64,000 nt of DNA from a bacterium (GCA_963669175.1 OY769902.1:2208001-2272000), one strand, 5' to 3'; shown: positions 1 to 64,000, counted from the stretch's first letter. Program-made: numbers and translations. The notes: generated by a model from the letters alone, not told the origin.

Positions 1-223
1 GCCTTCCATCATGGGCTATGCGACCCTGCTTCGCAAGATGGAACGTGATGAAGCGGCTGTGGCCTTTGAAGAACTGGCCAGCAGTATCCGTACCGATCTG
101 CCGGAAATTATCCGTAACCGTGACCTCACCAACAAGCTGATCCCCATCCAGGTATGGCTGTCCGATGGTGAAGCCATCCCCGAAGAAGCGCTCTTCGAAG
201 ACGATGCCGCGATGTTGAACTGA
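1..223 (+). CDS. 3' end of a protein-coding gene that begins before the window; product unknown
   Basis: Frame is open from base 2 to the TGA at 221-223 with host-like codon usage; no recognisable motif. Confidence 0.6.
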   Translation, partial: PSIMGYATLLRKMERDEAAVAFEELASSIRTDLPEIIRNRDLTNKLIPIQVWLSDGEAIPEEALFEDDAAMLN

Positions 224-296
224 GTTTTCTGACTCACCGTTTTTACTCACAGGATAGTAAGATACAAGGATAAAGCAGGATAACTATGTCTGAATG

Positions 297-1002
297 ATTC
301 ACAGGATGGACAGGATGGGGAAGGATACTCAGGATGAAAAGAATGATGTTAAAAGACAATTATTTAGGGGATTTGGAAAGACTGTTCTATTATGTCATCC
401 CCGGCTTGAACGGGGATCTCGCTTGTGGAATATTCACAGGATGGACAGGATGGGGAAGGATACTCAGGATGAAAAGAATGATGTTAAAAGACAATTATTT
501 AGGGGATTTGGAAAGACTGTTCTATTATGTCATCCCCGGCTTGAACGGGGATCTCGCTTGTGGAATATTCACAGGATGGACAGGATGGGGAAGGATACTC
601 AGGATGAAAAGAATGATGTTAAAAGACAATTATTTAGGGGATTTGGAAAGACTGTTCTATTATGTCATCCCCGGCTTGAACGGGGATCTCGCTTGTGGAA
701 TATTCACAGGATGGACAGGATGGGGAAGGATACTCAGGATGAAAAGAATGATGTTAAAAGACAATTATTTAGGGGATTTGGAAAGACTGTTCTATTATGT
801 CATCCCCGGCTTGAACGGGGATCTCGCTTGTAGAATATTCACAGGATGGACAGGATGGGGAAGGATACTCAGGATGAAAAGAATGATGTTAAAAGACAAT
901 TATTTAGGGGATTTGGAAAGACTGTTCTATTATGTCATCCCCGGCTTGAACGGGGATCTCGCTTGTGGAATATTCACAGGATGGACAGGATGGGGAAGGA
1001 TA
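297..1002. repeat. Tandem array of 135-bp units (5 full copies plus a partial sixth)
   Basis: Unit starts ATTCACAGGATGGACAGGATGGGG at 297, 432, 567, 702, 837 and 972. The full units are identical except for G>A at 832. Each carries the palindrome TGTCATCCCCGGCTTGAACGGGGATCTC (first copy 393-420). Confidence 0.97.
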
Positions 1003-1291
1003 ATCAGAATGAAAGAATGATGAAGGATGAGAAGAATAATGGATGGATACAAGATTACTTCACAGGAATGGGGCATTCATTGTTGATAATAGTGCCAAGA
1101 CTGATCTGCCTGTTACACCAAAGCTCAATGGATTTGCGTGGTCTTTCTCTTCTTACTGTTCCTTACTTCTACAACAAAAGGGATATTGGCATCATCCCAT
1201 TATCCCAAAAAAACACATCTTTTATCCTTGAAATCCTTCTATCCTATCATCCTGTGAGTCCCGTCCTGTGAAGCCCATCCTGTAAGTCCCG

Positions 1292-2287
1292 TCAGAATCC
1301 CACCGCATCACGTACCAGTTGCATGGTTTCGTTGGCCAGTTCGTTGGCACGTTTGGCGCCCTGGTTCAGTACATCGCGCACGAAATCCGGATCGGCTGCG
1401 AGTTGCTTGCGTTTCTCACGATAAGGCCCAAAGTAGTCGTTGAGCTTACCCAGCAGTTCTTTTTTGGCGTGGCCGTAGCCGTAATTCCCGGCGCGATATT
1501 TCTCCGCCATCTCCTTCACTTCATCGTCCGTGGCGAACAGTTTGTACAGGTTATAAACGATGCACTTTTCCGGTTCCTTGGGTTCTTCCAATGGGGTGGA
1601 ATCGGTCTGGATCGCCATGACGGTTTTTTTCAGCGCTTTGCCTTCCTGGAAGATCTCGATGGTGTTGTTGTAGCTTTTCGACATCTTCATGAAACTGCCG
1701 TCTTCTTCCTTGCTGGTTCCGATCACCTTGGCGGACTTGTTGAAGCGTGCGTCCGGGAGGGGGAAGACTTCCGTCTGGAAGGTCTCATTGAAATAGGTCG
1801 CCATGTCACGTGTCATCTCAAGATGCTGTTGCTGGTCTTTGCCGACCGGGACGACATGGGAACGGTAGATCAGGATATCGGACGCCATGAGCACCGGGTA
1901 GAAATAGAGCCCGGCGTTGGGAGTGATTCCCTTTGCGGTCTTGTCTTTGTATGACGTGGCACGATCCAGCAGTCCTTTGCCCGTAACGCAGGAGAGAATC
2001 CAGGTCAGCTCGGTTACCTGGGGCACATCGGTTTGCAGGAACAAGGTGGCCTTTTCCGGTTCGAGACCCAATGCCAGCAGGTCGAGGACGGCGTTCCAGG
2101 CCAGCTCACGCATGCGTTCACGTTCCTGAATGGTCGTCAGCGCGTGGTAATTGGCGATGAAGTAGAGGGCGTCGCCTTCGTGTTGCAATTCGATGTACTG
2201 CTTGATCGCGCCGAAATAGTTTCCGATATGCAGGGTGCCCGATGACTGAATGCCGGACAGAATGCGTTTGGGTTGCTGGTCGCTCAT
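1292..2287 (-). CDS. trpS: Tryptophanyl-tRNA synthetase
   Basis: SGIQSSGTLHIGNY (HIGH-type motif), VPVGKDQQQHLE and KMSKS; 331 aa. Confidence 0.97.
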   Translation of the reverse strand: MSDQQPKRILSGIQSSGTLHIGNYFGAIKQYIELQHEGDALYFIANYHALTTIQERERMRELAWNAVLDLLALGLEPEKATLFLQTDVPQVTELTWILSCVTGKGLLDRATSYKDKTAKGITPNAGLYFYPVLMASDILIYRSHVVPVGKDQQQHLEMTRDMATYFNETFQTEVFPLPDARFNKSAKVIGTSKEEDGSFMKMSKSYNNTIEIFQEGKALKKTVMAIQTDSTPLEEPKEPEKCIVYNLYKLFATDDEVKEMAEKYRAGNYGYGHAKKELLGKLNDYFGPYREKRKQLAADPDFVRDVLNQGAKRANELANETMQLVRDAVGF

Positions 2288-2334
2288 GCTGTGTAACTCT
2301 TTTCGTTTACAATGACATCTTCATCCCCGAACTA

Positions 2335-2378
2335 TGTCATCCCCGAAGCAGCGTTTGTTTGCTGCTATCGGGGATCTC
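2335..2378 (+). repeat. Dispersed REP-like palindrome (GTCATCCCCG...CGGGGATCTC family)
   Basis: TGTCATCCCCGAAGCAGC-GTTTGTTT-GCTGCTATCGGGGATCTC; same ends as the palindrome in the 135-bp unit and the inverted copy at 13931-13959. Confidence 0.8.
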
Positions 2379-2437
2379 GAGGATACGTAATCAAAATACA
2401 ACAACAGGTTCAAATTCACCTGCACCGTGACACTACA

Positions 2438-2971
2438 TCATTCTTCTGCCGGATGCAACCCCCAGTACCGGCCATCCAGGTATACGAGCTGCTCCTTGGA
2501 CAAGGGATTCGCACGCCCGGAGCGTTTGATAAAACGCTCTTCCGTATGCATGCCGACCACTTCAGCGATAAAAATGCGATGTGTGCCGAGTTCATAGTCC
2601 TGTTTCACTTTGCAGGCCAGGTTCAGGAAGCACTCCTTCGCCATGGGGGCATGTTCCAGGGGGGGACAGGGAACAGGAGTCCAGCCAAGAGTGTCGAACT
2701 TCTGTATGTCTTTGCCCGATTCGCTGCCGCATAGCTTCACCGCTTCCAGGTCGTCAATACGGGGAAGATTCACCGAGAATTCACCCGTTTCCATGATAAG
2801 TGGATAACTGAATCGTTCCGGGCGAATCGAAACACTGACCATCGGCGGTTCGCTGCAAACCGTGCCGAACCAGGAACAGGTTATCAGGTTCGGTTTTTCA
2901 ACAGTCCCACTCCCAATCAACACCACCGGTGCGGGGAAAGTGTGTACGTATGGGTCAACGTAAACTTTCAT
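2438..2971 (-). CDS. Flavin reductase family protein (DIM6/NTAB-like)
   Basis: FPAPVVLI, PPMVSVSIRPERFSY, GEFSVNLP, CGSESGKDIQKF and LGTHRIFIAEV motifs. Confidence 0.88.
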   Translation of the reverse strand: MKVYVDPYVHTFPAPVVLIGSGTVEKPNLITCSWFGTVCSEPPMVSVSIRPERFSYPLIMETGEFSVNLPRIDDLEAVKLCGSESGKDIQKFDTLGWTPVPCPPLEHAPMAKECFLNLACKVKQDYELGTHRIFIAEVVGMHTEERFIKRSGRANPLSKEQLVYLDGRYWGLHPAEE

Positions 2972-3008
2972 GCTTGCCTCCTGTAAGCGAACTTCCTAAT
3001 ATAAGACT

Positions 3009-3443
3009 ATGCACAAGCTGATACGCTTTCACCCGGCCCATGATCTATCCCCGGAGCAACTCATTGTTGCACGTCTGCAACTGATTCTGATTACGACTGC
3101 ACTCGGTATCGTGGAAGCCCTGCTGGTATTTTTCGGTGACTCACTTATCCTTCTGGTTCCGCCTTGTCCCTTTCATGCGTTGACCGGGCTGAAGTGTCCG
3201 TTCTGCGGGGCAACCACCGGATTGCTGGCGTTGTTGTCCGGTGATGTGATCGGGATGATAAAGGCGAATGTTCTGTATGTCGTCGCATTGCCGATATTCC
3301 TGTATTGGTTGGTGGGGCGAGTCTGGATGGTTCTGAGGAGACGCGCGATTCCTGCAATAGCCTTGACCAAATCCGGTTGGATTCTAACAAGTATTTTCCT
3401 TGTTGGGTTTATGGCTGGACGGAATATCAGCCTGTTCATGTAA
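3009..3443 (+). CDS. DUF2752-type membrane protein
   Basis: CPFHALTGLKCPFCGAT signature flanked by hydrophobic helices; ends in RNI motif. Confidence 0.8.
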   Translation: MHKLIRFHPAHDLSPEQLIVARLQLILITTALGIVEALLVFFGDSLILLVPPCPFHALTGLKCPFCGATTGLLALLSGDVIGMIKANVLYVVALPIFLYWLVGRVWMVLRRRAIPAIALTKSGWILTSIFLVGFMAGRNISLFM

Positions 3444-3554
3444 TTATCAAAGAAAATTGGCCTTCCTGGTTTGCATCCAGCCTTATACCTGCTAACTTTC
3501 CTGTGTCATTATTTGCTTTCAATCGATTGATATCACGATACAAGCGAGCCGGCC

Positions 3555-6031
3555 ATGCGTTCTGTCAAAGTCGCAGTGTGGTGTCTTGTTCTATCCTTTT
3601 GCTATACGTTTTCTCATGCCCTCGAACCATCCAATCTCGAAGGAATCTGGCAAGGAACCTTCCCTGCCTCGCCGGTAGATGTCAATCTCTACTGGCGAAT
3701 TACCTGTATTGAGGATAATTCTGTCGTCGTCTGGTATGATTCTCCGTTCTACGGGATAAAGGATGTTCCTGTGCCGGTGGTAGAAGTGACTGAAGACAGC
3801 CTGGTAATGAGTGTTGGCCTGTTTCCCTCGGAGTTTCGTGGCGGATTCGGATTCGAAGATAATGTGATTCGTGGAAGCTATAAGGGGGAAGGCCCATCAG
3901 TGCCTTTTGCAATCGTACGCATCAGCGCGAATCCGGAAACATTACTCCCTTATATGCGGCCGCGATTATCCGAATCCGGTGAAGCGGAGTTGAAATACAA
4001 TTACCTCATCCCCGAGCAGGTAGAAGGAGGTTGGCCGGTCGCCAGCGCGGAGGAGGTTGGCCTGGACAGCGACTTGCTGGAGCAGTTTACACAGCAGGCG
4101 CTGGCTGAGAAGTATCCCAACCTGCACAGCCTGCTGATCGTGAAAGACGGCAAGCTGGTATACGAGGAATATTTCTACGGTCATGACCGGAACATCCCGC
4201 ACCATATCTATTCCAACGGCAAGGGCATCACCAGCCTGGCAATCGGGATGGCAATTGAACAGGGCTATATCGAAAGTGTGGATGCGCCGATTGTATCCTT
4301 TTTCTCCGATTACGAAGCGTTGTTCGATGTTCCCGGCAAACGGCAGCAAACCCTGTATCATTACCTGTCTATGACCTCCGGGCTCGAGTGGGACGAGACC
4401 TCAACATCCTATTACGATCCACGCAACACCAATCGTCAGATGCAGTCCAGCCCGGATTATTACGAGTTCATTTTCAGCCGTCCCCTGGTGGATCGCCCCG
4501 GAACGAAATTCACCTACAATTCCGGTCTGCCGAATGTGTTAAACGCTGTGTTGTGGATAAAAACAGAGACGCCGCCCTGGGAATACATCGAAGCCAACAT
4601 CTTCCGTCCACTCGGGTTTGAGTACTATGCCTGGGATACCACGCCCGGTGGGAACCTGGGCGGCATATTCCTGCGGCCACGAGATTTTTTGAAGTTGGGC
4701 CAGCTTTACATGGATCGTGGAAACTGGGATGGGGAACAAATCATATCCCCGAAGTGGTTTGACAACTGCTATAAGCCAGGCAGGTTGTGCGAAGGGCCGG
4801 AGTACTGGAATCACTGGGGCAGAGAAGTCATGTTTGTCGATGGTGTCCCAGTGGTTGAGTACAGCGGGGGTGGTTTTGGCGGACAGGGGATTCATGCTGT
4901 TCCGGAGTACAACCTCGTCGTCGCCATGAATGCCGGGAACTACTTCACCCCCTCAGTAGATCAAGACCAGATTTTGACCACCTACATCCTGCCGCCACTG
5001 GTTGAAGCGTCAAAACCCTCACCTGATTACGAATACACGGGCGACAGCACATTTACCGGTATCACAGGGCTTCAGTATCACGACACCATGATTGCCGGAC
5101 TGGGAGCGCTATGGGGCGCTATGGAATACCTGGGCAAGGATGTCAGCGAAGCGTGGGTGTATGGCATCACCGGAACCGCGTTCATCCTCAACGCCAATCC
5201 ATCCATCTATCCCAATTGCCTGGGACGGTGGGCGAATACCCGGTATGGGGAAATGCTGGAGAAGGCTGGAATCGACGGAAATATGTACGCCGCTTACTAC
5301 CGTCAACTGGATTTCGAAGAGACCCGGAAAACCGCCTGGGACTCGGTGCGGGCTGCGCTGGATCGAGGCTGCCCGGTCACCGGCTTCCATATGAATATTC
5401 CCGAGATGTACGTGATCTATGGCTATGACCGGTATGGCTACTATTTCAAGGGATCAGAATGTCCGACCGGGTATGGTCCGCGTTGTTGGAACACGATTGC
5501 CGACAATGAACCAGGCTGGTTTGAGATGCAGACACTTTGGGCATGTGAAGAGGTTTCGAGTCAGGAGTTGGTGTTAGCTGCTCTTTCATATGCCGTTGAA
5601 TTGAATTCTTCTCCTGAAAATCACCAGCATCGTGGTTATACCTTTGGGCCGGGTGCGTATGATGTCTGGCAGGAACGCTCAAGGGCACGGACGCCGACTG
5701 GTTCGGGGTGGCGTATACCGCTGCAGGGTGGGCCACATGTCGGCAGAAAGCGGCGGATTTCCTTTTGGAAGCACGTGCGGTTTTGCCAGCAGATTATTGT
5801 GATGGGTTGGTCGAAGCCGAAACCTGTTATCGGACAGTCGCGGATTGCTGGCAGCAAGTCAGCGAATTATTCCCCTTTGAGGGTACGGAACGCTGGCAGA
5901 AAATCGAGAACTGGGAAAATGAAGAGAACAGGAAGCACGCATCGGAATTATTGCAACAAGCTGCACAAGCGGAAGCGAAGGGGTTGGTAGCGATAACCAC
6001 TGTGTTAGCTTCCTGTAAAACCGGAAAATAG
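3555..6031 (+). pseudogene. Secreted serine hydrolase (beta-lactamase/AmpC-like) fused to a C-terminal domain of unknown function; frameshifted near 5676
   Basis: Signal peptide, SxxK (SNGK), LSMTSGL, FTYNSG and RPRDFLKLGQL motifs. The original frame becomes Arg-rich nonsense after YDVWQE, while the alternative frame continues LKGTDADWFGVAYTAAGWATCRQKAADFL to the stop at 6031. May be a sequencing indel. Confidence 0.75.
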
Positions 6032-6163
6032 ATCTATCCATATCAGAAATACTGGTGAAAGCATTCACAATCTGCCTCCACGTTTTCTTGCACCTGTTTG
6101 CCGCGCCGTGTACTTTGCTAACCTCCTGCGAGGTGCAGGCAAGGTTCATAGACGAGGTAGCTC

Positions 6164-8167
6164 ATGGCGTCCGCCCCAAAGACGATGACCCCTGACGAGT
6201 TGGAAGCACAATGGTATCGTGATCATTATCGCGGTGCCGACATGAAACAGCTTACATTCCGCGCTGTTTTCATGGGCGGGTTGCTCGGCGCAGTTTTGTC
6301 GCTGACCAACCTGTATATCGGGCTGAAAACCGGTTGGGGATTCGGGGTGGCCATTACCGCCTGCGTGTTGTCGTATGCCATCTGGAAAGGATTGATGACA
6401 CTACGCATTGCCAAGACGGATATGACCATCCTTGAGAATAACTGTATGCAATCCACTGCGTCCTCCGCCGGATATTCAACAGGAGGTACGCTTGTATCCG
6501 CCATCGCGGCTTACCTGCTGGTGACGGGTGAGCATATTCCCTATGGATTGCTGACTGCCTGGATTTTCTTCCTTGCCGTGCTGGGGGTAACCCTGGCAAT
6601 CCCGATGAAACGGCAGATGATCAATGTGGAACGATTACGTTTCCCCTCCGGCATCGCCGCCGCCATGACGTTACGCAGCCTGCACAACGATTACCAGCAT
6701 TCACCCGCACTGGAAGGGCCGCCATCGGAAGCCGGTACGGCTGATGGTAAAAGCGCGGAAGAAGCTGCCATGGAAGAGATGGCGGAGATGGAGGGTACTG
6801 TCGGCAGTGCCGAGGAGGCATCCAAGAGCGCAAAATCGCTATTCCTTGCCGGTGGCTTGGGTGGATTGGTCGCGTTCCTGCGTGACGGTCCCTACATGCT
6901 GTACGAACTGGGTCTGACTGCCAAAGAGTACGTGCTGGTCAAATACGCCTACCCCATCTTCGGCGAACGGATGTTCAACTATACGGTAGGCATTGAAGGA
7001 AGCCTGCTGCTGGTTGCCGGTGGCGCGTTGATGGGATTCCGTGTCGCGGCCAGCGTAATGCTGGGATCGATCCTCTGCTGGGTGGTGCTGGTGCCCTATA
7101 TGCACGGGATTGGAGTAATTGAAGCGCTGGATTACCGTACCATGGTTTCCTGGTCCCTGTGGGGTGGGGCATCGTGTATGGTTACCAGTGGCTTGCTGGC
7201 CTTTGCGATGCAATGGAAGTCGGTGATTCGTGCGCTCAGTGGTGTGACAAAAATCTTCAGTCCATCCAAAACCGAGTCCAAAGAAGCGGAGATGGAATCC
7301 ATCGAAGTGCCCGGATCCTGGTTCATGGGCGGCGGCCTGGTTGGCGCGGTGGGTGTAATCGGGATTGCCTATTTCGCGTTTAACATGCCGGTCTGGATGG
7401 GCGCGCTAGCCGTGCTGCTTTCCTTCTTCCTGGCACTGGTCGCCTGTCGTGTGGCGGGTGAAACTGATACAACCCCGGTTGGTGCGATGGGGAAAGTGAC
7501 ACAGTTGTTCTACGGCGCGATTACACCAAAAGCCATGCGTGTCAATGCCCCGCAGCAGACCATGAATGTTAACCTGATGGCTGCGTGCATCACGGCCGGT
7601 GTGGCAGACAGCGCCTCCGACCTGCTGATCGACCTGAAAAGCGGGTACGTGCTGGGCGCAAACCCACGCAAGCAGTTCCTGGCCCAGTTCAGCGGGATCT
7701 TTGTTGGTACGGCCGTAACAGTCCCAGCCTTCTACCTGCTGGTTCCCAATGCGCAGGCGTTAGGGACCGATCAGTGGCCCGCTCCGGCGGCTCAGGTATG
7801 GGCATCGGTCGCCAAGTTGCTCTCACAGGGACTCGATTCACTTCATCCCACAGCACAGGCGGCGCTGATCATCGGTGGTCTGGTAGGGATTCTGCTGGTG
7901 GCATTGGCGAGAGTGCTTCCCCCGAAGGTAGCGGCCTGGGTGCCGAGCCCGATGGGAATCGGACTGGCCTTCACGTTCCATTTTTACTACGGCCTGTCGA
8001 TGTTTATCGGCGGTGTGATTGGCCTGATCGTTGCCAAGAAATTCCCGTCTCTGGATAAGCTATATACTTTCCCTGTGGCGTCCGGGATTATCGCAGGGGA
8101 AAGCCTGATGGGCATTTTCCTGATCCTGATCCCGATTCTGACGGGGATCATCATGGGGAACGCCTGA
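6164..8167 (+). CDS. OPT/YSL family oligopeptide transporter
   Basis: QLTFRAV, NLYIGLKTGW, ENNCMQS, LRFPSGIAAA, DLKSGYVLGANPRKQF and ASGIIAGESL; many TM segments; RBS GAGG. Confidence 0.93.
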   Translation: MASAPKTMTPDELEAQWYRDHYRGADMKQLTFRAVFMGGLLGAVLSLTNLYIGLKTGWGFGVAITACVLSYAIWKGLMTLRIAKTDMTILENNCMQSTASSAGYSTGGTLVSAIAAYLLVTGEHIPYGLLTAWIFFLAVLGVTLAIPMKRQMINVERLRFPSGIAAAMTLRSLHNDYQHSPALEGPPSEAGTADGKSAEEAAMEEMAEMEGTVGSAEEASKSAKSLFLAGGLGGLVAFLRDGPYMLYELGLTAKEYVLVKYAYPIFGERMFNYTVGIEGSLLLVAGGALMGFRVAASVMLGSILCWVVLVPYMHGIGVIEALDYRTMVSWSLWGGASCMVTSGLLAFAMQWKSVIRALSGVTKIFSPSKTESKEAEMESIEVPGSWFMGGGLVGAVGVIGIAYFAFNMPVWMGALAVLLSFFLALVACRVAGETDTTPVGAMGKVTQLFYGAITPKAMRVNAPQQTMNVNLMAACITAGVADSASDLLIDLKSGYVLGANPRKQFLAQFSGIFVGTAVTVPAFYLLVPNAQALGTDQWPAPAAQVWASVAKLLSQGLDSLHPTAQAALIIGGLVGILLVALARVLPPKVAAWVPSPMGIGLAFTFHFYYGLSMFIGGVIGLIVAKKFPSLDKLYTFPVASGIIAGESLMGIFLILIPILTGIIMGNA

Positions 8168-8193
8168 TTAGCCTATTGATTACGATTACTGTT

Positions 8194-8226
8194 GCCCGTT
8201 CCTGGTTCCAGGGGCGGGCTTTTTTC
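8194..8226 (+). terminator. Rho-independent terminator of the OPT gene
   Basis: GCCCGTTCCTGG...CCAGGGGCGGGC stem followed by a T run. Confidence 0.75.
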
Positions 8227-8249
8227 TGCTCTTGGGTCTCACATAAAGA

Positions 8250-8420
8250 AAACCCTGAAAAAGATTGTTTCACTCGGAGCAGCAAAGGCGCAAAAGATAA
8301 CCGTTGAAAGGCATGATTCACGCAAAGCCGCAAAGGACGCAAAGGAAAACCATTGAAAGGCATGTTTCACGCAAAGCCGCAAAGGACGCAAAGGAAAACC
8401 GGTGAAAGACATGTAAACCA
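8250..8420. repeat. Short tandem repeat, about 49-bp unit, about 3 copies
   Basis: TTCACGCAAAGCCGCAAAGGACGCAAAGGAAAACC at 8317 and 8366, with a degenerate copy at 8269. Confidence 0.85.
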
Positions 8421-8762
8421 CAGAAAAAATAACCTGCCATAAAGATAGTATCTTTTCTGAGTATCGAGCCTATCAGTTTTTCAAAAACAGTTTATCCTTT
8501 TCATCCTTATCATCCTTGTCATCCTGTAAATTCTCCCCAGGCTTCCCTTCGTTATTCCGTAAATTCTACTCCAAATTTCCCTTCAGAATCTTACTGTTTC
8601 ATGAGCATGAGGCGGAGGATTTCTACAACGCTACATCACTTGTAGCGGGCCGCAACATAGTGCTGTCACTTCCAAATCAGTAGCGACAAGTGTAGCTCTC
8701 GGTCTTGCTCTAATATATTGTAAATATTAAATATCTCTCCTTGTCTCGCTTCGATTTCAGAC

Positions 8763-8779
8763 TTGGCATACCCGTTGCA
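8763..8779 (+). promoter_or_regulatory. Sigma54 (-24/-12) promoter upstream of the TonB-domain gene
   Basis: TTGGCAT-ACCCG-TTGCA has the exact GG-N10-GC spacing and lies about 50 bp before the ATG; AT-rich tract at about 8711-8734 and a candidate UAS at 8641-8657. Confidence 0.75.
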
Positions 8780-8831
8780 ATTACCCTTGCCAGAGTGTGG
8801 GCCGTGATATTCCCGTTGGGAGGACATAAAG

Positions 8832-9281
8832 ATGCGAAAAACGATTCTTTTACTGATGGTCAGTGTTTTAGTGCTTGGGGTTGGCAGTGTATTCGCCGGT
8901 GATCAGGTTGCGGTTGAGCTGAAAGAGCTGACCTGCACCTATGATTGTGCGAAACCAGTCGAAACAGTAAAGCCGGAACGTGTTTTTTACATGCCCGGTC
9001 ATGAGGTGGAAGGGTATGTGACCCTGGAAATCACAGTGGATGAAGAAGGTCAAGTGGAAAATGCACGAGTTCTTTACAAAACCAGCAACCTCGCTGTTCA
9101 TAACGCGGTTGATGCTGTCAGCCAGTGGCAGTTCGAGCCGGCCAAGCTTAACGGGCAACCCGTACGCAGTCGTGTCGCCTACAGTCTTCCGTTTGGACGC
9201 GACCTGGAAATCCTGGTTGCAGAAGATTACGAAGCCAAGGTGATGATTGAAGAGCAGATGGTGACCGCGTATACGAAGTAG
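8832..9281 (+). CDS. Small exported protein with a TonB C-terminal domain
   Basis: Signal peptide; VEGYVTLEITVDEEGQVENARV and AVDAVSQWQFEPAKLNGQPV; RBS GGAGG. Confidence 0.85.
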   Translation: MRKTILLLMVSVLVLGVGSVFAGDQVAVELKELTCTYDCAKPVETVKPERVFYMPGHEVEGYVTLEITVDEEGQVENARVLYKTSNLAVHNAVDAVSQWQFEPAKLNGQPVRSRVAYSLPFGRDLEILVAEDYEAKVMIEEQMVTAYTK

Positions 9282-9302
9282 TTTTTCAACGTGTCGACAT
9301 TC

Positions 9303-9335
9303 AACCCGCATGCGATCAGGTGTGCGGGTTTTCTT
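9303..9335 (+). terminator. Rho-independent terminator
   Basis: AACCCGCATGC...GTGTGCGGGTT stem followed by TTCTT. Confidence 0.75.
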
Positions 9336-9370
9336 ATGTGATTTGTTCCACTGGATATAGAGGTTTCCCC

Positions 9371-9399
9371 TTGACGCAACTCGCGGGGTACTGTACATT
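9371..9399 (+). promoter_or_regulatory. Sigma70-type promoter
   Basis: TTGACG-N17-TACATT, 35 bp before the ATG at 9435. Confidence 0.65.
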
Positions 9400-9434
9400 T
9401 GCAAAGTGATTGCAAAACACGTGGAAAGGCCTGT

Positions 9435-9887
9435 ATGACGATCCGTAGAAGCCTGGTTCTCGCCTTGTTGTCGTTGTTCCTGCTTGCCATGTTCGCGCAG
9501 GCGCGCACGTATCGAGATCGTTACGGTTCCGGCGTATGGTATCTGAACAAGGGCAAGTATGAGAAAGCCATCGAGGAGTTTCGTGACCTGCTCAAGGAAG
9601 ATCCGGATCATGAACTTGCTGATGACTGCCAGTACCGGATCGGTTTGAGTTATTACAAGCTGGAGCAATATGAGCAGGCCCTGATAGAGTTTGACCGTGC
9701 TTTTGCCTATCCCAATTCAGACCAGTGTGAGGACGCTTTGTTCATGATTGCAAATTGTCATGAGAAGATGGGCGAGCCGGAACCTGCTCTGGAAGTTTAC
9801 AAGCGGTTTGTCGCGTTGTACCCGGAAGATCGTCATGCTGAGGATGCACGCGAAAAGATCGAGGAACTCTCACCCAGCGAACCATAG
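9435..9887 (+). CDS. Exported tetratricopeptide repeat protein (CpoB/YbgF- or BamD-like)
   Basis: Signal peptide plus three TPR-like repeats (ADDCQYRIGLSYYKLEQYEQA; EDALFMIANCHEKMG; FVALYPED). Confidence 0.8.
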   Translation: MTIRRSLVLALLSLFLLAMFAQARTYRDRYGSGVWYLNKGKYEKAIEEFRDLLKEDPDHELADDCQYRIGLSYYKLEQYEQALIEFDRAFAYPNSDQCEDALFMIANCHEKMGEPEPALEVYKRFVALYPEDRHAEDAREKIEELSPSEP

Positions 9888-9894
9888 AAGTCTT

Positions 9895-11967
9895 ATGATA
9901 CGACCAGTTGTAGTTATTGCCGCCGCCCGCAACGGGGGGCGGCTTCTCTCTCGTTTAGTTGAAGGTCGAGTTGTGCTAAGTGTGATGCTGTCACTGTTGG
10001 CAGTGGCGGGATTTGCACTGGGGCAGAATGGAAAAATGACCGACACCGGCTATCGCTGGCCGGTGGACGAGAAGGTGTTTACCAGCACTTTTGCGGAATA
10101 TCGTCCCAGTCGTTTCCACGCCGGTCTGGACTTCAGTACGGGTGGTGTGACCGGACGTCCCTGTTATGCCATTGCTGATGGCCATATCAGCCGGATAAAA
10201 GTCAATTTCAGCGGGTATGGCCGGGTTATTTACCTGCAACTCAAAGATGGAAATATTGTTGTCTATGCCCACCTGGATCGTTTCACCGATGAGGTAGAAG
10301 CATACATCCGCAAAGAGCAGAGACGTTCCGGCGGGTATGAGATCGAGCGTTTCCTCGGGCCGGATACCTTCCCGTTTAAACAGGGCGATATTGTTGCCTA
10401 TACGGGTGACACCGGGGCAGGTCCGGCGCATCTGCATTTCGAAATGCGCAAGGGAATGATAACCGCGTTTGACCCGGTTCTTGCCGGTTTTGTTGTCCCG
10501 GATGATACTCCTCCTTCTATCAAGCAGGTTGTCCTGGCGCCGCTGGATGGGGCCAGTGAAGTCCAAGGCGATCTTTTCCCCGTATTGCAAAATGTTGTCA
10601 ACGGTAAAGTGGACACGTTATCCTTCCAAGGCCGCGCGGGGGTGTCTGTGTATGCGGTGGATTACCAGACCGGGTATCGTTACCGCCTGGGGTTGAGACG
10701 TTTGGAACTCTATGTAGATGGCGTCTTGCGTCATGCCACCACCCTGGACAGTTTTCCCTATGGGATCAACCGTCACGCTCGCATGGAATTCGATTTTGAG
10801 ATGGAACGGCGTGGCGAGAAACGCTTGCGCAGGATGTATCATCTGCCGCCAAACCGTTTACCCTTCTATGACGATTCTCTGCCGGGTGGCGTGCTGGACA
10901 GTGACGAACTCGGCGCCGGTCCGCATACACTGGAGATCCGTGCTACAGACATGTGCGGCAACCGGTCGTCATTTACATGGACTGTTTATGCGCTTCCCGG
11001 CGCAACCCTGCCACCGCTTTCGGGAAATGGCCCCCCGCCATTGATGCCCAACCGGCTTTCGGACCGGAACATGACGCTTAAGGTTGATGTGGTTAAGGAT
11101 GTGGCACGGGTTGAAGTGAGTGGCGCACCGGCCGGTGGTGATGCCGCGTTGTTGTGCATTGAGCCGTTCGATCTGTCGTTCCATTTACAGCCCAAAGGGA
11201 ACGGGCGTTTCCTGGGACGTGCTGCATTGCCGAAAAATGCGGTCGAGGATATTGTTTTCAAGGTTGGTATTTTCGCTCACGATTCCCTTATCGCAGCAAC
11301 CTCGCAGGCCTGTCTCCTGGCCACGAAGGATGCCAATACCAGCTTGAAATTCTTCTCGCCGGACAGCTTGCTGGAAGTTTATATCGAGGGTGGCGATACA
11401 TGGTTCGACCTGGCTTCCATCCTGACCATCCTGCCGCCTGAGGACAGCACTATTACCCCGGTGTATCGGCTACGCCCCGGGGATCATCCCTTCGCCAATT
11501 CCTTTGACCTGGTTTTCCACAGCGATCAGATGGGCTGGGATCAGCAGGCGCTTATCCTTTTCCGTGAAGATGGCGGGAATGGCCGCTGGCACAGCCTGGG
11601 ACGCATATGTGAAAACGATGGTCATGAACTGCTGGCACGTGCGCTCTCGTTTGAAGATTTTGCCGTGGGGCGTGACACGACAGCGCCGAGCATAGACAAT
11701 GTTTCGCCACGAAACGGGATCATTCTGACCAACCGGCAACCGATGCTGCAGGCGCGTATCAACGATGACCTGGCCGGAGTCGATATCAACCACAGCTCGC
11801 TGAAAATCAATGGGGAAGAAGTCATCTGGGTCTATGACCCGGATAAGCGGAAAATTTATTATGAGCCCTGGGAACCGTTGACGCCGGGAGACTATACCTG
11901 GACAGTGGTGGTTGAAGATGGTGTGGGGAACAAAAGTATAGAGACCAGAAGATTTACTGTACAGTAG
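9895..11967 (+). CDS. M23 family metallopeptidase with C-terminal Ig-like domains
   Basis: HAGLD, YAHLD and GDTGAGPAHLHFE zinc motifs; DTTAPSI-type Ig-like tail. Start position uncertain (9895-9985). Confidence 0.88.
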   Translation: MIRPVVVIAAARNGGRLLSRLVEGRVVLSVMLSLLAVAGFALGQNGKMTDTGYRWPVDEKVFTSTFAEYRPSRFHAGLDFSTGGVTGRPCYAIADGHISRIKVNFSGYGRVIYLQLKDGNIVVYAHLDRFTDEVEAYIRKEQRRSGGYEIERFLGPDTFPFKQGDIVAYTGDTGAGPAHLHFEMRKGMITAFDPVLAGFVVPDDTPPSIKQVVLAPLDGASEVQGDLFPVLQNVVNGKVDTLSFQGRAGVSVYAVDYQTGYRYRLGLRRLELYVDGVLRHATTLDSFPYGINRHARMEFDFEMERRGEKRLRRMYHLPPNRLPFYDDSLPGGVLDSDELGAGPHTLEIRATDMCGNRSSFTWTVYALPGATLPPLSGNGPPPLMPNRLSDRNMTLKVDVVKDVARVEVSGAPAGGDAALLCIEPFDLSFHLQPKGNGRFLGRAALPKNAVEDIVFKVGIFAHDSLIAATSQACLLATKDANTSLKFFSPDSLLEVYIEGGDTWFDLASILTILPPEDSTITPVYRLRPGDHPFANSFDLVFHSDQMGWDQQALILFREDGGNGRWHSLGRICENDGHELLARALSFEDFAVGRDTTAPSIDNVSPRNGIILTNRQPMLQARINDDLAGVDINHSSLKINGEEVIWVYDPDKRKIYYEPWEPLTPGDYTWTVVVEDGVGNKSIETRRFTVQ

Positions 11968-12054
11968 ATTTTTCAGAACAAGGCAGTTTCGATTTGCTTT
12001 TTCCCGTTTCGATTCGGACTTTGATATGGGGGTTCGATTTCGTTGGGAGGCGCC

Positions 12055-13233
12055 ATGAGAAACATCCTTGGACTCTGGTTGTTGCTGTTCCTCGTTCTTC
12101 TTGCGGGGTGTGATGATGATCCCGGTGTGTCACCGGGGGGTGGGGATGATCCTGTTGAAGGACAGGCTTACCTGTTGATTCCTCCCTACTATGGCATTGC
12201 TTACGACGCGCTTTCGCTGGACGACAATACCATCCTTGTCGCAGGTTATGGCGGCCCAGTCATACATCAAGGCTATGACGTGGCCGTTGTACGTTTGAAC
12301 GCTGAAGGCGATACCCTCTGGTCGCTGCAGATACCTTTCGACCGGTTCACGAGTCATATCAAGATGTATCGTCAGCTTGGCGGCGATGAAGTGTACCTGC
12401 TGGCTGAATTACGACGAGACTCGCAATCCGATCCGGTTGACAACCCGGGATACCTGGGAGTGGCGAACATATCCATCGACGGAGAATTGATCAGCTATGA
12501 GATGAAGGATCTCGGGCTGGAAAATGTCTATATCACGCAAAGCCTGCTTGCAACCGATGATGGATTCTTTGCTGTCACTCCAGTATATCGTACGGTTGAG
12601 CGAGATTCCCTGGAGATTGTGGTTTCAAAGGTCAATCATGTGGGGGATGTTCAATGGACATCAACGCTGAATAACCTGAAACTGGGTGTTCCTTATGATG
12701 CCTGCTTGTCCGGGGGGCAGGTGTTTATCATGAACAGGTATTTGCATTCCGAAACGGCTATCTATGGTGCGCTTGCACGGGTGACTACATATGGAACCAG
12801 TACGCTTTTTCTGGACAGCGTTTTTGTGGATGGGTTGATGAGTATCGCTGGACGTCCTGACGGCGGGGTCTATCTGAACCATGTGATGTATTCCTCGCCC
12901 TGCCTGATCGGGATGAGCCAGTCTGCCAGCGGCATTGTGGAAAACAACATTTCCCTGAACAATTTTCAGTATATCCATGGAATCGCCTCTGCGCCTAATG
13001 GCGATGTTTTCGGGATCGCACATGAAGCCGTGAATGACACAACGACTGCCGGTAACAGTGGCTTAGTTCGCATCAGTTCTGAAGGGACCAGCCTCTGGGA
13101 ATACAGTATCGCCGCCTCGGACAGCGTATACCTGTATAATGTCGTCTCTCAGATTAATGGAGATGCGTTCGGGATTGGGCTGGCACAAGAACATTTCGCG
13201 GTTGTCTGGGTAAAAGGGGGGTGGCTGGAGTAA
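12055..13233 (+). CDS. Lipoprotein, probable beta-propeller
   Basis: Lipobox LLAGC, RBS GGAGG, repeated 'G..LW' blade motifs. Confidence 0.75.
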   Translation: MRNILGLWLLLFLVLLAGCDDDPGVSPGGGDDPVEGQAYLLIPPYYGIAYDALSLDDNTILVAGYGGPVIHQGYDVAVVRLNAEGDTLWSLQIPFDRFTSHIKMYRQLGGDEVYLLAELRRDSQSDPVDNPGYLGVANISIDGELISYEMKDLGLENVYITQSLLATDDGFFAVTPVYRTVERDSLEIVVSKVNHVGDVQWTSTLNNLKLGVPYDACLSGGQVFIMNRYLHSETAIYGALARVTTYGTSTLFLDSVFVDGLMSIAGRPDGGVYLNHVMYSSPCLIGMSQSASGIVENNISLNNFQYIHGIASAPNGDVFGIAHEAVNDTTTAGNSGLVRISSEGTSLWEYSIAASDSVYLYNVVSQINGDAFGIGLAQEHFAVVWVKGGWLE

Positions 13234-13282
13234 AGTCGCCAACAACTAATGCCCAGAATGTTGTTGGATATGGTCGGATGCG

Positions 13283-13959
13283 AAAAATGGGACTGTCACC
13301 TTTTCAAATTCGCAAAGGTATGACAGTTCAAAATGTGTTGATGAAAAGGTGACTGCACCAGATTTTTCGCTTGCTCTGTACAAAAGTTCGGCTGCTCACG
13401 AGAATTTGTGCATATTATTGACGAGCACGTTTCGTCAGGTCTTGACGTGATGCCTTTTCTTGTTCTTCTCCGTAATTTCAGATATCTGTCCGACTTCACA
13501 CCTGCTATTTCGCATGATAGATCGTCATCAGGCATCACGTTGTGACCTGACGACAGCGAGAGTGCTGATACCGGTGGCAGGTCACAACACGACAATAACA
13601 GGACGAGAGGTGGTTTCAGTATTATCGTGCATTCAGGAAAACATAGCGAAAGCCGAAAACGAGAAATCGCGTCAAGACCTGCCACAACATTGCCCGGATG
13701 CACAAATTCTTGTGAGGAACTAAAGTTCAGAGTGGGAAAATGCCGGGACAGCTACCTTTTTCGCATTTATTTACCAGGAAGTCATTGTTTTATTTGATTA
13801 ACAACGAAAACAGCAACTATCAATATACTATCAAGCGAAAAAGAGTAGCAGTCCCCATTTTCTGTCAACTATGAAATTGACAAATTATAGTGGGTTGCAT
13901 AACTAATGTTGCATAGGATAGCAAAACTTCGAGATCCCCGGTCAGGCTCGGGGATGACA
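13283..13959. repeat. Intergenic cluster of inverted repeats including a nested palindrome of about 320 bp
   Basis: Nested stems 13395-13413/13698-13716, 13436-13451/13666-13681 and 13539-13549/13578-13588; flanking imperfect IR pairs at about 13283/13343 and 13737/13836; GTCATCCCCG-family palindrome at 13931-13959. Confidence 0.85.
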
Positions 13960-14014
13960 TGATGCGACATTTTTTTCGAGCACTGCTATAATTTGATCCA
14001 CCCTTCGCAACACT

Positions 14015-14043
14015 TTGACTCCCCGCTTCAAATACGGTATAGT
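14015..14043 (+). promoter_or_regulatory. Sigma70-type promoter for putP
   Basis: TTGACT-N17-TATAGT. Confidence 0.7.
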
Positions 14044-14095
14044 GTAACACTCACTGAGCAGGAAGACGGACAGCAAACGTGCCGGAGGGGAACTC

Positions 14096-15565
14096 ATGCT
14101 GCTTGCCGTATTTATCGCTTACCTGGTGATTGTGCTGGGGATCGCGGTCTGGTCGCTGAAATTTTCCAAAACCAAAGATGACTATATCCTGGGTGGCAGG
14201 AAACTTCCGGGTAGTGCGCTGGCGCTTTCGGAACGTGCCACCGGGGAATCCGCATGGTTGTTGCTCGGCCTGACCGGGCATGGTTTTGCTGAGGGAATCG
14301 CGTCGATCTGGGTGGCGCTTGGTTGTGTCGCAGGGGTCATCTTTATCTGGCTGGTGATGAGTCAACCGTTACGCAAGGCCAGCCAGGAAACCGGCGCATT
14401 AACCGTCTCCAGCCTGTTATCCAGAAAATTCCCCGGCGCGGAAAAACCAATCGGCCTGGTTTCATCCCTCATCGTGATTTTCTTCTTCATGTTCTATATC
14501 GCGGCCCAGTTCTCCGGGGCGGGCAAGGTGGTCAACGAGACCTTCCAGCTTGATCCTTTCTGGGGTATTGTGATCGGTTCGCTGATCGTGACCATTTACT
14601 GCACCTTTGGCGGTTTTATCACCGTAGTAGCGACTGATGCCTTTCAGGCTATCCTGATGATTGTCACGCTGGTCGTGCTGCCGATTATTGCCCTTGTCGT
14701 TATCGCACAGCATAATGTTTCCATAGCCCAGAGCCTGGTCGTAGCGAGCGAAGCATCCGGGCAGCAACTGACCTCACTGACCTACGGTAAAACCGGTGGC
14801 GCGGCATTCCTGTTTATCCTGAGCGGATTATCATGGGCGTTCGGCTATACCGGGCAGCCGCAGTTGCTGACTCGCATGATGGCGATGCGTGACCGGAAGA
14901 GCGTACGTGATGCCAAGGTAATTGCCGTGATCTGGACCCTACTGGCCTATGGCGGCGCAGTGCTGATCGGAATTTTCGGGGTGGCACTGGCCTATGCCGG
15001 GTTGTTCGATGCAGAAGGCGGTCTGGCCGGGATCGAAGCGGAGCATATTCTGCCGGTGATGGTGCTGAACCTGATGAATCCTTTGCTGGCCGGGATTCTG
15101 CTTTCCGGGGCGATATCAGCAATGATGTCCACCGCCTCATCACAGCTCATGGTCAGCTCCTCGTCTACCAGTGAAGACATTTACGCACATATGAGCAAAC
15201 GCAAGCTTTCTCCCAAAGCTGTTTTAAATCTGAATAAACTGCTTACGCTTGCGGTAGGAGTGATCGCATTTATCTTGGCGTTGACAGTTGCTGAGACCGT
15301 ATATGACATGGTCTCTTACGCCTGGTCGGGAATTGGAGCATCTTTCGGCCCGGCGCTGCTGCTCCTGCTGTTCTGGAAGAAATTCTCACGAGCCGGGGTA
15401 TACGCTTCCCTGGTAACCGGGACGTCCATGACGATTGTCTGGAAGGTCTTGTTCATGGAGAGTACCGGGATTTCTGAACGCTTGGTCGCTTATATCGCGT
15501 CCTTTGCGCTGGCTATGCTGTTCTCTGTATTGATTCCGGAAAAGAAAGAACGGCTGACATCGTGA
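14096..15565 (+). CDS. putP: Sodium/proline symporter (SSS family)
   Basis: DYILGGRKLP, ALSERATGESAWLLLGLTG, GYTGQPQLLTRMMA, AMMSTASSQL and YAWSGIGASFGP. Confidence 0.88.
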   Translation: MLLAVFIAYLVIVLGIAVWSLKFSKTKDDYILGGRKLPGSALALSERATGESAWLLLGLTGHGFAEGIASIWVALGCVAGVIFIWLVMSQPLRKASQETGALTVSSLLSRKFPGAEKPIGLVSSLIVIFFFMFYIAAQFSGAGKVVNETFQLDPFWGIVIGSLIVTIYCTFGGFITVVATDAFQAILMIVTLVVLPIIALVVIAQHNVSIAQSLVVASEASGQQLTSLTYGKTGGAAFLFILSGLSWAFGYTGQPQLLTRMMAMRDRKSVRDAKVIAVIWTLLAYGGAVLIGIFGVALAYAGLFDAEGGLAGIEAEHILPVMVLNLMNPLLAGILLSGAISAMMSTASSQLMVSSSSTSEDIYAHMSKRKLSPKAVLNLNKLLTLAVGVIAFILALTVAETVYDMVSYAWSGIGASFGPALLLLLFWKKFSRAGVYASLVTGTSMTIVWKVLFMESTGISERLVAYIASFALAMLFSVLIPEKKERLTS

Positions 15566-15637
15566 ACCAATCATGTGCATATTGAAATATCCAGCTTGGA
15601 ACAGGTACGGCTAAGCGGGATTGAACTGGGGAAAATC

Positions 15638-16408
15638 ATGCTTGAGATCTTTCTGTGGACCGCTATCGAGCGGATGTTCAGACGCTCAAAACAGTTTGAT
15701 GTCGAATCCCGCCTCTCAGGCGGCGAAGGCAAGGAACGCAAGCTGGCGGCAACTGAACGTCAGGTTGACTTATTGATCTGGACATTGGCTTACCTGAAGA
15801 AGCTGGCTGAAGTTGACCTGAGTTTTAATGAGGATGAGCAAGCCTACTTGCACGAAATTGCCGAGGATATGTACAAGCTTGTTGATAAGTATTCCATTTA
15901 CGGCCTGCAAATCAGCAGGGAAGAAGTCTTCGACAAAGCCATGAATTTCGTAGATGTCCCGGATGCTTTCTTTGAAACGGCTCGCGGGGATCGTCCTTTC
16001 AGAACAGTCGTCATGATTTATTGCTGGCGGTTGGCGGCGCGTGATGATCAGGTAACGAAAGAAGAACTTGAATTTATCCGAAAAACCGGTCTGGATCTCG
16101 GGTTTAGCACCTTCGAGCTGGACAGTATCAGGATTCCCTATTACCGTGAAGATGCCCCAGATGAACGTCTATATGGCATTTCCCGCCAGGGAGCAAAAAT
16201 CATCCTGGCGCATGAAGGTTATGCTATTCGATGCATGATGTGCGGTACGGAACATGAAGCGCCCGAGCCTGGATTGCAAGGGGACGCTCGTTGTTCGCAT
16301 TGTCATGCATTGTTGTTATATCCAAGAGAAACCGCGGAAGAGCTGTACGACCATGATGAACCTCTTCTGCTTCGCATGCCTGTCCCGGGGAAGCAACATC
16401 CACTGTGA
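15638..16408 (+). CDS. TerB-like helical domain protein with a C-terminal zinc ribbon
   Basis: Paired LAEVDLSFNEDE and LAARDDQVTKEELEFI motifs typical of TerB/DjlA N-terminal domains; CMMC...CSHC at the C-terminus. Confidence 0.6.
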   Translation: MLEIFLWTAIERMFRRSKQFDVESRLSGGEGKERKLAATERQVDLLIWTLAYLKKLAEVDLSFNEDEQAYLHEIAEDMYKLVDKYSIYGLQISREEVFDKAMNFVDVPDAFFETARGDRPFRTVVMIYCWRLAARDDQVTKEELEFIRKTGLDLGFSTFELDSIRIPYYREDAPDERLYGISRQGAKIILAHEGYAIRCMMCGTEHEAPEPGLQGDARCSHCHALLLYPRETAEELYDHDEPLLLRMPVPGKQHPL

Positions 16409-16423
16409 TACCAGGGGGAGAGT

Positions 16424-16906
16424 ATGAGTGAAGACATCCGGATTGAACCGTTGAAGGCTGAGTTCATCGATGAATTGATTCCGTTGTGGATTCGTTTCAT
16501 GCAGTACCACGCAAACCTGGATGAATTCTACACCATGCACCCGGAAGCGCCCGACAGGTTTCGCAGGTACATCTCAAGCATGCTTGTTCCGGACGACAAT
16601 GTCTATGCCTACGTTGGAATTGTGGGTGATGATATTGCCGGGATGACCATACTGAAGCGCGAGCAGTTGCCGCCTGTTTTCCTGTTTGATGAATACTGTC
16701 TGCTGGAAATGATGGGGGTTGATGAGAAGTTCCGCCGAAAGGGGGTTGGCGAACTGATGATGGAAGAGTGTCATCGCTGGTGCAGGGAACATGGTCTGGA
16801 TCATATTCAGTTGCAGGTGGAATTCCGTAACAGGATCGGTCTGGGCTTTTGGCATAAGATGGGGTTTCAGGATCACAGCTTGACAGTGATGAAAGATATT
16901 CCATAA
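16424..16906 (+). CDS. GNAT family N-acetyltransferase
   Basis: VDEKFRRKGVGELMM acetyl-CoA motif A and N..GLGFWHKMGF. Confidence 0.9.
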   Translation: MSEDIRIEPLKAEFIDELIPLWIRFMQYHANLDEFYTMHPEAPDRFRRYISSMLVPDDNVYAYVGIVGDDIAGMTILKREQLPPVFLFDEYCLLEMMGVDEKFRRKGVGELMMEECHRWCREHGLDHIQLQVEFRNRIGLGFWHKMGFQDHSLTVMKDIP

Positions 16907-16932
16907 TTCCGGAAGCAGTAATGGGGGAGAAG

Positions 16933-17568
16933 ATGAAGTTCTTACCATTGATCCATCGTGGCGACCGCTTGAAAGCGCTGGTCGTAGGCGGTGGACAGGT
17001 TGCCTATAGAAAAGTGCTGGACCTGCTGGATGCGGGAGCCACGGTTGAGGGTGTGTCGCCTGACATGGTTCCTGAACTGGAAGTCCTGATAGCTGAGATG
17101 CAACTCAAGTGGTCAAAGCGCACGTTTCATGCGAGCGACATACACGGCCATACGTTACTCGTCGTCGCAACCGATGATCCGATTCTGAATGCGGCCATTT
17201 ATGTTGAAGCGAAGGGCATGGGGATACCGATCAATGTAGTGGACCAACCGGATGTCTGTTCGGTATATTTCGCCGCGGTGGTCAGGCGTGATCCCATGCT
17301 TCTGGCAGTCTCGACAGGTGGTGGGGCGCCGTTCTTTGCCCGTGAATTTCGCAAGGAACTGGAGCGCTGGGTGGATGAGAACGGCTGGGCGTTACGTGCG
17401 GAATGGGCGGTACTTTTCCGCAAATTCGCGTTGAAGCAGACGAAGGATTTGGACGAACGCGAACAGCTTTTCAAGCGTTTTATGGAAGTGCCGATGGAGG
17501 AATTCTCAAGCTGGAATCTGGATAATCCACCTGTTGAAACATGGAAATCATGGAGTTTTGACAAGTAA
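16933..17568 (+). CDS. sirC: Precorrin-2 dehydrogenase / sirohydrochlorin ferrochelatase (SirC/Met8/CysG-N type)
   Basis: LVVGGGQVAYRK, ATDDPILN, NVVDQPDVCSVYF and AVSTGGGAP. Confidence 0.88.
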   Translation: MKFLPLIHRGDRLKALVVGGGQVAYRKVLDLLDAGATVEGVSPDMVPELEVLIAEMQLKWSKRTFHASDIHGHTLLVVATDDPILNAAIYVEAKGMGIPINVVDQPDVCSVYFAAVVRRDPMLLAVSTGGGAPFFAREFRKELERWVDENGWALRAEWAVLFRKFALKQTKDLDEREQLFKRFMEVPMEEFSSWNLDNPPVETWKSWSFDK

Positions 17569-17598
17569 GTAGTCAACCATCCAGGGGAGGAGTGTATT

Positions 17599-18390
17599 AT
17601 GCGGAAAGTATCATTGGGGATTATTTTTTTCTTTGTTTTCAACGTGATTGGATATGGCTATTATTACGGCCAGGAAATCACGCAAGATTATGTCACAGAT
17701 GATGTGACTCCAGCGATTCATGTTGAGGGAACAGGGGAAGTACATGTTGCGCCTGATATCGCCTATATCAAGTTCGGTGTTGAAAAGCGGGGCGATTCGT
17801 TGTCAGTCGCCATGGCAGAATGTGACCTGGTTGTTGAAAAAGTGGCCGCTATCGCAAAAGGATTTGGTATCCCGGTTCGTGATATTCACAGTACTGAATC
17901 TTACGCGCAGCCAAACAGCTATTACTGGTGGTGGTCTTATGATGAACCCAAGAGATTTCGATCACGCAAGACCATTGAGATTACAGTTCACGATCCTGAA
18001 CCGAGAAAACTGAATGCTTTTGTAGTGGCATGTATGGAAGCGGGTGTCGATCATATCCTGAAGCTGGATTTTCATGTAACCAATCTTGAGAAGTATCGCA
18101 ATGAGGCGAGGAAACTGGCAGCCGAAAACGCACGCGCCCGCGCTGAAATGCTGGCTGCAACGCTTGGGGTAGAGGTGGGAATGCCCATTGATATCCAGGA
18201 AGTAACTGCCGAGACCAAACCCTGGTATTACTACTATCACTGGGGCAGAAACGATAACCAGGCTTTCACCAGTCAACGTATTTCGCGGATGGACAATGAG
18301 AATGCTTCTGATGAGACTTCTGGTGATTCAATGACAAATCGTCTGATTATCAAATCCCAACTGAAGATTGTTTTCAAACTGGAGAAGTAG
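17599..18390 (+). CDS. SIMPL (DUF541) periplasmic protein
   Basis: IHVEGTGEVHVAPDIAYIKFGV and ARKLAAENARARAEMLAATLGV. Confidence 0.88.
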   Translation: MRKVSLGIIFFFVFNVIGYGYYYGQEITQDYVTDDVTPAIHVEGTGEVHVAPDIAYIKFGVEKRGDSLSVAMAECDLVVEKVAAIAKGFGIPVRDIHSTESYAQPNSYYWWWSYDEPKRFRSRKTIEITVHDPEPRKLNAFVVACMEAGVDHILKLDFHVTNLEKYRNEARKLAAENARARAEMLAATLGVEVGMPIDIQEVTAETKPWYYYYHWGRNDNQAFTSQRISRMDNENASDETSGDSMTNRLIIKSQLKIVFKLEK

Positions 18391-18414
18391 CTGAACATTC
18401 AACAAGGCAGGTTC

Positions 18415-19362
18415 ATGAGTCGAGTAATACGTATCGGGACACGTGGCAGCAGGTTGGCCATGTGGCAGGCGGAGCAGGCGCAGGAGCTGGTCCGGACTGC
18501 CTGGCCGGAAGTTGAAACAGAAATTGTCGAGATCAAGACACAAGGTGACCGTGACCAGGCAACCCCGCTGGCCAAGATGGGTGGCGTCGGGGTGTTCGTG
18601 AAGGAGCTGGAGAAGGCGCTTCTTGAAGACCGGATCGATGTCGCGGTTCATAGCGCGAAAGATCTTCCCAGCCGGATGACGGATGGCCTTGAGACTGCCG
18701 CTGTGTTACCACGTGGACCGGTTGAGGATGTGCTGATCTGCCGTGAAGCGTCCGGTTTGAGTGGTTTGAAAGAAGGGGCTTTAATCGGCACCTCAAGCCC
18801 GCGCAGGATCTCACAACTGTTGGCGATACGTGAAGACTTGAAGTTCCAGCCATTGCGCGGAAACATCGATACACGCCTGAGAAAATTGAAGGAAGGCCAG
18901 TACGATGCCATCGTGATGGCGCGTGCTGCTGTAGTACGGCTTGGCATAGAAGAACATGTCACGGAAGTTCTGGACCCAACCGCTATCCTTCCCGCGCCGG
19001 GGCAGGGGATTGTTGTCCTGCAAGTGCGTTCCGAAGATACCGAACTCTTCAAAAAGCTTCATGAAGTGCGTGATGTGGATACTTGCCTGGAATTCCGGGC
19101 CGAACGCGGATTCCTGTACAAACTTCGCGCAGGTTGCAGCGCCGCAGTGGGGGGCTGGGCGCGTGTGCGGAAGATGGGGTTGGTGACGTTACGGGTGCGT
19201 GTGCTGTCGCCGGACGGTGGAACCGCGGTGGAGGCGATGGCGTCCGTGCCAACCAATGCTGACCTTTTCCAGTTCGGGAAGGATATGGCGTCCAACCTGC
19301 TGAAGAATGGCGCCGCCTTGCTGTTCATTGAAGATGAAGAAGATGCGTTCTGGGGGAATTGA
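18415..19362 (+). CDS. hemC: Hydroxymethylbilane synthase (porphobilinogen deaminase)
   Basis: IRIGTRGSRLAMWQA, DVAVHSAKDLP, GTSSPRR, RGNIDTRL, PAPGQG and AGC. Confidence 0.96.
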   Translation: MSRVIRIGTRGSRLAMWQAEQAQELVRTAWPEVETEIVEIKTQGDRDQATPLAKMGGVGVFVKELEKALLEDRIDVAVHSAKDLPSRMTDGLETAAVLPRGPVEDVLICREASGLSGLKEGALIGTSSPRRISQLLAIREDLKFQPLRGNIDTRLRKLKEGQYDAIVMARAAVVRLGIEEHVTEVLDPTAILPAPGQGIVVLQVRSEDTELFKKLHEVRDVDTCLEFRAERGFLYKLRAGCSAAVGGWARVRKMGLVTLRVRVLSPDGGTAVEAMASVPTNADLFQFGKDMASNLLKNGAALLFIEDEEDAFWGN

Positions 19363-20891
19363 TGAGTGCTGAGAAACAAGGCATGGTTTACCTGATCGGT
19401 GCGGGACCGGGCACAGCAGAACTGATCACCTATAGAGGTCTGGAAGCGCTTTCCGCTTGTGATGTGGTGTGTTTTGACGCCCTGGTTGATCCGACACTTG
19501 TTGTTACCCTTCCACCTCACATCGAACGCCATTATGTGGGAAAGCGTGCCGGTCGTCATTCGATGAAACAGCCTGAGATCGAAGAACTGCTGGTGCGTCT
19601 TGCCAAAGATGGGCATACGGTTGCTCGCCTAAAAGGTGGCGATCCTTTCATCTTCGGGCGTGGTGGTGAAGAGGCGATTGCGCTGGCGGAAGCGGGAATT
19701 CCATTTGAAATCATTCCCGGTGTGACCGCCGCCTCTGCTGCTACAGCCTATGCCGGGATACCGCTGACACACCGTGGATTGGCGACCATAGCCTCTGTAT
19801 TTACCGCGCATGAAGATCCGGATAAGGATCCCGAAAAAGCTCTGGACTATAAGCATCTTGCCCAACTTGGTGGAACACTGGCCGGATACATGGGAGTGAC
19901 ACGCCTTCCCCAGGTGGTCGAACAGTTGATTGCCGGGGGACGTGATCCCCAAACCCCCGCGGCCCTGATCGAACGCGGCGCTACACCGGCGCAGAAAATG
20001 GTTCGTGCGACACTGAACACAATCGTGAGCGAAGCCGAAAAAGCAGGGATCAAACCACCGGCCCTGATTGTTGTCGGGGATACAGTAGGCTTGAGTGAAA
20101 CACTGCACTGGTATGAGCCGGGTCCGTTGGCCGGGAAGCGAGTGCTGGTAACTCGTCCCGCAGACCAGGCCGGACCGATGTACCGAGAGCTTACCCGGTT
20201 GGGCGCGTGGATTGTTCCGACACCATCTATTCGCACGATGCAGCACCTTGACATGCAAGGCTGGCAGCATTTCAATGAGAACCTGGATAAAACCGGCTGG
20301 CTGGTATTTACCAGTGAGAACGGGGTAAAATTCTTCGTTCGCAACCTCTTGCGTCTGGGGGGTGATCTGCGCCTGCTGGGCATGTACCACATCGCCGTGA
20401 TTGGGGCCGGTACACAACGGGCATTGGCTGAAATCGGTCTGAAAGCTGAATTGGTGCCAGAGAAGTTCACCGGGAAAACACTGGCAGATCAACTCGCTAC
20501 GAAGCTTGAACCGGGCACATATGTAATCCGGGTGCGTGGGAACCTGGGGGAACCGGCAGTAGAGGAAATCCTCGCAAACGCCGGGGCTGAAGTCCTGCCG
20601 ATACAGGTGTATGTCACGGAGACCGCGCCGCTGGATGATGGCATGCGGGCGTGGGTGGAAGAAGCGCCTCTCGATTATATCACCTTTACCAGCGGCTCGA
20701 CTGCGAAGAGCTTCGTAGAACAATGGGGCCAGGAGCAGGCGATGGCGCTGGCGAACGATGCGCGCGTTATCAGCATTGGTCCCGTGACCAGCGAAGTGGT
20801 GCGTGAACTGGGATTCACCATCCATTGCGAAGCGGAGCAGCATGATGTTGAAGGTGTGATTCAGGCAGTGTTGCAGGATGTACAATCGTAG
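19359..20891 (+). CDS. cobA: Fused uroporphyrinogen-III C-methyltransferase / uroporphyrinogen-III synthase (CobA-HemD)
   Basis: VYLIGAGPG and RLKGGDPFIFGRGGEE; then LAGKRVLVTRP, LVFTSENGV, ITFTSGST and SIGPVT (HemD half). Confidence 0.95.
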   Translation: MMSAEKQGMVYLIGAGPGTAELITYRGLEALSACDVVCFDALVDPTLVVTLPPHIERHYVGKRAGRHSMKQPEIEELLVRLAKDGHTVARLKGGDPFIFGRGGEEAIALAEAGIPFEIIPGVTAASAATAYAGIPLTHRGLATIASVFTAHEDPDKDPEKALDYKHLAQLGGTLAGYMGVTRLPQVVEQLIAGGRDPQTPAALIERGATPAQKMVRATLNTIVSEAEKAGIKPPALIVVGDTVGLSETLHWYEPGPLAGKRVLVTRPADQAGPMYRELTRLGAWIVPTPSIRTMQHLDMQGWQHFNENLDKTGWLVFTSENGVKFFVRNLLRLGGDLRLLGMYHIAVIGAGTQRALAEIGLKAELVPEKFTGKTLADQLATKLEPGTYVIRVRGNLGEPAVEEILANAGAEVLPIQVYVTETAPLDDGMRAWVEEAPLDYITFTSGSTAKSFVEQWGQEQAMALANDARVISIGPVTSEVVRELGFTIHCEAEQHDVEGVIQAVLQDVQS

Positions 20892-21053
20892 CGTGCAGGG
20901 AGAATTCAGGCTCACATCAATGCAAAAAACTAGAATTGAAATAGATCTCGCATATGGGAGGGATTAATATTGAGAAAGTTGATCCCCGTCATCTTTTCCT
21001 ACGCAATATTTACGTAAGCTGTGACAGGGGAGAGAACTTGCAGGGAGTCTAAT

Positions 21054-21917
21054 ATGGTTGATATTCTGGAGATGATGCGGGCGCGTGGGGATCTCCCCGC
21101 ACTGCCGGATATTCTGATTCAACTCAATAAAAAACTGCGAGATCCGAATGTCTCCATGGGGGAAATCTCAGCGATTATTGAAGTAGAACCTTCCTTTGCC
21201 GGAAAGGTCAGCAGTCTTGCGAACAGCGCCTTTTTTGCTGGAGGTCGCAAGGAAGTGCATGATCTGAAAATGGCAGTGGCACGTCTTGGACTTTCCGAAG
21301 TAAAAAACCTTGTCTTTACCCTGGCAGTTCACCAGCTTTTCAGTGTTTCTCTCGATATTGATCAGAAGAGATTCTGGACACACTCGCTTGCGGTGGGAAC
21401 CGGTTCACGCAACCTGGCACGTATGCTTGGGGCAGGAAGGACAGACCGGGAAGTCGCCTATATGGCCGGTCTGCTGCACGATATCGGGATCCTCGTGTTT
21501 GGTTACCTGATTCCCATGGATTACAGCGCTTTCCTCAAAGAGATTCAGGCTGAGCAGAAGGTGACACGCTCCCTGCATGCGTTGGAATGGGACCGTTTTG
21601 GTGTGGATCATCCGAAACTGGGGGCGGAGTTTGTGCAGACCTGGTGGCAGTTAAACGAAGAGATTGTGCTTGCGATTCAACACCATCATGTTCCTTTGAA
21701 TGGCGAGTTCACCCTTCCACCTGTAAGCCGGGTCGTCAGTGTTGTCAATTCCTATTGCAGTTCGCTGGACTTTTCAAACAGTATCAAGACATTCCGGAAA
21801 CCCTTTGACAAAAAGGTGTTTTACGATTTACACCTGAACGATGAGCAGATTGATCAGTTTACCCTTGAATTGAAGGAACGTGTCAGTCAGCAGGCCGCTT
21901 CAATATATGGCGGGTAA
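21054..21917 (+). CDS. HDOD domain protein
   Basis: LPALP, LANSAFF, AVARLG, FWTHS, AYMAGLLHDIG, DHPKLGA and AIQHHH. Confidence 0.92.
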   Translation: MVDILEMMRARGDLPALPDILIQLNKKLRDPNVSMGEISAIIEVEPSFAGKVSSLANSAFFAGGRKEVHDLKMAVARLGLSEVKNLVFTLAVHQLFSVSLDIDQKRFWTHSLAVGTGSRNLARMLGAGRTDREVAYMAGLLHDIGILVFGYLIPMDYSAFLKEIQAEQKVTRSLHALEWDRFGVDHPKLGAEFVQTWWQLNEEIVLAIQHHHVPLNGEFTLPPVSRVVSVVNSYCSSLDFSNSIKTFRKPFDKKVFYDLHLNDEQIDQFTLELKERVSQQAASIYGG

Positions 21918-21937
21918 GGGACGATCTGGAACCAAAG

Positions 21938-21968
21938 AAAACCCCGCCGGGATTAACCTGACGGGGTA
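21938..21968. terminator. Hairpin between convergent genes, probable terminator
   Basis: AAAACCCCGCCGGG...CCTGACGGGGT. Confidence 0.6.
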
Positions 21969-22006
21969 TAAAGAAGTCGCTGTCCTCGCTCGCGTTCGGC
22001 TGATTC

Positions 22007-22984
22007 CTACCATTCCACCAGGTAGATTTTTCCATCCTTTTCCACAAGCGCTTTGTCTTCTGTTGGATGCGCAGCAGCATTTTCGCCATTGTCGAGGAGC
22101 AAGGATAAACTCCCACTTGCGAACCTGTACAGGTACGTGCCATCGATAATGTCGCCATCCAACCCGGTAGCAAGCAGGTATTCCCCGTTGCCGCCAACCG
22201 AAGGCCTGGTAGCGTACGAAATCAAGGTTGAAGGGTTGTCAATGTCACCAAGGTCTACACTGGCAATATTATACCCGCCCCATGAGCCAACCTGCGAGAC
22301 ATAAAGCTCGTGGCCGTCGGCTGACCAGACTGGATCTGTGCCTACTTCCGTCAGAACGGATACCGGGGTTGACGAAGCCTGAAGTCCGATTACAAACAGG
22401 GAAAATGCGGAATAAGTTGTGCTCGATTGCAGGTAGGCAACCTGATACCCATTGGGAGAACCCTTGGGGAACTGGCCTTCGGGAACGATTTCATCGATCT
22501 CGTCAGTTTCAAGGTTCAAGCGCCACAAGGAGTGAGACGCATCTTCAGCCAGTACGGATGGGCCATCATCAATCCATGTTGGTCGGCGGCCGCCCTGCAA
22601 CACCAGTTCGTTGTCGCCAGTGGACCTGGTGTGAACGTAAACACCGCCGGTCAGTTCCGGAGTGCTGAATGCGATCATCGAACCGTCTGACAATGGTGTG
22701 TAGTCATAGTTATGAGCGCCGCCATATACTGCCAGCATGGCATCTTCATCATTGAGAAGCGCTTCCAGTGAATAGATCAAAATTGTCGGTTCCGCAAACT
22801 GGACCGTAGCGATGAAACCTTCGCCATCCGGCAGCCATACGGGGTGGCTGGCATTCTGGACCAACAGGGTTGTCGTGGCGCCTTCTTCCTGCTCTGGCGA
22901 ATCATCGCAATCGCAACCAGATATCAAGACACAGGAAACCAACAGGAATAGTATTGGAACTGATTTTCGCTTTACACCGAACAT
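22007..22984 (-). CDS. Lipoprotein with a TolB-like (PD40) beta-propeller
   Basis: Lipobox ISGC; repeated P.W.PDG, SPNG..VAY and PVWSADG motifs. Confidence 0.75.
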   Translation of the reverse strand: MFGVKRKSVPILFLLVSCVLISGCDCDDSPEQEEGATTTLLVQNASHPVWLPDGEGFIATVQFAEPTILIYSLEALLNDEDAMLAVYGGAHNYDYTPLSDGSMIAFSTPELTGGVYVHTRSTGDNELVLQGGRRPTWIDDGPSVLAEDASHSLWRLNLETDEIDEIVPEGQFPKGSPNGYQVAYLQSSTTYSAFSLFVIGLQASSTPVSVLTEVGTDPVWSADGHELYVSQVGSWGGYNIASVDLGDIDNPSTLISYATRPSVGGNGEYLLATGLDGDIIDGTYLYRFASGSLSLLLDNGENAAAHPTEDKALVEKDGKIYLVEW

Positions 22985-23003
22985 GAAAACAACTCCCGGT
23001 TGC

Positions 23004-24368
23004 TTATCCAGCCCGTTTGTACTGAACTGTGTAAATCAGCTCAGCAGTTTTTCCAGCGGGAACTGAAACATTGAATTTTACCGTGCGGGCATCAATTGTT
23101 TCCGGCTCGACCTCGCCCTGGCTGTAATGTACATCTTTCATCGACCAATTGCCGAACATTCTTTCGAGAACTTCAATGTTCACCAGGGTGGGCATCGAGT
23201 TGCCCAGTTCTACCTTGAAAGTCTGTTCGGTTCCATCTGCCCCTGATGGTTTTTCCTGCATGCGGATTCGTTTGGCGGTCAGGTCAAATGCCTGGTTGGC
23301 CGTAAGGTCAAGTGGGGAACCGGCGGGGGTGTTGTCAATACGATCCTCGCCGATGAACAGCATTTCGCCGTCATGATCGCGGTACATGCGAATAGTCCCG
23401 GCAGGCAAAGCTGTGGCTGAAGCGCTTGACCAGTCAACATCCAGGTGAGTTGTGACACGATCGTTGAAGATGGCGGCATCGTAAACATAACGTGTCTGTA
23501 CAGGCAGATTGTCTACTTCTATCAGCGGGAGTTCAGTAGCATGACCACTGCGAATAATGCCCTTCTCTTCTATTATCCAGGTGCGTATTTCACCGGAAGA
23601 CTCACCCTGAGAAAGAACTGCGCCGGGTTGCGGATTCATACGGTCTACCTGACGCTTATCTCCGGCCAGGTGAACATCACCTGCAACAAGAATCAGCTTG
23701 TCATAGGCCAGCGGCAGGTTACTGAAATTCTCAATAACAGTCATGCCTTGCATCAATGCAGCGCCTTTATCCGTCATTAACCGGTAGTCCGCGTACCAGT
23801 CGATGTGTTCTACACGATAACTGATTTCAATCTTGACCGTCTGCCGCTTCTTCGATGAATACGTCCACCGTAGCGAGGTTTCCGGAACCAGGTCGCCCGG
23901 CCACTCGGTCAGTTTGGGAGCTTTAACATCCGAGTAGGGGATACTGAGAATGAAACCGTCCTCAGATTCCAGAAAAAACAGGCTGTTTGTTACACGCTTC
24001 AAGGTGCCGGAATAGGTGGAATCATAGGTCTCAAGGTCTACATAATGCCCGACTTGTGCTTCCCACATCAGGTCTTCATCAATGAGATCCAGCGCCAGAG
24101 CGATTGAGCGGGTTTCCACTCTTCCGTCAACAACGTCCAGCCGAAAACTTCCGGCAACAGCCGTAACAGGAATGAAGGGGAGCAAAACATTATTCTCACC
24201 CTTTTCAATATCAATTTCACGAGTTTCTGTAATCTCTGCAATTCCTCGGTGGTAAACGGCGATATCACGGTAAGTTGCAGGATCGTTTGCCGGGACTTGC
24301 GCCAAGGCAAAGGGGGTGATGGCCAACAGAAGAATGATGGAAACCAAAGTGCGACGGTATGTACTCAT
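23004..24368 (-). CDS. DUF4139-type exported protein
   Basis: Signal peptide from MSTYRRT; IDWYADYRL, LPAGTIRMY, FIGEDRIDNTP and VPAGKTAELIYTV. Start set at 24368, which has an RBS. Confidence 0.8.
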   Translation of the reverse strand: MSTYRRTLVSIILLLAITPFALAQVPANDPATYRDIAVYHRGIAEITETREIDIEKGENNVLLPFIPVTAVAGSFRLDVVDGRVETRSIALALDLIDEDLMWEAQVGHYVDLETYDSTYSGTLKRVTNSLFFLESEDGFILSIPYSDVKAPKLTEWPGDLVPETSLRWTYSSKKRQTVKIEISYRVEHIDWYADYRLMTDKGAALMQGMTVIENFSNLPLAYDKLILVAGDVHLAGDKRQVDRMNPQPGAVLSQGESSGEIRTWIIEEKGIIRSGHATELPLIEVDNLPVQTRYVYDAAIFNDRVTTHLDVDWSSASATALPAGTIRMYRDHDGEMLFIGEDRIDNTPAGSPLDLTANQAFDLTAKRIRMQEKPSGADGTEQTFKVELGNSMPTLVNIEVLERMFGNWSMKDVHYSQGEVEPETIDARTVKFNVSVPAGKTAELIYTVQYKRAG

Positions 24369-24768
24369 ATTATCAATCCTTTCCCCTCGTGTTCTAATCA
24401 AAAGTTTCAGATTATTTACGGCAGGATTGCCTGCTATTGCAAGGCGCAACGGTGCTGCTGGTGAAACTCGCTGAGAACCGGGAGTCGATATGGGAACCAT
24501 TTTCAGGATACTTCGTGAAGAAATGGTACAAAGTTCACATGTAAGCGCAGTCGGAATTGGCTGTTTGACTCCTGGAGCACGTTGCGAGTCGATTTTTAGA
24601 GTCTGATTGCGCATTTGGGGCAAGTTTGTCCAGCCAAACTCGCTTTGTTTCGCATGTTCAGGAGTTTGCGCTCGGGTGGGCTTAGAAAAGCAAGACGTAG
24701 ACGTGAAGTTTGTAACGAAGAGATAGGTCAACTTGAAGAAAAATCGAAAGTTCGGGCCACCTATTTCC

Positions 24769-24797
24769 TTGACTTCCCGCCTACCTTTGCGTATGTT
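24769..24797 (+). promoter_or_regulatory. Sigma70-type promoter for the qmo-sat-apr operon
   Basis: TTGACT-N17-TATGTT, about 180 bp upstream of qmoA. Confidence 0.6.
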
Positions 24798-24938
24798 CGA
24801 ACCCATGCTTTTCCGGGGGGGCCGGAGCGGCATTGGCAGATGTGTGCGCCAAGACGGTATTCGCTGGGAGAAGCAATCCAGCCTGAGTTGGCAAGACGCG
24901 GCAGAAAAAGTGTTTTCAGCACTGAGTTCTTACTGAAG

Positions 24939-24956
24939 CTGTGAAACCTTTCACGA
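24939..24956. promoter_or_regulatory. Rex-like operator
   Basis: CTGTGAA-ACCT-TTCACGA versus the Rex consensus TTGTGAA-N4-TTCACAA, just upstream of the qmoA RBS. Confidence 0.6.
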
Positions 24957-24975
24957 TCTACGAGAGGAGTTTCTT

Positions 24976-26250
24976 ATGCCCGATAACGGGGCTGCGGAAA
25001 GCCGTTTAAAGGCCGGAGTGGTTGTTGTCGGCGGCGGTATTGCCGGAATTACCACTGCGGTAGAAGCGTCAGAAGCAGGCCTCGATGTCGTGCTCGTCGA
25101 GAGAGAAGCCACACTCGGCGGGCGGGTCGCGAGGCTCAACCATTACTTCCCCAAGATGTGTCCTCCATCATGCGGATTGGAAATTAACTTCCGTCGCCTG
25201 AGGGACAACGAAAAGGTCGAAATCTATACGCTGTCTGAAGTTGAGAAGATTGAAGGCAGCGAGGGCAATTACACCGTGACTATCAAGGTCAATCCACGGT
25301 ATGTGAAGCCCTGGGCCGGGGACTACACGGAATGGGCGAAAACCTGTCCTGTTGAAGTGGAAGACGATTTTAACTACGGGCTTTGCAAGCGCAAAGGCTT
25401 GTATTTCCCGTTTGAAAACGCCTATCCGTCACAATGGATTATTGACGCAAGTGTTGTGAATGATCCCAAGTTCCAGGAATGGGTCAAGGAATGTCCGGAT
25501 AACGGCATTGACCTGACGGAACAATCTCGCACGGTAGTTGTGGAATGCGCCAGCATCGCCTGGGCGACCGGTTGGAAACCCTACGACGCATCCAAGATTG
25601 ATTTACTGAACTACGGCAAGCATCCCGATATCGTCACCAATGTCCAGATGGAGCGTCTGTGCAGCCATGCCGGTCCGACCGGTGGCAAGCTGGTCAAGCT
25701 GTCTGATGGCGGTGAAGTCAAGTCCGTAGCCTTCCTGCAGTGTACCGGTAGTCGTGATGAGAACCACCTGCCGTTCTGCAGTGGTGTCTGCTGCACAGCT
25801 TCCCTGAAGCAGGCTTCCTACGTTCTGGATCAGTATCCCGATGCGGATGTCCACATGTTCTACATCGACGTTCGCACCCCGGGCCGCCTGGAAGACTTTT
25901 ACCAGGAACGTCAGGCGATTGAAAAGATCCAGCTTCACCGTGGCAAGGGCATCAAGGTTGATCCGGTAGACGGCGGTCTGGAAGTAACCGCTGAGAATAC
26001 ACTGACCGGGGAACTGAAGAAGTACACAGTTGACCTGGTAGTGTTGGCGACGGGTATGGAACCGGCCACACGGACAGAGAAGCCACCGATTGACGCGGAA
26101 TTGGACGAGTTGGGCTTCATGGTCCAGAACGACGACGCTTCCGGCATTTACGGCGTGGGAACAACAGTTCGCCCGCTGGGTGTCGCGGAAACGCTTCAGG
26201 ATGCAACCGGTGCAGCGATCAAGGCGCTTCACATGGCGAGGAGGAGCTAA
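24976..26250 (+). CDS. qmoA: QmoA (HdrA-like flavoprotein)
   Basis: VVVGGGIAG, YFPKMCPPSCGLEINFRR, CTGSRDENHLPFCSGVCC and FYIDVRTPGR; 424 aa; adjacent to qmoB, sat and apr. Confidence 0.93.
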   Translation: MPDNGAAESRLKAGVVVVGGGIAGITTAVEASEAGLDVVLVEREATLGGRVARLNHYFPKMCPPSCGLEINFRRLRDNEKVEIYTLSEVEKIEGSEGNYTVTIKVNPRYVKPWAGDYTEWAKTCPVEVEDDFNYGLCKRKGLYFPFENAYPSQWIIDASVVNDPKFQEWVKECPDNGIDLTEQSRTVVVECASIAWATGWKPYDASKIDLLNYGKHPDIVTNVQMERLCSHAGPTGGKLVKLSDGGEVKSVAFLQCTGSRDENHLPFCSGVCCTASLKQASYVLDQYPDADVHMFYIDVRTPGRLEDFYQERQAIEKIQLHRGKGIKVDPVDGGLEVTAENTLTGELKKYTVDLVVLATGMEPATRTEKPPIDAELDELGFMVQNDDASGIYGVGTTVRPLGVAETLQDATGAAIKALHMARRS

Positions 26251-26253
26251 CCG

Positions 26254-28530
26254 ATGGCATTGGATGTCAAACTCGGCGTCTACGTCGTTAAAGATAAAGA
26301 AACTGAAGAATACCTCAGCATCGACCGTATGGAAGAAGCCGCGAAAGAAGAAAAAGCGGTTGTCTTCAAGATGGTTGAGAACCTGACCAGCCCCGAAGGC
26401 GAAGAGCTGATCCGCAAGGATATCGAGGAACATGGCCTGGATCGTATTCTGGTCATGGATCGCAGCTATCGTGCGTATCCGCAGTATTTCGACTTCGGCA
26501 CTGAGATCCTGGTCGAGCGTGTTCCGCTGAAGGAATGGGTCATCTGGTCACACGATCCCGATGATGATCCCGATGACGAAGACGAGAACCATACCCAGCG
26601 CATCGCGGAAGATTACCTGCACATGTTCGCAGTTCGTCTGCAGAACATCAAACCACCGAAACCGGAAGAGCTGAAAGAGCCGATCACCTATGCGAAGAAC
26701 GTATTGGTGCTGGGCGGTGGTGTGGCTGGTTTGCGTAGCGCGTTGGATGCGGCTTTGGCCGGATACGAAGTAGAACTGGTTGAGAAGGAAGCTCAGCTTG
26801 GCGGTTGGGCAGCCAAGTTCGGCAAGTCCTTCCCGACACGTCCACCGTACGACAAGCTGGTCAACAGCAATGTTTCCGAATTGATCGAAAAGGTCATGGG
26901 GAACGACAAGATCAATGTCCGTTTGAGCACAACCGTCAAGAAGATCACCGGCGCTCCCGGACGTTTCATGGTCAACCTGCAAAACGGTGGCGAACCGGAA
27001 GAGATCAAGATCGGTTCTGTAATCCAGGCAACTGGCTGGAAGCCGTACGATGCGACCAAGCTTGGCCATTTGGGCTATGGCGAGAAGAATGTTGTTACCA
27101 ACATCCAGTTCGAAGAGATGTTGAGCAGCGGCGCGATCAAGCTGGACAACGGTTCAGCGCCGAAATCGATTGCGTTTATTCAGTGCGCAGGCAGCCGTGA
27201 CAAAGATCATCTGCCGTACTGCAGCGCCGTATGCTGCCGTGCCAGCCTGAAGCACGCGATGCAGATCCGCGAGCTGATGCCTGACACCAAAGTCTACATC
27301 CTGTACAAGGACATTCGCAGTCCGGGACAATATGAGCTGTTCTACCAGGCGGCTCAGAATGATCCGGGCTTTTTCTTTACCAAGGGTGAAGTGGTCAACG
27401 TGGCGGCCAATGGCGGCGGCCTGAAGATTGACCTCGATGAAACCCTGCTTGGCGACCAGATTACTGTGGAAGCCGACATGCTGGTGCTGGCGACCGGTAT
27501 GGTTCCGACCACCAAGGTTGAGGACACGGTTGCGGCGACAGTCGAAGGCGGCGAGAGCAAGCCGGACGCCAAGGTTGAAGAGACCACGGAAGACGGCAAG
27601 AAGGCTGCCTCCGGCGCTGAAAAGGGCGCGAAGATCCTGAACCTGACGTATCGCCAGGGTACCGACCTTCCGACGCTGAAGTACGGTTTCCCTGACAGCC
27701 ACTTCATCTGCTTCCCGTATGAAACCCGCCGTTCCGCGATTTTTGCGGCCGGTTGTGTACGTGCGCCGATGGACACCGCGCAAGCGGCCAACGATGCGGC
27801 CGGTGCAGCTTTGAAGGCAGTACAGGCTGTCGAACTGGTCGAGCAGAATCGTGCGCTGCATCCGCGTTCACGCGACCTGAGCTGGCCGAACTTCTACCTC
27901 AGCCGCTGTACCCAGTGTAAGCGCTGTACTGAAGACTGCCCGTTCGGCGCCCTGGATGAGGATGTCAAGGGGACCCCGAAACCGAATACGGAACGCTGCC
28001 GTCGTTGTGGTACCTGCATGGGCGCCTGCCCGGAACGTATCATCAACTTCGAAAACTACAGTGTGCCGTCCGGTTCCGCGATGATGAAGGCTTTCGAGAT
28101 GCCGGAAGAGGACATGGAAATGCCGCGTATTCTCGCATTCGTTTGCGAGAACGACGCATTGCCGGCACTGGAAATGGCTGCACAGAAACGGATGAAGTTC
28201 AGCAGCAATGTCCGCATTATTCCGGTACGCTGCCTTGGTTCGGTCAACCTGGTGTGGATCACCAACGCACTCGATGCGGGCTATGACGCGATCATGCTGA
28301 TCGGTTGCAAGCACGGTGATGACTACCAGTGCCACTTTGTCCGTGGTTCCGAACTTGCCGAGTATCGTATGGGCAACGTGCAGGAGAAACTGAAGCAGAT
28401 GTCGCTCGAGGAAGAGCGCGTGCAGACGTATTCCATCGCGATCGACGAATGGCACAAGATTCCGGGTCTGTTCGAAGCGATGGATGAGACTGTGGAAGAA
28501 GTCGGCGCGAATCCGTTTAAAGATTTCTAG
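26254..28530 (+). CDS. qmoB: QmoB (HdrA-like, ferredoxin and MvhD/FlpD domains)
   Basis: QCAGSRDKDHLPYCSAVCC, YGFPDSHFICFPYETRR, CTQCKRCTEDCPFG, CRRCGTCMGACPER and GCKHGDDYQCHF. Confidence 0.95.
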   Translation: MALDVKLGVYVVKDKETEEYLSIDRMEEAAKEEKAVVFKMVENLTSPEGEELIRKDIEEHGLDRILVMDRSYRAYPQYFDFGTEILVERVPLKEWVIWSHDPDDDPDDEDENHTQRIAEDYLHMFAVRLQNIKPPKPEELKEPITYAKNVLVLGGGVAGLRSALDAALAGYEVELVEKEAQLGGWAAKFGKSFPTRPPYDKLVNSNVSELIEKVMGNDKINVRLSTTVKKITGAPGRFMVNLQNGGEPEEIKIGSVIQATGWKPYDATKLGHLGYGEKNVVTNIQFEEMLSSGAIKLDNGSAPKSIAFIQCAGSRDKDHLPYCSAVCCRASLKHAMQIRELMPDTKVYILYKDIRSPGQYELFYQAAQNDPGFFFTKGEVVNVAANGGGLKIDLDETLLGDQITVEADMLVLATGMVPTTKVEDTVAATVEGGESKPDAKVEETTEDGKKAASGAEKGAKILNLTYRQGTDLPTLKYGFPDSHFICFPYETRRSAIFAAGCVRAPMDTAQAANDAAGAALKAVQAVELVEQNRALHPRSRDLSWPNFYLSRCTQCKRCTEDCPFGALDEDVKGTPKPNTERCRRCGTCMGACPERIINFENYSVPSGSAMMKAFEMPEEDMEMPRILAFVCENDALPALEMAAQKRMKFSSNVRIIPVRCLGSVNLVWITNALDAGYDAIMLIGCKHGDDYQCHFVRGSELAEYRMGNVQEKLKQMSLEEERVQTYSIAIDEWHKIPGLFEAMDETVEEVGANPFKDF

Positions 28531-28539
28531 ACCATTTTC

Positions 28540-28567
28540 CGTTCCCCGGTTTTCAGGTCGGGGAACG
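28540..28567 (+). other. Intercistronic stem-loop between qmoB and sat
   Basis: CGTTCCCCG...CGGGGAACG stem without a U-tract; possible mRNA stability element. Confidence 0.5.
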
Positions 28568-28631
28568 AGTTGATAGACAACAAAGATTACTGACCAATAG
28601 TCAGGCTTAAACCCAACAAGGGGACAAACAC

Positions 28632-29882
28632 ATGGCATCCAATTTGGTTCCCCCGCATGGTAGTGACGAACTCGTCATTCTTTTGCTGGAAGGCGAAGAG
28701 CGGGCAGCAGAACTGAAGAAGGCGGAAGGGTTGAAGAAGGTTCCGATGACGTCGCGTGAAACCGGCGACCTGATTTTCATGGGCATCGGTGGCTTTACTC
28801 CGCTGAAGGGCTTCATGGGCAAGGAAGACTGGGAGCATGTCTGCTCCGAGATGAAGATGCCGTCGATGAACGGCTTGTTCTGGCCCATTCCCGTGACCCT
28901 GTCCGCAGACAAGGATCTTGCTGACACGATCGAGGTCGGGGAAGAGGTAGCTCTGTGGTCTGATGAGTTCAATGAGATCATGGGCACCATGAAGGTCGAA
29001 GAGAAGTACACGATCGACAAAGAATTCGAATGCAAGCACGTCTACACCACGACTGACCTGGAACATCCCGGTGTCAAGATGGTGATGGATCAGAAGGAAA
29101 TTAACCTGGCCGGCCCGGTAAAGGCGCTGAGCGAAGGTACTTTCCCGACAGAATTCGAAGGCATCTACAAGCGTCCGGCAGAAGTTCGTGCGGAATTTGA
29201 CAAGCGTGGCTGGCGGACCGTAGCGGCCCTGCAGCTTCGTAACCCGATGCACCGCAGCCATGAATACCTGGCCAAGATCGCGGGTGAAGTCAGCGATGGT
29301 ATCTTCATCCACCAGTTGGTTGGTAAGCTGAAGCCCGGCGACATCCCCGCCGACGTCCGCGTGAAGTGCATTGACACACTCGTAGACAACTATTTCGTAA
29401 AAGACAACGTGTACGCCGGTGGTTACCCGCTGGATATGCGTTATGCCGGTCCGCGTGAAGGCCTCCTGCACGCCCTGTTCCGTCAGAACTTCGGCTGCTC
29501 CCACATGATCATCGGCCGTGACCACGCCGGTGTGGGCGACTACTACGGCCCGTTCGACGCACAGAACATCTTCCACGAACTGTGGGAAGGCGCGTTGATC
29601 TGCAAGAACCTGAACATTGACTGGACTTTCTGGTGCTACACCTGCAACGGCATGGCCTCGATGAAGACCTGCCCGCATAGCAAGGAAGAGCGCCTGTTCC
29701 TGTCCGGCACCAAGCTTCGCAAGATGCTCAGCGAAGGCATGGCGGATGAGATCCCGAAGGAATTCAGTCGTCCGGAAGTCCTCGAAATTCTGGTTGAGTA
29801 TTACAGCGGCCTCGAGGAGAAGGTGGAAATCAAGGAACACCGTGCTTCCACCGGTATGGACAACCAAGACGCAAAGAAGTAA
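28632..29882 (+). CDS. sat: Sulfate adenylyltransferase (dissimilatory type)
   Basis: [46 protein letters not shown] and SGTKLRKML. Confidence 0.97.
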
Positions 29883-29961
29883 GATTTTCATAACCGAGCA
29901 ATCGGTCAAAACAGGTGGGGTGGCTTAAAAGCAACCCCCGGGAACGTTCAAGGAGGGTTTC

Positions 29962-30399
29962 ATGCCTAGTTATGTGATCCCCGACAAGTGCGACGGGTGC
30001 AAGGCACTGGACAAGACAGCTTGCCAGTTTATTTGCCCCAACGATCTCATGGTACTGAACAAAGAGATCGAAAAGGCGTACAATCGGGAGCCCGAACTGT
30101 GCTGGGAATGCTACAACTGCGTAAAGATTTGCCCGGTGCAGGCTATTGAGGTGCGCGGCTATGCTGACTTCGTGCCAATGGGCGCCACGGTAACTCCGAT
30201 GCGCGGCAGCGACAGCATCATGTGGACGGTAAAATTCCGGAACGGCGAACTGAAACGATTCAAGTTCCCGATTCGCACAACTGAAGAAGGTAGTGCGGTG
30301 CCGGATGGTGGCTATGCCACAGGAACTGACGACATCAAGTCGCCGATTCTGTTTACCGAGCCCGAGTCCATCCGTGCAGATTTCTTCACTTTGAAGTAG
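29962..30399 (+). CDS. aprB: Adenylylsulfate reductase subunit beta
   Basis: MPSYVIPDKCDGCK, CPNDLM, CWECYNCVKICP and KRFKFPIRTT. Confidence 0.97.
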   Translation: MPSYVIPDKCDGCKALDKTACQFICPNDLMVLNKEIEKAYNREPELCWECYNCVKICPVQAIEVRGYADFVPMGATVTPMRGSDSIMWTVKFRNGELKRFKFPIRTTEEGSAVPDGGYATGTDDIKSPILFTEPESIRADFFTLK

Positions 30400-30414
30400 A
30401 AGGAGGAGAGGACT

Positions 30415-32307
30415 GTGGAAAATTTTGAACGCGTAACCGTCGAAACCGATCTTCTGATTATCGGTGGCGGTATGTCGATGTGTGGTGCTGCAGTAGAAGC
30501 CGCCCACTGGGCAAAGCAGCACAACCTGAAGGTTACCCTCGTGGACAAGGCCGCGATGGACCGCTCCGGCGCCGTCGCGATGGGGCTTTCCGCGATCAAC
30601 CAGTACGTTGACCTGACCTCCGGCAACAACACCGTGCAGGATTATGTCAACTACGTGAAGCAGGACCTCATGGGTATCACCCGTGAAGACCTGGTCGCCA
30701 ACATTGCTCGTCACGTGGACTCAACCGTCCACCTGTTCGAGAAGTGGGGACTTCCGATTTGGAAAGATGAAGCTGGCAATTACGTCCATGAAGGTCGTTG
30801 GCAGCTCATGATCAACGGTGAATCCTACAAGGTCATCGTTGCCGAAGCCGCGAAGAACGCCCTGGCGTCCCTCGGCGATAACGGCGAGATCTACGAACGT
30901 GTCTTCATCACCGAACCGCTGGTGAAGGACGGCAAGGTCATCGGCGCTATCGGCTTCAGCGTCCGTGAAAACAAGCTGTACACCTTCCTCGCCAAGTCCA
31001 TCGTGATGGGCATGGGCGGCGCGGTACACGTCTTCAAGCCGCGTAGCTCCGGTGAAGGTCTGGGTCGTGCATGGTATCCGCCGTGGAACACCGGTTCCTC
31101 CACATACTTCTGCGCGAAGGCCGGCGCTGAGCTGACCTGCCAGGAAGTCCGCTTCATCCCCGTCCGCTTCAAGGATGGTTATGGCCCGGTAGGCGCCTGG
31201 TTCCTGCTGTTTAAATCCCGCGCCACGAACGCCATGGGTGGTGAATACATGGTAGAACGCCGTGAAGAGCTCGAAAACTGGGCTCCCTACGGTAAGGTGA
31301 AGCCGATCCCGGCCAACCTGCGTAACTACCTTGGTATGCTGGACATCATGGAAGGCAAGGGCCCGATCTACATGCGCACCGAAGAAGCCATGCAGAAATT
31401 GGCCGACGCCTACAAGGATGACCCCAAGGGCTACAAGAAGAAGAAGAAGGAACTCGAGGCGGAAGCCTGGGAAGACTTCCTGGATATGACCATCAGCCAG
31501 GCGCTCCTGTGGGCGGCCAGCGATGTGCACCCGGAAGAACGTTCCTCCGAAATCGCCGCGGCAGAACCGTACTTCATCGGTTCCCACTCCGGCGCTTCCG
31601 GCGCATGGGTCTCCGGTCCGGAAGATCTGCAGACTGCAGATACGAAGGATGATTACTTCTGGGGCTATGCCAACATGTCCACCGTGCCGGGTCTGTTCTG
31701 CGCGGGCGACGCGTCTGGCGCCAGCTCCCACAAGTTCTCCTCCGGCTCCCACGCAGAAGGCCGTATCGCTGCCAAGGCCGCGGTCGACTACCTGCTGGAC
31801 AACAATGTCGCCCCGACCTATGATGGCGACCTTGATGCCATGTTCGAAAACCTGCTGACCCCGCTCAAGCTGTATGATGCGCATCACGCAGAGACCTCGG
31901 ACAACGAGATCAACCCGAACTACATCCGTCCCAAGATGTTCATGTTCCGTCTGCAGAAGATCATGGACGAGTACGCTGCTGGTGTGAGCTCACAGTTCAC
32001 CACCAACAAGCCGTCCCTGGAACGCGCCCTCGAGCTGCTCGGCCTCCTGGCTGAAGACAGCAAGAACCTGGCCGCTGCCGACCTGCACGAACTGATGCGC
32101 TGCTGGGAAAATGTCCAGCGCATGTGGCAGGCTGAAGTTCACGTCCGCACCATGTTGGAACGCCAGGAAACACGTTGGCCTGGTTACTACTTCCGTGCTG
32201 ACTGCCCGAACATTGACAACGAAAACTGGCTGAAGTTCGTCAACGCCAAGTGGACCGAGGAAAATGGTTGGGAAATGATCGACCGCGACGTGAAGTACGT
32301 GTTCTAA
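30415..32307 (+). CDS. aprA: Adenylylsulfate reductase subunit alpha (GTG start)
   Basis: RSGAVAMGLSAIN, WQLMINGESYK, RFKDGYGPVGAWFL, HKFSSGSHAEGR and ETRWPGYYFR. Confidence 0.97.
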   Translation: MENFERVTVETDLLIIGGGMSMCGAAVEAAHWAKQHNLKVTLVDKAAMDRSGAVAMGLSAINQYVDLTSGNNTVQDYVNYVKQDLMGITREDLVANIARHVDSTVHLFEKWGLPIWKDEAGNYVHEGRWQLMINGESYKVIVAEAAKNALASLGDNGEIYERVFITEPLVKDGKVIGAIGFSVRENKLYTFLAKSIVMGMGGAVHVFKPRSSGEGLGRAWYPPWNTGSSTYFCAKAGAELTCQEVRFIPVRFKDGYGPVGAWFLLFKSRATNAMGGEYMVERREELENWAPYGKVKPIPANLRNYLGMLDIMEGKGPIYMRTEEAMQKLADAYKDDPKGYKKKKKELEAEAWEDFLDMTISQALLWAASDVHPEERSSEIAAAEPYFIGSHSGASGAWVSGPEDLQTADTKDDYFWGYANMSTVPGLFCAGDASGASSHKFSSGSHAEGRIAAKAAVDYLLDNNVAPTYDGDLDAMFENLLTPLKLYDAHHAETSDNEINPNYIRPKMFMFRLQKIMDEYAAGVSSQFTTNKPSLERALELLGLLAEDSKNLAAADLHELMRCWENVQRMWQAEVHVRTMLERQETRWPGYYFRADCPNIDNENWLKFVNAKWTEENGWEMIDRDVKYVF

Positions 32308-32348
32308 GAAACGTACCCACGGATGCACGATCATCCGATAGCTACATC

Positions 32349-32382
32349 AAGGGCTGTGACCGTATGGTTGCAGCCCTTTTTT
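32349..32382 (+). terminator. Rho-independent terminator of the apr operon
   Basis: AAGGGCTGTGACC...GGTTGCAGCCC followed by TTTTTT. Confidence 0.85.
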
Positions 32383-32432
32383 CGGCTTGTCTCGCGCAAA
32401 GAGAAAAACTACATGTTTCACGCAAAGGACGC

Positions 32433-32722
32433 GTGGCCCGACTGCTTGCTGTCGGGTTTCAGCGTCTTCGTCTAGAGAGTACCTTCAAATGAACATGTTG
32501 CGTGACTACTGAGAGTGTCTGCAAAACAAAGCAATTCAGTGTTTGCTTTGTATGGGGCGATAAACTGTATTAGACTAAGATGGTTTTGTCACTAGACGAG
32601 CATTAAGTATTGGAGAACAAAGCGAATGCAAACTCACATTCGCAATGCCACTGGAAGCTAGCGGATCAATTCAAGCGTGAAATCCGTCCACTCAGAAACC
32701 CGAAAGCAAGTAGTCGGGCCAA
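32433..32722. repeat. Inverted pair of GTGG-family REPs (REPIN-like)
   Basis: GTGG-CCCGACTGCTTGCTGTCGGG-TTTC at 32433-32460 and an inverted copy with 3 mismatches at 32695-32722. Confidence 0.85.
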
Positions 32723-32784
32723 ACGACCTTAGGCTTAAAAGACATCAATACTCCTTAATGTTTAAAAGTTGAATCAAAATATTA

Positions 32785-33147
32785 CTATAATCCATATGGA
32801 AACCACAAATAAGTCACCCAACTTAATCCTATAACCGTAATAAAACTAATCCATCCCCATATATTTTTTGAAATAGAGATTCCTATTAGTGGAAAATTTA
32901 AAAACCCTGCCATAAAACCAAAAATTACCGATACGATCATTAAAGATTGTATTCTAGCAGTATTTAATTTTTTTATATAAAATTGATCAAGTTCGTATTT
33001 AGAGTTATAATAAATATCTTTTTTAATAGATCTTTTTAGTGAAGAATCAAATATTATTTTTGAAACTATAGGAACAAAGATCGTTATGACTAAGTTCCAT
33101 ACGATAGTAAATATCAGAAAGCTTAGAAACATATGTATTCTGTGCAT
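32785..33147 (-). CDS. Small AT-rich membrane protein (about 3 TM segments), passenger gene
   Basis: 120-aa ORF with RBS AAGGAG and hydrophobic helices; much lower GC than host genes. Confidence 0.65.
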   Translation of the reverse strand: MHRIHMFLSFLIFTIVWNLVITIFVPIVSKIIFDSSLKRSIKKDIYYNSKYELDQFYIKKLNTARIQSLMIVSVIFGFMAGFLNFPLIGISISKNIWGWISFITVIGLSWVTYLWFPYGL

Positions 33148-33175
33148 AATACACTCCTTGACTTGAAAGACGCGA

Positions 33176-33278
33176 CTACCCCGACTGCTTGCTGTCGGGT
33201 TTCAGCGTCTTTGTTGTGAGACTGTTGCGCGTCAGCTTTGAGCGTCTTCGTATAGGACGCGTCTTCATCGGGTCACGC
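33176..33278. repeat. REP copy plus a degenerate inverted half-copy between the passenger genes
   Basis: CCCGACTGCTTGCTGTCGGGTTTC at 33180-33203 (preceded by CTAC instead of GTGG); TCGGGTCACGC at 33268-33278. Confidence 0.75.
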
Positions 33279-33283
33279 CGTCT

Positions 33284-34162
33284 TTAGAATTGGGTATTAC
33301 CTGCTAGAAGATGTTTTGAACACTCATCAAGGAATTTCTTGTCATCAGAATGATTATCAGGAAATAGAGATTCTTCAGTTACTTTTTCACTATCTAGATA
33401 AGCTAAAATATCGCAGCAAATACTAACAGGAAAAATGATTTTAACAAGATATGCACCCAAATAATGATCAAGCCAAACCTGATCGTTCATGTGGTCATTA
33501 CTGACAATAGTGAAAACTCCTTCCTGAGCTCGAAGGTTGTGGTTAGTTCCTCTAGGTGGAGATAGTAATTTTAGAGTACCTGCATAGTCGCCAGATAAGT
33601 GGCGGTCGCGACTATGCATGAATGACCATACTACGTAGTTGCCGCTTTTATTGTCTTTTGTATTTCTAGTAGCAAAGAATAGTGCTATCTTAAATGATTT
33701 ACTCCAATCCAAGAGTCTAGTTGGAACGCCATAGTGTTGTGCTAAGCCTAAGAAGTCATGATATGGCGTATCCCATATTCTATATTTAGGTAATTGCCTT
33801 CCTCCTGAAATAGTACAATCAAATGAAAAGTATTTTTCTTTTGTTTCCGAATTATAATTAGGGATAACAACACCTTTTTCATCGGCTAATACAAGAAAAA
33901 GTCTGATAATATTCCTTTCGTATTCAATTATATTTCCACTATTGGTTGGATAATTGGGTCGTTCTAAGTAATATAGTTTTTCAAGCAATCTCTTATTATT
34001 GGGCCTAAATACACTAGGAATAAGTTGCCAATCATCAGCTTGACCGCGGAAATACCACTTATCAGAATTTAGCTGTTTTCTATGACCATTACTAAGCTTA
34101 TCAAGCAAGTTTAACAAATCATTAAGCTTGTTGATGATAAGAATTTCTGGATTATAAGGCAT
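33284..34162 (-). CDS. FRG domain protein, AT-rich passenger gene
   Basis: WYFRGQADDWQLIPSVFR, AQHYGVPTRLLDWS, ALFFA, NLRAQEGVF and ESLFPD. Confidence 0.9.
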   Translation of the reverse strand: MPYNPEILIINKLNDLLNLLDKLSNGHRKQLNSDKWYFRGQADDWQLIPSVFRPNNKRLLEKLYYLERPNYPTNSGNIIEYERNIIRLFLVLADEKGVVIPNYNSETKEKYFSFDCTISGGRQLPKYRIWDTPYHDFLGLAQHYGVPTRLLDWSKSFKIALFFATRNTKDNKSGNYVVWSFMHSRDRHLSGDYAGTLKLLSPPRGTNHNLRAQEGVFTIVSNDHMNDQVWLDHYLGAYLVKIIFPVSICCDILAYLDSEKVTEESLFPDNHSDDKKFLDECSKHLLAGNTQF

Positions 34163-34200
34163 TTGTATCCCTTGTGTGTTTTCTTGTAGACTTGAGGCGA

Positions 34201-34228
34201 GTGGCCCGACTGCTTGCTGTCGGGTTTC
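34201..34228 (+). repeat. GTGG-family REP
   Basis: GTGGCCCGACTGCTTGCTGTCGGGTTTC, identical to the copy at 32433. Confidence 0.9.
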
Positions 34229-34303
34229 AGCGCCGCTGGGTATCACAATCAAAGTATAACACATATTAATAAAGTACAACAATATCTACTACTTCAAGAA
34301 ATA

Positions 34304-34858
34304 TTATAACCTCAATGAATCAGCATTAATCGCGATCGGATCTGGCGCTCCCGTAGCCCACGCTTTTGCTGAACTCCACTTATATTCTTCCGGCAGTGTT
34401 ACCAATCCCGCTTTAACCGGATTGTTATGAATATAGTCAAGTGCCAAACGTATACGGTCGGGCGTCCACAGGTTGCGATCATGCCCGCCGCCATGTTGCC
34501 AGAACCGGTATGTAATCTCACCCTTGCGAATCACCTGTAGTTTTGCGTAAGTGAGCTGATCATGTTCTTTTAGCCAGCCAAGAGCAAAATGAGAAAAACG
34601 ACGTTTCAGTTTGCCCAGTTCCTTGCGGAAATCCACATCACGTGTTGGGAATACAAGAAAATGAACATGGTCAGGCATGATTACATAAGCCCATAATTCA
34701 AGATCGAACTCGTTGCGGAGGGTGTCCAGTTCGCGAAGGAAAGTTTCGCAAAGGAAAGGAATTTGGAAGAGGGGAAGGTGACGATAACAGCCGAAAGTCA
34801 GAAATCGTGCATAGCCGGGATCGTCAGTTCGTAAGCGTTTGGGTTTGATATCGTACAT
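34304..34858 (-). mobile_element. REP-associated tyrosine transposase (RAYT/TnpA-REP, Y1 HUH)
   Basis: FLTF, AYVIMPDHVHFLV (HUH), FWQHGGGHDR and YIHNNPVKAGLV..PEEYKWSSA; flanked by inverted REPs. Confidence 0.92.
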
Positions 34859-34910
34859 GGTTTCTCCATGTCTGGGTATAAGTCTCTACTACTTTACTAA
34901 ATACGGAATC

Positions 34911-35351
34911 AGAATCCCGACAGCAAGCAGTCGGGCCACGCGAGCTTGCGACTTGACTCAAGAGTTAATTGCGATGAAAATGAACACCATTAGAATCCTG
35001 ACAGCAAGCAGTCGGGCCACGCGAGCTTGCGACTTGATTCAAGAGTTTATTGCGATGAAAATGAACACCAATAGAAACCCGACAGCAAGCAGTCGGGCCA
35101 CGCGAGCTTGCGACTTGATTCAAGAGTTTATTGCGATGAAAATGAACACCAATAGAAACCCGACAGCAAGCAGTCGGGCCACGCGAGCTTGCGACTTGAT
35201 TCAAGAGTTTATTGCGATGAAAATGAACACCATTAGATACCCGACAGCAAGCAGTCGGGCCACGTGAGCTTGCGACTTGATTCAAGAGTTTATTGCGATG
35301 AAAATGAACACCATCAGAATCCCGACAGCAAGCAGTCGGGTCACGCGAGCT
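34911..35351 (-). repeat. Tandem array of 81-bp REP-containing units (6 REP copies)
   Basis: Units start at 34911, 34992, 35073, 35154, 35235 and 35316. Each has CCCGACAGCAAGCAGTCGGGCCAC followed by a near-constant linker, with a few substitutions between units. Confidence 0.97.
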
Positions 35352-35414
35352 GATCACACGGGCATGCATCAATAAGCAGTACTCTTCAGCGTCAATAATA
35401 AGCCAAGCAACCCC

Positions 35415-36980
35415 TTACCACCAAACCTGTTTCCCCTCTTGGATCGTGAAAATCCGTTCTTCCTTGCTGGAATCCTTTTCCAGCAGCCAGTACAGGCCTC
35501 CCGCAGGCACGTTATCGAACTGAAGCGGTCCTTCTCCAGCAACAGCACTCCCCAGTGAGATCCAACCGTCCTTCCAGTAGAACAGTTTATAGTCCGTTCC
35601 GGGGCGAATGGCGGAGTGGTCGATACCATCTGTCGATACCACCAGTTTCCGATGGGTGGTAGAGGTAAGTTTAACCGTGATGGTTTGATCGTCCTCGGCT
35701 TCGAGTGGTTCCATGCTGGAATCCGTGCGAAGGATAAAGGGACTGCTAAAAGGAACAACTTCTCCATCGATGTAGAGCGCCGGGAGATAGGCGATATCCA
35801 TTCCCATGTCGGTAAACGTCACCTGTCCGGATTCGATGAATCCCCAGTGAATCGGACGCCATTCCCCGGAATTGAAAACGCACAAATACCCGATGCTCGC
35901 CGAATCAGACACGTCATAGGGGAGGGGAATGGTAACGTCACAAACCTCAACATAGTCAGCAGTAACATCGATCAGATTGGTTGATGAGATATATTTGGGC
36001 ATTTCCTGTTGTTTTCGATCCTGAAAAGCGAGGCTGTTTTCCTGCTTGCTGAACATCTTACGGTAGACCTTGGCGAGTTTGTTCGCGAGTCGATATTTCC
36101 CCGGGTTGGCTTCTGCGCCCATGAAGGGCACTACACGTCCATCCGGTGTGACGATCGCGTTCCACGCATGGTTATTGCCGGTGTTCGCCCACCAGGGGGT
36201 GAAGTCTGCTGTGACCGCCAGACCGTTGGCGCGCATGGCGAAGATGGTCAGGTTGGTCATGTCTTCGCAGCGTCCCAGGCCACCGTCAACCATCTCAGTG
36301 AAGCCCTGGTCGGTCGGATGCTCGTAATAACGTGGGTCGAAATGGAACCAGGTTTTGATATCATCATTGATCAGGCTGGCGGCTTCCAACGGATCAGTGG
36401 GATTGGTCATCTGCGATTCGATGCCTGCATACTTGTTCCAGAAATACTCTCGCCACGGTTCCAGCGGCTCATTGCTTCCACGGTAAGGAAGGATATACTC
36501 GCAAAAATCCTCAAACGGCAACCCCTCCGCCCACGGTTTCTCTCGCCATGCACGGAACGCATAATCGATTTGATTAATCAGAAACTCAGATGATATCGAT
36601 TGGTAGTCGAACACTTCCTGGCTGTTCGTAAAATCATCAATACCGTGTTCCTGCACGATCGAATCCAGTGCTGCTGACATGGTATAGAGATCAGGATAAT
36701 CGAGGACATTGAAGTCGATGACATTCCCGTCTTTATCCCGTAGATCATACACTCGATAGGAACGATGTTTCATGTTCCCGATCAGGTAGTACAGGGCTTG
36801 AAGCTTCAGGGAATCGCCAGTCTGCTCGTAATGCTGTATCGCTTTTTCCAGTTCAGGAGCGTTCTTACCGGCCAACTCAAGCACTTCCTTCACTTCAGGG
36901 GAGGTTTTGCCCGGATTTCCACAGGAACAAAACAGAGGTAACATGAAGGCTACAAGCAGAATCATCACAAAAGCGTTCAT
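35415..36980 (-). CDS. Transglutaminase-like domain lipoprotein
   Basis: Lipobox FCSC; FCEYILPYR, GRCEDM (Cys), DFTPWW and NHAWN (His). Confidence 0.85.
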   Translation of the reverse strand: MNAFVMILLVAFMLPLFCSCGNPGKTSPEVKEVLELAGKNAPELEKAIQHYEQTGDSLKLQALYYLIGNMKHRSYRVYDLRDKDGNVIDFNVLDYPDLYTMSAALDSIVQEHGIDDFTNSQEVFDYQSISSEFLINQIDYAFRAWREKPWAEGLPFEDFCEYILPYRGSNEPLEPWREYFWNKYAGIESQMTNPTDPLEAASLINDDIKTWFHFDPRYYEHPTDQGFTEMVDGGLGRCEDMTNLTIFAMRANGLAVTADFTPWWANTGNNHAWNAIVTPDGRVVPFMGAEANPGKYRLANKLAKVYRKMFSKQENSLAFQDRKQQEMPKYISSTNLIDVTADYVEVCDVTIPLPYDVSDSASIGYLCVFNSGEWRPIHWGFIESGQVTFTDMGMDIAYLPALYIDGEVVPFSSPFILRTDSSMEPLEAEDDQTITVKLTSTTHRKLVVSTDGIDHSAIRPGTDYKLFYWKDGWISLGSAVAGEGPLQFDNVPAGGLYWLLEKDSSKEERIFTIQEGKQVWW

Positions 36981-37213
36981 CTTTATCACAACGTGCGCCC
37001 CTTTCCTATCTGCTGGTATGGCTTTCTTACTCACAGCGATGCCGGGATTGGGGGACAGCGCCCGGCAGGCTGCGACCGACCAACGTCGGAGAAGCTAGGA
37101 GTCAACAACCCGGCGTTGGTTCCCAAAATAATCACGTAAGAATTTTGCCTATGATGAAAGATACCAGAGAAACTGTAGCTATGAAATAGTACCACTTCCT
37201 AATAAACTTGCCT

Positions 37214-38368
37214 TTATTTTTCCTTCATCATTATTACAAAATACATGTTGTAAATATATAGCTTTGAACGTTTTCGACCAGTCGTTTCCGATACAATCCG
37301 CAAGTCCTGTAGCTCTTCTAAAACACTCCTTACTGTCGGTGTAGTCAGACCGGATTCCCTGGCGAGGGTTTTTACAGTTGCGAAGACATACTTGCGGAGA
37401 ACGGAATGGACACGTAAAGCAGACCCGGATTTCTGCCCAAGGTGTTCTGCGATTCGTGCAGCATCTGAATTTGCGAGCTGAGTGAGACGGTTTGCGGTAT
37501 CAATAGCTTCTCGTGCGGTGTGATATACGCCATCCGCGAAAAAGTCCAGCCAGCTTTCCCAATCACCTTCTGTCCGAACCCGGTTCAGCAGGTTATAATA
37601 ATCAGTACGATGTTCCTTGAAGTAGAGACTCAGGTAGAGAACCGGCTCATGAAGGATATCCTCCTGTTGCAGGAGAAGGGTGATCAGCAACCGTCCGATT
37701 CGTCCATTCCCATCGAGGAAGGGGTGTATGGTTTCAAACTGAACGTGAGCCAGCGCTGCTTTCAAAAGCGGATCCGTTACAACTGGGGTGTTGTGCAGGA
37801 ATTTTTCCCACATATCCAGGCAGCTCATAAGTTCTTCCGGTGGTGGCGGAACAAAAGCTGCATTTCCTGGACGAGTGCCGCCTACCCAGTTCTGCGACCT
37901 GCGAAACTCACCCGGTGTCTGACGGCTGCCTCGTCCAGTTTGAAGCAGTATCTTGTGCATCTCACGAATCAAACGGAGGGACAACGGAAAACCATCACGC
38001 AACCTGGTAATTCCATGCTGGAGCGCTGCGACATAGTTGGATACTTCTCTGACATCATCAAGTGGAACATTGGGTTTCTGCCGTTGTTCGTGCTTCATCA
38101 GATCAGACAGACTGGATTGAGTGCCTTCTATTTGAGATGATAATACGGCTTCTTTACGCACATACGTGTAAATGACCATATCAGCATCAGGCAGAACTGT
38201 GCTCAAGGTATCGAGTTGTCCCAGGCCGTGCATGGCGCGCTGGAATTTGCCACGAAGAGTGTCCGACCACAAAATGGAGGGTGAGGGGGGCAAAGGCAAT
38301 GGGATAAAGGCCTGCGCCTTTTCACCAACACTGCTAATCGTGCGATAATGTCCAGTTACTCTTTTCAC
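37214..38368 (-). CDS. Fic family protein with a C-terminal HTH
   Basis: Canonical HPFLDGNGRIGR; EAVLSSQIEGTQ N-terminal motif; PGEFRRSQNWVG. Confidence 0.93.
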   Translation of the reverse strand: MKRVTGHYRTISSVGEKAQAFIPLPLPPSPSILWSDTLRGKFQRAMHGLGQLDTLSTVLPDADMVIYTYVRKEAVLSSQIEGTQSSLSDLMKHEQRQKPNVPLDDVREVSNYVAALQHGITRLRDGFPLSLRLIREMHKILLQTGRGSRQTPGEFRRSQNWVGGTRPGNAAFVPPPPEELMSCLDMWEKFLHNTPVVTDPLLKAALAHVQFETIHPFLDGNGRIGRLLITLLLQQEDILHEPVLYLSLYFKEHRTDYYNLLNRVRTEGDWESWLDFFADGVYHTAREAIDTANRLTQLANSDAARIAEHLGQKSGSALRVHSVLRKYVFATVKTLARESGLTTPTVRSVLEELQDLRIVSETTGRKRSKLYIYNMYFVIMMKEK

Positions 38369-38464
38369 AATTCATCCTGAAAAGAAAAATCTTTTCTCAA
38401 GCCAAAGGCTAAAGAAAAGATCGATCAAATATTTTCTTAAATCAACCACTAAGTCAAAGAATTT

Positions 38465-40324
38465 CTACTTCACCAGCCAGATTTTCCTGGTTACCGTCCG
38501 GTAGGCATCAGCTTGTACTTGCAGGAAATACACTCCAGAAGCAAACCCGGAGCAGTCAATTTCCAGTGTATGCACTCCGGCAGAATAGGGAGTTGCGTGC
38601 AGGTTTTGAACCACTCGACCGTTAAGGTTCAGAAGCCTGATTCCCACATCTGTCGCTTCAGGCAGGGAAAGGGTAACCTGAGTCGTTGGGTTAAAGGGAT
38701 TGGGAAACGCTTCGGATACGGCAAACTCGCCTGGCAGGCCGGACTTGGCATCATCATCCACTCCTTGTGTGATAATACTGAAGGTCCGGACGGCGCTGGC
38801 ATAGGTGCCGCCACTATGGATATCATCAGCTAAGACGGTCCAGTAATAGGTACAGCCAAGTTCAGCGTCAAAAGTGCAATTTGTTTCAACCGTGGCTGCC
38901 ACAGTCGCCCTGTACAGGTCATCCATGTTCTCAGCGACATAAACATGATAGGTAACAGTTTCCCCGGAATCCGGGTTGACCGCTTCTTGCCAAAGGAGTT
39001 CAACCGTACTTTCCGGCAGTAGCGCCTGATGGTCAGGCGAAACAAGGTCAAACGCTTCCGGATGGCTACCAAAAAACTCAGTGGGGCCAAGATCAGGAGC
39101 CGGTCCGGCAATTATACTTTCCGAAATGTTCAACAGAGTGTCACTCCCCTGGCTGAAGACCTGCGTACCGGCATCCACACATGCCGACCAGGGTTGTAAA
39201 CGGAAACCATCCTCATCCGCTATATAATCCGGCCATACTTCTTCGATCCCATTTTCCCAGACGAAATCGATACCCCCATCCAATTCAAATCCGAACCTCC
39301 CATCTTCAACCAGGTTGTGAGACGCATGGATTGTACTGCTGCATTCGGATATGCAGGAAACTGGATTATACTGGAAACCGTTGATAACAGAATTCAACAG
39401 GAAGGCTTGTCTAAAACCATTAATCTGGATGCCTGTTGCGGTTACATCGATTGGATCGACAAAAGCAGAGTTGCTGATGAGAATCGTGTCACAATCTTCG
39501 ATCTGCAGATCTATTTCACCTCGACTATTGATTGTAGTAATACGGTCCAGGGTCAATATATCCGAATTGTTGCAATGGATCATGGCTTCATTCCGTACAG
39601 ACAGGTTCGAAACCAGGGTGACATTGCGAATGGTCATGCGTCCACGACTGTAACAATTGAAGATCATATGGTCGGCTTCATTGTCTTTAAAAATGAAGTT
39701 TTCAATGCTTCCATCACCTTCAAATTGGACGTGAGCGACATCGCATGTACCACTGTTATTCTCAAAATAGAGATCCCTTATAATAGATTCTTCCGGAGGA
39801 CGGAGGTATAATGCACCACCATTATAGGCATCACTTCCATAAAACGCACAGTTCTCTAGATGAACGAAATCATTTGTTGAAATGTATAATGCGCCGCCTT
39901 CTACACTTTGACAGTTAATAAAGACCATGTCGTGAAAAGATACGTTGCTCGACCCACTTTGCGTCCAAATCCCGCTACCGACTGATCGTTGACCATTGGC
40001 AATCGTAAAACCGGCAATCTCAATTGAGGACAAATCCTGGATAAGGATGCAACCATGATCCTCTTCGCCATCCAGAATCGTGTTGTTGACGAAAGAAGAA
40101 TCGCCCGTAATCAGGAACAGGGATCCCAGTATCAGGCTGTCGCTCGGGACAACTAGTTCTTCCGTGTAGGTACCGGGACTCACCAGCACTGTATCCAGTG
40201 GGCTCGCAGCCTCCAGTCCTTCCTGGATGGTATCGAAATCGTCCGGTATAACAAGGGTTGTAGCGAAGCTGGCTGCAACACATGCTGTCAGCAGTGATGC
40301 AATAACGATTGATAGACGTTGCAT
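38465..40324 (-). CDS. Secreted beta-helix-repeat protein with a T9SS-like C-terminal sorting domain
   Basis: IPDDFDTIQEG, DTVLVSPGTYTE, GGALY repeats and the AFPNPFNPTT...ASGVYF...LVK tail. Confidence 0.85.
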   Translation of the reverse strand: MQRLSIVIASLLTACVAASFATTLVIPDDFDTIQEGLEAASPLDTVLVSPGTYTEELVVPSDSLILGSLFLITGDSSFVNNTILDGEEDHGCILIQDLSSIEIAGFTIANGQRSVGSGIWTQSGSSNVSFHDMVFINCQSVEGGALYISTNDFVHLENCAFYGSDAYNGGALYLRPPEESIIRDLYFENNSGTCDVAHVQFEGDGSIENFIFKDNEADHMIFNCYSRGRMTIRNVTLVSNLSVRNEAMIHCNNSDILTLDRITTINSRGEIDLQIEDCDTILISNSAFVDPIDVTATGIQINGFRQAFLLNSVINGFQYNPVSCISECSSTIHASHNLVEDGRFGFELDGGIDFVWENGIEEVWPDYIADEDGFRLQPWSACVDAGTQVFSQGSDTLLNISESIIAGPAPDLGPTEFFGSHPEAFDLVSPDHQALLPESTVELLWQEAVNPDSGETVTYHVYVAENMDDLYRATVAATVETNCTFDAELGCTYYWTVLADDIHSGGTYASAVRTFSIITQGVDDDAKSGLPGEFAVSEAFPNPFNPTTQVTLSLPEATDVGIRLLNLNGRVVQNLHATPYSAGVHTLEIDCSGFASGVYFLQVQADAYRTVTRKIWLVK

Positions 40325-40418
40325 GAGAACCCCCTCATCCTAAGAATAATATATAAACTATGATACAAAGAAAAAGCGCACAAGGATAAAATTGGTATTC
40401 TTGCATTATTTTAGACGA

Positions 40419-40456
40419 GAAACAGGGACAGACCACGCGTGATCTGTTCCTGTTTC
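40419..40456. terminator. Palindrome downstream of the hydrolase gene (terminator or GGGACAG-family repeat)
   Basis: GAAACAGGGACAGACCACG-CGTGATCTGTTCCTGTTTC. Confidence 0.55.
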
Positions 40457-40488
40457 GCTATGACAAACCTCTCGTTCAAATGAGAAGG

Positions 40489-41757
40489 CTATTGCTCTTT
40501 GAACACGTCATCAAAGAAATCGAATACTTCCTGGCTCATCAGGCTATGGTTTTCAAGCAGGCAGTGATTCGATGCGCCTTCTTTGGCCGGGGTAATGATC
40601 AGCTTATGGTTGGGGCATGCCAGCTTCTCCATGAACTCCGCCTGTTGCCACTGTACGTCCTTGCTGTTGTATTCGCCTTCGCCGACAATGGATAATGCCG
40701 GGACGTGGATTTGTGTGGGATCGAAGTCATAACCTTCGTTGGCAGCGACCAGTCCGGGGATGTTATTCATATCCACACCCCAACGCCAGGCGATGACCTT
40801 GACAGTATTCCGCTTGAATTCAGACCAGGACTCCATATCTTCCGGAGTGACATCCGCAACCGGCATGGATGCAAAAAGACGATGGGCATCAACCACCGCG
40901 CTATTCATGGCGATCGCTTTGATCCGTGAATCATGTTGCGCAGTGCGTGGAACAAACTCACCGCCGCCGGAGATGCCGAACATGGCCAGTTTATCCTTAT
41001 CAACTTCAGGTTTCTTAACGATGTAGTCAACCAGAAGACTCAAGGGGATCTGGACATCCTTCATGAATGGTTTTCCCAGCAGGGGCAGAATTCCCTGGCC
41101 GGGCAAATCGATAGTGGCGAAGTTATAACCACGTTCATGCGCCTGATCCGCGCTATAAAAAAAGAGGTCTTCAGCGAAAGTTTCCCCACCACCGATCATC
41201 AGCAGGGTTTTGCGTGGGGTATCATCATTGGCCGCTCTCCAGTAAACTCCCGGCAGAACGATACCTTCAAAAGGAAGTTCGAAATACTCGAGGGGCGGAT
41301 CCATCAGTTCACCTGCATCTAGCAACATTCTGCGGCTTTTGTCGGCGGTTTCCCTGAAACGGGGATCATCGGGCAACATTCCCACCAGGGCGGCACGGTA
41401 GTAATAGCTGGCGCGCAGGAACTGGTTCTTTGCGCTGATTTCATGTCCACCGGCCAGGGCTTTCTCGCCACGTTCCTGGACACGTTGCGCCATTTTTACC
41501 CATTCTGTATGCCAGCTTTCGGGATTTCCTTCTTCAATGTTCGAAGCAACAACAAAAGCTTCACCAATCTCGCATCCGTGGTTCCCGGTAGCGCCGACAA
41601 TCAGAGTGAACGCGAATTCCATCTCGTTGTCGTCAAAATGTAACCTGATATACGCTTCGTGAGCGTCAAACTCTTCATTTTCACCTGCTACCGCACATGA
41701 AAACAGTACCATCAGAGTCATCGAAATAATGAGAAATCGGCTCCCTTTTCCGAACAT
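40489..41757 (-). CDS. Exported alpha/beta hydrolase
   Basis: GISGGG nucleophile elbow, DLPGQG and GASNHC; signal peptide. Confidence 0.85.
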   Translation of the reverse strand: MFGKGSRFLIISMTLMVLFSCAVAGENEEFDAHEAYIRLHFDDNEMEFAFTLIVGATGNHGCEIGEAFVVASNIEEGNPESWHTEWVKMAQRVQERGEKALAGGHEISAKNQFLRASYYYRAALVGMLPDDPRFRETADKSRRMLLDAGELMDPPLEYFELPFEGIVLPGVYWRAANDDTPRKTLLMIGGGETFAEDLFFYSADQAHERGYNFATIDLPGQGILPLLGKPFMKDVQIPLSLLVDYIVKKPEVDKDKLAMFGISGGGEFVPRTAQHDSRIKAIAMNSAVVDAHRLFASMPVADVTPEDMESWSEFKRNTVKVIAWRWGVDMNNIPGLVAANEGYDFDPTQIHVPALSIVGEGEYNSKDVQWQQAEFMEKLACPNHKLIITPAKEGASNHCLLENHSLMSQEVFDFFDDVFKEQ

Positions 41758-41783
41758 ACCTTTTCTCCTCTTTTTACATCGTG

Positions 41784-42464
41784 TCACTTTCCAGTCTTCC
41801 CTGCGAACACAATTCCCACCCCCAGTCTCAGATGCAGGCCGGAATAATCCAGGGTGTAGTTTTCAACGCTGTTGCCGTCAATAGTGATGTCCCCGGTTTC
41901 TGCCTTACGATAGCCAAGTATTCCAAAGAAACGGATATTGTCCGACATTTGTAGTTCCGCGCCGCCCATGATACGGAATCCGATACAACTGGCATTGATA
42001 TCGCCTGTCCCGGCCATGTAGCCGGTTTCCTCGAATTCCACTTCTCCGACGGACGTGTATTGTCCGATACCACCGCCGATCAGCAGTGAAACATTGCCAG
42101 CGATAGGGGAACGGACAAAAGTTTGAAACTCGATCAGGTTGGCTTTAACATCAAAATCAATGATGAAGGAATTATCCGAGTAGCTGCTGCTTCCGTTCAA
42201 ACGCTCATAATTGACACAGAATAACAGCCTGTCCTTGTTGGTATACAGGATGGCCATGATACCGGGACCACTTCCGGAGGTGATATTATCCATGTCAATC
42301 CCCTGCCGGTTCATGCCATCGATATCATCATTTATATCACTCATCTTGTACTGATTAATGGAAAATGTCCCCATAATACCAAGTTTGGTATCCTGAGCGG
42401 CAACAGTCTGCGAAATGGAGAACAAGGTGAGAACAACAATAACAAACTTGGCAAAAAGACGCAT
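41784..42464 (-). CDS. Outer membrane beta-barrel protein
   Basis: Signal peptide, alternating amphipathic strands and LDYSGLHLRLGVGIVF near the C-terminus. Confidence 0.75.
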   Translation of the reverse strand: MRLFAKFVIVVLTLFSISQTVAAQDTKLGIMGTFSINQYKMSDINDDIDGMNRQGIDMDNITSGSGPGIMAILYTNKDRLLFCVNYERLNGSSSYSDNSFIIDFDVKANLIEFQTFVRSPIAGNVSLLIGGGIGQYTSVGEVEFEETGYMAGTGDINASCIGFRIMGGAELQMSDNIRFFGILGYRKAETGDITIDGNSVENYTLDYSGLHLRLGVGIVFAGKTGK

Positions 42465-42657
42465 GGCACTTTCCCCTGAAGCTTGCGCTATTTTCTTTTG
42501 TATCTCTGGTCGTGAGTGCGATGGCAAGTACCCCTGGATTAACCAGCCAAGGGGCAATTGCATATTATAACTGTCACACTTTACAGATACAAGCAAAACG
42601 ATGTATCATTACGTTCATGGAATCGGTAGCCGCAGTTCGCATGAACAGGAGGGGAGC

Positions 42658-43500
42658 ATGAAGCGAATTCTGGTGGCAGGCGCTACAGGATATCTTGGCC
42701 GGTATGTGGTAAAGGAGCTGAAGCAGCGTGGTTACTGGGTGCGTGCGTTGGCGCGGCCAGGGAAGATAGTCGAAGGCGCTGACGAGGTGTTTCATGCCAA
42801 CGCTACCAATTACACTGAATTGAAAGGAATTTGCGACTCTATCGACGGAGTGTTTTCCAGTCTCGGTATCACACACCAGAAGGATAATGTCACTTACATG
42901 GACGTCGATTATGGCGTCAACAGCCATCTCTTACAGGAAGCACAGGTCAGCGGATCAGTGCAACGCTTTCTTTTTGTGACCGCCGCACGTCCTGAATTGT
43001 TTCCCGGCAATGCGATCCTGGAAGCGCGTGAAAAGTTCATCTCTGAACTCAGGGCATCTTCGATTTCAGGCTGTGTGGTACGTGGCACCGGCTTCTTCAG
43101 CGACATGAATGAGTTTCTGAAAATGGCGCAGAAGGGACGTGTTTACCTGTTCGGCAATGGCGAGAACAAAATGAATCCGGTTCATGGCGCAGACCTGGCG
43201 CAAGCGTGTGTGGATCAGTTTGAGCAGGATGATCTAGAGATCGTTGTTGGCGGGCCGGATATTCTGACCTATAACCAGATCGCTGATATCGCGTTTCGTG
43301 TCGTTGAGAAACCGGTCAAGGTGACACATATTTCAACAGGCTTCATGAACATGATCATTGCCCTGGTGAAGCCGTTCAGCAAACGCATGTATACCGAACT
43401 TTCGTTTATGACCACGGCAACCAGCAACGAGATTCTCGGGGATTGCATCGGGACGCATACGCTGGAAGAACACTATCGGGACGAGAACAGCAAATTATAG
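42658..43500 (+). CDS. NAD(P)H-binding atypical SDR (NmrA-like)
   Basis: ILVAGATGYLGR, VRALAR and NPVHGADLA. Confidence 0.88.
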   Translation: MKRILVAGATGYLGRYVVKELKQRGYWVRALARPGKIVEGADEVFHANATNYTELKGICDSIDGVFSSLGITHQKDNVTYMDVDYGVNSHLLQEAQVSGSVQRFLFVTAARPELFPGNAILEAREKFISELRASSISGCVVRGTGFFSDMNEFLKMAQKGRVYLFGNGENKMNPVHGADLAQACVDQFEQDDLEIVVGGPDILTYNQIADIAFRVVEKPVKVTHISTGFMNMIIALVKPFSKRMYTELSFMTTATSNEILGDCIGTHTLEEHYRDENSKL

Positions 43501-43572
43501 GTAGGAAATCGTTGTTCACTGAATGGTTTTGAGTATATTGCTCGCATTCTTCAAGAACAGAAAGGGAATGCC

Positions 43573-44643
43573 TTGGCAGGATGGCGCAAACAGGTATCGT
43601 TGTATTGGACGGCTTCTCGTGCTGCACGCGATCGTGGTGACGGGATAAACAGCGATCGGGTTGTCTTTGTACAACTTACACCCCTTGGTGATGCTGCGAC
43701 TCTTGCCCCGGTATGCCGAACCCTGGTGGCTTCAGGGACGTCTGTGGATATTGTCTGCAAGGGGGATCTGGGTGACCTGTGGCATGAGGCGTTACCCAAT
43801 GCACGTGTTATTCCGCTCCCCGGTTCAACCTGGGATCCCAAGACTATCCATCAATGGCTGGAACCCTTAACACAGGTGGGGCATGATACCGTCTTCGTTA
43901 CCTCCATGCTTTCCCAGGCGGCGTTTCTGGCCAGCCTGATCCCGGCAAAGTTTCGTTTCGGCATGATGGAGCAGGGTAGACGGTGGGATGGGAGTCGGCT
44001 CCTGGACGATAGAGTCAATGTTGCACGTGACGAGCATGTACTGAGCCGTTTTAATCGGCTGATTCAGTTACGTTTTCCGGAATTTGTCGTCGGGGAGAAC
44101 GACGGACGTATTCCAGCTTCATCCGATGTACCACGAGCCGACTCGGGCAACGCCCCGATTCTGCTGCATCCGGGCGGGAAGTGGAAGCCACGTCGTTGGC
44201 CGCCGGAACGATTTCTCGAACTTGCGCGCGAGCTGTACCAGGCTGCCGGCAAACAGGTTGAGGTCGCTGTTCATGTCAGTGAAACCGATTTGCTGGATTT
44301 TTTCGGTCCGCATGAGGATGGGAACAGGTTGAAAATCGCACGTTTACAGAATCTCACTGATTTGCTGAATGCTGTCAAACGCTGTTCACTGTTGATTGGA
44401 AACGATTCCGGTCCGGCGCACCTGGCGAACTTGTACGGTAAACCAATTGTCGTGCTGTGGGGACCGGGCAATGAGAAGCGGATTCGCCCCCTGGGGGATA
44501 AGGTTGCCGTACTGATTCATCCTATCGAGTGCCGCCCTTGCCGACAGTATAAAAACGATGAAGTGTGCAGCCGTGGAGTAAACGAATGCCTGCAACAGAT
44601 CACGGTAAAAGAAGTGTTGTCTGCGGCCAGTAACATTTTATAA
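43573..44643 (+). CDS. Glycosyltransferase family 9 (heptosyltransferase-like)
   Basis: LGD, LHPGGKWKPRRWP, IGNDSGPAHLA, VVLWGP and CRPC...C...C. Confidence 0.9.
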   Translation: MAGWRKQVSLYWTASRAARDRGDGINSDRVVFVQLTPLGDAATLAPVCRTLVASGTSVDIVCKGDLGDLWHEALPNARVIPLPGSTWDPKTIHQWLEPLTQVGHDTVFVTSMLSQAAFLASLIPAKFRFGMMEQGRRWDGSRLLDDRVNVARDEHVLSRFNRLIQLRFPEFVVGENDGRIPASSDVPRADSGNAPILLHPGGKWKPRRWPPERFLELARELYQAAGKQVEVAVHVSETDLLDFFGPHEDGNRLKIARLQNLTDLLNAVKRCSLLIGNDSGPAHLANLYGKPIVVLWGPGNEKRIRPLGDKVAVLIHPIECRPCRQYKNDEVCSRGVNECLQQITVKEVLSAASNIL

Positions 44644-44696
44644 ACCAACTCTTCATCTGAATAAAATTCCAGCTTTCCAGACATGTTGAAACTAGC

Positions 44697-45220
44697 GAAA
44701 CTAGTTTTCCTAGTTTTAGACGGTAGTTTCCGCCAACATGAAGTAATACGGCAATGATGCCGAACGATCTCTCCGAGTTAGTTTTTTCCTCGATAAACTA
44801 TCCTTGCGCTACCACGTCCGATACACAGCAAGGGTTCTTCTTCTTGGGGACAGAAAACTAGAGAAAACTAGGGACAGAAAACTAGGGACAGACAAAAACT
44901 AGGGACAGACGGTAGTTATTACATCAATAAACGCTGTTAATACAATAGACTAAGAAATAGTAAACTACCGTCTGTCCCTAGTTTACACCTAGTTTAGTCC
45001 CATGAGCCAGTCGGAGTCGGATTCTGAAGGAGAAGACAGCTCCAGCCTAACAGAAGACGCGAACGGAAATGGTATTCCTGACGTCCTCGAGGCGGAGGAT
45101 ATCTGATCACGTCAATACGCTCGGAGTACCATTGAACCGGAAACGTTCGACTGCAAGCGTTTCCGGTTTTCTCTGTTTAATATCAATCGTTGAGAAATCA
45201 AGGACAGACGGTAGTTTCTC
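44697..45220. repeat. GGGACAG-family repeat cluster with a perfect 22-bp inverted repeat
   Basis: AAACTAGGGACAGACGGTAGTT at 44896-44917, inverted at 44963-44984; stuttered AAAACTAGGGACAG copies at 44847-44910; extra partial copies at about 44717 and 45201. Confidence 0.8.
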
Positions 45221-45356
45221 CAGCATCTCGACACATATATCCCGACCCGCTCGAAAGTGTGGTTGAGATGTATACTTTTGTGTGAGTATTCCTTCATCAA
45301 CGTGAATGCAAGATGAGTCACGTGCGCGTCGGGCCACCCGGATAGCTATTTTGAAT

Positions 45357-45381
45357 AAAAACGGGGCGCAAATGCGCCCCG
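45357..45381 (-). terminator. Terminator of the Gld-like ABC operon
   Basis: CGGGGCGCA-AA-TGCGCCCCG hairpin with an A run on its left (T run on the minus strand). Confidence 0.8.
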
Positions 45382-45413
45382 CGAGAATTCAAAACTAACT
45401 ATCGCAACAAAAC

Positions 45414-46340
45414 CTACTGACCATCCTCATCCGGACGCATTTCATCAGCCGTGTTCATGGTCTGACGGAACATGCTCTCATACAACCTGAAGACAGTTGG
45501 TTTATCCGCGAAGCGCATGAAGTAGCGTTTCTTGTCCGCATCAATCAGGTAGAACCGGATGTTTTTCTGGGTTCCACCTTGCAGGGTAACTGTCACTTCA
45601 TGGTCCGGATTATTCCAGTTCACATCCGCGTATTCTTCTTCATCGGGGAAGTCGGAGGTGCGCAGGTTGGCGAGCTGGTTGTTCAGCTTGTTGACCTTTG
45701 CCAGGTCCGCATCGTACCCGTTGCCCCGCTTGTCCGTGACACGCCAGGTAGCGCCGTCCGGTTGAAGCTCCAGGGTCATGTTCGGGGTTGCGACCTTGAT
45801 GATTTCCGTGGCTTCATAGTCGGCGACCTTCTTCTGACGCCAGTCTTTCGGCAGACGTTTCAACGCTGTACCATAGACGCCACGGATCAGGAAAACGGTA
45901 TCTTCGCCAGCCAGGCGGGCATAAGACTGACGATAGCCCGTAGCGGATTTGCCAACGAAGAACGTGTATTCCTGACCGTTCTGGACAATCGTAACCCGCG
46001 ACGCCTGGGCATCCGTCAGCTCGTACTCGCCCCAACTGTTCTTGTTGTCGGTGACTTCGGTTTCGATCCGTAAATCGTCCAGTTTGCCCAGCAGGGTAAC
46101 GACCAGGCCGTCGTTTGCCTTGAAATCGAATGGATTCACGACTTGCCAGCCGTTGCTACGACGCTCCATCGTCGTGGTATGTCCATCGTAATACAGCGAG
46201 ATGGATGTCACCTTGGATGTATCAACAGCTACGAGGTCTTTGAATTCTGCTGTCGGTGTTCCGCCAAGTTGCAGGAGCAGGTAAATCCCCAGCAGCGCAA
46301 TGGCAATCACCGCGAGAATGGTGAGCTGCTTTGGATTCAT
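45414..46340 (-). CDS. DUF4340 domain protein
   Basis: N-terminal TM segment, WQVVNPFDFKA, FVGKSATG..SYARL and DWRQK; usual last gene of GldAFG-like operons. Confidence 0.8.
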   Translation of the reverse strand: MNPKQLTILAVIAIALLGIYLLLQLGGTPTAEFKDLVAVDTSKVTSISLYYDGHTTTMERRSNGWQVVNPFDFKANDGLVVTLLGKLDDLRIETEVTDNKNSWGEYELTDAQASRVTIVQNGQEYTFFVGKSATGYRQSYARLAGEDTVFLIRGVYGTALKRLPKDWRQKKVADYEATEIIKVATPNMTLELQPDGATWRVTDKRGNGYDADLAKVNKLNNQLANLRTSDFPDEEEYADVNWNNPDHEVTVTLQGGTQKNIRFYLIDADKKRYFMRFADKPTVFRLYESMFRQTMNTADEMRPDEDGQ

Positions 46341-46342
46341 GA

Positions 46343-47920
46343 TCAACCCTCCCTCTTGCGTGTGTTGCGACGGATCTGCCAATATACCAGCCCGAGCAGG
46401 ATCACCAGGATCGGCGGCAGGAACCAGTTGAACAGCTTCCAGACCTGCATCTGCGTCGGGGACTGCTCTTTCAGTGGCCGCATCAGGACTTCACGGCTGC
46501 GCAGTTCGATCAGGCCGGTGTCGTTGGCCAGCCAGTCAACCACGTTCATCAGCAGGTTGATATTGGCTGCGTTGGGACGATATTCATCCATCAGGAAACG
46601 TCCGTCACCCATGGCGAACATCCGGGTATCATCGGGTGATTCCATGGCAAGCCTGTCCATCGCAATGACGGGTTCGCCATTATCATCAACCGGGATTTCC
46701 TTCCCTGCGTAAAAGCTGGTGAACTTGCCTTCCAGAGCCACACCCAGCGGTACAAACGCGCGGTCAAATTCAGCGCCGTCACGGCTGTACTGACGACGAA
46801 CCGAAATGTTGAAACGGGGGCCCATTTCCACAAAACTCTTCGCGCCGGACTTGAACAGCACTGATCGTTCAACACCCGGAATCGTGATGGATGTGTCCAC
46901 TGAAGAGGGGAAGAGCAGGCTGATGACTTCCAGATCCTTTGTAATCGGATGTTTCTTGTTGAATGTGGTCACCATGGGCAGGAAGGGATACTTGACTGCC
47001 TGCTGGAAGAACATCCGGGTCGGAACCATGACCTGGCCGCACTGGGCGTCCGCGACAACATCCTCGTTGATGCGGAAGCCGTAATGCTCGGTCATCGGGT
47101 CCATCATCAGCGGCAGGCGTTGCGCTTGCATCTGCTGCATTTCGACATGAGTTTTACTGCCCATCCAGCCGAGACCGCCGCCGCCCATGATAAACTGGTC
47201 AACCTTGACCTTGTCGGCATCGCTCAACGCAGCCTGCGGTTCAACGATCAACAAGACATCAACATCGGCCGGAACCATATCCTCTGCTGAAAGGTCAACA
47301 GTGGTGATCTGGTAGTTGTCCTGCAAGATGTTGGACGCCATGGTCATCTTTTCAAACGGGCTGGGCTCGCCATGTCCGGTCAGGAAGCCGATCTTCTTCG
47401 ATTGCTGGCTGGATATGCGCTTAATGATGGAGGTGATGTTGTATTCCAGACCGGCCGTGCTCTGGACAGCGGGAATGGTTTCCTGCTTGTCGCCATACAG
47501 GAACGACATGCCGAAATACACCATCATCTGTTCACGTTTGTCTTTCGACCAGACCTCAACCGGGAAAGCCGCGATCTGGTAATCGGCTGCTTCCTTTTCG
47601 AGGTCTTTATCGTTGCCCGGGTCAATAAACTCGTAGTGGAAATTGCCGCCGCCATAACGACGGTAGTTGGCGAGCAGGTCGCCCAGGAAACGCTCGATAT
47701 CCTTCAATTGCGCCGGCATATCCTTTGACGCGAAAACTTTCACCGTCAGCCGGTTTTCCAGGTTCTGGACAACATCCTTGGAGGCTGTTGACAGTGAAAA
47801 GAGCTTCTCTTCGGTCAGGTCAACACGGAAGAAAAGCGAGTTGGCAACGAGGTTCACCAGAACCACAATCACCACAATCAACAGGATGCCGACCAGCGAG
47901 TACAGGTTTTTCTGTTTCAT
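46343..47920 (-). CDS. GldG-like ABC system auxiliary component
   Basis: RVDLTEEKLFSLS, EFIDP, LEYNITSII, GFLTGHGE and NLLMNVVDWL. Confidence 0.9.
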   Translation of the reverse strand: MKQKNLYSLVGILLIVVIVVLVNLVANSLFFRVDLTEEKLFSLSTASKDVVQNLENRLTVKVFASKDMPAQLKDIERFLGDLLANYRRYGGGNFHYEFIDPGNDKDLEKEAADYQIAAFPVEVWSKDKREQMMVYFGMSFLYGDKQETIPAVQSTAGLEYNITSIIKRISSQQSKKIGFLTGHGEPSPFEKMTMASNILQDNYQITTVDLSAEDMVPADVDVLLIVEPQAALSDADKVKVDQFIMGGGGLGWMGSKTHVEMQQMQAQRLPLMMDPMTEHYGFRINEDVVADAQCGQVMVPTRMFFQQAVKYPFLPMVTTFNKKHPITKDLEVISLLFPSSVDTSITIPGVERSVLFKSGAKSFVEMGPRFNISVRRQYSRDGAEFDRAFVPLGVALEGKFTSFYAGKEIPVDDNGEPVIAMDRLAMESPDDTRMFAMGDGRFLMDEYRPNAANINLLMNVVDWLANDTGLIELRSREVLMRPLKEQSPTQMQVWKLFNWFLPPILVILLGLVYWQIRRNTRKREG

Positions 47921-47930
47921 CTCGACACCC

Positions 47931-48671
47931 TCACAAGAATCTGCGTTTGGCAAAAGCGATCGATGCCAGGTACAGCATCAACACGATGATAGACAGGAAA
48001 TACAGAATATCCCGCAGGTCGATCACGCCGATTGCCATGTTGTTGAAATGATAGGTCGTGCTGATGTACTGCACCGCATCGGTGAACCAGGATGGCGGCA
48101 GCAGCGCCGATACCAGCGCCAGCAGCGAAAGCGCCGCACCCAGCAGAAACGCCAGGATGAACGCTACAATCTGGTTTTCACTGAGCGCGCTACCCAGTAC
48201 GCCAATAGCGATATACACCGCACCGACCAGGATCAGGGCGAAATAACCCGAGAACATCACGCCGAAATCAGCATTCCCAAGTACCAGCACGGTAAACGCG
48301 TAGATAAACGTGAAAAACAGACCGACGAGGTACAGGGTATAGGCGGACAGGTATTTGCCGACGATGATGTCCAGGTCATTGACCGGCATGGTCACCAGCA
48401 GTTCCATGGTGCCGCTTTTCCGTTCTTCCGCGACCAATCGCATGCAGATGGCTGGGGCAAAGATGGAAAGCAGGGGAACCAGGATGATGGACTGGCCACC
48501 GGTAAGTTCGAAGAAGTGTCGAATCGTAGCCATGTTCTCCTTGAACAGGATGAAGGTAAAGAACCATCCGGTTATCACCAGGAACACGGCCAGGGAGATG
48601 TAGGCTACCGGGCTTCCGAAATAGCTTTTCATCTCCTTCTTGTAGATCGCACCCACTGCGCTGAAGTTCAT
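47931..48671 (-). CDS. ABC-2 type permease (GldF-like)
   Basis: KEMKSYFGSPVAY, MRLVAEERKSGTMELLVTMP, GKYL and ENQIVAF. Confidence 0.92.
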   Translation of the reverse strand: MNFSAVGAIYKKEMKSYFGSPVAYISLAVFLVITGWFFTFILFKENMATIRHFFELTGGQSIILVPLLSIFAPAICMRLVAEERKSGTMELLVTMPVNDLDIIVGKYLSAYTLYLVGLFFTFIYAFTVLVLGNADFGVMFSGYFALILVGAVYIAIGVLGSALSENQIVAFILAFLLGAALSLLALVSALLPPSWFTDAVQYISTTYHFNNMAIGVIDLRDILYFLSIIVLMLYLASIAFAKRRFL

Positions 48672-49630
48672 GCTGCCACCTCCTCGCCCAGGGGCTGGTT
48701 GTCACGAGTCAACTGCTGGAAGATGGATTCGAGGCTCTGGATTTCGCGAGTCATCTCGAGCAGTGTCCAGTCTTTGTCCACACACAAACGGAACAGATCC
48801 TTGCGCGGGTCCATGTCACGTGATGCGATCAGCTTGACGCCGATGACATTACGTTCAGGATCAGCCAGTCTTTCCGCAGATTCTACTCCGGGAACGCCAC
48901 GGAACAGGTCGATGTCGTCGGAGCCTTCACCATAGACAGATATTCGTATCACACCCTGCCCCTGGAAACGATGCTGCAACTCGTCAGGGGTGCCGTTCGC
49001 GACGATCTTGCCTTCATTGATGATGACGACTCGGTCGCAGGTGGCTTGCACTTCGGACAAAATGTGGGTGGAAAGGATAACTGTTTTTTTACGGCCGATT
49101 GATTTGATCAGGCTGCGGATTTCCACGATCTGGTTCGGGTCGAGACCGATGGTGGGTTCGTCGAGGATCAGGATCTTGGGATCATGCAGCATGGCCTGTG
49201 TCAGGCCGACACGCTGCTTGTAACCCTTTGATAACTGACCGATGCTCTGCTTCATACGGTCGTTGATCCCGGTAATCTCGCCGATCTCACGGATGCGGTT
49301 CTTCCGTTGATCTTTCGGGATACCTCGCAGCTCGGCGATGAACATAAGGTACTCGCCGACTGACAAATCGTAATAAAGGGGGTTGGATTCGGGCAGGTAA
49401 CCGATCAGCTCACGTGTCTTCAAACTGTCGTTTACCACGTCCAACCCTTCCACCTTTACCCTCCCGGCAGTGGGTGGATAATACCCGGTCAGCACCTTCA
49501 TTGTGGTCGTCTTACCGGCGCCGTTCGGACCAAGGAAGCCCAGAATTTCACCGTCCGCCACTTCGAAAGTGATCCCGTCCACCGCAGGGAAGTCGCCGTA
49601 CAGCTTCCTTAGATTCTCAATCTGAATCAT
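48668..49630 (-). CDS. ABC transporter ATP-binding protein (GldA-like)
   Basis: GPNGAGKTT, LSKGYKQRVG and ILDEPTIGLDPNQI. Confidence 0.95.
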   Translation of the reverse strand: MIQIENLRKLYGDFPAVDGITFEVADGEILGFLGPNGAGKTTTMKVLTGYYPPTAGRVKVEGLDVVNDSLKTRELIGYLPESNPLYYDLSVGEYLMFIAELRGIPKDQRKNRIREIGEITGINDRMKQSIGQLSKGYKQRVGLTQAMLHDPKILILDEPTIGLDPNQIVEIRSLIKSIGRKKTVILSTHILSEVQATCDRVVIINEGKIVANGTPDELQHRFQGQGVIRISVYGEGSDDIDLFRGVPGVESAERLADPERNVIGVKLIASRDMDPRKDLFRLCVDKDWTLLEMTREIQSLESIFQQLTRDNQPLGEEVAA

Positions 49631-49936
49631 CGGAGACTCCGTTCGCGTGTAGGTTAAGGGTTTACAGGACTAGCAGGCTGTATCACGTTACTTCATTCGA
49701 AACAGTCTACTGCAACTATATCGTTCTATACGAAACAAGACTGGCAGAGTTCCCCAATGCTCTGGAGAAACCATTGACAATGCCAGAGTTGACACCCTGA
49801 AAGTCCAGCTTGCGCCGAAGGTAGGGCACACACCTTGTGAACGCAAACGAATTGCAACCAAATGCAGGTAAATAATCGTATATTTCCAGCAAAACAACAT
49901 CGTTGACGATTCCCGTCATACCAAGAGTACATTGTT

Positions 49937-50212
49937 ATGCCACGTGCCCATTTTCTACGTACAGCGAAATACCTGAAACATGCTATCCAGCGGTTGGATA
50001 CTATCACTGCGACCAGCGACCTGCCGGATCTGCACCGACTGTCTGTGGATATTCAGACCACCCTTTCCGAGAACATCGTACACGAGAACCGGATGCTGTT
50101 CCTGGGGGCATTGCGTGTCCATCATGAAGAGGATATCGCAGAGTACGCTGTGGGACTAAGGGAACGACTGGTGGAACTGCAGGAGGAATACCTTGAGAAA
50201 GCAGGGAGGTAA
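49937..50212 (+). CDS. Small hypothetical helical protein
   Basis: 91-aa ATG ORF with protein-like composition in an otherwise non-coding gap. Confidence 0.5.
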   Translation: MPRAHFLRTAKYLKHAIQRLDTITATSDLPDLHRLSVDIQTTLSENIVHENRMLFLGALRVHHEEDIAEYAVGLRERLVELQEEYLEKAGR

Positions 50213-50403
50213 TTCTTTTCAGCTTGCATTTACAGGATGTAAAGGATGATAAGGGGGTATAATTGAATTGGCAAAAAACGGCACAGGTAGCAGGGGTATT
50301 ATAAAAAGGTGGATTACCTAGATTTATCAATATAGTCTCACGTTATCGTTGACATTCGAAATTTTATTTCTGCATTTTGTATTATGGATTCGGGGGTAAT
50401 CCC

Positions 50404-52137
50404 ATGATCAGAAACAATCGCGTCAGGTTCGCTTCAGTTTTCTTTCTAACTCTTCTTCTGCTGTTTTCCGGCAGTATTCCTGCAGCTCTTGCCCAGTGGC
50501 AACCCAACGGATTGATATTTGAGGATGTGATATACCACTACACAATGCTTCCAACTGACGATGGTGGGCATTGGGTAATTTACGATACTTGTATTGATCT
50601 TGAGTACTATTGCGGACTTGTACAAAGGTTCAATGCCGATGGCTACATGCAACTACCTGAATACTATTTGTACGGTGGCGTATCCATTGTAAATCCATTT
50701 GGACACAACGCAGAAATTGCCGGAGCAGTAAACTCTGATAATGGCTCCATCATTGTCGCTTTCATGAGTGCAACCCTTAATCCTGAACTTGGCGGGTGCA
50801 TGTACGCCCAGAAAATATCTCCGGAAGGTGAGTTATTATGGGGAGATTCTGGCGCTGTTGCATTTGAAGATGATGTTTTTCAAGGCGCCAATGGTATATT
50901 TCCTTCAATATGTTCCGATGAAGAAGGAGGATTCTGGGGTTTCTACCGTGAACGTCCCTATTGTCCCATGTATTTGTATGGAGTAAACGAAGACGGAAGC
51001 CAGAAACTAACCAGGCCAACATACATTCGCTATACTGAAGACGGCCCTGGAAATGAAGCAATACTCATCGCACACCCGGATGGGGGTGTGTATGTGGTTT
51101 ATGAAGACTTTCATGGCACTCCCTACCTGGGCCTTATGATGAAACGTTTCACAGCAGAGGGTGAGGAGGTGTGGAATGAACCTGTCCTGGTGATGCCTCG
51201 AATCTGGGGTGGCAGAGTTGATCTGAAACGCTATAACGATAACAGTGTAGTAGTATTTAATGCGGAATTGGGAGGAGATGAGGTATATCTGAATCGAATT
51301 TCCGAAGATGGGGAAACAATGTGGGGCGATTTTCTTGACCTTTCATCACACGGATCAGGCGGCTCCAGTTCAAATCCTGTTCTATTGGCAGATAATTCTC
51401 TCTTCTATCATCATGTCTGGATTATGGGCGCTGATTGGGAAAACCGATTGTACCGTATTACGGAAGATGGAGCGCCTTATTACTATGGGTACTGGTATAT
51501 GACGTTTGAACCACCAATGAGAAGCTGGAGCTTGTTTAATGGTCTTTTACCATCAACCAATCCTAACAGAATTTTTTCATACAACAAAGTCCAGATACCA
51601 GGTAGAAGCAATACGGAAAGTAGTATATTATGCCAGCTTCTTGATATTCATAGTGGCATGGACTCATTTGCCGATGACACTGTTTTAGTAGATTTTGATT
51701 CATATCATATAAATAACAGTGTCAAGGCTATGCTTCTTCCCGATAGTTCCGGTGTTATAATTGTATCCAATGATATTGAAAACTATAGCTTTCTAAATAT
51801 GTACAAAGTATTAATGGATGGCACTGTTGTAGGGCATGAGTCATCAGTAGATGAGATATTTTTAACCATTCCTGAAACATTTACTATAAGCAGTATTCAC
51901 CCTAATCCTTTTAACAGTTCTGTTTTGATTACAATAGAACTTTCTGTTGCAAGTACAGTAACATTGAAAGTCAGTAATCTTGAAGGACGTATTCTGGATC
52001 GGCGGGATTATACATTTAATTCCGGGGAGCAGCAGGTGAGTTGGTCCGCACCACCTGACCTGGCTTCTGGTACGCTGTTCTTCTCGCTGTCGGATGGAAC
52101 TATTACGGTTGTCAGGAGAGTTATTCTTGAGAAGTAA
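50404..52137 (+). CDS. Secreted protein with a T9SS-like C-terminal sorting domain
   Basis: Signal peptide, repeated YAQKISPEGELLWG-type blades and the IHPNPFNSS...LASGTLF...ILEK tail. Confidence 0.82.
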   Translation: MIRNNRVRFASVFFLTLLLLFSGSIPAALAQWQPNGLIFEDVIYHYTMLPTDDGGHWVIYDTCIDLEYYCGLVQRFNADGYMQLPEYYLYGGVSIVNPFGHNAEIAGAVNSDNGSIIVAFMSATLNPELGGCMYAQKISPEGELLWGDSGAVAFEDDVFQGANGIFPSICSDEEGGFWGFYRERPYCPMYLYGVNEDGSQKLTRPTYIRYTEDGPGNEAILIAHPDGGVYVVYEDFHGTPYLGLMMKRFTAEGEEVWNEPVLVMPRIWGGRVDLKRYNDNSVVVFNAELGGDEVYLNRISEDGETMWGDFLDLSSHGSGGSSSNPVLLADNSLFYHHVWIMGADWENRLYRITEDGAPYYYGYWYMTFEPPMRSWSLFNGLLPSTNPNRIFSYNKVQIPGRSNTESSILCQLLDIHSGMDSFADDTVLVDFDSYHINNSVKAMLLPDSSGVIIVSNDIENYSFLNMYKVLMDGTVVGHESSVDEIFLTIPETFTISSIHPNPFNSSVLITIELSVASTVTLKVSNLEGRILDRRDYTFNSGEQQVSWSAPPDLASGTLFFSLSDGTITVVRRVILEK

Positions 52138-52313
52138 AACACTTCATAATATGCACATGATATTGCCCTCTGTTTGTTTGTCAAACAGGTATATAGCGAT
52201 TCCCATTGTTAATCCGTCATATGGTTATATGCTATATCAGTGAAAAGTCAACTGTATAGTTGGAATAAAGGATATGGAAAAAGGGGACTGCCTCCTTTCC
52301 CTGGGGTAAAGCC

Positions 52314-52709
52314 CTGTCTCTTACCCACATCTTCTGAAAGCTGTATCAGTAAAAGAGTTGTGGACATAGCATTTTTAGAATCCCGGCGGGATTCCCTATT
52401 TTAGCATAGTGTACAGGCCGTCTGTTTGGCCTGTACACTATGTCAGGTATTCTAACGAATAATCAACCCTGGAAGGGTTGCATAATACGCGATTCATATT
52501 AGTACGTTCAATAAATACAGGAAATAACGCATTTTATATTCTATACAAACCAATTGGGTGTAAATTATACGTTATGCAACCCTTCCAGGGTTGAGATAAG
52601 GTTTGATCTTTTTCGTAGGGTAGACGCTAAACAGACAGCGTCAACCCTACGCTAAAATATACCACCCCCTCTGGGGTGGCAGAAACACGAAGATGTGAGC
52701 AAGAGACAG
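52314..52709. mobile_element. Non-autonomous IS50/IS4-family miniature element (MITE), 396 bp
   Basis: 19-bp ends CTGTCTCTTACCCACATCT (52314-52332) and AGATGTGAGCAAGAGACAG (52691-52709); 10-bp direct repeat GGGTAAAGCC at 52304-52313 and 52710-52719; no ORF inside. Confidence 0.85.
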
Positions 52710-52903
52710 GGGTAAAGCCTTCCCGCTGTGAGCATTGACCGGGAAAGGTGGCTGTACCCTTTTTCTGGGGAGCAGGTAGGAATAACACGGAAAAGGGGAC
52801 AGTTTCCTTTTCCAGAAGTATTTCAGGAATATTCTGACAAGCGCGAGAAAAAGGATCCCGTCCCCTTTTCCCGGAAGGTATTCAATAGAATCAAGGTTTA
52901 TAG

Positions 52904-52934
52904 AAAACCCCGGTATAGTAACCATACCGGGGTT
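52904..52934 (-). terminator. Terminator downstream of glgC
   Basis: AAAACCCCGGTAT...ATACCGGGGTT hairpin. Confidence 0.75.
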
Positions 52935-52964
52935 GTTGGAAAGCTCTAAAAAGGTGTTTATCAC

Positions 52965-54257
52965 CTACCGAAAGACAATCTGCGTTCCTTCCGGGATAAT
53001 CGCACGTTTTTCCACCACGATCACACCATCACGCAGAACCCAGCCATCGCCTTCGGTGTAGTCGCCTGGACCGGCAACGATTCGGACGCCGTTTCCGATT
53101 CGAGCGTCCTTATCAATGATCACCCCTTCCAGGTGGCAATCATGACCGATGCCGATATCCGGCAGTCCCTTGTGCCGATTTTCCTCACGTTCATCTGCAG
53201 ATTCAAAGTAGTCGGAGCCCATCATGTAGGTATCAATGATGGTTGAACCTTTGCCCACACGTGAGCGGACACCGATGATACTGTGACGGATATACGCATC
53301 GTCCACAATACAGCCTTCACTCAGAATAGCGTTATCGGCGGTAGTCCGTGTGATCTTACTCGGCGGCAGATAACGGGCATGGGTGAAGATCGGGTTATGT
53401 TCATCATAGAAGCTGAACTTGGGCATCGGGTTAACGAAACCAAGGTTGGCCTGATGGAAAGATTTGATCGTTCCGATATCTTCCCAGTACCCTTCGAACA
53501 GGTACGAATAGACTTTCCGTCCGCTCTCGACAGCATGGGGGAAGATCTCTTTACCGAAGTCCATCTCACGATCCGAGGTCAGAATCTCTTCCAGTAGTTC
53601 ACGCTTGAAGACATAAATGCCCATGTTGGCGAGACAGTAGCCGCGACGGTTGTCCATGCTGCGGTTTTTCCAGAAATCATCCTTGATTTCCAGCTTGTCA
53701 ATCAATTCCGGGTCTTCCGGTTTCTCGACAAACTGTTTTACAAAGCCATTATCATCAATTTCCATAACACCAAGTCCGCTGACCTTCTGACGTTCTACAG
53801 GCATTGCGGCCACGGTAACATCGGCATTAGTGTTGCGATGTTCTTTGAGCAGTTTGCGATAATCCATGCGGTAGACATGGTCGCCGGACAAAATGAGATA
53901 ATGGGAGAAACGGAAGCGGTCATAATGCTTCAAGGTTTTCCGGACAGCGTCGGCAGTGCCCTGGAACCATTCCGAGGAATGCTGGGTCTGTTCCGCCGCC
54001 AGGATATTGACAAAGCCATCCATGCGGAAGCTGTCAAAATGGTAGGTAACGTCAATGTGACGGTTCAGACTGGCCGAATTAAACTGGGTCAGTACAAAAA
54101 TGCGATAGATATTCGAGTTCAGGCAGTTCGAAATGGGAATGTCGATGAGACGGTATTTCCCATTGATCTGAACGGCAGGTTTGGAGCGTACTTTGGTAAG
54201 GGGAAAAAGGCGTGATCCACGTCCACCGCCCAGAATAACCGCCATAATATCTCGCAT
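52965..54257 (-). CDS. glgC: Glucose-1-phosphate adenylyltransferase
   Basis: ILGGGRGSRLFPLT, KPAV, LTQFNSASLNRH, WFQGTADAV, FVEKP and YWEDIGT. Confidence 0.96.
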   Translation of the reverse strand: MRDIMAVILGGGRGSRLFPLTKVRSKPAVQINGKYRLIDIPISNCLNSNIYRIFVLTQFNSASLNRHIDVTYHFDSFRMDGFVNILAAEQTQHSSEWFQGTADAVRKTLKHYDRFRFSHYLILSGDHVYRMDYRKLLKEHRNTNADVTVAAMPVERQKVSGLGVMEIDDNGFVKQFVEKPEDPELIDKLEIKDDFWKNRSMDNRRGYCLANMGIYVFKRELLEEILTSDREMDFGKEIFPHAVESGRKVYSYLFEGYWEDIGTIKSFHQANLGFVNPMPKFSFYDEHNPIFTHARYLPPSKITRTTADNAILSEGCIVDDAYIRHSIIGVRSRVGKGSTIIDTYMMGSDYFESADEREENRHKGLPDIGIGHDCHLEGVIIDKDARIGNGVRIVAGPGDYTEGDGWVLRDGVIVVEKRAIIPEGTQIVFR

Positions 54258-54415
54258 TGCTCGCCTCCTCTATGCTTCGGACGACAGCATAGGCTGCCTT
54301 GTTACTGATAGTATAGTCGAAACTGTATGATCCTGATGAAAGAATCGTTATGCGTCTGTTTGGACACCCTGACTTTATAGGAGTTCTACTGCCCCAAGTC
54401 AATCCCGGTTTCTTG

Positions 54416-55102
54416 TTATTTGATCTCGTCGAGTATACTGAGGGTGGCAGATGCTCCAATACGTGTAGCGCCGGCCGCGACCATGTCGAGTACATCCTGC
54501 AGCGTCTTGATACCTCCGGCCGCCTTGATCCCAACCCGTCCCTTTGAAACTTCCGCCATCAACTGCACTGCTTCAACCGTAGCGCCGCCTTTGCTGAAGC
54601 CGGTTGACGTTTTGATATAATCAGCGCCGGCTTCGATGGAGATACGGCTTGCCTGCACAATCTGTTCATCGGACAATTCGCAAACTTCAAGGATGACCTT
54701 CAGCAAATTGTCGCCAATGGCCTGCCGTACCGCAGCGACATGCGCCCCGACCTTATCCCATTTTCCTTCCAGCGCCAATCCCACCGGGATAACCATGTCG
54801 ATTTCCGTGGCGCCGTCATGTACTGCGCGAGTCGCCTCCAGGGCGACAACTTCAGGTTGCCCGGCTCCCAACGGGAAACCGACCACGCTGCATACTTCGA
54901 CGTCAGAACCTTCAGTGGCTTTACGCACAGTCGGCACCCACATCGGGTTCACACAAATCGACGCGACATGGTTCTGCAGGCCTTCTTCGGTCACACGCAG
55001 CACATCCGCTTCGGTAGCGGATGCTTTCAAAATGGTATGGTCGAATATGGCTGCGACCGTAATCCTGGTCAGTTCTTCCGGCAATTGAATCGTGTACGGC
55101 AT
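54416..55102 (-). CDS. deoC: Deoxyribose-phosphate aldolase
   Basis: DHTILK, VGFPLG, EIDMV, IKTSTGF and IKAAGGI. Confidence 0.96.
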   Translation of the reverse strand: MPYTIQLPEELTRITVAAIFDHTILKASATEADVLRVTEEGLQNHVASICVNPMWVPTVRKATEGSDVEVCSVVGFPLGAGQPEVVALEATRAVHDGATEIDMVIPVGLALEGKWDKVGAHVAAVRQAIGDNLLKVILEVCELSDEQIVQASRISIEAGADYIKTSTGFSKGGATVEAVQLMAEVSKGRVGIKAAGGIKTLQDVLDMVAAGATRIGASATLSILDEIK

Positions 55103-55122
55103 ATGGGGACTCCCGACGCTAA

Positions 55123-56469
55123 TCAGCTAACTGCTTCAGCGGCCATATCAGCAAGTTTACCTGCCTCATCCGCAGAACGTGCTTCAGCAAAAATACGTAC
55201 AATCGGTTCTGTGTTGGAAAGACGGACATGTGCCCAACCTTGTTCCAGATCTACACGGATCCCATCACGGGTATCATATTGCGCCTGATCACCAAAACGA
55301 TTGCGCAGCATGCCCTCCAATGATTCCGCGTTCACCTTTTCCGCTGGCGCTTTGCGTTTGACCATGCTGTACTGGGGTAGACGGCTGACCACCATGCTCA
55401 AGGGGTCATCTTCATCCGCCAGTTGCGCCAGTGCGAGTGCCGCGCCGACCAACGCATCACGTCCGGTGTGAACCTCCGGGAACATGACTCCGCCATTCCC
55501 CTCGCCGCCGATCACCGCTTCGACACGGTCCATCTCCATGGCGACATGTGCTTCACCAACAGGAGTACGATAGCAGGGAACACCGGCCGCCTTGGCAATA
55601 TCCTCAACCGCGCGTGATGTCGACAGGTTAATGACAACCGGGCCTTTCTGACGTGCCAGAATGTATTTCACCGCCAGCGCCAGGGTCAGTTCTTCGCCGA
55701 TCGGAGTGCCCTGTTCATCCACGATGGCCAATCGATCACCATCAGGATCGAGTGCCAGCCCGATATCAGAACCTTTATCCTTTACCAGCGTGCTCAGATC
55801 TTCAAGATTGGCCGGAATCGGTTCCGCTTCGCGTCCAAAATGACCGCTCAGATCGTCATGAATCTTGATAACATCGCAGCCCATCTCGTGAAGGAGATCC
55901 GGCATGACCAGGTTACCTACAGAGTTCACCGCATCCACGGCGACTCTGAACTGCCCACGTCGAATCGCTGAGACATCAATCAGGGGATTTTCGAGAACCT
56001 TGCGAATATGAATTTCGGCAGAACCGGTGTGTGTGGTAACCGAACCAAGATTTCCGGTGCTGACATAGTTCAACGGTCCATCACGGAACAGCCGGTTCAC
56101 TTCGCCGCCTTCATCCGGACCGAGGAAGCGTCCACGGCGGTCCAGGAATTTCATCGCGTTCCAGCCAATCGGGTTATGGCTGGCTGTAACGCATATCCCA
56201 CCGGATGCTTCCAGATGTTCTACCATCAATTCGACAGTAGGTGTGGTCGCCAGATCAAGATCTATTACGTTTATCCCGGTAGCGTTTAACCCTGCAAACA
56301 GGGCTGCACGCACCATATGTCTGGAAGGTCGAGTGTCTCCACCAACAACAACTGTGCCGCCTTTCAGGTATGTGCCGAATGCCGCACCGTAGCGTGAAAC
56401 GACTTCAGGGGATAGACCATCCCCTATGACGCCACGTATTCCAGCCACACCTGTCATCAAACGGGCCAT
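55123..56469 (-). CDS. glmM: Phosphoglucosamine mutase / phosphohexomutase
   Basis: TASHNP, DPDGDRL, GGEGNGG and SNTEPIVRIF; the glmM versus PMM assignment is not certain. Confidence 0.8.
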   Translation of the reverse strand: MARLMTGVAGIRGVIGDGLSPEVVSRYGAAFGTYLKGGTVVVGGDTRPSRHMVRAALFAGLNATGINVIDLDLATTPTVELMVEHLEASGGICVTASHNPIGWNAMKFLDRRGRFLGPDEGGEVNRLFRDGPLNYVSTGNLGSVTTHTGSAEIHIRKVLENPLIDVSAIRRGQFRVAVDAVNSVGNLVMPDLLHEMGCDVIKIHDDLSGHFGREAEPIPANLEDLSTLVKDKGSDIGLALDPDGDRLAIVDEQGTPIGEELTLALAVKYILARQKGPVVINLSTSRAVEDIAKAAGVPCYRTPVGEAHVAMEMDRVEAVIGGEGNGGVMFPEVHTGRDALVGAALALAQLADEDDPLSMVVSRLPQYSMVKRKAPAEKVNAESLEGMLRNRFGDQAQYDTRDGIRVDLEQGWAHVRLSNTEPIVRIFAEARSADEAGKLADMAAEAVS

Positions 56470-56620
56470 CAAAGCCTCCTGCTCGTCAATTTTCGCCGTA
56501 ATATAAGGCGGTTATATGAAGACACCAAGGTGAAAACAACGTATCCGGCTATCATTGTTTTTCTGTTTGAAGGTAGAGAAACCGTAATCGTTACAGGCTA
56601 TTGCCAGACTATGGATGCAC

Positions 56621-57355
56621 TTAATGGCAACAGTCCATTTGCACTTCTTCGGTTCCATCGGCTGTCTTTGCAACCGATACTTTTGGGCTGATATAGGGGA
56701 TACCGAGGGACATTCCCCGCACAATCAGGAGCAGGGCTAATACGATTGCGGCGGCTGGGATAAGCTTACGAATGGCATCCTTTATTTTGTGCTGGATCAG
56801 GTTTCCTGCGATGGCGGTAGCCAGCATTACCGGGATCGTTCCCAGCCCGAACATGACCATGAACCCGATGCCACCGGTTACGGAACCAGTTGTCGCTGCG
56901 CCAGCCATGGCGGCATAGACCAGCCCGCAGGGGAGGAAGCCGTTAAGAATGCCAATGATAAAGAGCGAACCAAATGTTTTTCTTCCAATCAGCTTGATCC
57001 AGACTTTTTTCAGCCTTCCGCCAAACGCCTGGAAAACATCAGGAGACAACAACCATGCTGTGAAACGATGGGGAAGAAGGACTGCGATCAATATCAGTAC
57101 GCCCAGAACAATGGACAGGTAGCGCTGAAATCCGGCCATGGCTGCCGTAGCGCCGATCAGACCGACAATCGCGCCGAGAAAACCGTAGGTAACCGTACGC
57201 CCGAGGTTATAGAGTGTTCTCCCGATGATATAGCGGACACGTCCCGCATCGCGATCCGTCAGTGCGATCACGATAGGGCCACACATGCCGATGCAATGAA
57301 GGCTACCGAAAAGACCAACGATAAAACCTGGCCAGATGGATGTCAGTAACTCCAT
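56621..57355 (-). CDS. DsbD_2 / TauE-SafE-like membrane protein (type associated with cbb3 oxidase maturation)
   Basis: GSLHCIGMCGP, YNLGR, NGFLPCGLVY, FGLGTIP and C-terminal CCH. Confidence 0.88.
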   Translation of the reverse strand: MELLTSIWPGFIVGLFGSLHCIGMCGPIVIALTDRDAGRVRYIIGRTLYNLGRTVTYGFLGAIVGLIGATAAMAGFQRYLSIVLGVLILIAVLLPHRFTAWLLSPDVFQAFGGRLKKVWIKLIGRKTFGSLFIIGILNGFLPCGLVYAAMAGAATTGSVTGGIGFMVMFGLGTIPVMLATAIAGNLIQHKIKDAIRKLIPAAAIVLALLLIVRGMSLGIPYISPKVSVAKTADGTEEVQMDCCH

Positions 57356-57385
57356 AACACTTCTCCGGTTGTGTAACGAATCTTC

Positions 57386-57862
57386 CTACTTATTCACAAA
57401 GATATTCTGTTCAATAAGAAACTCTTCATCACCCAGGTTCCATGCAATGGAAACCTTCCATGCACCAGGTGGAATCGCGTCAAGGATCACGTGTTGTGAT
57501 CCTGTTGAATCGGGGGCGAGTGGGAAAGTACGATCCTGTTTCTCGCCCGATGGACGATAGAGTCGGATTGTGCCACGAATGTCCTGACCGCGATGTTCAA
57601 GTGGCATGGCAATGTCGAGAATGTTGCCATCCTGGGTATAGTGAAGCTCCAGGGGGGAGGAAAGCTGACGCGCCCGTTTTCGCGCATCAATAGTCGCCTG
57701 GTAATGCTGGCCATCGCTGAAATAACTTTGACTTACCAGGTTTCTGCTACGCAATGAAGCCAGCACGGCAATCGTTACAAATGCGATGGTGAAAACAACC
57801 ATCACAGCCAGAATGGCAACAGGCCATTTGCTCTTGCCCGGATTGTCAGCTTGCGCGACCGT
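57386..57862 (-). CDS. fixH: FixH family protein; probable non-canonical ACG start
   Basis: KWP plus a TM helix, LVSQSYFSDGQHYQATID, LYRPSGEKQD and GAWKVSIAW; SD GGAGG 8 nt before the ACG at 57862. Confidence 0.75.
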   Translation of the reverse strand, partial: TVAQADNPGKSKWPVAILAVMVVFTIAFVTIAVLASLRSRNLVSQSYFSDGQHYQATIDARKRARQLSSPLELHYTQDGNILDIAMPLEHRGQDIRGTIRLYRPSGEKQDRTFPLAPDSTGSQHVILDAIPPGAWKVSIAWNLGDEEFLIEQNIFVNK

Positions 57863-57973
57863 TATAGTCCCCTCCCAGGTCCGAAGAATCGTGTTGATTG
57901 AATGCGTTGATAGCTGAAAAAAGGCTGTATTTATCTACAAGAGTATAAAGAAATCTACCAGGTTATACCAGCA

Positions 57974-58276
57974 TTACATCTTGTCTGATGCTTTTTCTGC
58001 CTGCTCTGTTGCTTCTTCGACAGCTTCTTCGATTTTCTCTTCAGCTTCCTGGGCCGCTTTTTCAGCCTTTTCCTGTGCTTCTTTCGCGGCTTTTTCAGCA
58101 GCTTTCACTGCTTCCTGGCTGATTTCTTCCGCTTTTTCCTCTACTGCCTTCTCGATTTCTGCAGCCTTTTCCTGCAGCTTGGCCCGCGCTTTTTCACGTG
58201 CCTTGTCGCAACCAAAAGCGAAAATAAGAGATCCGCAAAGCAGAACGACTATCAGCGTGTTAATCCAGCTACGCAT
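57974..58276 (-). CDS. Small Ala/Glu/Lys-rich lipoprotein
   Basis: Lipobox AFGC followed by a low-complexity helical repeat. Confidence 0.7.
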   Translation of the reverse strand: MRSWINTLIVVLLCGSLIFAFGCDKAREKARAKLQEKAAEIEKAVEEKAEEISQEAVKAAEKAAKEAQEKAEKAAQEAEEKIEEAVEEATEQAEKASDKM

Positions 58277-58317
58277 AATCCCCCCAAGAATGAAATGGTC
58301 CTGAACTCGAGTATGGT

Positions 58318-59268
58318 TTACTTGAAACGTGCAACAGTTGTTTTGTACTCTTCCACCAATCTGGCAACGAGCTCAGTAGCAGAAGGCATGTCTTTAATCA
58401 GCCCAGCTCCTTGCCCGGCTTCCAATTGCCCTTCTTCCAGGTCACCCTCAAAAATGCCCAGACGTTCACGCTTGGATCCAAGCAGCTCCCGCAACTCTTC
58501 CGGTGAAGCGCCTTTCAGTTCAGCCGCTTGCACTCGTTCTGTCCAGGCATTTTTCAACATACGAGCCGGGCCTATTTGCCACAAGTTGTAAGTCGTCGAA
58601 GTGTCTGTCGCTTCAAGTATAGCTTTTTTGAAATCATTGTGGGCGCTTGATTCCAGTGTAGCAATGAATCGAGTGCCGATTTGAACGCCTGAAGCACCCA
58701 ATGCAAGCGCCGCCGCAATACCACGTCCGTCCGTAATTCCGCCTGCCGCGATAACCGGAATAGATACGGCATCAACGACCTGCGGTATCAGGGCCATGGT
58801 GGTCAGCATGTCCAGACCGTTATGACCGCCGGCTTCGAATCCCTCGGCGACAACAGCATCACATCCGGCGTCCTCAACCTTCTGAGCGAATTTTACACCG
58901 GGGACAACATGAACCACAACACGACCGGCGTCTTTGAGAACTTGGGTGAATTTCTTCGCGCTACCCGCTGAGGTGAAGACTACGGGAACTTCTTCATTTA
59001 GAACAACGTCCACAAGGTCATTGATATCTGCACGTAATAATGGCAGGTTCACCCCGAAAGGTTTTTTGGTAAGTGTGCGCGCTTTCCTGATATGGGATTT
59101 CAGGAGATCCGGCTTCATGGATCCGGCGCCGATCAATCCCAGGCCGCCACCCTCGGAAACCGCTGCGGCAAGTTTCGCCCCTGATACCCAGACCATCCCG
59201 CCCTGGACAATCGGAAACTCAATATGGAAAAGCTGTTGCAGCTGACCATCCGAAAAACGCATGTACAC
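58318..59268 (-). CDS. Nitronate monooxygenase / FabK-like enoyl-ACP reductase family flavoprotein
   Basis: PIVQGGM, PFGVNL, AEGFEAGGHNG, IAAGGI and VQIGTRF. Confidence 0.9.
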   Translation of the reverse strand: MYMRFSDGQLQQLFHIEFPIVQGGMVWVSGAKLAAAVSEGGGLGLIGAGSMKPDLLKSHIRKARTLTKKPFGVNLPLLRADINDLVDVVLNEEVPVVFTSAGSAKKFTQVLKDAGRVVVHVVPGVKFAQKVEDAGCDAVVAEGFEAGGHNGLDMLTTMALIPQVVDAVSIPVIAAGGITDGRGIAAALALGASGVQIGTRFIATLESSAHNDFKKAILEATDTSTTYNLWQIGPARMLKNAWTERVQAAELKGASPEELRELLGSKRERLGIFEGDLEEGQLEAGQGAGLIKDMPSATELVARLVEEYKTTVARFK

Positions 59269-59553
59269 CTCGCTCGTAAATTCTCGATGCCTGAGTACAT
59301 AATACGAATTCCAGATTGAAATTGCGTTACGGAAACATCAAATCCTACGATCTTCTGTCTAAGGAAACCGTAAAAGATAAATAATTGTAATTGTTACGGT
59401 TGCTTTTTTGCGAATTGGTACCGGGAGACGAAATAGAGGTCTTGTCTGATTATTTTACAGGAATTCTCCCCGCCTACCTTAGTTGTGTAGCAGGATCAGG
59501 AAAGCTGGATCGAGCTCAATGCTTGGCATCTCATACATACACGGAGGGGAGAG

Positions 59554-61512
59554 ATGAAACTGGGACAGAAAATCGGGATCGGTTTTGGAATAGTCTTGGT
59601 CATACTCACTGTTATGGTGGTACTATCGCATACGGCTTTTCAGCGCGCAAATGATGGCTTCATTGAATACCGGACGTTTGCACGTTTATCAAACGATGCC
59701 GGTCAGATTCGTGCGAACATGCTTGAAGGTCGTCTGGCGATAAAAAACATCGAAGTCTTCATTGCACAGAACGCCAGAAAAAATGTGCTTGATAAACAGT
59801 TTGAAGAGTTTTATTTCAGGTTTGATAATCTGGAAAAGTATCTTGAGGAAGGGATTCAACTATCTGAAATAACTGAACTAGACAATCAATACCGCGCCAT
59901 GTTATCAGATGCAGGGGCGTATAGAGCAGTTGTTGATGACATTCGTTCTATGACACGTGGGACTATCACTACGGCAGTAGTTGCTGAAATGCAGCAGATG
60001 ATCGTAGACAAATTGTACATCATCGGTCCCCGGATGGCTGACAGCATTGAAAAGATATCCCTGGATATTAAACAGGAAATGGATAAAATCGGGCCAGTAT
60101 TGCAGAAGGATAATGCTCGCGCCTCAATGATGAACCTGGTAATCGGGATTATTGCAATCGTGATCGGGATTATTGCCTCACTACTTATTTCACGTCTGAT
60201 CGTAAAGCCGATTAATGATCTGGTAGATGCTGCGGAGCAGATTGCTATTGGGGATTTGAGTCAAGAGGTGCATTCCAATACCAACGATGCAATCGGCAAC
60301 CTCACAAATTCCTTTGCCAATATGACAGCTTCTCTTCGAAATAAAGCAGATGCTGCCAGACAAATATCAGAAGGGTTGCTGAATATTACGCTCGAAGCTT
60401 CCAGCGAAAAGGATGTTCTCGGGAATTCCATGATCGCCATGAAGAACAACCTTTCAAATGTGATCCGTGAGATATCTGATACGGCAGATCTGCTGGCGTC
60501 TGCTTCAGAAGAATTCACTTCCATTTCAGCGCAGATGTCTTCCAATGCCGAAGAGACAGATTCGCAGGCAGCCAATGTTTCAGCCTCAGCAGAAGAGACC
60601 AGCAGTATTGTTGATAACATCGCGGCCATGACAGAAGAGATGACGGCTACTTTGAAGAATATTGCGATGAACGCAGACAGCAAATCCAGCGCTCTGGGTG
60701 ATGTTGTCCATTCCATTGAAGAGACGTCGAATGGTATCAACAATGTCGCCACTGCCATGGAGGAGATGACATCATCAATCAACGAAGTAGCCAAATCAAC
60801 TGCCGATGCCAGTCATATTGCCGATACTGCCAGTCGGAAAGGTCAGGAAGTACAGGGGCATATGACAACTCTGGACCAGGTTGTCAAGCAGGTATCCAAG
60901 ATTGTCGACACGATCAAGGATATTGCCGATCAGACCAACATGCTGGCCTTGAACGCAACCATAGAAGCGGCGGGCGCAGGCGAGGCAGGGAAGGGTTTTG
61001 CTGTTGTTGCCAATGAAGTAAAAGAGCTGGCGCGTCAAAGCGCGGAGGCGGCCGGCGACATCGGCAACCAGATCGAATCCATGTTGAGCAGCACAAAGGA
61101 AGTGGTCAATTCCGTTAATGGGATTTCGAGTGTGCTGGATGAAGTAGCCGGTATTAACCAATCCATTGCGGCGGCAATGACGCAACAAACTGCAACTGCA
61201 AACGAAGTGTCAAGAACGGTTGCTACTGTCGCCAGTTCAACCGGTAGTATAGCGCAACTATCCCGTGAGACCTCCACAGCGATTGTTGAGATTGCCAGCC
61301 ATGCCAATGAAGCTGCTACCACAGCCGATGAGTTGTCACGCAATGTCAGCGAGGCAACCGCGGCAGTGCGTGATATTGCACGCTCCATCGAAATGATCAG
61401 CACCGCTACCAGAGAAATCGTTGAGGGCGCTGCTTCGACGCACCAGTCGGCACAGGACCTTTCGCATCGCGCCTTGTCGCTGAAGGATATTGTAGGTAAG
61501 TTCACAGTGTAA
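59554..61512 (+). CDS. Methyl-accepting chemotaxis protein
   Basis: Two TM segments, a HAMP domain and [37 protein letters not shown]. Confidence 0.96.
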
Positions 61513-61536
61513 GTGATTCGTTGATAGCATGCACAT

Positions 61537-61610
61537 TACCCGCCGCGAGGCGGGTTTTTGTTGACCTGCCGGGAGCATAAAAAAAAGCCAGGCTTTCGCC
61601 CGGCTTTTTC
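61537..61610. terminator. Back-to-back terminators for convergent genes
   Basis: ACCCGCC...GGCGGGTTTTTG (+ strand) and AAAAAAAGCCAGGC...GCCCGGCTTTTT (- strand). Confidence 0.8.
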
Positions 61611-61720
61611 CGGTTGGTGGAGGATATCGCGGAATTGGAGGGAAGTTGGTGTTGGTGTTGGGTTGCTTGCTGACAATCCCGCTAGGATCTCCACGGAGTG
61701 TATATGAAGCGAAGTATCTC

Positions 61721-62080
61721 CTATCTATCTATTCTGTTATAATGAATTGGCACTTTGTCCTTCTGAATATGTGAAGGATCATCTGTTATAGGGCAACAGG
61801 GCTGAAAGGGAACAGGTGTCATCCATTCCACTGGAACAAATCCCCCGTCGGGATTGTGTGATACTCCGAGCAGAGTTGGATCACTACCACCGCCGCCATT
61901 AATGTCGGTAGGTGTCACATGACAACACGCTACAGGATGCACTATTGGTATGAAATTCGGTACGGTATACTGATCCTGCAAAAAACCATTGCAGCATGTC
62001 CTGGGGTGTGAACCTGCAAAAACAGAAGAAGCCAGTACAAGAACCAGAGCGGCAACAAGGGAAAATCGGATTGCTTTCAT
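61721..62080 (-). CDS. Small exported protein with three vicinal Cys-Cys motifs
   Basis: RBS GAGGAGG, signal peptide ending VFA, own sigma54 promoter and terminator. Confidence 0.75.
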   Translation of the reverse strand: MKAIRFSLVAALVLVLASSVFAGSHPRTCCNGFLQDQYTVPNFIPIVHPVACCHVTPTDINGGGGSDPTLLGVSHNPDGGFVPVEWMTPVPFQPCCPITDDPSHIQKDKVPIHYNRIDR

Positions 62081-62137
62081 GATGCATCCTCCTCGTTACG
62101 GTTGCGGCTCCATCAAATTCGGCTCGGATGGGTAAAT

Positions 62138-62154
62138 TGCAACGGCTGTGCCAG
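62138..62154 (-). promoter_or_regulatory. Sigma54 promoter for the Cys-Cys protein gene
   Basis: Minus strand CTGGCAC-AGCCG-TTGCA, a full match to TGGCAC-N5-TTGC. Confidence 0.8.
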
Positions 62155-62396
62155 AAAATATTTCGAGGAGTGAGAAGGATAGGGTTTTCTTCTACAAATC
62201 ATAGTGTGATTGAAGTTATGGCAAATTTTACCACCATCAGTACTAGGCAGTGTTGAAAATGGGAATGGTTTACCAGCCATATTGCTACAATAATTCTGAA
62301 ACTCGGGTAGCATAATGCTACGTTTCAGGGGTTGTGAATATGTAGAGACTGCTCAGAATTTTGAAATAGTATACGGATGCGAGTTGATTGTCAGCT

Positions 62397-62413
62397 CTGG
62401 CATCACGGTTGCA
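62397..62413 (+). promoter_or_regulatory. Sigma54 promoter for the beta-barrel gene
   Basis: CTGGCAT-CACGG-TTGCA, about 60 bp before the ATG at 62476. Confidence 0.75.
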
Positions 62414-62475
62414 CACGTTCTACATTGTGTTGATGGTAAGACGGGGTGCTAAGGGTTGTCCATAAGGAGGTAGTA

Positions 62476-63324
62476 ATGAAGAGTTTCGGTTGGCTCCTGG
62501 TGGTTATGCTTGTTGGTTTGACGATGTCCTTTTCTACGGGATACGCATTTGAGTTTGGTTTCGATATAGAAAAGATAAAAAACGCCGAGTGGGGTATTGA
62601 ACTTGGTGGAGTCTACCATTTTGGTCGGATGGATATGGGGGATGTCAAGTACGACCAGCGTGATTTGAACAACTATTGGGAAGAGTTGAGTGACGCCCTT
62701 GTCCAGGGCGGCTTGCCCCCGTTTTCTTTCTCTTCCGATTCGGACTTTGACAGAACTCCATTTCTGGATATCAGCTTTGGTATGTACTGGTGGCGTTTTC
62801 ATGGCGGTATGATGTATTCCAGGATTTACCAGGCTGGCAAATATGTACAGGCAGAAGTGTCTTCAGATTATTATTCAACACGACGGTATTACATTGTTGA
62901 AGCAGCGGCCAAGGAATACATCTTCTTCCTCGGATTTCATCAGCCGATTACATCCTGGCTGGAAGTAGGTATTTACGGCGGTATGGGGCCGTCATCGGCA
63001 GATATTCACCAGCGTTATGAAGAATCCTCTTCTACGGGTAGCATAGACAGCGATTACCGTTATGATCATTCTGCCAACAACGATTATATCGCAAAGCGTA
63101 TCTGGGGTAAGGTTCGTGTCAATGCCACCCCCTACATTTGCGTTGATGTGAATGTTGGTTATCGCCAGTCACAGGTGGAGAACTTCCGCGGAGTTTTGCT
63201 GGATGGCAGCAATACCGATTCCGATGCGCCCGTGGTGAAGATATATCATTCAAACCAGGAGCTGATCTTCGATTATTCCGGCATCTATTATGGCTTGGGT
63301 ATTACGCTGCAGAATCCGTTATAA
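62476..63324 (+). CDS. Probable outer membrane beta-barrel protein
   Basis: RBS TAAGGAGGT, signal peptide, aromatic-rich strands and FDYSGIYYGLGITL at the end, similar to the tail of the 41784 protein. Confidence 0.72.
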   Translation: MKSFGWLLVVMLVGLTMSFSTGYAFEFGFDIEKIKNAEWGIELGGVYHFGRMDMGDVKYDQRDLNNYWEELSDALVQGGLPPFSFSSDSDFDRTPFLDISFGMYWWRFHGGMMYSRIYQAGKYVQAEVSSDYYSTRRYYIVEAAAKEYIFFLGFHQPITSWLEVGIYGGMGPSSADIHQRYEESSSTGSIDSDYRYDHSANNDYIAKRIWGKVRVNATPYICVDVNVGYRQSQVENFRGVLLDGSNTDSDAPVVKIYHSNQELIFDYSGIYYGLGITLQNPL

Positions 63325-63327
63325 GCC

Positions 63328-63675
63328 ATGGTTTTCTACAAGCCGGAAAGTGCGCGTTTGATCGGCACGTTTCAATCTGAGATTGAAGCCCAGATGATTA
63401 AAGCAAAGTTGGAAGAGCAGGGTATTCCATCTTGGCTTTTTAAAGATGATGCCGGAAGTATGGGACCGCCGTTGCAGATGGTGCGCGGGGTGGAATTGTA
63501 TGTCGCACCAAGCGATCTGGAACTGGCTCACGAGATTCTTGAAGCTGTTGAAGAAGATGCAGATATGATGATCCCGATCGAGATGGAAACACCTGGAGGG
63601 GGCAACTGGGTTGTATGGATTTTGGTTATTTTTGCGATTGTTATTGTTGTATTGGGCTTATTGCACTATTATTAA
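63328..63675 (+). CDS. DUF2007-type protein with a C-terminal TM helix
   Basis: EAQMIKAKLEEQGIPS and GVELYVAPSDLELAHEIL. Confidence 0.82.
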   Translation: MVFYKPESARLIGTFQSEIEAQMIKAKLEEQGIPSWLFKDDAGSMGPPLQMVRGVELYVAPSDLELAHEILEAVEEDADMMIPIEMETPGGGNWVVWILVIFAIVIVVLGLLHYY

Positions 63676-64000
63676 GAGGGAGATGGTTCTTTTTCGAGAG
63701 CGTTGTTGAAACAGAAAGAGATCCAATATATGGTAAAGTTCAGAACGGATAATATTCGATTTTTGGGAAGGTGTACTGAGATAGACGCATGCTGGTAAAT
63801 AGCGGATCTTGAGGACTTATGTATCCCCTGTTGGTATAAAAGGGATACAATTATGGCAAAAGCGCCCTCCATGCATTCCACCAAGTGGGTTGATCTCTAT
63901 GTATTTGCGTAAGATTATGATTTAGCAGCAGATATTCTGATCGAACGTATCGTATAAAATCGAAAGCTCGCCTCAACAACGCTAAGGATTGCCTCGATTT

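What the first reader, a model, noticed from the sequence alone, without database searches (positions are those of the whole stretch)
32433..35351. RAYT locus with REP-bracketed passenger genes: a candidate HUH-driven, integron-like cassette array
Seen: the order is REP(A,32433) - REP(B,32695) - membrane gene - REP(A,33180) - partial REP(B,33268) - FRG gene - REP(A,34201) - RAYT - 6x REP(B), where A and B are the two orientations. Both passenger genes are strongly AT-rich against the host and co-oriented with the RAYT. Each has only about 30-40 bp (an RBS, little room for a promoter) between the upstream REP and its ATG, and the FRG stop lies a few bases from the next REP remnant. Each passenger sits between the GTGG-side ends of two REPs, while the RAYT sits between REP tails. 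Known: RAYT/TnpA-REP enzymes are HUH nucleases that bind GTAG/GTGG-hairpin REPs on ssDNA and cut and rejoin nearby DNA; as far as I know they have no established role in gene capture. Inference: this locus may acquire and stack foreign genes as REP-delimited cassettes, with FRG a plausible stress or defence cargo.
Basis: partly seen in the sequence, partly recalled or inferred. Interest (0 to 1): 0.82.

Follow-up and report, generated by a model that had tools for sequence, protein, structure and literature searches.

The report
REP transposase locus with two passengers
A known kind of bacterial element (a hairpin-cutting transposase with its short palindromic repeats) has two foreign-looking genes wedged between its repeats; this probably reflects repeats being copied into nearby gaps rather than an integron-like gene-collecting machine, although occasional capture of genes by this enzyme is not excluded.

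Summary
The anatomy is real. An intact RAYT (passes NF047646) lies among ten copies of a 123-copy REP family, with an AT-rich FRG gene (best PADLOC match: defence candidate PDC-S15) and an AT-rich orphan membrane gene between REPs. Corrections: the foot is G-Y-K-TGG, not fixed GTGG; the REP at 33180 has lost it; the 'partial REP' is 11 nt. No attC cores, no integron integrase, no excision joint, and none of 200 other RAYT loci holds these genes. For capture: the three same-strand REPs are sister copies, a second RAYT in this genome also encloses an AT-rich FRG, and 11 of 153 RAYT-neighbour genes elsewhere are REP-bracketed and slightly AT-richer (p=0.02). Best reading: a REPtron at a repeat-rich insertion site whose enzyme seeded REPs into the gaps of a small accessory island (0.5). 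Incidental RAYT capture 0.3; integron-like array about 0.1. Sequestering of flanking DNA by REP units was proposed in 2012, and this scan noted a similar arrangement on other DNA.

The parts
30415..32307 (+). Host gene ending the sat/apr operon (aprA by context; left flank, not part of the element)
   Evidence: FAD_binding_2 and Succ_DH_flav_C, near ATP-sulfurylase; 92% identical in the same-genus genome G001
32414..32432 (+). Degenerate copy of a different host repeat, at which collinearity with G001 ends (left edge of the variable block)
   Evidence: 63 copies of that repeat at <=1 mismatch genome-wide; alignment to G001
32431..32468 (+). REP A1: foot 32431-32436, hairpin 32437-32456, tail shared with A2 and A3
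32469..32694 (.). Unique spacer between the tails of A1 and B1 (GC 0.43, no long ORF)
32699..32724 (-). REP B1 (2 mismatches, TTGG foot)
32728..32756 (-). Ribosome-binding site, ATG and about six codons running into the foot of B1: probable start of a gene cut off at the REP
   Evidence: read from the sequence; inference
32785..33147 (-). Orphan membrane protein gene, 120 aa, GC 0.26, two or three hydrophobic segments
   Evidence: only itself among 9 candidates; Atlas best score 0.84, a lead only; hydropathy
33174..33211 (+). REP A2: perfect hairpin 33180-33199, TGG foot lost
33212..33283 (.). GC-rich patch with decayed copies of the second host repeat and an 11-nt REP remnant at 33268-33278 (-)
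33284..34162 (-). FRG-domain gene, 292 aa, GC 0.35; candidate defence gene
   Evidence: PF08867 E 3.9e-19; PADLOC PDC-S15 E 8.5e-34; nearest database proteins 31% identical
34199..34232 (+). REP A3 (GTGG foot), the RAYT's downstream REP
34304..34858 (-). RAYT / TnpA-REP, 184 aa, HUH and Y-x-x-x-NP motifs intact
   Evidence: NF047646 83 bits against a cut-off of 80; best PDB match E. coli TnpA-REP 4er8, E 1.5e-4; motifs read from the translation
34911..35351 (-). Tandem array of six REP(B) units, period 81 bp, upstream of the RAYT

Best explanation
This is a REPtron (a RAYT gene with its cognate REPs) at a repeat-rich, variable site behind the terminator of the apr operon, beside a two-gene AT-rich accessory island. 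The RAYT binds the single-stranded REP hairpin through its 5' foot, nicks nearby DNA and rejoins it (shown for other RAYTs, inferred here). It acts mostly near its own gene, so it copied REPs with bits of their flanks into the nearest non-coding gaps and amplified the six-unit array. Tail-to-tail REP pairs in successive gaps automatically leave each gene between two feet. The brackets are then a footprint of local REP copying, not recombination sites that define cassettes. The genes arrived by a route the sequence does not record, with or before the RAYT.
For: Shown here: with the focal locus left out, this REP lies within 300 bp of 1 of 90 low-GC genes against 91 of 3391 normal genes, and on both sides of 0 of 90 against 1 of 3391; all repeat families together show no enrichment either. 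Sister REP pairs with shared tails also bracket host-like genes, at GC 0.58 and 0.48, and the first has homologues in 2 of 5 relatives searched. The other six FRG genes of the genome are just as AT-rich (0.32-0.37) and five have no RAYT beside them. The same REP in G003 (25 copies), G009 (11) and G001 (3) lay between ordinary genes in the stretches fetched, with no arrays of AT-rich genes. Among RAYT neighbours elsewhere, 23 of the 27 clearly AT-rich ones have no far-side REP. The site behind aprA collects other repeats in G001, and a GIY-YIG gene with its own repeats plus an unrelated FRG in G009. Literature: new REPs form preferentially near the rayt gene (Nunvar 2010, PMC2817692, passages); TnpA-REP cleaves more than 400 nt from a BIME and assembles tandem copies (PMC3333891, passages).
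Against: A1, A2 and A3 are the only 3 of 123 copies with their 8-nt tail, and A2 and A3 the only 2 sharing a 7-nt motif upstream of the foot, so each passenger lies between direct sister repeats, as insertion with REP duplication would give. A second RAYT in this genome encloses an AT-rich FRG between its own inverted REPs. Bracketed RAYT neighbours in other genomes are somewhat AT-richer than unbracketed ones (median GC difference -0.049 against -0.007; 11 against 142 genes; one-sided p=0.023). Locus L175 shows REP pairs alternating with three short AT-rich genes.
Confidence: 0.5

Rival explanations
1. Incidental capture by the RAYT. Nicks at a REP and at a distant site release a single-stranded piece holding a REP plus flanking gene(s). 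Rejoining next to the resident REPtron inserts it and leaves a duplicate REP, imprecisely, as rolling-circle elements do. The passengers came this way, but there is no dedicated cassette platform.
For: Direct sister REPs around each passenger, all three with an extra outer stem. A gene start is cut off at REP B1, as an imprecise end would give. Second RAYT-FRG element in the same genome. 19 of 133 other RAYT loci with a cognate REP hold a bracketed ORF, and 5 further loci among 46 tested hold an ORF inside distal inverted repeats. Several such genes are defence-like: TIR, HEPN, AbiEii-type ATPase, Nmad3. Proposed in PMC3333891.
Against: Local copying predicts the same sister repeats. Many bracketed genes are ordinary (MgtE, Na/H exchanger, dehydrogenase, flavin reductase). 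The AT-rich share among bracketed genes is not significantly higher (4 of 11 against 23 of 142, p=0.11). No empty or alternative allele was seen.
Confidence: 0.3
2. Integron-like cassette array: REPs act as attC-like sites, and the RAYT inserts, stacks and excises single-gene cassettes next to itself.
For: Short 5' gaps, no promoter-like sites, co-orientation with the RAYT, different GC of the two genes; repeated unit structure; L175-type arrays.
Against: No genome-wide link of REPs to foreign genes. Boundaries are irregular: a decayed foot, an 11-nt remnant, a truncated ORF. Passengers at other loci lie in either orientation. Most RAYT loci with a cognate REP have no bracketed gene (114 of 133). 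No credible excision joint in contigs. FRG genes in 18 other genomes of the phylum are almost never beside a RAYT (1 of 21).
Confidence: 0.1
3. RAYT-independent insertion: the genes entered by homologous or illegitimate recombination between short repeats (REP to REP, or the second host repeat), the RAYT being a bystander.
For: The left edge coincides with another repeat family, and decayed copies of it lie beside A2. The site takes insertions in lineages with no RAYT there.
Against: The shared stretches are only 30-50 bp. A donor would need the same rare REP, found in 4 of 41 genomes searched.
Confidence: 0.1

Closest known systems
REPtron: RAYT/TnpA-REP gene with cognate REPs and BIME/REPIN arrays (Nunvar 2010 PMC2817692; Ton-Hoang 2012 PMC3333891; Quentin 2018 PMC6006769; Corneloup 2021 PMC8266576; passages read)
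   Same: Y1 HUH enzyme passing NF047646, flanked tail-inward by inverted REPs; tandem array next to the gene; more than 100 dispersed copies; mismatched hairpin with a conserved 5' foot.
   Different: The foot is G-Y-K-TGG rather than GT(A/G)G. Whole AT-rich genes lie between the local REPs. RAYTs of this subfamily occur at several unrelated sites per genome and not behind aprA in the relatives examined. Subclass not assigned.
TIRtron/TIRYT (Di Nocera 2013 PMC3733652; passages read)
   Same: RAYT-like gene flanked by inverted repeats that are not GTAG-tagged; several such loci per genome, each with its own repeat.
   Different: Here the repeat is an abundant REP-like hairpin family, and there are passengers.
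Integron cassette arrays (knowledge recalled, no paper read)
   Same: Promoterless-looking, co-oriented, AT-rich single genes separated by hairpin repeats beside a recombinase gene.
   Different: No IntI tyrosine recombinase over cut-off, no attC cores, no regular boundaries, no evidence of shuffling.
Gene pick-up by rolling-circle HUH elements IS91/ISCR/Helitron (cited as the analogy in PMC3333891)
   Same: HUH chemistry; imprecise ends could truncate neighbouring genes, as seen at REP B1.
   Different: Y1 RAYT rather than a Y2/Rep-like transposase; no oriIS/terIS tested; mobility not shown.

Membership tests
REPtron (RAYT + REP) | Y1 transposase of the RAYT family with intact HUH and catalytic Tyr | tested here: met
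   NF047646 83 bits, cut-off 80; HVH and YIHNNP motifs; best PDB match 4er8
REPtron (RAYT + REP) | Gene flanked by inverted cognate hairpin repeats | tested here: met
   A3 at 34205(+) and array from 34916(-)
REPtron (RAYT + REP) | Cognate REP dispersed in many copies | tested here: met
   123 copies in 72 clusters
REPtron (RAYT + REP) | Canonical 5' GT(A/G)G tetranucleotide | tested here: inconclusive
   GTGG in 38 of 123 copies; TGG nearly invariant, consensus G-Y-K-TGG; atypical feet are described for other subclasses
REPtron (RAYT + REP) | REP-dependent ssDNA cleavage and strand transfer | not testable with these tools
   needs an in vitro assay
Integron | IntI tyrosine recombinase | tested here: not met
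   TIGR02249: 15 weak matches in the genome, 0 over cut-off, none near the locus
Integron | attC sites (inverse core just after the stop, core at the far end) | tested here: not met
   No core pair after FRG; one lone inverse-core match and no core after the membrane gene (core patterns recalled)
Integron-like array (works-like claim) | Repeat systematically bounds foreign genes | tested here: not met
   0 of 90 other low-GC genes bracketed; 11 of 153 RAYT neighbours bracketed
Integron-like array (works-like claim) | Cargo varies between strains at conserved repeats; excised circles | tested here: inconclusive
   No second strain with the locus; contigs only, which drop rare forms
FRG / PADLOC PDC-S15 candidate defence gene | Profile match | tested here: met
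   PF08867 69.8 bits, cut-off 25; PDC-S15 E 8.5e-34
FRG / PADLOC PDC-S15 candidate defence gene | Anti-phage activity | not testable with these tools
   PMC9503650 (passages) calls Frg an ART-superfamily potential antiviral effector and possible NADase; a prediction only

The most novel reading that the evidence does not exclude
Some RAYTs pick up whole foreign genes, often defence-like, as REP-bounded units and stack them beside their own gene, leaving a sister REP at each step. This locus, the second RAYT-FRG element in the same genome and arrays such as L175 would be footprints of an HUH-based gene-acquisition route that could supply the host benefit sought for RAYT-REP systems.
Probability: 0.2. 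Interest if true: 0.8.

Novelty: new member of a known kind. Interest (0 to 1): 0.36.

Why it matters
As an ordinary REPtron it adds a RAYT with a non-canonical G-Y-K-TGG foot from an uncultured lineage, and little else. If the capture reading held, it would bear on an open question: Bertels and Rainey (10.1101/2021.07.10.451892, passages) argue that RAYT-REPIN systems must benefit the host, and acquisition of defence genes would be a concrete, testable benefit. The locus gives a ready substrate set for that test: three sister REPs, one with a dead foot, and a second RAYT-FRG element in the same genome.

Tried and rejected
Genome-wide enrichment of low-GC genes at REPs: tested, negative (gene calls came from my own longest-ORF script, so counts are approximate). 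General FRG-RAYT pairing: 0 of 200 other RAYT loci had an FRG or membrane-gene hit by tblastn, and 1 of 21 other FRG loci in the phylum had a distant RAYT-like ORF within 1.5 kb. Empty-site mapping: G001 is collinear only up to 32432 and has a different downstream gene; the right-flank gene was not found in 5 relatives. Synteny checks of three other loci against 5 relatives were inconclusive because of rearrangement and fragmented assemblies. Reads: one contig joint 32461 to 34202 has only 23 letters on its short side, and similar REP-to-REP joints carry spacers of other REP pairs, so it was rejected as evidence of excision. Run X3, from another study, has near-identical aprA pieces and REP-bearing contigs but no cover over the two passengers and most of the RAYT; lack of cover in contigs at about 6x is not evidence. 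An outer stem as a family-wide REP feature: 17 of 114 against 12.4 in shuffles, rejected. The count of flank duplications across RAYTs (38 of 147 against 8 of 150 controls) is not used: it includes three artefacts and unmasked REP arrays. No RAYT match in 72,556 plasmids at E 1e-15; one weak match in viral contigs, not examined. Literature: one search returned nothing relevant; searches returned the RAYT papers cited, and no listed title or passage read describes integron-like capture of foreign genes by RAYTs; searches gave no experimental test of FRG/PDC-S15 (the two PDC-S15 papers were seen as listings only). One of the two supplementary files of PMC3333891 could not be searched, and Figure S7 was seen as legend only. 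No structure prediction or complex job was run.

Full report
Observation. The window lies at C1:2208001-2272000 of a single-contig 5.45-Mb genome of GC 0.50. Behind aprA (30415-32307) the order is REP A1 (hairpin at 32437, +), REP B1 (32699, -), a 120-aa membrane ORF (32785-33147, -), REP A2 (33180, +), an 11-nt REP remnant (33268-33278, -), FRG (33284-34162, -), REP A3 (34205, +), RAYT (34304-34858, -) and six REP(B) units at 81-bp period. GC is 0.26, 0.35 and 0.47 for the three genes (GC3 0.22, 0.27, 0.44; aprA 0.75), and the REP-to-ATG gaps are 32 and 38 nt. Contigs of two runs of the source sample tile the block at even depth and break only at REPs. The description is right except for the foot. 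Of 123 genome-wide copies 65 have TTGG, 38 GTGG and 14 CTGG; the conserved part is G at -6 (111 of 114 distinct contexts) and TGG; A2 has lost the TGG.

What the parts are. The transposase passes NCBIfam NF047646 (83 bits, cut-off 80), keeps the HUH and Tyr motifs and best matches E. coli TnpA-REP in the PDB. FRG matches PF08867 and PADLOC candidate PDC-S15 at E 8.5e-34; one paper calls Frg a potential antiviral ART-family NADase (PMC9503650, passages). Its nearest database relatives are 31% identical (4 hits including itself among 670 candidates), and one in G006 is 37% identical. The membrane protein found only itself. A ribosome-binding site, ATG and about six codons follow it and run into the foot of B1, which suggests a truncated next gene (inference).

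The site. Of 41 genomes searched, 25 have aprA. I fetched the downstream DNA of 23 of the 24 relatives (two of them short, 0.3 and 2.3 kb); none had a RAYT hit there, and the downstream genes differ widely. G001 (same genus) aligns up to a copy of a second host repeat at 32414-32432 and then carries other repeat families. G009 has a GIY-YIG gene with its own repeats, an unrelated FRG and another AT-rich gene at the same place. The site is a landing place for repeats and accessory genes with or without a RAYT.

Tests of the cassette idea that failed. With the focal locus left out, 1 of 90 low-GC genes and 91 of 3391 other genes have this REP within 300 bp; 0 of 90 and 1 of 3391 have it on both sides; all repeat families together give 3 of 90 against 129 of 3391 (my own ORF caller). 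In G003, G009 and G001 the same REP (25, 11 and 3 copies) lay singly or in small groups between ordinary genes in the stretches fetched. All seven FRG genes in the genome are AT-rich and five have no RAYT beside them. In the phylum, 1 of 21 other FRG loci has a RAYT-like ORF within 1.5 kb, and none of 200 other RAYT loci (40 from relatives, 80 from metagenomes, 80 from GTDB genomes) holds FRG or the membrane gene. There is no IntI over cut-off and no attC core pair. No credible excision joint was seen, but contigs cannot show rare forms.

What favours some RAYT role. A1, A2 and A3 are the only 3 of 123 copies with their 8-nt tail. A2 and A3 are the only 2 with a 7-nt motif just upstream of the foot, which ends where the unique sequence of each passenger begins. 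All three can fold an extra outer stem. So the units are better drawn as direct sister repeats than as B...A brackets. However, sister pairs also flank host-like genes at two other places in the genome, so local copying explains them too. A second RAYT (C1:4919199-4919765, 36% identical) has an AT-rich FRG (28% identical to this one) between itself and its own inverted REP. Elsewhere, 19 of 133 loci with a detectable cognate REP have a bracketed ORF; two of these are the same locus and one holds RAYT duplicates. In a stricter neighbour test, 11 of 153 genes in 95 loci are bracketed and are AT-richer than the rest (median -0.049 against -0.007, one-sided p=0.023; strongly AT-rich 4 of 11 against 23 of 142, p=0.11; loci are not independent, one duplicate dropped). 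Of 46 testable loci lacking near repeats, 7 have distal inverted repeats, 6 of them (5 outside this genome) with an ORF inside. Bracketed genes are a mix of defence-like (TIR, HEPN, AbiEii-type ATPase, Nmad3), housekeeping-like and unknown proteins.

Mechanism. Shown for other RAYTs: binding to the single-stranded REP through its foot, cleavage 5' or 3' of it and over 400 nt away, and strand transfer that builds tandem copies (PMC3333891 and PMC8266576, passages); new REPs arise preferentially near the rayt gene (PMC2817692, passages). Inferred here: the RAYT seeded sister REPs into the gaps of an adjacent accessory island and amplified the array (0.5). The rivals are incidental RAYT capture with REP duplication (0.3), a true integron-like platform (0.1) and RAYT-independent recombination (0.1). 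Sequence from one strain cannot separate the first two.

Relation to what is known. It is a member of the REPtron class with a non-canonical foot. It is not an integron. Sequestering of flanking genes or fragments by BIME units was proposed in 2012, with examples of amplified local sequence only (legend of Figure S7). In searches I saw no paper showing capture of foreign genes by a RAYT. A preprint linking TnpA-REP to lanthipeptide diversification withdrew its causal claim in a post-submission note (10.1101/2020.03.09.984088, first part of the text read). Earlier notes of this scan report a similar 'possible but not shown' arrangement in a Bacteroidota contig and a passenger-bearing TIRtron; these are unchecked and not counted as support.

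Verdict. The feature is real and of a known kind; the headline interpretation is not supported, and a weaker capture hypothesis stays open. Interest 0.36; novel reading probability 0.2, interest 0.8 if true.

Noticed in passing
L335 (G000 C1:4919027-4921000): Second RAYT and a divergently oriented AT-rich FRG enclosed together by long inverted REPs of another family, downstream of a 909-aa gene that looks like pyruvate phosphate dikinase; a cleaner passenger-inside-REPtron case than the focal locus.
   Followed up: partly
L074:6858-9476: In G009 the same site behind aprA holds a GIY-YIG nuclease flanked by its own palindromic repeat pairs, an unrelated FRG and another AT-rich gene: a convergent nuclease-repeat-FRG insertion.
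   Followed up: partly
L175:3666-8700: Metagenome contig with a RAYT followed by long REP pairs that reuse the RAYT-flanking tails and alternate with short AT-rich secreted or lipoprotein-like ORFans; the most cassette-like array seen.
   Followed up: partly
L026:4548-6759; L057:5669-6739; L281:5135-8038: REPtrons flanked by direct duplications of the end or start of a neighbouring gene (108, 74 and 692 bp); in L026 an AT-rich ORF lies inside the duplication with the RAYT. This may mark how REPtrons insert.
   Followed up: partly
L333:4900-7300 (G000 C1:950900-953300): About 85 bp of REP plus tail is duplicated on both sides of a 546-aa gene just downstream of a tRNA-Leu.
   Followed up: partly
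whole genome: The genome carries dozens of abundant short repeat families and six RAYT-like genes found by tblastn, several with their own repeats.
   Followed up: no
L098:4279-8024: The closest FRG relative found (37%) and a neighbouring large gene are bounded by an identical 30-bp inverted hairpin repeat in G006.
   Followed up: partly
G000 C1:4081352-4081420: A long TAGA/TTGA microsatellite beside the second-closest RAYT of the genome.
   Followed up: no
window:37214-38368: Fic-domain gene with a C-terminal HTH, two genes right of the REPtron.
   Followed up: no
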